Shown here: piece by piece, positions 1-5,684 of the stretch | Layout of the letters: every line of letters begins with the position of its first letter | Position numbering within the stretch: the first letter of the stretch is position 1 | IMG/VR virus record: IMGVR_UViG_2693429642_000007 | Location: 1-5,684 of that record | Reading direction: 5' to 3' (one strand) | Length of the DNA stretch: 5,684 bases | From: a virus | Lineage: Duplodnaviria; Heunggongvirae; Uroviricota; Caudoviricetes | Position numbers and translations under genes: made by a program | The notes under the pieces: generated by a model | Databases searched by the model: none | Told to the model about the DNA's origin: nothing | The model's input: the letters and a program-made list of their open reading frames with translations, nothing else

Positions 1-2
1 AG

Positions 3-218
3 ATACAGCGCGTATACGATGAAAATCACAAGGTATACGGTGTGCGTAAAGTCTGGCGTCAGTTGTTACGGGAAGGAATCAGGGTGGCCAGATGTACAGT
101 GGCACGTCTCATGGCGGTTATGGGACTTGCCGGTGTTCTCCGGGGTAAAAAGGTCCGTACGACCATCAGCCGGAAAGCCGTTGCCGCAGGCGACCGCGTA
201 AACCGTCAGTTCGTGGCC
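3..218 (+). mobile_element. Truncated IS3-family transposase OrfB fragment (N-terminal region only; enters from left edge, similarity ends near 218)
   Basis: Frame-3 translation from position 3 reads IQRVYDENHKVYGVRKVWRQLLREGIRVARCTVARLMAVMGLAGVLRGKKVRTTISRKAVAAGDRVNRQFVA, which fits the conserved N-terminal pattern of IS3-family OrfB transposases (YG.RK.W..L.REGI.V.R..V.RLM...GL.G..RGK...TT). After codon 216-218 the translation (SFAYTMVARS...) no longer resembles transposase, where I would expect the catalytic-domain continuation. No terminal inverted repeat is visible in the window. The listed ORF 42..341 is this fragment read through into unrelated sequence. Confidence 0.55.
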
Positions 219-505
219 TCATTCGCGTACACAATGGTCGCTCGCTCCAGATTGCGTCTGTATTCTTTCTGCTGCCAGATCACGTCCTGTGCCATGAACT
301 TAACTGGCTTAGCGTCTTCTATGCGCTCAGGCGTTTCGTGAGTACCTTTAGCCTGAATCTGCGCTCTGCTTAGAGTAGGGCGGTGTAATACTTCTGAACT
401 TATTGCTTCTTCGCGGGCCAGTACGCCGTTAGCTAATGCCTTTACCTTTAAACGCTCACGACGACGAGAACGTGAATTGCCTTTGAACTGAGTTCTGCGT
501 GTCAT
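206..505 (-). CDS. N: N-like transcription antitermination protein (99 aa), with arginine-rich motif near the N-terminus
   Basis: ORF MTRRTQFKGNSRSRRRERLKVKALANGVL... has an arginine-rich motif at residues ~9-25 resembling the boxB-binding ARM of lambdoid N proteins (P22 N type, GNAKTRRHERRRK, from memory). Size is N-like (~100 aa). AGGAGG lies 5 nt upstream of the ATG (plus-strand cctcct at 511-516). It sits downstream of a boxB hairpin and the candidate pL, in the position of N in lambda. The last ~4 codons and the stop (206-218) lie inside the IS-derived sequence. Confidence 0.6.
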   Translation of the reverse strand: MTRRTQFKGNSRSRRRERLKVKALANGVLAREEAISSEVLHRPTLSRAQIQAKGTHETPERIEDAKPVKFMAQDVIWQQKEYRRNLERATIVYANEATN

Positions 506-670
506 ATAGACCTCCTGATGAACTTTGGTGGTGTGGTAGGTGGGAGACCCATTTCGACCTGTTTCGGCCTACTTCAATTCGGCAATAGTCCCGCAGGCCT
601 CGCCGCTTTACGTGCGACATATTCCCGTCCATGAACCCTTCACCACACCCCAAAGTTCACTTTGGTTATT

Positions 671-685
671 GCGCTTTGTCAGCGC
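671..685 (-). promoter_or_regulatory. nutL boxB RNA hairpin (GCGCU-GACAA-AGCGC on the leftward transcript)
   Basis: Plus strand reads GCGCTTTGTCAGCGC, so the minus-strand transcript reads GCGCUGACAAAGCGC: a 5-bp stem with a GACAA pentaloop, matching my recollection of the P22-type boxB. It lies ~165 nt upstream of the N start and ~60 nt downstream of the candidate pL start. A convincing boxA was not found. Confidence 0.55.
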
Positions 686-753
686 CGTAGATTCATATTC
701 GAATCGTTGTATATTCACCGCCCTGGTGAGTAGTGCGTCCTGCTGATGGGTGA

Positions 754-797
754 ACTTTATCGGAATGATAAATTAATGGCAATAGCAAAATGATAAA
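754..797 (-). promoter_or_regulatory. Candidate pL promoter with OL operators (17-bp palindromic sites, consensus TTTATC-N5-GATAAA)
   Basis: On the minus strand: -35 TTGCCA (plus 777-782), 17-nt spacer, -10 TAAAGT (plus 754-759). A perfect palindromic 17-mer TTTATCGGAATGATAAA (756-772) overlaps the spacer and -10. A second site AATAGCAAAATGATAAA (781-797) lies just upstream of the -35. The layout is identical to the pR/OR1 arrangement at 3252-3280. A possible weaker third site is at 853-869. Confidence 0.45.
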
Positions 798-973
798 TTC
801 TCTTGGTTTTCAAATATCGTATTGATTCTTATGGTGTTTTATTTTGTTGTAGGAATTCGACAGGATAAATAAAGAGATTTGAGGGAGATCTGGATTGCGT
901 TGTTTAGCAAGTTGTATCTATCAGTTTTTCAATAAATACAATCGATTATGTGTTTTTAGGTGGGCGAACGTGG

Positions 974-1002
974 GGCAAAGAAAACCCGGCGCTGAGGCCG
1001 GG
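974..1002 (-). terminator. Rho-independent terminator ending the leftward cI-higB-higA-secB operon
   Basis: Inverted repeat CCCGGC-gctgag-GCCGGG at 985-1002. On the minus strand the hairpin is followed by TTTTCTTTG (plus-strand A-rich 976-984). It lies 10 nt downstream of the secB-like stop codon (1012-1014). Confidence 0.5.
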
Positions 1003-1011
1003 TGGGGAATT

Positions 1012-1416
1012 TCACTTATTACTGTTCGTTTCCATGGGATTGGCCAAGAAATCAAAATAAGGCAGAGTGAACCTACCAAGGTTTGACATGAGGATAATTT
1101 GCTCGGCATATGTTTTTATATAGGGATATGCCATATTGGGAGCAATGGACCTTACCTCATATGATTTTGCCATTTCATGAGAAAAATCATCTTCTGACCG
1201 GAAGTCAAAGTCGTATGTGATGTCCATCTCAAGCCTGCCTTCAATAGTTACGGAGGCAAAATATCTCACTCTAAATAGCTTTGAATCCTTCACATTAGTG
1301 TAAAGTTCATTATTTAGATTAACGGTTGTTTTTATGGATTTTTTTGCTGTTGAATCGCCTTCTAGCCGTGTCATAACCAAGCGTTCAACTTTTTTGCTAA
1401 TGAGTTCAATTTTCAT
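1012..1416 (-). CDS. SecB-like chaperone (134 aa), third gene of a toxin-antitoxin-chaperone (TAC) module
   Basis: The C-terminal half ...SIAPNMAYPYIKTYAEQIILMSNLGRFTLPYFDFLANP aligns by eye with E. coli SecB ...[36 protein letters not shown] (PN..[FY]PY.[RK]....G.F..L.L...FD). The N-terminal region has a beta-strand-like pattern comparable to SecB. Its start ATG (1414-1416) overlaps the stop of the upstream antitoxin gene as ATGA, indicating translational coupling. Confidence 0.65.
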   Translation of the reverse strand: MKIELISKKVERLVMTRLEGDSTAKKSIKTTVNLNNELYTNVKDSKLFRVRYFASVTIEGRLEMDITYDFDFRSEDDFSHEMAKSYEVRSIAPNMAYPYIKTYAEQIILMSNLGRFTLPYFDFLANPMETNSNK

Positions 1417-2069
1417 GGTAATAATAAGTAATTTCCGTCAGAAGTCATTTCGTCATTCAGGTTGCTAGCCGCTGTGAAACTTGATGACAAGTTACTTATC
1501 AAAGAAAAAACATTCCGTTTTTCTTTGCATTTGCCGTTACCCCTTACTGCGCTGAACAACATTTTTGAAAAGTAAGATTCTGTAGCCTTTTCAGCGAAAT
1601 AAGCAGAAGGTGATGTGACGGCTGACTCACACCGAGCAATGACGCTAGTCATGGCTGTTTCTTCTTCCTCTGCGTCAACTAGGCTCCATTCAATTGCGCT
1701 CATATCTTGAATTAAGATATCTGCAGGAATTCCAAGTCCGTCATGTAGTCTACGGATCATTGAAAGACTTAATGGACGCTTACGATTTAAGACCTCAGAT
1801 ACTTTAGATGCTGAGCCAATGTATTGTTTCATATCGGCATAAGAGAGGCCTTGTTGATCCATACGGAACTTGATTGCTTCTATGGGATCTGGCTTGTCCA
1901 TAGGGAACTCGCGTGACTCATAGTGCTCGATAAGCAAGCCTAGTAGTTCAAACTCATCAAAATCTTCAGTTCCAGGTTGTAAATCACTAGACGCAAGTTC
2001 AATGAGCCTTTCCATAGCTGCAGCATGCTCTTCACTATTTTTAATGATGCGCCAGCTAGTTCGATTCAT
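1413..2069 (-). CDS. higA: HigA-like HTH antitoxin (218 aa) with ~95-aa C-terminal extension (candidate chaperone-addiction region)
   Basis: Residues ~1-120 (...EAIKFRMDQQGLSYADMKQYIGSASKVSEVLNRKRPLSLSMIRRLHDGLGIPADILIQD) resemble E. coli HigA/YgjM-type antitoxins (HTH_XRE near the C-terminus of the conserved part). Canonical HigA ends about there, whereas this ORF continues ~95 aa (acidic linker DAEEEETAM, then a Ser/Phe-rich tail). Its start overlaps the higB stop as ATGA (2066-2069) and its stop overlaps the secB-like start as ATGA. Confidence 0.7.
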   Translation of the reverse strand: MNRTSWRIIKNSEEHAAAMERLIELASSDLQPGTEDFDEFELLGLLIEHYESREFPMDKPDPIEAIKFRMDQQGLSYADMKQYIGSASKVSEVLNRKRPLSLSMIRRLHDGLGIPADILIQDMSAIEWSLVDAEEEETAMTSVIARCESAVTSPSAYFAEKATESYFSKMLFSAVRGNGKCKEKRNVFSLISNLSSSFTAASNLNDEMTSDGNYLLLP

Positions 2070-2353
2070 TTAAGCCTCCACTTGTCGTACTCTGCATGAG
2101 TTCCAACTCTTTCAACTATGACCATTCCTGCCTGGTAAACAACTTGGACAACGAGCCGATAGTTATTGCCTTTTATATTAAAAATTACCCTGTTGTTAGG
2201 AAGGAAGTCGGCAGAATTAAATCTATTCCGTATGTCTTGAGTCGTTTTCCAGTTTTCTCTTATCACTTCATCATACCAAGAGTCTAAAGCCCCCTTGGCC
2301 TGATTGTGCTTCTGGCTAAAACTGTGAAGCTTCTCTACGTTTAAGACCTTCAT
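2066..2353 (-). CDS. higB: HigB-like toxin (RelE/ParE superfamily mRNA interferase, 95 aa)
   Basis: MKVLNVEKLHSFSQKHNQAKGALDSWYDEVIRENWKTTQDIRNRFNSADFLPNNRVIFNIKGNNYRLVVQVVYQAGMVIVERVGTHAEYDKWRLK aligns by eye along its length with E. coli HigB (YgjN): ...FNVGGNELRVVAMVFF...IREVMTHKEYD. The toxin-first gene order is typical of higBA. Confidence 0.75.
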   Translation of the reverse strand: MKVLNVEKLHSFSQKHNQAKGALDSWYDEVIRENWKTTQDIRNRFNSADFLPNNRVIFNIKGNNYRLVVQVVYQAGMVIVERVGTHAEYDKWRLK

Positions 2354-2375
2354 AATCCGATTTTGTTCCCTCTTT

Positions 2376-2407
2376 GGGAATTATAGATTCATTTCCCATA
2401 AAGGGAA
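2376..2407 (-). promoter_or_regulatory. Candidate internal promoter/operator for the higB-higA-secB module
   Basis: A perfect TATAAT on the minus strand (plus-strand attata at 2380-2385) lies ~27 nt upstream of the higB ATG. The -35 is poor. A perfect inverted repeat TTCCC-ATAAA-GGGAA (2393-2407) sits adjacent, with a further GGGAA half-site at 2376-2380; this is a plausible antitoxin operator. Confidence 0.3.
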
Positions 2408-2489
2408 TCTGTATTTTTATCCAGAAATGCTATGTACATCACCCAAACGTCTCTTCAGGCCACTGGTTACCAGCTATGTGACGATGAAG

Positions 2490-3194
2490 TCACGAACTTT
2501 TCAGCCACTCCCTTGCCTCGATGTCATCCAGATGGCGAGATTGCTTCAGAATACCAGCTACATACTCCACCTTTGCTACTTGATGATAAGGCAACGTTAT
2601 AGGCCTGTGATCCTGGTTAATGCTTGTAAATTGGTATTCTCCATCTCTGTCATAGCCAAGAACCTTAATCATGTTGTGTCCTTCAACGGTTCTGACAAAC
2701 ACCTCATCACCCGGGAATACTTTGGTGTTAGGCTCAATGAGTACATATTCTCCTGATTTTATTCTGGGCCACATGCTGTCTCCTTTCACACGAAGACCAA
2801 AGGCATCTGGATCATCGCTATAAATTTTGAGCCACCCATCGCGCTCTTCGGTCATCTCGATGGCACCATCAACACCAAGAATTGCCTCACCAACCACGCG
2901 CACTAACCCTTTTCTTACCTGACCGACAAAAGTTAAAGAATCTGAGAATGATGCAATTGGTGTTACATCATGTACCAAATCAAGCCACCCATTAGGTAAC
3001 CCAAGCGCGGCTTCAAATTTTCTTGCTAGTTTATCCCCTATGTTTCGAGTGCTTTTTTCACCGGAGACTTGCGTGAGTTGAGAAGGGCTAACCCCAAGCT
3101 TATCGGCAAAGCTTGCATTAGTGTTACCCGCGATTTTTTTATGCTCATCTAGCAAAAACGCCAGATTCGATTTGCGAATATCTTTGTTTTCCAT
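2490..3194 (-). CDS. cI: CI-type prophage repressor (N-terminal HTH, C-terminal S24/LexA-like peptidase domain; 234 aa)
   Basis: The N-terminus has an HTH (...FADKLGVSPSQLTQVSGEK...). The C-terminal domain has the S24 signature GDSMWP (Ser nucleophile) and a Lys ~37 residues later (MIKVLG). It is divergently arranged from the cro-like gene across an operator-rich intergenic region. A GAGGG RBS lies upstream of the ATG. Confidence 0.85.
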   Translation of the reverse strand: MENKDIRKSNLAFLLDEHKKIAGNTNASFADKLGVSPSQLTQVSGEKSTRNIGDKLARKFEAALGLPNGWLDLVHDVTPIASFSDSLTFVGQVRKGLVRVVGEAILGVDGAIEMTEERDGWLKIYSDDPDAFGLRVKGDSMWPRIKSGEYVLIEPNTKVFPGDEVFVRTVEGHNMIKVLGYDRDGEYQFTSINQDHRPITLPYHQVAKVEYVAGILKQSRHLDDIEAREWLKSS

Positions 3195-3307
3195 CTCACA
3201 ATTTTCCCTCTATTTAGCAAATGGATAAATACGCAATATGATAAATTTACATTGCGGTTGATTTATCAAAATGGTAAAGTTGTTCTGTGTGATAAACGGA
3301 GGCACTA
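3195..3307. promoter_or_regulatory. Immunity switch region: OR operators with divergent pRM (leftward) and pR (rightward)
   Basis: Repeated 17-mers share the GATAAA / TTTATC half-site: TTTAGCAAATGGATAAA (3213-3229), ATACGCAATATGATAAA (3229-3245, weak left half) and TTTATCAAAATGGTAAA (3263-3279). Candidate pR: -35 TTGCGG (3252-3257), 17-nt spacer, -10 TAAAGT (3275-3280), with the operator overlapping the -10 exactly as at pL. The cro RBS GGAGG is at 3298-3302. The pRM hexamers could not be placed confidently. Confidence 0.5.
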
Positions 3308-3541
3308 ATGAGTAATGAACTACTACGCTGGCGAAAAGAGGCTTCTAGCGAGGAATGGAAGCGACTCGCCGCATTAGCGAAAACTTCAGTTGGCTATCTT
3401 GACCAGATTGCATATGGATTTCGAAGAGCTTCCCCTGATAAAGCGAATGCAATCGAAGAAGCTACTCGTAATTTCACGGGTTATAAACCTGTGAAAAAGG
3501 AAAACCTAGTGTTCGTATCGCGTAGAGCATCGGCTGCATAA
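3308..3541 (+). CDS. cro: Cro-like small HTH regulator (77 aa), first gene of the rightward early operon
   Basis: Called by position: divergent from cI, immediately downstream of the OR/pR candidate, with GGAGG 5 nt upstream of the ATG. The protein is small and basic with an HTH-like stretch (LAALAKTSVGYLDQIAYG). It does not resemble lambda or P22 Cro from memory, so family assignment is uncertain. Confidence 0.55.
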   Translation: MSNELLRWRKEASSEEWKRLAALAKTSVGYLDQIAYGFRRASPDKANAIEEATRNFTGYKPVKKENLVFVSRRASAA

Positions 3542-3548
3542 GTAACAC

Positions 3549-3594
3549 CGCTATTTTCACAATGGACATTCGTCCTACGTCGCTGACAAAGCGA
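3549..3594 (+). promoter_or_regulatory. nutR: boxB hairpin UCGCU-GACAA-AGCGA (3580-3594) with a possible boxA-like CGCTATTT (3549-3556)
   Basis: TCGCTGACAAAGCGA has a 5-bp stem and the same GACAA loop as the nutL boxB at 671-685. It lies just downstream of the cro stop, as nutR does in lambdoid phages. The boxA assignment is weak: one mismatch to CGCTCTTT and an unusually long 24-nt spacer. Confidence 0.5.
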
Positions 3595-3623
3595 GTCCCA
3601 ATATATCTGACCAACTAAGGCCA

Positions 3624-3641
3624 TATGCGTTTCCACGCATA
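3624..3641 (+). terminator. Hairpin between cro and cII (possible tR1-like pause or terminator structure)
   Basis: TATGCGT-ttcc-ACGCATA is a perfect 7-bp stem with a 4-nt loop, followed by CCTTTCAAC, which is only weakly U-rich. tR1 is rho-dependent in lambda, so function is uncertain. Confidence 0.2.
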
Positions 3642-3679
3642 CCTTTCAACTAACTATTCACTATTGGAAATATTAAGAA

Positions 3680-4045
3680 ATGACACAAACAAGTTACAGC
3701 AAACTATCACAGCGTGACGTTGATCGCGCAGAAACAGATTTACTCATCAACCTATCAACGCTTACCCAGCGCGGTCTGGCAAAGATGATTGGCTGTCATG
3801 AATCGAAGATAAGCAGAACGGACTGGAGACTTACCCAGCGCGGTCTGGCAAAGATGATTGGCTGTCATGAATCGAAGATAAGCAGAACGGACTGGAGATT
3901 TATTGCTTCGGTCTTGTGTGCTTTCGGAATGGCATCAGACATCAGTCCGATTAGCAGGGCTTTTAAGTATGCGCTTGCTGAAATCACAAAGAAAAAACGC
4001 CCGGCGGCAACCGAGCGTTCTGAACAAATCCAGATGGAATTCTGA
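3680..4045 (+). CDS. cII: CII-like lysogeny-establishment activator (121 aa) containing an internal 23-aa tandem duplication
   Basis: The C-terminus ...[17 protein letters not shown] matches the lambda CII C-terminus as I recall it. The N-terminal and HTH regions are divergent from lambda. Without the duplication the length would be 98 aa, against 97 for lambda CII. Position after cro and nutR is as expected. Confidence 0.8.
3761..3898 (+). repeat. Perfect 69-bp direct tandem duplication (2 copies: 3761-3829 and 3830-3898) inside cII, in frame
   Basis: Both copies read cttacccagcgcggtctggcaaagatgattggctgtcatgaatcgaagataagcagaacggactggaga with no mismatch (checked base by base). This duplicates the peptide [23 protein letters not shown]. 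Confidence 0.95.
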
Positions 4046-4067
4046 GGGAATTACTGGATCAATCCAC
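3991..4067 (-). ncRNA. oop: OOP-like antisense RNA (candidate), with its terminator hairpin at 3998-4017 inside the cII 3' end
   Basis: On the minus strand CGCUCGG-UUGCCG-CCGGGCG (7-bp stem with one G-U) is followed by UUUUUU (plus-strand A run 3992-3997). This matches the lambda oop terminator arrangement, which is antisense to the cII 3' end. A CATAAT -10 on the minus strand (plus 4075-4080, overlapping the ATG at 4078) sits where lambda pO lies, but the -35 is poor. The 5' end is inferred by analogy only. Confidence 0.35.
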
Positions 4068-4077
4068 AGGAGTAATT

Positions 4078-4224
4078 ATGACAAAACAACTCAGTCCTTA
4101 CCAGGACAAAATTCACAAACACATACTACGTGATCGCTTCCTGTCCAGCTTCAAGCAGCCTGGTCGATTCCGGGCTGGGTTGGAAAAAGTGAAGCTGATG
4201 CAGAAGGAGAAAGGTCATGAGTAA
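4078..4224 (+). CDS. Small hypothetical protein (48 aa, basic) between cII and O
   Basis: ATG at 4078 is preceded by AGGAG (4068-4072) with 5-nt spacing. It reads [48 protein letters not shown], with stop TAA at 4222-4224 overlapping the O start by 8 nt. It is absent from the supplied ORF track, presumably because it is below the length cutoff. The start context matches the lambda O start region (caggagt.attATGACAAA) as I recall it. Confidence 0.35.
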
Positions 4225-5122
4225 TCTTGCAACCGTAACACATTTAAGGCCTTCACAACGGCCTGTGGAGCGTCGTGTGGCAGAAGTTGAAGATGGTTAT
4301 ACCCGTCTTGCAAATGCCCTGTATGAAGAGCTTATCGGCGCAGATTTAACGAAAAATCAGAGCAAGGTTGCCCACGCCATATGCCGTAAAACATACGGCT
4401 ACGGTAAAAAGATGGATCGCATCTCTGATAGTCAGTTAGCTCAAATTACCAGGCTGCCAAGACAGAAGGTAAACAAGGCCAAGAATGAGCTTATCGCGAT
4501 GAAGGTTATCCTTCGCGAAGGCCAGCAAATCGGGCCTAACAAGAACATCGAGGAATGGCAAATCGAAGGGTGTCACTACTCTGGTGATAATGTCACTGCA
4601 TTGGTGACAAAAAGTGTCACCAAAACGGTGACAGCGCTGTCACCAAAACAGGGACACACAAAAGAAACTATTACAAAAGAAAAAAGAAAAGATTATTCGT
4701 CCGAGAATTCTGGCGAATCCTCTGACCAGCCAGAAAACGATCTTTCTGTGGTTAAACCGGATGCTGCAATTCAGAGCGGCAGCAAGTGGGGAACAGCAGA
4801 AGACCTGACCGCCGCAGAGTGGATGTTTGACATGGTGAAGACCATCGCACCATCAGCCAGAAAACCGAATTTTGCAGGGTGGGCTAACGATATCCGCCTG
4901 ATGCGTGAACGTGACGGACGTAACCACCGCGATATGTGTGTGCTTTTCCGCTGGGCCTGCCAGGACAACTTCTGGTCCGGTAACGTGCTGAGTCCGGCCA
5001 AACTCCGCGACAAGTGGACCCAGCTCGAAATCAACCGTAACAAGCAACAGGCAGGCGTGACAGCCAGCAAACCAAAACCCGACCTGACAAACACTGACTG
5101 GATTTACGGGGTGGATTTATGA
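4217..5122 (+). CDS. O: O-like replication initiator protein (301 aa); divergent N-terminal iteron-binding domain, lambda-like C-terminal domain
   Basis: The N-terminus aligns with lambda O (..EDGYTRLAN.. vs ..DDGYARLSN.., GADLTK, RKTYG, MDRI.DSQL, GPNKNI.EW). The C-terminal ~110 aa ([101 protein letters not shown]) is essentially the lambda O C-terminus from memory. RBS AAGGAGAAAGG precedes the ATG. The stop overlaps the P start as ATGA. Confidence 0.9.
4571..4698. promoter_or_regulatory. Origin of replication within O: four 19-bp iterons (TGTCAC-N7-GTGACA type) followed by an AT-rich region
   Basis: Iterons are tgtcactactctggtgata (4571-4589), tgtcactgcattggtgaca (4591-4609), tgtcaccaaaacggtgaca (4615-4633) and tgtcaccaaaacagggaca (4638-4656). 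An AT-rich tract aaaagaaactattacaaaagaaaaaagaaaagattatt (~4657-4698) follows. This is the same architecture as the lambda ori (four iterons plus AT-rich region inside O), but with a different iteron sequence from the lambda TCCCTC...GAGGGA type. Confidence 0.7.
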
Positions 5123-5684
5123 AAAACATCGCCGCACAGATGGTTAACTTTGACCGTGAGCAGATGCGTCGGATCGCCAACAACATGCCGGAACAGTACG
5201 ACGAAAAGCCGCAGGTACAACAGGTAGCGCAGATCATCAACGGTGTGTTCAGCCAGTTACTGGCAACTTTCCCGGCGAGTCTGGCTAACCGGGACCAGAA
5301 CGAACTGAATGAAATCCGCCGCCAGTGGGTTCTGGCTTTCCGGGAAAACGGGATCACCTCGATGGAACAGGTTAACGCAGGAATGCGCGTAGCCCGTCGG
5401 CAGAATCGACCATTTCTTCCATCACCCGGGCAGTTTGTTGCATGGTGCCGGGAAGAAGCATCCGTTATCGCCGAACTGCCAAACGTCAGCGAGCTGGTTG
5501 ATATGGTTTACGAGTATTACCGGAAGCGTGGCCTGTATCCGGATGCAGAGTCTTATCCGTGGAAATCAAACGCGCACTACTGGCTGGTTACCAACCTGTA
5601 CCAGAACATGCGGGCCAATGCGCTGACTGACGCGGAATTACGGCGCAAGGCTGCCGATGAACTGACCTGTATGATAGCACGAAT
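5119..5684 (+). CDS. P: P-like replication protein (DnaB helicase loader), 5' partial: continues beyond the window end
   Basis: The ATG at 5119 overlaps the O stop. The translation [115 protein letters not shown]... closely matches lambda P as I recall it. The frame stays open to the window end (no stop), which is why it is missing from the ORF track. Confidence 0.9.
   Translation, partial: MKNIAAQMVNFDREQMRRIANNMPEQYDEKPQVQQVAQIINGVFSQLLATFPASLANRDQNELNEIRRQWVLAFRENGITSMEQVNAGMRVARRQNRPFLPSPGQFVAWCREEASVIAELPNVSELVDMVYEYYRKRGLYPDAESYPWKSNAHYWLVTNLYQNMRANALTDAELRRKAADELTCMIAR

Follow-up and report, generated by a model that had tools for sequence, protein, structure and literature searches.

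How did the interior of an insertion sequence come to be fused to the antitermination gene N of a lambdoid prophage, and what does this fusion leave of N and of the prophage that carries it? The stretch of DNA analysed here (the window) comprises 5,684 nucleotides and is the entire draft contig CDQY01000435.1 of assembly GCA_000941535.1; an identical 5684-bp contig is on record in two samples. Read from the left, the window carries an IS fragment, followed on the minus strand by N, a gene for a 134-aa protein, a gene for a 218-aa helix-turn-helix (HTH) protein, the gene for HigB and an S24/LexA-type cI. Then come cro and cII on the plus strand, a DUF2740 gene, O and the start of P. The features that bear on the fusion are the following.

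Positions 1 to 217, plus strand: internal fragment of IS629/IS1203 (IS3 family), corresponding to nt 538-754 of 1310.
Positions 3 to 341, plus strand: open frame of the transposase fragment that crosses the joint (3-341 as gene call, 42-341 in the ORF list).
Positions 206 to 217, minus strand: IS-derived tail of N, GCC-ACG-AAC (Ala-Thr-Asn) plus a TGA stop, antisense to the transposase frame.
Positions 206 to 505, minus strand: chimeric N ORF of 99 aa (N residues 1-96 plus ATN), based on the ORF list and the alignment with full-length N.
Positions 217 to 218, no strand assigned: joint between IS629 nt 754 and the last base of N codon 96, based on a four-way alignment and a base-by-base comparison.
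Positions 218 to 505, minus strand: native N, codons 1-96, of the H-19B/933W type, 99.2% identical to N of 933W and of many Stx phages.
Positions 506 to 1011, minus strand: leader upstream of N, intact and collinear with Stx-phage relatives; pL/nutL are expected here by position only.

To the right of the joint, the immunity region is of the type found in the Stx1 phage H-19B. Positions 646-3828 are 98.4% identical to the H-19B record AF034975, and both cI (234 aa) and cro (77 aa) have the same length in the two sequences. Positions 218-3833 share 98.9% identity with the O26-type Stx prophage L002, and the order N, 134-aa gene, HigA, HigB, cI, cro, cII, O, P is collinear with both L002 and H-19B. 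N is the first gene of the leftward operon, adjoining the immunity region and transcribed away from cI. Positions 218-746 are 99.1% identical to L001, and the leader part of this segment (506-746) is about 99% identical to relatives. None of the Rfam families matched anywhere in the window.

The toxin-antitoxin genes within this region were assigned with varying success. HigB matches Pfam PF09907 (HigB_toxin) with 104 bits. The 218-aa HTH protein scores 20.9 bits against HTH_3, whose cut-off is 23 bits, and an identical protein is annotated as HigA family in some RefSeq genomes. For the 134-aa protein, no match was found in Pfam, NCBIfam or the PDB sequences, and its PHROG is one of unknown function. 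A single-sequence model of this protein (pLDDT 56) displays a SecB-like β4-α2 order. With this low-confidence model, Foldseek returned nothing at E ≤ 0.001, with SecB and Rv1957 ranking 42 and 45 (E ~0.5). BLASTP against an E. coli SecB sequence gave a weak local match (E = 0.02). The third gene might possibly encode a TAC chaperone.

To the left of the joint, the first-pass annotation had read an IS3-family transposase fragment that is truncated where it reaches the 3' end of N. Both points hold: the fragment belongs to IS629/IS1203, its homology ends at position 217, and nt 754 of the 1310-nt element abuts N, with no terminal repeat in the window. An ungapped alignment of positions 1-217 with IS1203 in L001 (6001-6217) shows three mismatches in 217 nt (98.6%), clustered at positions 29, 30 and 35. 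The identity amounts to 98.6% for IS1203 (L001 and L004) and to 99.1% for annotated IS629 copies, and the CA..A variant of the window is common to copies annotated as IS629. Among ~22,700 places in 3572 complete E. coli genomes, the best match reached 99.5% and none was identical.

The complete IS1203 copy of L001 occupies 5464-6773 (1310 bp) and is flanked by TTT on both sides; its left end reads TGAACCGCCCCGG... and its right end ...CCGGGGCGGTTCA. When the IS629 terminal repeats (TGAACCGCCCCGG...) were searched for with up to three mismatches allowed, neither end was matched in the window. As the contig begins at position 1, the missing terminus on the left is uninformative, whereas the right end is certainly absent, since N begins at 218: beyond 217 the IS would read on with AGAACG, whereas the window reads CTCATT. 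Frame 3 of the window corresponds to OrfB residues 54-125, in which HTH_21 (60 bits) is the only Pfam domain. In full-length OrfB, the rve/DDE core comprises residues 126-222, and the break falls in codon 125. The transposase does not stop mid-domain, as had been proposed, but at the domain boundary of OrfB between HTH_21 and rve, and the entire catalytic core is lost from the fragment. OrfA, the frameshift site, both terminal repeats and the DDE (rve) core are all missing within the window. The frame at 3-341 continues across the joint with 41 non-native residues antisense to N, up to a stop at 339-341; its Pfam match is confined to residues 1-50, and the frame is a by-product of the fusion.

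Intact N is a protein of 127 aa (L002, 5905-6288; H-19B, AAD04643.1), and its homologues at 65-98% identity are 120-129 aa long. In the window, residues 97-127 (31 residues) are replaced by three foreign residues. The remaining residues represent a private allele, set apart from the common 933W-type allele by one synonymous change and by the substitutions A21V, I68V and A90T (93/96 residues identical); it has five differences from H-19B N AAD04643.1 over residues 1-96 (91/96 identical). The H-19B record has the identical arginine-rich motif, RSRRRER, at residues 12-18, and PHROG 271 ("anti-termination protein N-like") matches the window N with 5.5e-21. Against the Pfam family N_peptide (PF25694), the window ORF scores 18.2 bits and thereby stays below the cut-off of 27.9, whereas a full-length relative scores 57.5 bits. 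The C-terminal segment GVCLPxVALYAAGxRKSKQxTAR, nearly invariant in 10 homologues of 65-98% identity, is absent from the window. A PDB sequence search with the N profile returned only a chance match.

It had been suggested that N takes its last codons, about four, and its stop from the IS. The IS origin of the tail and the stop stands, yet the tail consists of three codons plus the stop, at 206-217. The related suggestion that the native C-terminus has been replaced is borne out: 31 residues are swapped for ATN, full-length homologues never end in ATN, and the exact private allele exists in full length elsewhere (P0135). The 99-aa chimeric product is on record from this contig alone.

The joint itself is blunt, with 0 nt of microhomology: C217 belongs to the IS only and C218 to N only. 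It reads ...GTGGC followed directly by CTCATT..., where native N has ...TCCAAA before CTCATT. Neither IS terminus is located at the joint. A standard transposase-made adjacent deletion keeps an IS end; as no IS end is present, the joint was not made by standard transposition. The exact joint (23-36 nt) was not found in GTDB representative genomes, IMG/VR or JGI metagenomes, and BLAST yielded no contiguous match to it in 5426 complete E. coli genomes and 50,697 phage records. Deletions adjacent to IS629, ranging from a few nt to more than 40 kb, have been described (Kusumoto et al. 2011, as summarised in PMC9943667 and 10.1101/2023.06.07.543989). IEE joins 4-6-nt microhomologies in vitro (PMC9943667), but the joint does not display an IEE-type signature: half of the IS stays and microhomology is lacking.

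Other candidates were tried and rejected. The IS629 copy of AR_0013 has a group II intron, but at IS nt 795, 41 bp from the break in the window. A pseudo-end would have to resemble IS3-family ends, which finish with CA, whereas the IS part of the window ends ...GTGGC without a following A. Distances between SNPs and contig ends gave discordant values for the assembler k, namely 28 nt for the window (IS side) and 59 nt for L009, and no conclusion is drawn from them.

The age of the fusion can be read from sister contigs that share a second lesion. The cII gene contains a perfect 69-bp tandem duplication (3761-3898), which is in frame, doubles 23 residues in the CII helix-turn-helix and results in a 121-aa CII. 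A look-up of this 121-aa CII led to four further draft assemblies from the same accession series. Sister contig L009 (three samples) is 100.000% identical to window positions 218-4952 (4735 nt, 0 differences). [quoted passage not shown] The contigs that encode P0135 (L017, L019 and L021-L023) are 100% identical from 218 rightwards and encode an intact 127-aa N; these sister assemblies are highly fragmented (contig numbers above 2600) and partly redundant, L017 and L023 being one assembly. Beyond N, L017 continues with Nmad5 (207 aa), DUF2528, cIII and kil, followed by the right end of IS600. No IS629 is present in the 1855 nt of L017 past N, nor is there any IS629 sequence in the ten related contigs that span N and the DNA behind it. 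Because identical sister contigs carry native N, the fusion is, judged from these sequence identities, very recent and private to one or two isolates of the clonal group. The lesion is usable as a strain marker.

Left-arm loss is common in this group. In L019, Nmad5 is bluntly joined at codon ~16 to the interior of the chromosomal gene yjjV. L014 and L015 share 99.97% identity with the window and do not have the cII duplication; in them, N-Nmad5 is followed by IS1 and then by yafO-yafN-dinB. In L018 and L020, IS600 is located 832 nt past N. Chimeras of N occur in other strains as well, such as an IS629 read-through joined to N40-127 (P0110) and N1-93 joined to a DUF551 protein (P0112), among others. 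In complete genomes, IS629 is located 12 nt (L006), 67 nt (L001, phage Stx2a_F422) or 157 nt (L004) downstream of N; these copies are always convergent with N and have the orientation seen in the window, and L006 lacks the genes from DUF2528 to exo beside IS629. L024, from an unrelated sample whose immunity module is the same, carries IS600 directly after N codon 96 (nucleotide ±1), as found by a look-up that could return only events at N codon 96. IS600 at N codon 96 was not found in complete genomes.

We favour, with about even confidence, a single non-transpositional rearrangement, most simply a deletion, that joined N codon 96 to an IS629 copy at least 1.9 kb leftwards. The break-and-join would be the work of end joining or illegitimate recombination, possibly in the course of an aberrant excision of IS629. 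The IS629 partner would have lain further left in the same orientation, and the locus would have lost the 3'-terminal part of N together with, at a minimum, the pL-proximal genes. The sister contigs, which are without IS629 close to N, and the large blunt deletions known in the group both argue for such an event. Yet the deletion is read from one joint, the DNA left of position 1 not being part of the contig, and none of the sister contigs contains an IS629 that could have served as partner. Neither microhomology-mediated end joining nor the IEE model (PMC9943667) accounts for the blunt joint, and the IS part occupies the outermost 217 nt of a draft contig; the assembly series from which this contig stems is fragmented and partly redundant. 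Whatever followed N is no longer joined to pL at this locus, and loss of the whole left arm, including the recombination genes, kil, xis and int named in the first-pass annotation, is plausible. As to the extent of the loss, the sister arrangement N127-Nmad5-DUF2528-cIII-kil, without IS629 within 1.86 kb, mildly favours a larger deletion.

In other genomes, IS629 sits 12-157 nt downstream of N while the left arm is intact, so a local event that spares the left arm is possible. In that case, IS629 would first have landed within N or shortly behind it, in convergent orientation, and would then have lost its right half, the left arm being kept. We regard this two-step course as rather unlikely, although several observations agree with it. 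The window equals 664-, 719- and 809-bp deletions of the L006, L001 and L004 arrangements, respectively; IS629 inside N is seen in P0110; IS600, also of the IS3 family, directly follows N codon 96 in L024; and a blunt joint at a former IS terminus is predicted by the sloppy-strand-transfer model (10.1101/2023.06.07.543989). The local loss would amount to ~0.6-0.8 kb, by small deletion or partial excision, and would comprise the right half of the IS with or without the 3' end of N. However, two events are needed. IS629 is absent from the ten related contigs over N and the downstream DNA, an intact IS629 right end abutting window position 218 was not found in three collections, and the 96-aa product that such an insertion should yield has no record for the private allele. 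For the consensus allele, a look-up of this product matched contig-end partials, which is an effect of the query, except for L024 with IS600, and this IS600 coincidence stems from a look-up limited to this very codon.

A strand-transfer version of the local event appears improbable to us. Here, the joint would be the footprint of an aberrant IS3-family strand transfer (partial excision) at a hotspot after N codon 96, in which the right end of IS629 would attack its own interior at nt 754 and delete nt 755-1310. If true, the joint would document, in a natural isolate, the disputed "sloppy strand transfer" route by which IS629-associated deletions may arise, and the product would be a natural N without its C-terminal region, occupying nut without modifying RNA polymerase.

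We infer that the joint is real. There is little reason to expect an assembly artefact, in which the terminal 217 nt would derive from chimeric reads, scaffolding or gap closing while N of the strain is intact. It is true that the IS part is the exact terminal stretch of the contig, that its 217 nt resemble the 209-219-nt overlaps of the sister contigs, and that the assemblies are highly fragmented and partly redundant. The joint is also unique among all collections searched, and a second odd blunt joint, of Nmad5 to yjjV, occurs in a sister assembly. Against this, two samples contain the identical 5684-bp contig. In addition, a graph assembler would have had no k-mer on which to mis-join the two sides, which have no sequence in common. 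The IS fragment furthermore differs from all ~22,700 IS629 places, which fits a real copy but is no proof of one.

An inversion or translocation between N and an IS629 copy, after which the pL-operon genes would persist elsewhere in the genome, has a slim chance of being correct. Only one joint is visible, and relatives show the segment beside yjjV (L019) and yafO-dinB (L014), which are large rearrangements; deletions are nevertheless the commoner outcome and are seen in relatives.

The proposal in the first-pass annotation that the immunity region and its toxin-antitoxin(-chaperone) module persist as domesticated cargo of a defective prophage, read as retention under selection, is scarcely credible: cI, cro, HigB, HigA and the 134-aa gene are all intact (the cI, cro, HigB, 218-aa HTH and 134-aa proteins having 0-1 residue differences from the intact O26 Stx prophage) and the second lesion, the cII duplication, affects a gene not needed by an established lysogen, but cI-HigB-HigA-134aa is the standard H-19B-type immunity region of complete, intact Stx phages, the chaperone identity of the third gene is unproven, and the truncation arose later than the split from a sister contig that shows 0 differences over 4735 nt. 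At this age, selection cannot be inferred and is not needed to account for an intact module.

Whichever event produced it, the truncated N closely resembles a protein that has been characterised in the laboratory. H-19B N binds nut through its arginine-rich motif (12-RSRRRER-18) and RNA polymerase through its C-terminal domain, close to the RNA exit channel (PMC3526286). H-19B N Δ96-127 gave 17.8% read-through at nutR/tR1 versus 34.2% for the wild type, and 1.4% versus 31.8% at the distal trpt' terminator (PMC3526286 Table 1). Deletions in the C-terminal domain are also defective at intrinsic terminators (PMC3526286). N(1-96)+ATN should act like H-19B N Δ96-127, with binding of nut RNA and NusA kept, and should partly block Rho at the nut-proximal terminator, whereas RNA polymerase would not be made termination-resistant for distal terminators. 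As the polymerase would thus be left termination-sensitive, expression past the first terminators, and hence induction, should fail; this would hold for delayed-early and late expression on both arms. By analogy with the laboratory protein, prophage induction is predicted to be crippled. The prediction of function is drawn from a 95%-identical protein and leaves aside the three private substitutions and the ATN tail.

On sequence grounds, the prophage is likely to be defective because of the truncated N alone, and the 23-residue CII duplication reinforces this assessment. We infer that it is a prophage in decay, carried by a strain rich in IS elements. The IS629-N fusion does not change current understanding, but it is a natural equivalent of a characterised laboratory truncation of N and bears on prophage inducibility and toxin-gene release. 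IS-mediated deletions do not typically leave a blunt joint inside the IS, and this one could be of use for models of aberrant IS629 excision.

The fusion can be placed beside known systems at several levels. The fragment shares with IS629/IS1203 its identity over 217 nt and the OrfB frame with HTH_21. Compared with the complete element, it retains only nt 538-754, its right-hand break lies inside the element and not at an end, and it is without right terminal repeat, DDE core or visible 3-bp target duplication, the single flank in the window adjoining the IS interior. The window N has the arginine-rich motif, the position and the orientation beside an H-19B-type cI in common with N of H-19B/933W, but it lacks the RNA-polymerase-binding residues 97-127, carries ATN instead and falls below the Pfam cut-off. 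The laboratory variant H-19B N Δ96-127 has its truncation point within one residue of that of the window N and is 95% identical to it; unlike this variant, the window N contains three private substitutions and a 3-residue foreign tail. In IS-truncated lambdoid left arms, such as those in JNE132847 (L006) and GCA_010686555.1 (L014), an IS likewise abuts N or the next gene and pL genes are missing, but there an intact IS end forms the boundary and N has its full length. The IEE/IS629 deletions described for enterohaemorrhagic E. coli similarly place IS629 beside a polymorphism that separates near-identical strains; relative to those descriptions, the window differs in the half-IS that is left, the location of the joint inside the IS and the lack of microhomology. 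The fusion is a new instance of a known process, namely the IS-associated decay of a lambdoid H-19B-type prophage, and not a new system.

In an unrelated sample, the Logan contig SRR3715455_412 (L024), the left end of an IS600 copy (TGAGGTAGCCTGAG..., positions 3286-3315) begins immediately past codon 96 of the antiterminator gene N, at the very nucleotide, ± 1, at which N is broken in the window. This contig carries the same cI-HigB-HigA-134 aa module, and its N allele is the consensus one (without A21V, I68V and A90T). The site may be a target hotspot for IS3-family elements, or the match may be a coincidence; among complete E. coli genomes, none had IS600 directly after codon 96. In E. coli AR_0013 (L013 3258-5520), a group II intron (ltrA) splits IS629 at nt 795 of the element; it was rejected as the source of the window's joint, since the two sites lie 41 bp apart.

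Insertions of IS629/IS1203 behind N were encountered in separate complete genomes, at 67 nt (L001), 157 nt (L004) and 12 nt (L006) from the N stop codon, and phage AP012531.1 is also listed among the carriers. The L001 copy is located as follows:

L001 5464-6773, convergent with N: IS629/IS1203 behind N (complete genome)

The element is convergent with N in every case, and these insertions suggest that the zone behind N is preferred for IS629/IS1203 insertion, with a preferred orientation. In L006, the genes from DUF2528 through exo are absent beside the element. IS600 copies are also harbored by the pL operon of three relatives:

L017 5180-5380: IS600 right end, after kil
L018 and L020, ~832 nt past the N stop codon: IS600 left end, after Nmad5

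Together with IS1 and IS629, these IS600 copies indicate a host background rich in IS elements.

The left side is rearranged in other ways as well. In L014 (10446-12400) and L015 (11109-11175), N-Nmad5 is followed by IS1 (InsA) and then by chromosomal yafO-yafN-dinB; the prophage left arm is already gone in these relatives, by a different route. In the sister assembly L019 (CDRA01000559.1), N is intact, but a blunt joint (3228|3229) links the gene after it, Nmad5, from around its codon 16 to internal sequence of chromosomal yjjV. This joint, the second of its kind in the clonal group, displays neither an IS end nor microhomology.

Prophage decay hits N repeatedly, as further chimeric or truncated N products occur in public assemblies (protein-collection records P0110, P0112, P0114, P0117, P0133 and P0012). 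One type consists of read-through from the IS629 right end joined to N residues 40-127 (P0110) and another of a DUF551 protein attached to N1-93 (P0112), while further products carry foreign tails on N1-85, N1-86, N1-89 and N1-108. In the window, the frame of the transposase fragment remains open for 41 codons beyond the joint, and gene callers report a predicted transposase-N-antisense chimeric ORF of 99-112 aa:

42-341, + strand: chimeric ORF, transposase-fragment frame running antisense to N past the joint

A probable second lesion of this prophage lineage lies within cII, as a 69-bp perfect tandem repeat (3761-3898):

3680-4045, + strand: cII ORF, containing the 69-bp tandem duplication

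The encoded CII counts 121 aa versus the normal 98 aa, with a 23-residue helix-turn-helix segment present twice. The duplication is common to the sister draft contigs L007, L009, L010 and L011, and is missing from L014 and L015, which are 99.97% identical to the window.

HigB, the 218-aa HTH protein and the 134-aa gene that follows them possibly form a toxin-antitoxin-chaperone module:

1413-2069, - strand: 218-aa HTH protein gene
1012-1416, - strand: 134-aa gene

The 134-aa protein has no family annotation, and its PHROG match (phrog_10298) is of unknown function. A low-confidence model displays four strands and two helices in a SecB-like order, and a weak PN..PY motif aligns with E. coli SecB (E = 0.02).

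At 4089-4643, which holds the DUF2740 gene together with the 5' portion of O, L014 and the sister contigs do not differ from the window, but O26-type and H-19B relatives gave no megablast-level alignment. This segment represents an ordinary mosaic swap of the replication-origin module, with an O protein of 301 aa in the window versus 312 aa in the O26-type Stx prophage L002.

Follow-up and report, generated by a model that had tools for sequence, protein, structure and literature searches.

Two similar promoter-like elements in opposite orientation lie on either side of a repressor gene in the 5,684-nt stretch of phage DNA analyzed here (the window), which raises the question of whether they carry the operators of that repressor and, if so, which immunity type they define. 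The surrounding gene order is that of a lambdoid immunity region: a truncated N gene, nutL and pL/OL on the left, reading leftward, followed by cargo genes, cI, OR and cro, and then by nutR, cII, O and P, reading rightward. The cI gene (2490–3194, minus strand) encodes a 234-residue repressor that matches Peptidase_S24 (E = 3.8e-16) and phrog_4, transcriptional repressor (E = 3.7e-38). Its N-terminal match to HTH_3 falls below the Pfam threshold (17.9 bits, where 23 bits are required; E = 0.0033 when the domain is searched alone) and is therefore weak evidence for a helix-turn-helix. The cro gene (3308–3541, plus strand; 77 residues; phrog_35, E = 4.4e-7) diverges from cI across a 113-bp intergenic region (3195–3307). 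The pL operon opens with a gene (206–505, minus strand) that encodes an N antiterminator (phrog_271, "anti-termination protein N-like", E = 5.5e-21) and is truncated at its 3′ end; homology to N of BP-4795 and ST2-8624, annotated in those records as 127 or 149 residues, begins at position 218. The boxB-like 13-mer CGCTGACAAAGCG is present in two copies, compared to 0 expected, and each promoter is followed by one of these hairpins, oriented so that it is transcribed, at nutL (672–684, minus strand, ∼70 nt downstream of pL) and at nutR (3581–3593, plus strand, between cro and cII). The divergence of cI and cro, the N-like gene and the hairpins identify 754–782 and 3252–3280 as the two early promoters, as the first-pass annotation had proposed.

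The sequences and positions given to these promoters in that annotation are correct. The pL 29-mer, on the minus strand at 754–782, reads TTGCCA-TTAA-TTTATCATTCCGATAAA-GT, and the pR 29-mer, on the plus strand at 3252–3280, reads TTGCGG-TTGA-TTTATCAAAATGGTAAA-GT. Each consists of a TTGnnn hexamer, 4 nt and a 17-mer whose last four bases, followed by GT, form the −10 TAAAGT, just as had been claimed, so that the −35 and −10 are separated by 17 nt. The two 29-mers match at 21 of 29 bases in register. When all 11,312 window 29-mers are compared, pR is the best non-self match of pL (Bonferroni P ∼0.0015), and the two are reciprocal best matches within the window. The pL −35 (TTGCCA, 777–782, minus strand), which begins with the final two bases of OL2, and the pL −10 (754–759, minus strand) are evident both from the sequence and from a generic promoter scan (TTGCCA-17-TAAAGT, 9/12). 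The same scan does not report pR, because its weak −35 (TTGCGG, 3252–3257, plus strand) agrees with the consensus TTGACA at only 3 of 6 positions; the pR −10 (3275–3280, plus strand) was assigned from the sequence.

The palindrome TTTATC-N5-GATAAA, allowing at most one mismatch, occurs three times in the window (756, 3213 and 3262), where 0.01 matches are expected, and all three lie within the two regulatory regions. A count of at least three was reached in 0 of 200 dinucleotide-preserving shuffles. With up to three mismatches allowed, 10 matches are found compared to 3.5 expected. The single half-site GATAAA is present 11 times (3.9 expected), with 8 of these copies in 756–869 or 3224–3296.

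Comparison with known operators placed the immunity specificity, which the first-pass annotation had attributed to these sites, in the immunity region of H-19B, a Stx1-converting lambdoid phage (GenBank AF034975). The OL region (740–880) is 100% identical to H-19B, and the OR region (3195–3307) is identical at 112 of 113 positions, the one difference (T/A at 3258) being a natural polymorphism in the 4-nt linker, outside all operators. CI is identical to H-19B CI (AF034975.3) at 233 of 234 residues, the sole change being F83C in the inter-domain linker, and Cro at 76 of 77. The annotated operator positions of H-19B are the same as in the window, and GenBank record GQ499358 annotates OL1, OL2, OL3, OR3, OR1 and OR0 as repressor binding sites at exactly the window positions. 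The same region is present in the Stx1a prophage of strain H19, and BP-4795, ST2-8624 and many Stx1a/Stx2a phages have the same immunity as H-19B. The references for the H-19B immunity region are Neely and Friedman (1998) and Shi and Friedman (2001). As relayed in a review (PMC8065619), Shi and Friedman (2001) studied the H-19B operator and early-promoter regions and reported binding of the repressor to the operator regions; the account in that review gives four sites for OR. The sites at pL and pR are real H-19B repressor operators and were already known. Thus, the operator finding is correct but not new, since the H-19B immunity region was characterized experimentally in 2001.

On the left, OL1 (756–772) is the perfect palindrome TTTATCGGAATGATAAA, with 0 mismatches, and spans the pL spacer together with four −10 bases. 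OL2 (781–797; AATAGCAAAATGATAAA) is located 25 bp center-to-center from OL1 and has 2 bp in common with the pL −35, and OL3 (813–829; AATATCGTATTGATTCT), a weak match, is 32 bp from OL2; both are annotated in GQ499358. The right-hand sites in the same record include OR1 (3262–3278; TTTATCAAAATGGTAAA, one mismatch), which takes in the pR spacer and extends four bases into the −10, the cI-proximal OR3 (3213–3229; TTTAGCAAATGGATAAA, one mismatch) and a fourth site, OR0 (3280–3296; TTGTTCTGTGTGATAAA, two mismatches), over the expected pR start. OR0, like OL3, is a weak match to the palindrome. The first-pass annotation had found the additional 17-mers at 781–797, 3213–3229 and 3229–3245, which are present as claimed, and had missed OL3 and OR0. 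It had also described the layout at pL and pR as identical, which is true of the 29-bp core and does not extend beyond it: OL2 is 25 bp from OL1, whereas the second right-hand site is 33 bp from OR1.

A motif search in the window and in related genomes, proposed beforehand, revealed the excess in the window described above and invariant half-sites in the relatives. The sample comprises 30 distinct OR and 27 distinct OL sequences from Pantoea prophages (Pantoea rodasii LMG 26273, Pantoea sp. alder81 and Ca. P. formicae) and from ∼30 IMG/VR viral contigs, all uncharacterized. Their CI N-terminal domains are 54–65% identical to that of the window CI (four relatives measured directly), and the C-terminal domain of the Pantoea CI differs from it. 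At both OL and OR, the promoter/operator architecture has exactly the spacing seen in the window, to the base, the pRM geometry is the same, and Cro is homologous. All relatives keep the −35, 4 variable nt, the 17-mer and a −10 built from its last four bases. The pL −35 position is TTGCCA, TTGCTA or TTGCAA and the pL −10 is TAAATT, while the pR −35 retains TTG in all (as TTGTTA, TTGCTA or TTGATT) and the pR −10 is TAAACT. The half-sites are invariant, whereas the 5-bp centers, the 4-nt linker and the inter-operator DNA vary; no indels occur between OR sites in the relatives' OR sequences. This invariance partly reflects shared ancestry, as the relatives are not independent samples. Their preferred half-site is TTTAGC/GCTAAA, compared to TTTATC/GATAAA in the window, and their recognition-helix region reads SASQFSQLLG, compared to SPSQLTQVSG in the window CI.

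Individual sites differ in their conservation. The half-sites of the OL1 homologue are invariant in the 27 relatives, the OL2 counterpart is an invariant TTTAGCATTTTGCTATT at unchanged spacing, and the positional homologue of OL3 is a conserved TAAATCATTnnGCTAAA located 33 bp from their OL2. The mean half-site entropy is 0.03 bit at OR1 and 0.00 bit at OR3, where that of the center is 0.45 bit. Conservation of OR0 is not seen in the relatives (entropy 0.74 bit), which are without this site.

The position of the second right-hand operator is annotated differently in public records, at 3237–3253 in GQ499358 and at ∼3234–3250 in KU238070. The candidate favored by the first-pass annotation, 3229–3245 (ATACGCAATATGATAAA), has four mismatches to the perfect palindrome, with only its GATAAA half matching the consensus. 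It has one base pair in common with OR3 (16 bp center-to-center), and the two sites would therefore face opposite sides of the helix; its center is 33 bp from that of OR1. The reverse complement, TTTATCATATTGCGTAT, matches OL2, TTTATCATTTTGCTATT, at 13 of 17 positions. Among the 30 relatives, the entropy of 3229–3245 is 0.02 bit for the half-sites and 0.57 bit for the center, compared to 0.35 and 0.21 bit, respectively, for 3237–3253, and the geometry of this site is kept without exception, from the Stx phages of E. coli through to the prophages of Pantoea. These comparative data favor 3229–3245 over the GenBank OR2 as the candidate second right-hand operator.

Alternatively, OR2 could be located at 3237–3253 (TATGATAAATTTACATT), with 3229–3245 not being a discrete binding site. 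GQ499358 labels 3237–3253 "OR2 repressor binding site", and this position gives lambda-like spacings of 25 bp and 24 bp and mirrors the 25 bp between OL1 and OL2. Its final bases would be the TT of the −35, as is the case for OL2, and the 17-mer itself shows a degree of dyad symmetry (ATGnnAAATTnnCAT). However, it matches the TTTATC/GATAAA half-sites at only 5 of 12 positions, its right half is the most variable OR DNA among the 30 relatives (per-column entropy up to 1.8 bit), and the perfect GATAAA at 3240–3245 would be out of register. Nor are its coordinates firm, given that the KU238070 annotation is 3 bp away. We regard this arrangement as rather unlikely. It is also only with hesitation, as a claim that may well prove wrong, that we suggest that the public H-19B-type OR2 annotations are misplaced and that the true second right-hand operator is 3229–3245. 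If true, the latter would represent a distinct wiring of the lambda-type switch, and might help explain autoregulation by repressors with a non-cooperative 933W-type C-terminal domain; it would be nothing new if Shi and Friedman already placed OR2 there.

Taken as a whole, the window very probably contains the genetic switch of a lambdoid prophage with H-19B immunity, with 17-bp operators at pL and pR that are recognized by CI. CI would combine an N-terminal helix-turn-helix domain with a C-terminal LexA-like, self-cleaving S24 domain and, by analogy with lambda, would bind as a dimer, with Cro acting on the same sites. Each operator would consist of two 6-bp half-sites (consensus TTTATC/GATAAA) flanking a 5-bp non-specific center. 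As the primary operators, OL1 and OR1, begin 4 bp past the −35 and supply the first four bases of the −10 TAAAGT, one bound dimer would be expected to occlude RNA polymerase at pL or pR. OL2, through its overlap with the −35, and the weak upstream OL3 cover pL additionally, and OR0 lies over the expected start point of pR.

The remaining right-hand sites, 3229–3245 and OR3, would serve pRM, which is predicted at 3201–3229 on the minus strand, with a −35 TTTATC (3229–3224, in OR3), a 17-nt spacer and a −10 GAAAAT (3206–3201). OR3 would autorepress pRM, since it holds this −35 and the upstream portion of the pRM spacer. The candidate site 3229–3245 would abut the pRM −35 with its center near −43, where CI is positioned in lambda when it activates pRM. 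The pRM start is predicted at the first base of the cI ATG (3194) or close by, and a −10 located 6 nt before this ATG implies a leaderless cI mRNA. The arrangement TTTATC-17 nt-GAGAAT-6 nt-ATG is invariant in the 30 relatives, in which the 6 nt before the ATG vary, and this conserved geometry points to a lambda-like leaderless pRM. The analysis itself shows the sequences, their excess, their near-identity to H-19B and their footprint among the relatives, and repressor binding to these regions comes from the H-19B literature; where precisely each site ends, the pRM model, the binding of Cro and the stoichiometry of the dimers are inferred.

Could the motif instead simply follow from the AT-richness of promoter DNA and the constraint imposed by the −10 TAAAGT, and be no protein-binding site, with the likeness of pL and pR due to chance or recent duplication? 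The operator regions are indeed AT-rich, GATAAA overlaps −10-like sequence at OL1 and OR1, and two public site annotations disagree. However, dinucleotide-preserving shuffles predict 0.01 palindromes (at most one mismatch) where three are found, and OR3, OL2 and 3229–3245 are all away from any pR or pL −10. Conserved half-sites with varying centers, as in the relatives, are the signature of dimeric HTH operators, and repressor binding in H-19B is reported in the literature. The palindrome excess, the sites off the −10, the half-site conservation and the H-19B literature effectively refute this explanation, to which we assign a negligible probability. Recognition mainly by a HigA-like HTH protein (1413–2069), rather than by CI and Cro, is just as improbable. 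The gene for this second HTH protein lies between cI and pL, but higBA has its own palindromes, two copies of TTCCC-N5-GGGAA immediately upstream of higB. In the relatives, OL1 lies ∼1.5 to 3.3 kb from the cI start, so that their cargo probably differs, yet the operators are the same. A CI N-terminal domain is encoded at every relative locus, as the loci were found through this domain.

For the window itself, the result is a classification, an apparently decayed prophage of H-19B immunity, and offers no new biology. The CI-operator interaction sets prophage stability in Stx-converting phages, and through it Shiga-toxin release, and a known immunity type predicts superinfection immunity and induction behavior. 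The added value is modest and lies in a sharper operator map (a preference for 3229–3245 to the GenBank OR2, evidence in favor of OL3, and an OR0 specific to the H-19B lineage) and in the recognition that the H-19B operator architecture is part of a wider family that reaches Pantoea phages.

Unlike H-19B, the window copy has undergone degradation or rearrangement: the N gene breaks off at 218, adjoining an IS-family transposase fragment, the N leader (510–645) is a different allele, cII contains a 69-bp in-frame tandem duplication, and the O and P region is mosaic. With its truncated N and duplicated cII, the prophage is probably defective in this copy. The H19, BP-4795 and ST2-8624 prophages carry the same cargo genes from cI to pL (higB, the higA-like gene and orf134).

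The locus resembles lambda in its divergent cI and cro, in 17-bp pseudo-palindromic operators overlapping pR and pL, in a tripartite OL ∼2.5 kb from OR with accessory genes between cI and pL, in N/nut antitermination downstream, and in a putative pRM transcript that lacks a leader, the pRM −35 being directly adjoined by an operator. In contrast to lambda (TATCACCGC-type), the half-site sequence is unrelated, OR has four sites, the spacings (16, 33 and 18 bp at OR; 25 and 32 bp at OL) depart from the 23–24 bp of lambda, and CI has a C-terminal domain of the 933W type. This domain (residues 81–234) is ∼95% identical to that of 933W and phi24B. A review likewise describes the domain as shared, and the 933W type has been reported to be non-cooperative in binding (PMC3202840). 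Pairwise cooperative binding may also be absent in the window, considering the spacings of 16, 33 and 25 bp and the shared C-terminal domain. The 933W N-terminal DNA-binding domain is unrelated, with 933W-type phages, in the searches that recovered them, matching CI residues 81–234 only, and 933W has just two OL sites (PMC8065619). In phage mEp043, whose GenBank entry reads "similar to repressor protein CI of 933W", TACCTnCAGGTAAA-type repeats occupy OR and pL.

The window holds a lambdoid immunity and replication region, as determined by ORF listing and domain searches over its whole length. On the minus strand are a 3'-truncated N-like antiterminator gene (206–505; phrog_271, E=5.5e-21), an intrinsic terminator (984–1003), orf134 of unknown function (1012–1416; full-length match to PHROG 10298, E=2.9e-80), a HigA-like HTH gene (1413–2069), higB (2066–2353) and cI (2490–3194; Peptidase_S24, phrog_4 repressor). 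The 113-bp cI–cro intergenic region (3195–3307) is followed on the plus strand by cro (3308–3541), cII (3680–4045), a DUF2740 gene (4078–4224), O (4217–5122) and P (from 5119); an IS-family transposase fragment (1–217, HTH_21) also lies on this strand. Operator sites occur in two places, just upstream of N (about 754–830) and between cI and cro. Searches of PDB and NCBIfam with the CI DNA-binding domain gave no informative match: the pseudoazurin hits are spurious, and the phage repressor CI 7nkv was matched at E=0.063 only.

The first-pass annotation proposed that the early promoters pL (754–782, minus strand) and pR (3252–3280, plus strand) share an identical layout, built on a 17-bp operator with TTTATC and GATAAA half-sites around a 5-bp centre. 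The sequences it quoted are all present where it placed them. A motif search across the window for TTTATC-N5-GATAAA with at most one mismatch identified three sites (756–772, 3213–3229 and 3262–3278), compared to 0.01 expected from dinucleotide-preserving shuffles. GATAAA itself occurs 11 times (3.9 expected), with eight copies in the two regulatory stretches. The 29-nt pL and pR segments are identical at 21 positions in register, and pR is the top non-self match of pL in the whole window (Bonferroni P about 0.0015). Both promoters have a 17-nt spacer between −35 and −10. A generic promoter scan called pL (9/12) and did not call pR, whose −35, TTGCGG, matches at 3/6 positions only. The common layout holds for the 29-bp core and does not extend to the flanking sites: the distance to the second site is 25 bp for OL1 and 33 bp for OR1, and the consensus half of that site has the opposite orientation. 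Two further operators, OL3 and OR0, were missing from the original list of sites. A boxB-type 13-mer stem-loop, CGCTGACAAAGCG, is present in exactly two copies, one about 70 nt downstream of pL (684–672, minus strand) and one between cro and cII (3581–3593, plus strand). These positions fit nutL and nutR, which supports naming the promoters pL and pR.

Positions 700–3320 share 99.1% identity with the Stx phages BP-4795 and ST2-8624, with many Stx1a and Stx2a phages and with about 80 E. coli genomes. One of these genomes is that of strain H19, where the region lies inside the Stx1a prophage and stxA1a and stxB1a follow about 7 kb downstream. OL (740–880) matches the H-19B record AF034975.3 exactly. 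OR (3195–3307) differs from it by one base, a T instead of an A at 3258, in the 4-nt linker from the −35 to OR1, a position that is polymorphic in natural copies. CI and Cro are identical to those of H-19B at 233/234 and 76/77 residues, respectively. The repressor-binding sites of GenBank GQ499358 ('immunity region; similar to bacteriophage H19-B') map exactly to OL1 (756–772), OL2 (781–797), OL3 (813–829), OR3 (3213–3229), OR2 (3237–3253), OR1 (3262–3278) and OR0 (3280–3296). The operator sequences themselves had no match in a full-text literature search; the H-19B operators have been termed 'sequences known to bind' the cI homologue (PMC1151598). Thus, the near-identity to H-19B, the GenBank sites and the literature together make the operators a rediscovery of a characterised system: the observation is confirmed, its interpretation is supported, and the system was already known as H-19B immunity. 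No E. coli complete genome matches the window over its full length; the closest hits span 218–5684 with 98.4% identity. The IMG/VR contig IMGVR_UViG_2660238346_000006 matches 604–5684 with 1 mismatch.

Using the CI N-terminal domain as query, we recovered numerous E. coli copies that are nearly identical, together with diverged relatives from four IMG/VR contigs, three Pantoea prophages and another group of about 28 IMG/VR contigs. Among the first four relatives recovered, the CI N-terminal domain is 54–65% identical to that of the window. The relatives provide thirty distinct OR sequences, which align to the window with no indels between sites. From the cI start (CAT) they read 6 variable nt, ATTCTC, 6 nt, TTTAGCAAnnnGATAAA, then ATAyGCnnnTTGCTAAA (sharing the final A of TTTAGCAAnnnGATAAA), 6 variable nt, TTGnnn, 4 variable nt, TTTA(G/T)CATAA(A/C)GCTAAA and CT. 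The 27 distinct OL sequences follow the same pattern of invariant half-sites and variable centres, with TAAATCATTnnGCTAAA (OL3), 16 variable nt, TTTAGCATTTTGCTATT (OL2), GCCA plus 4 variable nt, TTTAGCATAA(A/C)GCTAAA (OL1) and TT. This is the order of OL3, OL2, −35 and OL1/−10 in the window, with centre-to-centre spacings of 25 and 33 bp compared to 25 and 32 bp, and supports the GenBank OL3. The retention of half-sites at both OR and OL supports the core claim and the half-site model. As the relatives share phylogeny, this invariance is not fully independent evidence, and the weight of the footprint comes from its contrast with adjoining columns, which vary strongly (up to 1.8 bit).

The same alignment bears on the second right-hand site. 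ST2-8624 has two public annotations that place the OR sites differently, with oR1 and oR3 of KU238070 shifted by 2 bp, and oR2 by 3 bp, relative to GQ499358. Column entropies among the relatives reveal invariant half-sites and variable centres at OR3 (half-sites 0.00 bit, centre 0.45 bit), at 3229–3245 (0.02 and 0.57 bit) and at OR1 (0.03 and 0.16 bit). This pattern is not seen at OR0 (0.74 and 0.72 bit) or at OR2 as placed by GQ499358 (0.35 and 0.21 bit) or by KU238070 (about 3234–3250; 0.52 and 0.00 bit). Neither public OR2 placement fits the conservation, which favours 3229–3245, the site chosen in the first-pass annotation. What interest remains is confined to this placement and to the broader family of operators. 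Several other candidates were rejected. An alternative pR −35, TTTACA (3246–3251), has spacers of 12, 15 or 23 nt to any −10-like hexamer and lacks conservation among the relatives. The plus-strand TTAGCA-17-TATGAT from the promoter scan (3214–3242) is built from operator DNA; the hit is probably incidental. A fourth OL site at 853–869 (GAATTCGACAGGATAAA, one perfect half) is unsupported, with no counterpart in the relatives, where the matching position is an upstream terminator. The CI of phage mEp043 (50% identical overall) resembles that of the window mainly in the C-terminal domain, and the operator-like repeats of this phage are of another type, TACCTnCAGGTAAA; it is thus uninformative on half-sites.

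The relatives belong to an uncharacterised prophage family in Pantoea genomes and IMG/VR contigs, with homologous CI N-terminal domains and Cro, OL, OR and pRM (the putative cI promoter) architecture identical to that of the window, and a preferred half-site of TTTAGC/GCTAAA. The separation of cI and OL1 ranges among them from about 1.5 to 3.3 kb, suggesting that they carry different cargo in the cI–OL interval. Just upstream of OL3, every relative shares with the window (about 835–843, minus strand, AAAATAAAA) a conserved A-rich block, AAAAATAAA, which might serve as an UP-like element, a bend or a host-factor binding site.

In the window, two perfect TTCCC-N5-GGGAA palindromes (2366–2380 and 2393–2407; 27 bp apart, zero expected by chance) flank a minus-strand TATAAT (2385–2380) just upstream of higB. 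Together these elements probably form the operator for HigA and the promoter for the toxin-antitoxin cargo between cI and pL. A 4-bp overlap joins orf134 to the stop codon of the higA-like gene, and the terminator comes next, which makes orf134 a probable cargo gene expressed in the lysogen. Repeats of GGTGACA/TGTCACC inside O (about 4560–4650), several of which the terminator scan reported as hairpins, look like the ori iterons of a lambda-type replication origin.

This copy also appears decayed and mosaic. H-19B-type N homology ends at 218, and the DNA to its left is an internal piece of an IS3-like transposase gene (HTH_21 domain) rather than an IS end, so that the junction resembles a deletion or rearrangement; by truncating N, it probably leaves antitermination defective. 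Within cII, 69 bp are perfectly duplicated in tandem and in frame (3761–3829 and 3830–3898), as they also are in IMGVR_UViG_2660238346_000006, so that the gene encodes 121 residues compared to 98 in BP-4795, ST2-8624 and H-19B. The 23-residue repeat falls where the weak HTH-family Pfam matches map. The N leader (510–645, from the boxB-like hairpin to the N start codon) is a different, highly diverged allele relative to BP-4795 and ST2-8624, flanked by near-identical OL and most of N, and on this comparison appears as a mosaic junction. O is strongly diverged from BP-4795 over 4080–4660.

A CI dimer on OL1 or OR1 would cover the spacer and the first four −10 bases and block RNA polymerase, a mechanism with support from the sequence and, at a general level, from published work. 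OL2 overlaps the pL −35 by 2 bp, and OR0 covers the expected pR start. The putative pRM would run leftward on the minus strand as TTTATC (3229–3224, the right half of OR3), 17 nt, GAAAAT (3206–3201), 6 nt and the ATG (3194). Its equivalent in the relatives, TTTATC-17-GAGAAT-6-ATG, is invariant, with the 6 nt preceding the ATG variable. Occupancy of OR3 would repress pRM, and the 3229–3245 site falls at about −43 of pRM, a would-be activating position.

Several of these features have counterparts in lambda. A minus-strand TTGCTGTAACTTGT (TTGC-N6-TTGT; 3689–3702) at the cII 5' end, oriented leftward, resembles the CII-binding repeat of lambda pRE. From the pRM geometry, the cI mRNA is predicted to be leaderless, like that of lambda. 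The lambda operator spacings differ from those here. In its C-terminal domain (residues 81–234), CI shares about 95% identity with 933W-type repressors. That domain reportedly does not support cooperative binding (PMC3202840); thus, the operator spacings may not need to serve dimer–dimer contacts.

Follow-up and report, generated by a model that had tools for sequence, protein, structure and literature searches.

The window, i.e. the whole stretch of 5,684 nucleotides that was analysed, is by nucleotide comparison the immunity region of Stx phages of the H-19B/BP-4795/ST2-8624 type. Its minus strand carries, in this order, cI, higB, higA, higC, an intrinsic terminator and OL/pL (Table 1). The repressor gene is annotated as cI in the H-19B and ST2-8624 records, to which it is 98-99% identical. 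The three genes that follow it lie on one strand with a single terminator 3′ of the third, and the higB/higA and higA/higC junctions are each a 4-nt ATGA overlap. An earlier note on this DNA had placed these genes in the slot equivalent to that of lambda rexAB, between the cI stop at 2490 and OL/pL and on the cI strand, and had marked a candidate OL/pL at about 754-797. The ORF coordinates and the mapped OL1-3 agree with both placements: the operators of GQ499358, which have TATCA/TGATA half-sites in common, map to 756-829 on the minus strand, and a promoter-like site lies at 782-754.

The best matches among complete E. coli genomes span positions 218-5684 at 98.4%, and there is an IS junction in the window at 217/218. 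None of the Rfam families reached its gathering score in any part of the window. A truncated N and a duplication in cII make the host prophage look defective, and selection on this copy of HigBAC cannot be assumed.

Table 1. Features of the interval from cI to OL/pL, in window coordinates.
Feature	Position	Strand	Basis or remark
cI repressor, 234 aa; HTH and S24 autocleavage domain; H-19B immunity type	2490-3194	-	ORF; Pfam Peptidase_S24 E=3.8e-16
Post-cI segment, 51 nt; upstream edge of the swap slot	2439-2489	-	without terminator; kept with most alternative cargos
Putative promoter/operator module of the cassette	2366-2407	-	inverted repeats, promoter match, cross-genus conservation
higB, RelE-fold ribosome-dependent mRNA interferase toxin, 95 aa	2066-2353	-	Pfam PF09907 HigB_toxin E=4.5e-30
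higA, antitoxin, 218 aa; HigA/Xre HTH part ~1-121, ChAD extension 122-218	1413-2069	-	PADLOC PD-Lambda-2_B
higC, SecB-like TA chaperone and phage sensor (sensor role from the published NT1F31 system), 134 aa	1012-1416	-	PADLOC PD-T4-9_C; AlphaFold model
Rho-independent terminator of the cI-cargo unit	974-1003; stem 1003-984	-	7 pairs (6 G-C), 6-nt loop
OL1, OL2, OL3	756-772, 781-797, 813-829		operator annotation transferred from GenBank GQ499358 (99% identical), offset +598
pL promoter-like site, TTGCCA-17-TAAAGT	782-754; -35 782-777, -10 759-754	-	promoter scan

The proteins of the three-gene block

The first protein, HigB, scores 104 bits against the PF09907 toxin family, for which the cut-off is 27. 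In HigA the Pfam HTH_3 domain reaches 20.9 bits, under its cut-off of 23, and the HigA-like part of PADLOC PD-Lambda-2_B aligns with residues 5-127 (E=3.8e-50). Residues 122-218 have no domain match. This C-terminal extension contains W128, F158 and F188, spaced 30 residues apart, and these aromatic residues agree with the description of HigA in Mets et al. (2024, bioRxiv 10.1101/2024.02.24.581848). In the E. coli NT1F31 system residues 122-218 of HigA have been shown to be a ChAD, and HigA neutralises HigB only with the chaperone (Mets et al. 2024).

The third gene had been read as secB in the earlier note. Sequence-level models of SecB fail here: Pfam gives no match at E values up to 10, and SecB was reached neither by a single-sequence phmmer search of the PDB nor by a profile of 20 sequences searched against it. 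Only the PADLOC model PD-T4-9_C, which describes the CmdC SecB-like chaperone (E=2.8e-11), and the predicted fold identified HigC as a putative chaperone. The AlphaFold model (pLDDT 86) was compared with known structures using Foldseek, where the best match has E=6.5e-7; E. coli SecB (1qyn, TM 0.76) and the M. tuberculosis SecB-like chaperone Rv1957 (5mtw, TM 0.73) are found, with the SecB structure 1fx3 also among the top matches, at TM 0.73-0.76. On this evidence the SecB-like assignment stands. The residues N41, R49 and D71, which were probed by Mets et al., are all kept in HigC of the window.

The strongest PADLOC matches of the first two genes are in fact PD-Lambda-2_A (E=2.2e-42) and PD-Lambda-2_B, which raises the possibility that the locus is the PD-Lambda-2 defence system and not a TAC. 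That system is composed of a HigB-like protein, a HigA-peptidase fusion and a P4-antitoxin-like third gene (PMC9519451). However, the PD-Lambda-2_B match spans only profile positions 3-125 of 402, hence the peptidase domain is absent. Furthermore, the third gene matches CmdC and has a predicted SecB fold, unlike the P4-antitoxin-like PD-Lambda-2C, and running PADLOC on the window gave no PD-Lambda-2_C match. Membership of PD-Lambda-2 is refuted by this domain content, and we consider the reading almost certainly wrong. What the block does hold is a type II toxin family, a ChAD-bearing antitoxin and a SecB-like third gene, linked in a tricistronic operon, as in a TAC.

A variable cargo slot and its terminator

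The limits of the cassette are sharp, at 1003/1004 and 2438/2439, and an alignment of variants diverges exactly at the latter. We sampled 13 further loci, and in 12 of the 14 sequences (the window included) the post-cI anchor is present. The cargo is bounded by a pair of anchors, ...GTTTGGGTGA and CCCGGCCTCAGYGCCGGGTTTT. Nine different cargos of 745-2087 bp lie within the same junction and the same terminator, and all the cargos seen run in the cI direction. Three alternatives follow a cI of 98-99.9% DNA identity, namely DUF3024 with two ORFs, two small ORFs, and an SDH Clp-fold protease. Repressors that share the C-terminal half of cI are followed by the stk cluster, DUF6932 with an ORF, a 299-aa ORF, an ORF with DUF1828, or two ORFs.

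Because prophages with the same cI carry other cargo there, this is not a conserved core arrangement, and the check that the earlier note had set against its own reading does not refute it. Among E. coli genomes, 216 have a full-length cI and 88 have the TAC, which is thus carried by about 1.6% of complete E. coli genomes (88/5426), mostly in STEC prophages. Homologous HigBAC cassettes also occur directly 3′ of unrelated S24 repressors in prophages of Klebsiella, Citrobacter and Pantoea. The variability of the cI-N region has been noted before, by Degnan et al. 2007 and by Owen et al. 2021 (PMC8585504).

The terminator has a U-tract tail, UUUUCUUUG, which appears in the consensus scan as TTTTCTTTG, and its hairpin is predicted at -14.4 kcal/mol (z = -2.1 against shuffles). 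The earlier note had set it at 974-1002, which corresponds to the stem plus the tail, and took it to be shared by cI and the cassette. This latter claim is strengthened, because the terminator is a backbone feature of all cargo variants: its stem shows no variation, and the element follows nine different cargos. It is thus part of the phage backbone and not of the cassette. The lambda cI-rexA-rexB operon ends at tIMM, to which the terminator at 974-1003 is functionally equivalent.

Base composition is less informative. The block had been described, by eye, as more AT-rich than the O/P replication module, and this is true of the numbers, with 40.1% GC for the TAC block and 49.1% for O, 54.1% for the partial P and 51.1% for O+P. 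It is a weak argument all the same, as cI (44.4%) and cro (44.9%) are nearly as AT-rich; the OR region has 32.7% GC and the alternative cargos all have 37-43%. GC3 of the TAC genes is 0.36-0.46, overlapping the values for cI (0.40) and cro (0.33). Composition separates the whole immunity region from the replication genes, not the cassette from cI. As a sign of foreign origin it is non-discriminating, since the GC and GC3 of cI and cro are close to those of the cassette.

A structured element in the 51-nt post-cI junction was also considered and rejected, as there are no consistent compensatory changes across loci. The NT1F31 junction has one apparently compensatory change (CUGG..CCAG to CUGA..UCAG); there are uncompensated changes in other loci, and in two the segment is missing or shortened. 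The most suitable reading is that the segment marks the edge of a homology block.

Transcription of the cassette

The earlier note saw no terminator between cI and higB, and we reach the same view by three routes. A consensus terminator scan gives no minus-strand site in 2354-2489, the predicted hairpins of the gap have no U-run after them, and its sole T-rich 8-mer sits within a palindrome. The Klebsiella and Citrobacter equivalents of this 136-nt gap likewise hold no terminator-like site. As nothing terminator-like separates cI and higB, read-through of the cI transcripts from pRM/pRE is one likely source of higB transcription, and the cassette would then be co-transcribed with cI. The sibling cargos are instructive here. 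Where the cargo is of the DUF3024 type, 10 nt separate its first ATG from the conserved junction and nothing but a Shine-Dalgarno (GGAGG) precedes this ATG, which leaves no room for a cargo promoter. The slot is therefore evidently read from upstream.

The cassette also carries what appears to be a promoter/operator module of its own, which the earlier note had overlooked. Two palindromes of the form TTCCC-N5-GGGAA flank a TATAAT at 2385-2380, the -10 of the putative promoter. The distal palindrome, TTCCCTTTATGGGAA, lies at 2407-2393 and overlaps a weak -35, TTCCCT; the proximal one, TTCCCAAAGAGGGAA, lies at 2380-2366. The motif TTCCCNNNNNGGGAA has 2 matches, compared with 0 in 200 shuffles. 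The promoter match is 9/12, the -35 being weak at 3/6, and a generic promoter scan made no call at the TATAAT site. The TATAAT and the arms of the proximal palindrome are invariant in homologues from E. coli, Klebsiella, Citrobacter, Serratia and Pantoea, whereas the flanks diverge, and the module is retained in a Serratia copy that has no cI gene next to it. The palindromes are probable HigA operators. With a putative promoter/operator of its own, the cassette need not depend solely or chiefly on co-transcription with cI for its expression.

It could even be argued that the cassette is transcriptionally autonomous, i.e. that it uses only its own HigA-autoregulated promoter, that nothing regulatory follows from its co-orientation with cI and that the slot merely tolerates insertions. 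Autoregulation is classical for type II TA operons, and both the perfect TATAAT between two conserved palindromes and the Serratia module away from cI are what such a cassette might be expected to show. However, autonomy leaves unexplained the lack of a terminator-like site in the cI-higB gap and its Klebsiella and Citrobacter equivalents, the short promoterless leaders of the other cargos and the co-orientation of every cargo with cI. We regard it as unlikely.

Expression is probably dual, combining read-through from cI with the autoregulated promoter between the two palindromes. The genes higB, higA and higC may be translationally coupled via their ATGA overlaps. Both kinds of transcript would end at the backbone terminator (1003-974), which would shield OL/pL. 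We tentatively suggest that these elements may form a nested dual control. The basal dosage of HigBAC would be linked to lysogeny by read-through from pRM, while the HigA-operated promoter would buffer the toxin:antitoxin ratio and keep the system alive after cI cleavage. Together with the short post-cI junction and the backbone terminator, this would define a plug-in socket with fixed recombination anchors, between which cargos are exchanged whether they have a promoter (HigBAC) or lack one (the DUF3024 and stk clusters). This scheme is possible, and at present somewhat doubtful in its full form.

Published relatives and proposed function

HigBAC downstream of cI is an already published system, slot placement included, so the finding itself is not new. 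The E. coli NT1F31 HigBAC has the same gene order and lengths (95, 218 and 134 aa), its locus is 99.5% identical in DNA to the TAC block of the window, and the two share the cI type, the position from cI to OL/N, the 85 nt upstream and the terminator downstream. The NT1F31 proteins WP_112844290/89/88 are the accessions used by Mets et al., from which HigB, HigA and HigC of the window differ by 2, 1 and 1 residues. In HigB, the window has Q14 and I31 and NT1F31 (WP_112844290) has R14 and R31 (Q14R, I31R); R14 is also found in CUVM3 and ST2-8624, and R31 in CUVM3. The remaining differences are R185Q in HigA (window R, NT1F31 Q) and S27T in HigC (window S, NT1F31 T). The prophages differ more widely: that of NT1F31 has a different N and O and a DnaB-type replication module, whereas the window has O/P, the truncated N and the duplicated cII.

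Mets et al. (2024) showed that the NT1F31 HigBAC is a chaperone-dependent TAC, which senses the tail protein gpV and so protects against lambda. In what follows the toxicity, the chaperone dependence and the gpV sensing are taken from that published system; the anatomy, fold, near-identity, slot variability and promoter/operator conservation come from the present analysis. Given the near-identity, HigB would be an RNase toxin that blocks translation. HigA would neutralise HigB, but its C-terminal ChAD tail of about 96 residues would render HigA unstable unless a tetramer of the SecB-like HigC holds this tail. On infection by a sensitive siphovirus, the major tail protein (gpV in lambda) would compete with the ChAD for the aromatic-binding pockets of HigC. 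HigA would then be lost and HigB freed, and translation would stop before the phage cycle is completed.

Could the TAC instead serve mainly as an addiction or stabilisation module against prophage loss, or as a stress/persistence module, the role proposed at first for the M. tuberculosis TAC, with phage defence as a side effect? HigBA came to light as a locus of Rts1 that stabilises the plasmid, the earliest descriptions of TACs are of stress-responsive modules (PMC3581621), and the cassette is intact in a prophage that is apparently defective. Yet the near-identical NT1F31 system gives direct and specific protection from lambda-vir and Bas25, and the escape mutations fall in the tail protein that is sensed (gpV S54P; Mets et al. 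2024). Moreover, genes for abortive infection and exclusion, e.g. rexAB and BstA, are recognised occupants of this slot (PMC8585504), and as the same cI is also followed by many other cargos, a prophage does not need the cassette for its maintenance. An addiction or stress role as the main function seems improbable to us.

The moron or defence-cargo reading of the earlier note is supported, and its slot placement matches the explicit statement of Mets et al. (2024), who put HigBAC in the variable locus 3′ of cI that is the rexAB site in lambda. We are confident that the block at 1004-2438 is a mobile HigBAC TAC cassette in the hypervariable cI-OL/pL cargo slot of an H-19B-type lambdoid prophage, in the position of rexAB in lambda, probably expressed both by read-through and from its own promoter, and that it would act as a gpV-sensing defence.

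Several relatives help to place the cassette. Lambda rexA-rexB has the same cI-OL/pL position, the cI orientation and a terminator after it (PMC8585504), and its lysogen-expressed abortive-infection and exclusion role may be likened to that proposed here. The two have no sequence or mechanistic relation, RexAB being a sensor plus a membrane ion channel and the window encoding an RNase toxin, an antitoxin and a SecB-like sensor; unlike rexA-rexB, the cassette has its own operator-flanked promoter. The stk cluster of 933W occupies the same slot in the same orientation, with the same post-cI junction and terminator, and BstA of BTP1 lies downstream of cI, whose promoter it presumably shares (PMC8585504). 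The proteins and mechanisms of the stk cluster and bstA are unrelated to HigBAC.

The M. tuberculosis TAC (Rv1955 HigB1, Rv1956 HigA1 and Rv1957) shares the HigB-HigA-SecB-like architecture, the ChAD and the SecB-fold chaperone. Its chaperone is the top structural match (5mtw), with a sequence just 16-17% identical to HigC, and that TAC is chromosomal and stress-linked whereas this one is prophage-borne. The ChAD of HigBAC is more than twice as long as the M. tuberculosis one, and HigA is inactivated without reliance on ClpXP (Mets et al. 2024). CmdTAC (PD-T4-9) of E. coli ECOR22 and O112ab:H26 is an anti-phage TAC whose SecB-like chaperone is a homologue of HigC; however, it has an mRNA ADP-ribosyltransferase toxin and an unrelated antitoxin, and it targets T-even phages, not lambda-like siphoviruses.

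As the system, its mechanism and its placement in the rexAB slot are all in Mets et al. (2024), the finding matters little in itself. The additions made here are the sharp limits of the cassette, a backbone terminator kept with nine cargos, the cassette's own putative promoter/operator and a composition that does not separate the cassette from cI. HigBAC in STEC prophages may have an effect on susceptibility to phages and on superinfection among Stx phages. A further question is by what means long-tailed Stx1 phages with HigBAC would keep from setting off their own tail-protein sensor when they are induced.

Annotation could also benefit. In RefSeq, for the Stx1/Stx2 prophages of O157, O26 and O103, HigC is still a ‘hypothetical protein’ and HigA is usually a ‘helix-turn-helix domain-containing protein’, labels that could be improved. 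Finally, the sharp limits of the slot provide a simple anchor pair with which to look for more candidate defence genes among its uncharacterised cargo, such as DUF3024, DUF6932, DUF1828 and the SDH protease.

A published system in the rexAB position

The window (5.7 kb) comes from a lambdoid prophage with the immunity type of H-19B / BP-4795 / ST2-8624 and represents its immunity and early-replication region. From 700 to 3320 it shares 99.1% identity with these Stx phages and with Stx1 and Stx2 prophages found in O157, O26 and O103 strains. The interval between cI and OL/pL, where lambda carries rexAB, holds higB, higA and higC (HigBAC), a toxin-antitoxin-chaperone (TAC) block with ATGA overlaps at both gene junctions. 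The earlier note recognised this placement correctly, and it is already in print (Mets et al. 2024, 10.1101/2024.02.24.581848). The OL/pL candidate proposed in the earlier note falls on the GQ499358 operator annotations and on a promoter-like site.

Features of the immunity and early-replication region
Feature	Position	Strand	Remarks
N, truncated	206-505	minus	
Terminator	stem 1003-984, then UUUUCUUUG	minus	7 pairs, 6 G-C
OL1-3/pL	756-829	minus	operators annotated in GQ499358; promoter-like site 782-754
higC (third gene)	1012-1416	minus	134 aa
higA	1413-2069	minus	218 aa
higB	2066-2353	minus	Pfam HigB_toxin, E=4.5e-30
cI	2490-3194	minus	234-aa S24-family repressor
OR	3214-3297	plus	
cro	3308-3541	plus	
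cII	3680-4045	plus	
DUF2740 ORF	4078-4224	plus	48 aa; then O (301 aa), then start of P

HigBAC is a published system. The DNA of the block is 99.5% identical to the locus of E. coli NT1F31, whose HigB, HigA and HigC (WP_112844290, WP_112844289 and WP_112844288) are the exact accessions of Mets et al. 2024; the window proteins differ from them at two, one and one residues, respectively. All the residues singled out in that work are present here, namely the HigA chaperone-addiction extension (ChAD, 122-218) with F188, the aromatic motifs at 30-residue spacing, and N41, R49 and D71 of HigC. The same authors showed that HigBA is toxic without co-expression of HigC, that HigA lacking the ChAD is chaperone-independent, and that HigB blocks translation. 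HigBAC gives protection from lambda-vir and Bas25, the mutants that escape have S54P in the tail protein gpV, and gpV and the ChAD contest the same HigC pockets (Mets et al. 2024).

That the third gene is SecB-like is settled by three lines of evidence: a profile match, the predicted fold and the HigA tail. Sequence methods aimed at SecB did not match HigC. Along its whole length it matches the PADLOC profile for CmdC (E=2.8e-11), which is the SecB-like chaperone of CmdTAC/PD-T4-9. An AlphaFold model built from 20 homologues (pLDDT 86, pTM 0.78) has as its best PDB matches M. tuberculosis Rv1957 with bound ChAD peptide (5mtw, TM 0.73) and the SecB proteins of E. coli and H. influenzae (TM 0.72-0.76). 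HigA exceeds its own helix-turn-helix part by some 96 residues without a domain match, as would be expected of a chaperone-addiction extension. The top PADLOC matches had suggested that the locus belongs to PD-Lambda-2, but this assignment fails on domain content, as the component B profile is matched over only the first 125 of 402 positions and the third gene is SecB-like.

Some further observations concern the proteins themselves. HigB has Q at residue 14, where NT1F31, CUVM3 and ST2-8624 have R, and I at residue 31, where NT1F31 and CUVM3 have R. No NCBIfam model matches HigB, HigA or HigC. In the RefSeq loci of E. coli, those of well-studied STEC strains included (e.g. 86-24, locus L021, 914-1971), HigA is mostly a 'helix-turn-helix domain-containing protein' and HigC a 'hypothetical protein'. 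A HigBAC variant from E. coli CUVM3 (locus L008, 3509-4850, against window 1012-2353) is 95% identical. All 14 HigA differences lie in the ChAD (residues 139-218) and none in the N-terminal part, while HigC has 16 and HigB three. The sensor pair of ChAD and chaperone therefore diverges as a unit around a fixed toxin/antitoxin core, a sequence pattern that points to an exchange of modules or to diversifying selection on phage sensing.

One backbone, many cargos

The cI-to-OL interval was compared across related prophages, as the earlier note had proposed, and near-identical cI genes were found with differing cargos. Among complete E. coli genomes, full-length cI occurs in 216 and the TAC block in 88. 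The same repressor (98-99.9% DNA identity) also precedes a DUF3024 gene with two ORFs, two small ORFs, or an SDH-family Clp-fold protease; strain 2013C-3342 has the very cI protein that accompanies HigBAC in strains 86-24 and CUVM3. Behind repressors that have the C-terminal half of cI in common come a 933W-type DUF3024/stk cluster, DUF6932 and an ORF, a 299-aa ORF, an ORF with DUF1828, or two ORFs. All alternative cargos have the orientation of cI. Pairwise BLAST and alignments show homology to the window ending at 1003/1004 and resuming at 2438/2439, which defines the cassette as 1004-2438. When the window and 13 loci were searched by pattern, all 14 sequences had the terminator and 12 had a 48-nt anchor after cI; the cargos between the two span 745-2087 bp at 37-43% GC. 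The terminator is therefore a backbone element common to every cargo, and its presence behind each is the strongest available support for the idea that cI and the TAC block share it.

Similar reasoning has been applied before. For BstA, Owen et al. 2021 (PMC8585504) argued from synteny in this way, with reference to Degnan et al. 2007 on mosaic diversity, for which the cI-N region is a hotspot. HigBAC homologues (50-85% HigC identity) also lie directly 3' of unrelated S24 repressors in Klebsiella, Citrobacter and Pantoea prophages; a Serratia homologue has a different context, with no adjacent repressor gene. The cassette may have an addiction or stress role as an additional function, but this is not the best explanation of it: defence has been shown directly for the near-identical NT1F31 system, and cargo is freely exchanged behind one and the same cI.

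In the other-cargo loci L004, L006, L009, L010 and L012 the slot holds DUF3024-led clusters (some including the 933W stk kinase, some not), an SDH-family Clp-fold serine protease, a DUF6932 pair or a DUF1828 pair, all AT-rich. Most of these cargos are uncharacterised and would be candidates for defence genes expressed in the lysogen.

Expression of the cassette

In DUF3024 variants, the junction and the first ATG of the cargo are 10 nt apart with only a GGAGG between them, and therefore the slot is evidently read from upstream. No sense-strand hairpin with a U-tract was found in the 136-nt cI-higB gap, in agreement with the earlier note, nor any terminator-like site between repressor and higB in the Klebsiella and Citrobacter loci.

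The cassette also has a promoter module of its own, which the earlier note missed. The 85 nt of cassette 5' of higB hold a perfect TATAAT (2385-2380, minus strand) with a palindrome on either side; the two palindromes, at 2407-2393 and 2380-2366, have the same arms, TTCCC-N5-GGGAA. The window has two matches to this pattern, against none in 200 shuffles. Even the best -35, TTCCCT at 16-nt spacing, is weak (promoter 9/12 overall). In six sequences, from E. coli, Klebsiella, Citrobacter, Serratia and Pantoea cassettes, the TATAAT and the proximal arms are invariant, and five of the six also have the distal palindrome; the spacers, leader and upstream flank diverge. Even the Serratia copy, away from a repressor gene, keeps the module. 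A TATAAT between palindromes is typical of type II TA promoters that the antitoxin autoregulates, and from this arrangement we infer that HigA would bind the module.

Autonomous transcription of the cassette is a less likely alternative, since there is no terminator between cI and higB and the sibling cargos are promoterless. Because the slot is evidently read from upstream and the cassette has its own module, dual expression is the most likely model: read-through from cI would combine with an autoregulated internal promoter, and both transcripts would end at the backbone terminator.

Base composition does not help here. The TAC block (40.1% GC) is indeed more AT-rich than O (49.1%) and the P fragment (54.1%), as noted earlier, but cI (44.4%) and cro (44.9%) are low too, with GC3 ranges overlapping those of the TAC genes. 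Composition sets the whole immunity region apart from the replication genes, not the cassette from cI. The earlier interpretation is thus supported with three refinements, namely a terminator that belongs to the backbone, a promoter within the cassette and an uninformative composition.

State of the prophage

Homology of N to the H-19B type ends at 218, leaving an ORF of 99 aa against 127 aa in H-19B. The sequence to the left encodes, on the plus strand, part of the interior of an IS3-family transposase (HTH_21, E=2e-9; NCBIfam transpos_IS3, positions 153-213). A rearrangement associated with an IS element has therefore cost the antiterminator about 32 codons at its C-terminal end, and the prophage is likely to be defective. 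The 217/218 junction was absent from every complete E. coli genome searched. Within cII, a near-perfect 69-bp tandem duplication (3761-3902, 2.1 copies, 98% matches) repeats 23 residues spanning the helix-turn-helix, giving 121 aa, whereas cII has 98 aa in H-19B, ST2-8624 and every other locus examined. On its 5' side (4078-4644) the replication module is unlike that of H-19B and ST2-8624, with DNA homology to H-19B O from 4644 only. This is ordinary lambdoid mosaicism, and strain CUVM3 has a comparable arrangement of DUF2740 and replication protein.

What the first reader, a model, noticed from the sequence alone, without database searches (positions are those of the whole stretch)
1413..1700. 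About 95-aa C-terminal extension on the HigA-like antitoxin (candidate chaperone-addiction region)
Canonical HigA antitoxins end shortly after the HTH (around ...GIPADILIQD here, by comparison with E. coli YgjM from memory). This ORF continues with an acidic linker (DAEEEETAM) and a Ser/Thr/Phe-rich tail ending ...SDGNYLLLP, encoded on the minus strand at roughly 1413-1700. In known TAC systems such an extension makes the antitoxin aggregation-prone and dependent on the dedicated SecB-like chaperone. At ~95 aa it appears longer than the extensions I recall for described TAC antitoxins, so it may contain an additional element.
Basis: partly seen in the sequence, partly recalled or inferred. Interest (0 to 1): 0.65.

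Follow-up and report, generated by a model that had tools for sequence, protein, structure and literature searches.

The report
Known chaperone-addiction tail of prophage HigA

Summary
The minus-strand ORF 1413-2069 encodes a 218-aa HigA-like antitoxin. Its homology to every other HigA stops at Q121/D122, and about 96 more residues follow, ending ...SDGNYLLLP.

It is the middle gene of higB-higA-higC, just downstream of the cI repressor of a lambdoid (Stx-phage type) prophage. The third gene has no Pfam hit, but its predicted structure has a SecB fold. [quoted passage not shown]

The tail is predicted to be disordered. It is far less conserved than the N-terminal domain but keeps aromatic anchor residues. 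In my sample, tails of this kind occurred only where a SecB-like gene follows.

Mets et al. (bioRxiv 10.1101/2024.02.24.581848) characterised E. coli NT1F31 HigBAC. Their HigA has 218 aa, a ChAD at 122-218, anchors W128/F158/F188/Y214 and a Leu-Pro end. Their HigC residues are Y39/N41/R49/D71. All of these are present at the same positions here, and the window proteins differ from that allele by 1-2 residues.

Their data explain the length as four spaced anchors, modelled one per chaperone subunit, not an extra domain. The tail behaves as a chaperone-masked degron rather than an aggregator.

Verdict: already known, low interest.

The parts
2066..2353 (-). higB: 95-aa HigB/RelE-type toxin, first gene of the operon. 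Its stop overlaps the higA start (ATGA).
   Evidence: PF09907 HigB_toxin, E 4.5e-30. PADLOC PD-Lambda-2_A, E 2.2e-42. Two residues differ from WP_112844290.1, the HigB used by Mets et al..
1707..2069 (-). higA residues 1-121: the folded HigA antitoxin domain (helical, HTH).
   Evidence: Aligns to E. coli HigA 5ycl/5ifg, E 5e-5. HTH_3 scores 20.9 bits, below the 23-bit cut-off. PADLOC PD-Lambda-2_B positions 3-125, E 3.8e-50. AF2 pLDDT is 88-95 over residues 11-120.
1416..1706 (-). higA residues 122-218: the ChAD (chaperone addiction) tail, which is the finding itself. Stop codon at 1413-1415.
   Evidence: Homology to short HigAs ends at Q121/D122. pLDDT is below 50 with no secondary structure over 129-214. 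In close relatives the tail is 59% identical against 91% for the N-domain. Same limits as the published ChAD 122-218.
1686..1688 (-). Codon of W128, first aromatic anchor (E-W-S).
   Evidence: W in 72 of 74 long relatives. Published W128A abolishes peptide binding to HigC.
1596..1598 (-). Codon of F158, second aromatic anchor, 30 residues after W128.
   Evidence: Aromatic in 45 of 74 relatives. Aromatic residues are enriched 25-29 residues after the conserved W (z = 5.7; 0 of 2000 shuffles reach it).
1506..1508 (-). Codon of F188, third anchor, in the hydrophobic patch NVFSLISNL.
   Evidence: Hydrophobic in 67 of 74 relatives. Published F188A lowers HigBA toxicity.
1428..1430 (-). Codon of Y214, fourth anchor, 4 residues from the C-terminus. 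The protein ends Leu-Pro.
   Evidence: The last aromatic lies within 5 residues of the C-terminus in 44 of 48 non-redundant tails. The Leu-Pro end matches the published protein.
1012..1416 (-). higC: 134-aa SecB-like chaperone. Its start overlaps the higA stop (ATGA).
   Evidence: No Pfam or NCBIfam hit. PADLOC PD-T4-9_C (= CmdC), E 2.8e-11. AF2 pLDDT 87.7. Top fold hits are 5mtw Mtb SecB-like chaperone with ChAD (TM 0.74), then E. coli and H. influenzae SecB. Y39, N41, R49 and D71 are present.
984..1003 (-). GC-rich hairpin followed by TTTTCTTT, 9 nt after the higC stop: likely operon terminator.
   Evidence: Terminator-like site; sequence read.
2490..3194 (-). cI-type repressor (HTH + Peptidase_S24) directly upstream. 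This places the cassette in the lambda rexAB position.
   Evidence: PF00717, E 3.8e-16. Annotated repressor CI in Stx2a_WGPS9 and BP-4795.

Best explanation
Residues 122-218 of this prophage HigA are an intrinsically disordered chaperone-addiction (ChAD) tail of a HigB-HigA-HigC toxin-antitoxin-chaperone system. On its own the tail makes HigA unstable, so HigB is not neutralised. The SecB-like HigC tetramer binds the tail, and this protects HigA and keeps the toxin off. Binding uses four spaced aromatic anchors (W128, F158, F188, Y214), modelled as one per subunit pocket. During infection by a lambda-like siphovirus, nascent major tail protein gpV presents a similar Trp pattern with about 30-residue spacing and competes for HigC. 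HigA is then lost, and HigB, a predicted RNase, shuts down translation and restricts the phage.

Shown here: gene order, domain boundary, predicted disorder, anchor conservation and spacing, the SecB fold, and the co-occurrence of such tails with SecB-like genes.

Taken from the paper on a near-identical allele: chaperone dependence, anchor mutagenesis, ITC binding, gpV triggering and independence from ClpXP/Lon/HslVU.
For: - Operon higB-higA-higC has ATGA overlaps and a terminator.
- HigB matches PF09907.
- HigA homology to solved HigA ends near residue 119-124. The family alignment boundary is at Q121/D122.
- Among 80 species-level loci of HigA relatives, 46 have 0-28 aa after the boundary, 32 have a ~280-aa M78 peptidase domain, and only 2 have a 68-69 aa tail. 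Both of those have a SecB-like ORF overlapping the stop (PF02556 E 6e-5; 44% identity between the two).
- None of 13 SecB-sized ORFs downstream of the other types match SecB.
- Three long relatives with divergent tails all lie cI-HigB-HigA-HigC-like in lambdoid prophages.
- The HigC model has a SecB fold, with best hit 5mtw.
- The tail has pLDDT below 50.
- W128 is conserved in 72 of 74 relatives. Aromatic peaks lie at +25-29 (z 5.7) and +85-89 (z 4.1) from it.
- Mets et al. describe HigA of 218 aa, ChAD 122-218, W128/F158/F188/Y214, a Leu-Pro end, and HigC Y39/N41/R49/D71. All are present here.
- Their HigB accession WP_112844290.1 sits in locus L001, whose HigA, HigC and HigB differ from the window by 1, 1 and 2 residues.
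Against: - No binding or co-folding could be computed here. The tail-chaperone contact rests on the paper's AlphaFold-Multimer model, mutagenesis and ITC with one peptide.
- Identity with strain NT1F31 is inferred from the HigB accession and from matching residue numbers, not from the NT1F31 genome itself.
- The window allele has R185 where the L001 allele has Q185, inside the tail. This is untested.
- HigC gives no Pfam SecB hit. Relatives reach only sub-threshold scores of 21.6 bits against a 26-bit cut-off.
- F158 and Y214 are only moderately conserved across the wider family.
Confidence: 0.92

Rival explanations
1. The tail works as in the M. tuberculosis paradigm the reader recalled. It makes HigA aggregate, and HigC prevents aggregation, with ClpXP clearing the free antitoxin through a C-terminal degron.
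For: The Mtb ChAD is described as making HigA1 aggregation-prone. The window tail has a hydrophobic patch around F188 (NVFSLISNL), which the paper's CamSol analysis flags as aggregation-prone.
Against: The protein ends Leu-Pro, not Val-Ala or Ala-Ala. The published HigBA stays toxic in clpP, clpX, lon and clpPX lon hslVU mutants. mNeonGreen-ChAD gives a weak, even signal without foci, and HigA is undetectable without HigC. This is an indirect argument, made on a near-identical allele.
Confidence: 0.05
2. The tail is an independent functional module unrelated to the chaperone, for example a remnant or variant of the C-terminal region that other HigA-like proteins carry (the Peptidase_M78 domain of PD-Lambda-2_B type proteins), or a second sensor or DNA-binding element.
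For: 32 of 80 HigA relatives carry a long C-terminal M78 domain. BLASTP alignments to two of them run on into residues 122-178 of the window protein. An I-[DE]-W motif follows the HTH in both architectures.
Against: Profile-profile comparison of 74 TAC tails with 32 M78-type C-terminal regions gives only a 5-column match, probability 0.6%. The PADLOC PD-Lambda-2_B match stops at residue 127. There is no Pfam hit in the tail. pLDDT is below 50 with no secondary structure, and sequence conservation is low.
Confidence: 0.02
3. The extension is an annotation or sequence artefact: a lost stop codon, or a fusion of higA with a small downstream ORF that is not normally translated.
For: None found beyond the low conservation of the tail.
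Against: The same reading frame and a similar tail length hold in 74 relatives across Escherichia, Klebsiella, Salmonella, Serratia, Citrobacter and Yersinia. The exact protein is on at least 1000 contigs. The stop is coupled to the higC start by ATGA. Full-length His-tagged HigA is detected when HigC is present.
Confidence: 0.01

Closest known systems
E. coli NT1F31 HigBAC (Mets et al., bioRxiv 10.1101/2024.02.24.581848)
   Same: Same gene order and the same location downstream of cI in a lambdoid prophage. HigA has 218 aa with ChAD 122-218, W128/F158/F188/Y214 and a Leu-Pro end. HigC has 134 aa with Y39/N41/R49/D71. The locus carrying the paper's HigB accession differs from the window by HigA R185Q, HigC S27T and HigB Q14R/I31R.
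   Different: Only these 1-2 residue allelic differences, plus the carrier: here an H-19B/BP-4795/ST2-8624-type Stx-phage immunity region.
M. tuberculosis TAC: HigB1-HigA1-SecB(TA), Rv1955-Rv1957
   Same: HigB-type toxin, HigA-type antitoxin with a C-terminal ChAD, and a dedicated SecB-like chaperone. Aromatic ChAD residues are buried in chaperone pockets. The HigC model superposes best on 5mtw, TM 0.74.
   Different: The main Mtb segment recognised by the chaperone is 13 residues (104-116), within an extension that Mets et al. describe as less than half as long as this one. The Mtb tail carries a Val-Ala ClpXP degron, and the Mtb paradigm is aggregation plus degradation. HigC is only 16% identical to Rv1957.
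CmdTAC (PADLOC PD-T4-9)
   Same: The chaperone CmdC is the closest profile match to the window's third gene (E 2.8e-11, full length). It is also prophage-borne and also an anti-phage TAC.
   Different: The toxin is an mRNA ADP-ribosyltransferase, not HigB. CmdA is short (ends at residue 121) with an Ala-Ala ClpXP degron.
PD-Lambda-2 (HigB-like toxin plus HigA-Peptidase_M78 fusion)
   Same: The toxin and the first ~125 residues of the antitoxin are clearly homologous (E 2.2e-42 and 3.8e-50).
   Different: The PD-Lambda-2_B profile has 402 positions and includes an ImmA/IrrE-type metallopeptidase domain. The window protein matches only positions 3-125 and has a disordered tail and a chaperone gene instead.
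E. coli K-12 HigBA (YgjN/YgjM; PDB 5ycl, 5ifg)
   Same: The HTH antitoxin domain aligns (residues 53-119 to 68-133 of 138).
   Different: It is a two-gene system. HigA ends about 5 residues after the aligned region, with no tail and no chaperone.

Membership tests
Toxin-antitoxin-chaperone (TAC) system | Three-gene operon: toxin, antitoxin, dedicated SecB-like chaperone | tested here: met
   higB 2066-2353, higA 1413-2069 and higC 1012-1416, all on the minus strand with 4-nt overlaps and a terminator after higC.
Toxin-antitoxin-chaperone (TAC) system | Third gene product has the SecB fold | tested here: met
   AF2 model pLDDT 87.7, pTM 0.80. Foldseek top 19 PDB hits are all SecB or SecB-like, best 5mtw E 2.7e-7, TM 0.74. 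By sequence alone it is not detected. Relatives P0146 and P0147 hit PF02556 below threshold.
Toxin-antitoxin-chaperone (TAC) system | Antitoxin carries a C-terminal extension absent from chaperone-independent homologues | tested here: met
   Boundary at Q121/D122. Short relatives end 0-28 aa later. Disordered-type tails occurred only with a SecB-like gene downstream in the sample.
ChAD (chaperone addiction) element | Unstructured on its own | tested here: met
   Prediction only: pLDDT below 50 and no DSSP elements over 129-214 with an 83-sequence alignment.
ChAD (chaperone addiction) element | Conserved aromatic residues that serve as chaperone anchors | tested here: met
   W128 in 72 of 74 relatives. 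Aromatic enrichment at +25-29 and +85-89 from it (z 5.7 and 4.1). A near-C-terminal aromatic in 44 of 48 tails.
ChAD (chaperone addiction) element | Removing the extension makes the antitoxin chaperone-independent; the extension binds the chaperone | not testable with these tools
   Reported for the near-identical NT1F31 allele: deletion of 122-218 gives a classical TA pair, and peptide 121-148 binds HigC with KD 1.3 uM, which W128A abolishes. No multimer prediction is available here.
HigA antitoxin family | HigA-type HTH domain, encoded after a HigB toxin gene | tested here: met
   phmmer to PDB HigA 5ycl, E 5.4e-5. HTH_3 is sub-threshold at 20.9 against 23 bits. HigB PF09907 lies immediately upstream.
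PD-Lambda-2 | Antitoxin-like protein B of about 400 aa with a C-terminal Peptidase_M78 (ImmA/IrrE) domain | tested here: not met
   The window HigA matches only profile positions 3-125 of 402. No M78 hit. hhalign of tails against M78-type C-terminal regions gives probability 0.6%.
CmdTAC (PD-T4-9) | ADP-ribosyltransferase toxin CmdT | tested here: not met
   The toxin here is HigB (PF09907). Only the chaperone matches a PD-T4-9 profile.

The most novel reading that the evidence does not exclude
The roughly 96-aa tail may do more than hold four HigC anchors. The stretch between the anchors (about 160-187, including the K/R-rich GNGKCKEKRN that carries the R185/Q185 polymorphism) could hold the degron for the still unidentified protease that removes free HigA. 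It could also tune which phage proteins can displace the tail, so that alleles in Stx phages have a different trigger range from the NT1F31 allele. My evidence does not exclude this: the protease is unknown (not ClpXP, Lon or HslVU), and no function has been assigned to the inter-anchor segments.
Probability: 0.1. Interest if true: 0.45.

Novelty: already known. Interest (0 to 1): 0.12.

Why it matters
As a discovery it adds little. The element, its length, its anchors, its chaperone and its phage trigger have been published and tested on an allele that differs by one residue.

It does have annotation value. RefSeq and GenBank label these genes only as 'transcriptional regulator' or 'helix-turn-helix domain-containing protein' and 'hypothetical protein'. 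Yet the cassette sits in the immunity region of many Shiga-toxin phages: 88 of 5426 complete E. coli genomes and 30 phage records carry at least 80% of it. Recognising it as HigBAC means these STEC prophages probably give their hosts abortive-infection-type defence against lambda-like siphoviruses.

Tried and rejected
- Sequence-only detection of SecB in the third gene failed. Pfam and NCBIfam gave no hit. phmmer and profile hmmsearch against PDB sequences gave only chance matches. The fold search settled it.
- I tested whether the tail derives from the linker or N-terminal part of the Peptidase_M78 region found in 32 of 80 relatives. BLASTP alignments run on into residues 122-178, but profile-profile hhalign finds only a 5-column I-[DE]-W match, probability 0.6%. 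Rejected.
- I looked for an origin of the 30-residue spacing in DNA-level tandem duplication. TRF finds no repeat of period ~90 in 1413-1706, only two low-scoring 2-copy repeats at 1383-1422 and 1426-1455. No support.
- The HigC-family HMM does not detect the SecB-like ORFs of the Proteus and Xenorhabdus loci (E 0.005-0.05). They belong to a different SecB-like lineage, shown by Pfam and by pairwise comparison instead.
I covered those with the look-up of encoding contigs.
- The Rfam scan of the window found nothing. The promoter-like count is no higher than in shuffled sequence.
- Co-folding the tail with a HigC tetramer is not possible with the single-chain predictor.

Full report
**1. What is in the window**

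Three minus-strand ORFs run head to tail just downstream of a cI-type repressor (2490-3194, Peptidase_S24 plus HTH).
- A 95-aa ORF at 2066-2353 is a clear HigB toxin (PF09907, E 4.5e-30).
- A 218-aa ORF at 1413-2069 is the subject of the finding.
- A 134-aa ORF at 1012-1416 follows.

The genes overlap by ATGA at both junctions. A GC-rich hairpin with a T-run follows the last stop.

The rest of the window is a lambdoid early region. It holds cro, cII and O on the plus strand and a truncated N gene on the minus strand. Close DNA matches (99.2-99.4%) are the immunity regions of Stx-converting phages (BP-4795, ST2-8624, Stx2a_WGPS9 and many Stx1a phages) and of E. coli prophages. There the three genes are annotated only as HigB toxin or hypothetical protein, 'transcriptional regulator' or 'helix-turn-helix domain-containing protein', and 'hypothetical protein'.

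**2. Checking the observation**

The boundary with the canonical HigA domain is supported three ways.
- Solved E. coli HigA (138 aa) aligns to residues 53-119 and ends about 5 residues later.
- Among the 120 best database relatives, lengths are bimodal: 119-164 aa and 181-245 aa. Most of the short ones end at query positions 124-134.
- In multiple alignments, all conservation stops at Q121/D122.

**3. What the tail is**

An AlphaFold2 model built on 83 aligned sequences gives pLDDT of 88-95 for residues 11-120. Residues 129-214 score below 50 and have no secondary structure. No Pfam family matches the tail.

In the 20 closest relatives the tail is 59% identical to the window, against 91% for the N-terminal domain. 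Across all 74 long relatives the figures are 26% against 75%.

Some positions are nevertheless kept.
- W128 is Trp in 72 of 74 relatives.
- Position 188 is hydrophobic in 67 of 74.
- Position 158 is aromatic in 45 of 74.

I also ran an alignment-free test on 48 non-redundant tails. Aromatic residues pile up 25-29 residues after the conserved Trp (z = 5.7) and again at 85-89 (z = 4.1). None of 2000 shuffles reached the observed peak. The last aromatic lies within 5 residues of the C-terminus in 44 of 48 tails.

Tails in this family are 68-123 aa, median about 97. The window's length is therefore typical for its family.

**4. The third gene**

It has no Pfam or NCBIfam hit, and sequence or profile searches of the PDB find nothing. 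It does match the PADLOC profile PD-T4-9_C, the CmdC chaperone, over its full length (E 2.8e-11).

Its AF2 model (pLDDT 87.7) has a SecB fold. The top 19 PDB matches are all SecB or SecB-like. [quoted passage not shown] Two family members reach sub-threshold PF02556 scores.

**5. Does the tail go with the chaperone?**

I examined 80 species-level loci encoding relatives of the HigA N-domain.
- 46 have 0-28 residues after the boundary.
- 32 have a ~280-residue Peptidase_M78 (ImmA/IrrE) domain, the PD-Lambda-2_B architecture.
- 2 (Proteus and Xenorhabdus) have a 68-69 residue tail of neither kind.

Both of those two have a 156-157 aa ORF overlapping the higA stop. One hits PF02556 (E 6e-5), and the other is 44% identical to it. 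None of the 13 SecB-sized ORFs downstream of the short or M78 types matches SecB.

Three long relatives with very different tails (from Klebsiella, Citrobacter and Rosenbergiella) all sit in the order cI-HigB-HigA-HigC-like in lambdoid prophages. Their HigC-HMM E-values are 1e-42 to 1e-53.

So long C-terminal regions are common in HigA relatives, but the common one is an unrelated folded peptidase domain. Profile-profile comparison with the TAC tails gives only a 5-column match at 0.6% probability.

**6. Comparison with the literature**

Mets et al. (bioRxiv 10.1101/2024.02.24.581848) describe HigBAC of E. coli NT1F31. It lies on a lambdoid prophage downstream of cI, in the rexAB position.

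[quoted passage not shown] The protein ends Leu-Pro. Every one of these residues is at the same position in the window proteins.

Their HigB accession, WP_112844290.1, is the HigB of locus L001. The three L001 proteins differ from the window's by HigA R185Q, HigC S27T and HigB Q14R/I31R. I did not see the NT1F31 genome itself, so identity of the HigA and HigC alleles is inferred.

**7. Mechanism**

The following results come from that paper, on the near-identical allele.
- HigBA is toxic without HigC. Deleting 122-218 gives a classical, self-sufficient TA pair.
- The triple W128A/F158A/Y214A mutant is no longer rescued by HigC. The quadruple mutant is stable and non-toxic without HigC.
- Peptide 121-148 binds HigC with KD 1.3 uM, and W128A abolishes binding. 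HigC R49A fails to rescue.
- HigA is undetectable without HigC. Toxicity persists in clpP, clpX, lon and clpPX lon hslVU backgrounds. A ChAD-tagged fluorescent protein is weak but evenly distributed, so the tail acts as a chaperone-masked degron for an unknown protease rather than as an aggregator.
- The trigger is the lambda major tail protein gpV. Escape mutants carry S54P. Nascent gpV presents W36 and W67, 30 residues apart, to the same pockets, and peptide 48-78 (KD 250 nM) competes with the ChAD peptide.

The Mtb paradigm differs. There, the main segment recognised by the chaperone is 13 residues long (104-116), and the model is aggregation plus ClpXP degradation.

**8. Verdict**

The 'aggregation-prone' detail does not fit the published behaviour of this system. 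The feature is already known, so interest is low. The residual value is in annotating this cassette in Stx phages.

**9. Side check**

Two carrier phages, Stx2a_WGPS9 and BP-4795, encode no close homologue of lambda gpV (no tblastn hit below E = 3). The BP-4795 major tail subunit shares only a 25-residue local match outside the trigger region. This is consistent with the carrier not triggering its own HigBAC, but I did not pursue it further.

Noticed in passing
window 3761-3902 (within ORF 3680-4045, + strand): A 69-bp unit is repeated 2.1 times at 98% match, in frame, inside the cII-like gene. It duplicates 23 residues ([23 protein letters not shown]) and gives a 121-aa product instead of the 98 aa annotated in related phages (297-bp genes). 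The best E. coli genome matches to 3640-4100 align in two pieces spanning 392-395 bp, so they lack the extra copy.
   Followed up: partly
window 1-217 joined to 218-505: Window 1-217 is internal IS629/IS1203 transposase (orfB) sequence. It abuts a 3'-truncated N antiterminator gene (206-505, minus strand; 99 aa against 127 aa in Stx2a_WGPS9). The junction lies inside the transposase, not at an IS end. Only 2 of 5426 complete genomes cover both halves, and they have about 720 extra bp between them. This suggests a deletion or an assembly collapse.
   Followed up: partly
L003-L082 (80 loci of HigA relatives): The HigA N-domain occurs in three architectures: alone (46 loci), fused to a ~280-aa Peptidase_M78/ImmA-IrrE domain as in PD-Lambda-2_B (32 loci), or with a disordered tail plus a SecB-like gene (2 loci, plus the window type). 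An I-[DE]-W motif follows the HTH in both long forms, but profile comparison finds no further similarity.
   Followed up: yes
L016 2717-4024 and L049 2699-4015: Proteus vulgaris and Xenorhabdus anantnagensis carry HigB-HigA(190-195 aa)-SecB-like(156-157 aa) operons. Their chaperone belongs to a different SecB-like lineage from HigC: the HigC HMM gives only E 0.005-0.05, while PF02556 gives E 6e-5 for the Xenorhabdus protein. The same HigA scaffold has therefore been paired with more than one SecB lineage.
   Followed up: partly
L089 (Stx2a_WGPS9) and L091 (BP-4795): Phages that carry the cassette encode no close homologue of lambda gpV, the published HigBAC trigger. This is consistent with avoidance of self-triggering.
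   Followed up: partly
window 984-1003 (- strand): The hairpin CCCGGC-CTCAGC-GCCGGG followed by TTTTCTTT lies 9 nt after the higC stop. It is the likely terminator of the higBAC operon, ahead of the nutL/N region.
   Followed up: no
window 1515-1517 (HigA codon 185), 1336-1338 (HigC codon 27), 2312-2314 and 2261-2263 (HigB codons 14 and 31): These are allelic differences from the locus that carries the published HigB accession: HigA R185 (Q there), HigC S27 (T there; A in Stx2a_WGPS9), and HigB Q14 and I31 (R and R there). The HigA change lies inside the ChAD tail, between anchors F158 and F188.
   Followed up: no

Follow-up and report, generated by a model that had tools for sequence, protein, structure and literature searches.

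The CII proteins of phages lambda and 21 (PF05269; structures 1XWR, 1ZS4, and 8IGR) are the closest described relatives of the protein considered here. Lambda CII is an asymmetric tetramer in which one monomer per dimer reads one half of a direct repeat (PMC2995052), and the CII family members examined carry one helix-turn-helix (HTH) motif per subunit in a protein of about 91–100 aa. In the window, which is the whole 5,684-nucleotide stretch of DNA analyzed and constitutes the entire draft contig CDQY01000435.1 of GCA_000941535.1, a cII-family gene shares with these relatives the family signature, a C-terminal tail identical to that of lambda CII, a position between cro and O, and an oop-type antisense terminator on the 3′ side; a TTGC-N6-TTGT pattern, a candidate CII-binding repeat, lies on its 5′ side. 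In contrast to them, it encodes a protein of 121 aa with two consecutive HTHs. The allele belongs to a single clone of Escherichia coli and is a mutant version of a well-known gene.

The cII gene and its immunity region

The genes of the window follow the order N, a three-gene insert, cI (− strand), cro (+ strand), cII (+ strand), a DUF2740 ORF, O, and P, and the neighborhood is a standard lambdoid immunity region. The place of cII between cro and O/P, as expected of a CII-family gene, is common to the O26:H11 11368 prophage and phage 21. The nearest complete relatives are O26:H11 prophages, with 98.9% identity over window positions 218–3833; they carry a single-copy cII, in which the duplicated unit and its flanks are base-for-base identical to those of the window. 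Judged from these comparisons, the prophage is of the phage-21/O26 lambdoid type. The cI, cro, O, and P genes look intact by their ORFs and by comparison. The main features are as follows:

1–217, + strand: interior piece of an IS3 transposase gene of the IS629 family, joined to N at codon 96/97 with an overlap of at most 1 bp
206–505, − strand: antiterminator N gene, truncated, with 96 of 127 native codons followed by three foreign codons and a stop (O26 comparison)
2490–3194, − strand: intact cI-type repressor with a Peptidase_S24 match, as long (234 aa) as its O26:H11 11368 counterpart (ORF, Pfam)
3308–3541, + strand: cro-position gene, 77 aa, length as in O26:H11 11368 (ORF, comparison)
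3580–3594, + strand: boxB-like hairpin TCGCTGACAAAGCGA in the nutR region between cro and cII (hairpin search)
3680–4045, + strand: cII-family gene with the duplication, 121 aa, RefSeq WP_044695199.1, single-copy form 98 aa (ORF, Pfam, exact protein match, 1xwr alignment)
3689–3702, − strand: candidate CII-binding repeat TTGCTGTAACTTGT (TTGC-N6-TTGT) over cII codons 4–8, placed only by the position of the lambda pRE −35
3761–3829, + strand: copy 1 of the 69-bp unit, cII codons 28–50, a complete HTH
3830–3898, + strand: copy 2 of the 69-bp unit, cII codons 51–73, 100% identical to copy 1
3994–4021, − strand: oop-type antisense terminator hairpin over the cII 3′ end; the phage 21 record has oop RNA at the equivalent place

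The initial annotation had described a perfect, in-frame 69-bp tandem duplication in a cII homologue, and base identity, codon phase, and the Pfam assignment all bear this description out. Direct comparison of positions 3761–3829 with 3830–3898 found 69 of 69 bases to be the same, and a repeat search also gave 100%; such a match cannot be due to chance. Tandem Repeats Finder reported a period of 69 with 2.1 copies and a score of 277 in the window, the array reaching position 3902 because the TTTA that follows copy 2 resembles the CTTA at which the unit starts. The unit begins at the first base of cII codon 28 and the repeat keeps the codon phase, so that residues 28–50 of the product recur as residues 51–73 and the protein has 121 aa rather than 98. 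At the new junction, between positions 3829 and 3830, GGAGA is followed by CTTACC, and AGAACGGACTGGAGACTTACCCAGCGCGGT is the sequence that would mark reads crossing it. Exact microhomology is absent from the junction (a G precedes copy 1, against the unit-final A, and a T follows copy 2, against the unit-initial C), and the sole likeness at the unit ends is a TTA offset by one base after copy 2, plus trivial 7-mers. The search for inverted repeats or quasi-palindromes around the duplication that could explain its origin returned none of note.

The membership of the gene product in the CII family is clear. The 121-aa protein matches PF05269 with an E value of 3e-42 (143 bits against a cut-off of 21.3) in two stretches, the first ending near residue 50 and the second aligning residues 51–115 with profile positions 24–91; the reconstructed 98-aa protein matches in one stretch, over profile positions 1–91. 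Lambda CII (PDB 1xwr) aligns with the 121-aa protein at an E value of 4.7e-08, query residues 55–121 against chain residues 28–97, and the alignments of the lambda CII structures 1xwr, 1zpq, and 8igr run over copy 2 and the C-terminal part. By the alignments, the repeated segment is equivalent to lambda CII residues 24–48, approximately, and includes both HTH helices, with helix limits taken from the alignment to 1xwr. The parts of the 121-aa protein are ordered as helix 1, HTH, HTH, oligomerization helix, and the C-terminal degradation tail, which targets the protein to FtsH. Alignment confirmed the earlier proposal that the duplicated residues correspond to the KSQISRWKRDW part of lambda CII. 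The accompanying proposal that the recognition helix is covered was right as regards duplication of the HTH but too narrow, since the alignments assign the whole motif, both helices, to the repeated segment. Phage 21 CII and the single-copy form share 88% identity, with residues 16–76 the same and the HTH 100% identical, and viable phages such as phage 21 have the single-copy form with this identical HTH. With lambda CII the single-copy form shares 43% identity over 88 residues, and the last 16 residues are identical.

The pRE-like site, the oop terminator, and nutR/tR1 all lie outside positions 3761–3898, and therefore the duplication alters the protein alone. In CII-family phages a TTGC-N6-TTGC direct repeat is expected at the −35 of a leftward promoter that overlaps the 5′ end of cII, and TTGCTGTAACTTGT sits at that place. 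The one-mismatch occurrence of the pattern is no rarer than chance in the window, and its assignment is by position only. The loop of the boxB-like hairpin TCGCTGACAAAGCGA is GACAA, presumably of the P22 type, which agrees with an N protein whose N terminus is rich in arginine (GNSRSRRRERLK). In the phage 21 record, nutR and tR1 are placed within the cro–cII interval.

Several further observations concern the mosaic structure of the region. Positions 3960–4045, with the 3′ end of cII and the oop terminator, are of the lambda type, and the O26 relative differs there; on sequence comparison cII contains a mosaic joint, much as phage 21 cII does at its annotated "border lambda immunity". A 48-aa DUF2740 ORF (4078–4224, + strand) lies between cII and O. 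Positions 4089–4643, comprising the DUF2740 ORF and the 5′ part of O, gave no megablast match to the O26 relative, so that the two prophages differ in the allele of the replication-origin module. The rexAB position, between N and cI, is occupied by three genes with overlapping stop and start codons (1012–2353, − strand), a trio also present in the O26:H11 11368 prophage. They encode a 95-aa HigB-like protein matching PADLOC PD-Lambda-2_A (E 2.8e-41), a 218-aa HTH protein matching the N-terminal third only of PD-Lambda-2_B (E 5.6e-50, residues 5–126 against profile positions 4–125 of 402), and a 134-aa protein matching PD-T4-9_C (E 2.4e-10). One possibility is that the trio represents an anti-phage system carried by prophages, in shortened or recombined form. 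Two short imperfect tandem repeats, each of about 1.9 copies, lie where the 134-aa and 218-aa genes meet (period 21 at 1383–1422 and period 16 at 1426–1455).

Distribution of the duplicated and single-copy alleles

A cII of this type occurs in 1,902 of 5,426 complete E. coli genomes, where the listed best matches span 292–300 bp against the 366-bp query, are joined from two overlapping pieces, and show no duplication. In the same genomes, a 68-nt probe centered on the junction gave two-piece matches to single-copy genes only. Among 50,697 phage records, 314 of which matched, the listed best matches span 285–300 bp and are single-copy; they include phage 21, DE3, HK629, ev017, and many Stx phages. 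A 30-nt junction probe was absent from the GTDB species representatives and the JGI metagenomes, and in IMG/VR it matched the clone's own contig only. An allele-specific 60-mer, used to look for the context of the exact 98-aa allele, matched the clone's own IMG/VR contig and nothing in metagenomes or GTDB representatives. At the protein level, 188 CII-family clusters (thousands of sequences) held no HTH duplication, the longer members being C-terminal frameshifts or read-throughs, fusions to neighboring genes, or N-terminal extensions. When 1.84 billion cluster representatives were scanned exhaustively with HMMER, 35 relatives came up, with zero internal repeats. The exact 98-aa single-copy allele is present in other E. 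coli drafts.

The comparison with homologous cII genes to which the initial annotation had pointed is therefore uniform, as none of the genes or proteins covered (genomes, phages, 188 clusters, and 35 distant relatives) is naturally of the two-repeat form. WP_044695199.1 represents a mutant CII and not a natural length variant, and the duplication could be used to mark the E. coli lineage that carries it.

Probable origin of the duplication and its predicted effect on CII

On the whole, the duplication is probably a real, recent, and clone-specific product of slippage or unequal exchange, which probably weakened or abolished CII and is presumably neutral to the lysogen. In one step, replication slippage or unequal sister-strand exchange would have doubled 23 codons in the resident prophage, without useful microhomology. 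A recent event had already been suggested in the initial annotation, and it agrees with the zero differences between the copies and the confinement of the allele to one near-identical clone. Repeats of less than about 200 bp are expected to form and to be lost independently of RecA, in association with replication (PMC7063769). For this 69-bp repeat, RecA-independent slippage is accordingly the expected route of loss, in preference to the RecA-dependent deletion that was one of two routes suggested earlier (PMC7063769).

At the protein level, only one of the two HTHs would pack natively against helix 1, and the other would form a 23-residue insertion, either before the native HTH or between it and the tetramerization helix. 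The CII tetramer has to be precise and asymmetric in order to place two HTHs on the direct repeat; because the extra HTH would perturb this arrangement, activation of pRE-type promoters is probably reduced or lost. The function of cII is confined to the establishment of lysogeny. The gene is dispensable for maintenance of a prophage, in which cI repression keeps it silent, and the mutation would therefore be neutral to the lysogen and could drift to fixation in the clone.

The chief alternative, which we regard as unlikely though deserving of attention, is that the duplication is tolerated, with one HTH in its native place and the other looping out as a surface hairpin, so that CII tetramerizes and activates pRE, perhaps more weakly. 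Consistent with this, the ORF is open and in frame, every invariant HTH residue is kept in both copies, and the C-terminal tail and the oligomerization segment are untouched. Engineered tandem helix duplications in T4 lysozyme reportedly fold with one copy extruded, which would offer a model for such an outcome. The allele also persisted while the clone gained a nucleotide substitution and a rearrangement; however, a gene that a repressed prophage keeps silent can persist in a lysogen whether or not its product functions. The conservation of the family speaks against tolerance. An alignment of 37 homologues from many Enterobacterales (65–96% identity) contains zero indels across residues 7–100, and 12 of the 23 positions within the duplicated segment are invariant, so that both the length and the sequence of CII are constrained in residues 7–100; the thousands of CII-family sequences without an insertion there point the same way. 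The CII family has accordingly not tolerated length change in this segment over evolutionary time, and reduced or lost CII activity appears the likelier outcome. Structure prediction was of low confidence throughout and uninformative about folding. AlphaFold2 gave a mean pLDDT of 46 for the 121-aa protein (38-sequence alignment) and a likewise low 51 when the control, the single-copy protein, was modeled from the same homologues, and Foldseek searches of the PDB with these low-confidence models gave no significant match for either.

The initial annotation had also allowed for an assembly or amplification artefact. In that case there would be one true copy, and a shared short-read pipeline would have doubled the segment where contigs broke in the conserved cII. 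This we consider improbable. The exact 121-aa protein was found on six contigs in the collection searched, from at least five distinct GenBank E. coli draft assemblies, and the two-copy cII is of identical sequence in all five. These assemblies are GCA_000941535.1, GCA_000939215.1, GCA_000936105.1, GCA_000947375.1, and GCA_000936775.1. The carrier contigs are 99.96–100% identical to the window where they overlap, and their starts and ends differ. At position 5519 the window has A and sister contigs L002 and L006 have G, a Cys-to-Tyr change in the replication protein P ORF and the sole difference in about 5 kb between the window and these contigs. Sister contig L005 has one mismatch of its own against the window, and the left flank of sister contig L004 (CCBY01000284.1) runs into native N where the window has the IS629 fragment. 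Because the substitution at 5519 and the L004 left flank differ among carriers, the duplication was inherited as the clone diversified, which argues against both a one-off assembly error and rapid flickering of the repeat. The marks of an artefact, such as occurrence in a single assembly, at a contig end, or at a scaffold gap, are likewise missing, with the junction sitting 348–3814 bases inside the carrier contigs, which have no N runs.

Some circumstances nevertheless favor an artefact. All carriers are fragmented short-read drafts; their GCA/WGS accession series are neighboring, as though they came from a single submission series, and they may have passed through one pipeline. In some E. 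coli, the central part of cII is present as many as five to six times per genome, and where it is repeated among co-resident lambdoid prophages contigs may break in the gene. The junction is found in none of the 5,426 complete E. coli genomes searched, and no long-read genome with the duplicated allele came to light among them. The IMG/VR record is a copy of one of the clone's NCBI contigs, re-imported from there, and P0002–P0004, partial proteins in the cluster of the 121-aa protein, add no independent support because these C-terminal fragments do not include the junction. Against this, at least five assemblies share the junction with different contig boundaries and small sequence differences, and it lies well inside every contig. 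De Bruijn assemblers should be unable to write a junction with k-mers absent from the reads, a 69-bp overlap does not equal k−1 for an odd k as used in Velvet, and the unit edges do not fall at the nearest allele differences from the O26 cII. A one-off assembly error is thus an unlikely source of the duplication in light of the sequences compared, and the artefact first suspected has lost most of its force. Short-read assembly establishes the junction, and it fixes a copy number of exactly two only weakly.

A reversible genetic switch, also proposed in the initial annotation, would turn CII function and re-lysogenization on and off as the repeat went from one copy to two and back. RecA-independent slippage can indeed cause short, perfect tandem repeats to be lost or expanded (PMC7063769), and the exact single-copy allele exists in the other drafts mentioned above. 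Yet the pattern expected of a contingency locus did not appear: the copy number is exactly two in all five clone assemblies despite their other changes and so does not vary among close isolates, and independent lineages show no recurrence, whether in genomes, phages, IMG/VR, GTDB, metagenomes, or CII proteins. Known contingency loci are built differently from a lone two-copy 69-bp repeat. With a unit of 23 codons inside the coding region, its length divisible by 3, any gain or loss of copies leaves the frame as it is, and promoter spacing is not affected. A benefit to the host is also hard to see, with cII silent in the lysogen and N broken in this contig. The proposal of a switch is therefore unsupported, and we give it very little credence. 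Equally far-fetched is a two-HTH CII acting as a functional neomorph, with altered spacing, a new target, or a dominant-negative effect on the CII of superinfecting phage-21-type phages, or a toggling repeat that would make lysogeny establishment heritable but reversible.

Prophage state and comparison with known systems

A second lesion in the same contig, the truncation of N with the IS629 fragment, was absent from the initial annotation. The full-length N of 127 aa is open in the O26:H11 relative; phage annotations call the same protein antitermination protein N, and its coverage reaches 80% or more in 175 phage records. In the window, the C-terminal 31 residues of N and the sequence beyond are displaced. 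The IS629 piece at 1–217 is internal to the transposase gene and is not an IS end, and the fusion, as read from the sequence, is a rearrangement scar rather than a simple IS insertion. L004 keeps native N for at least 39 more bases and has no N/IS629 junction, so that the rearrangement is polymorphic in the clone and either postdates the cII duplication or, at the least, is unconnected with it. Because the truncation is not common to all carriers, decay of the prophage cannot be assumed for the time at which the duplication arose. In lambda, tR1 and later terminators are no longer read through efficiently once N function is lost. The prophage in this contig is probably defective and not viable, whatever the state of cII, and its cII is probably poorly expressed even after derepression. 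In the O26:H11 11368 genome (NC_013361.1; L007 3905–4288), RefSeq marks only the last 23 N codons, as an incomplete "regulator" pseudogene, and the 127-aa ORF is open; the pseudogene call looks like an annotation gap, not a lesion.

The preferred reading of a probably inactivating, neutral duplication can be set beside three known situations. Decay of E. coli prophages proceeds by IS insertions, deletions, and point lesions. The truncation of N by an IS629 fragment in the same contig resembles this process, and a lesion in cII, a gene useless to the resident prophage, fits the usual pattern. The cII case differs in that the reading frame is kept, cI, cro, O, and P look intact, and one sister isolate lacks the N/IS629 junction. 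The duplication also resembles spontaneous slippage duplications in being a perfect head-to-tail repeat whose length is a multiple of 3 and which can arise and revert independently of RecA (PMC7063769), with undiverged copies and an occurrence in one clone only. It differs from them in that its ends have no microhomology, so that the initiating misalignment is not evident, and in that neither reversion nor expansion is seen among the available assemblies. The event is of an ordinary kind, one more lesion in the prophage of one clone, and carries little weight for phage biology.

The third comparison concerns the protein. As in the engineered T4 lysozymes, a complete helical element is duplicated in tandem, and the same question arises of which copy sits natively. 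The lysozymes are monomeric enzymes with solved structures, whereas CII is an obligate asymmetric tetramer, and the element duplicated in it is the DNA-reading motif. The allele thereby constitutes a natural experiment on a tetrameric HTH activator with a duplicated DNA-binding motif.
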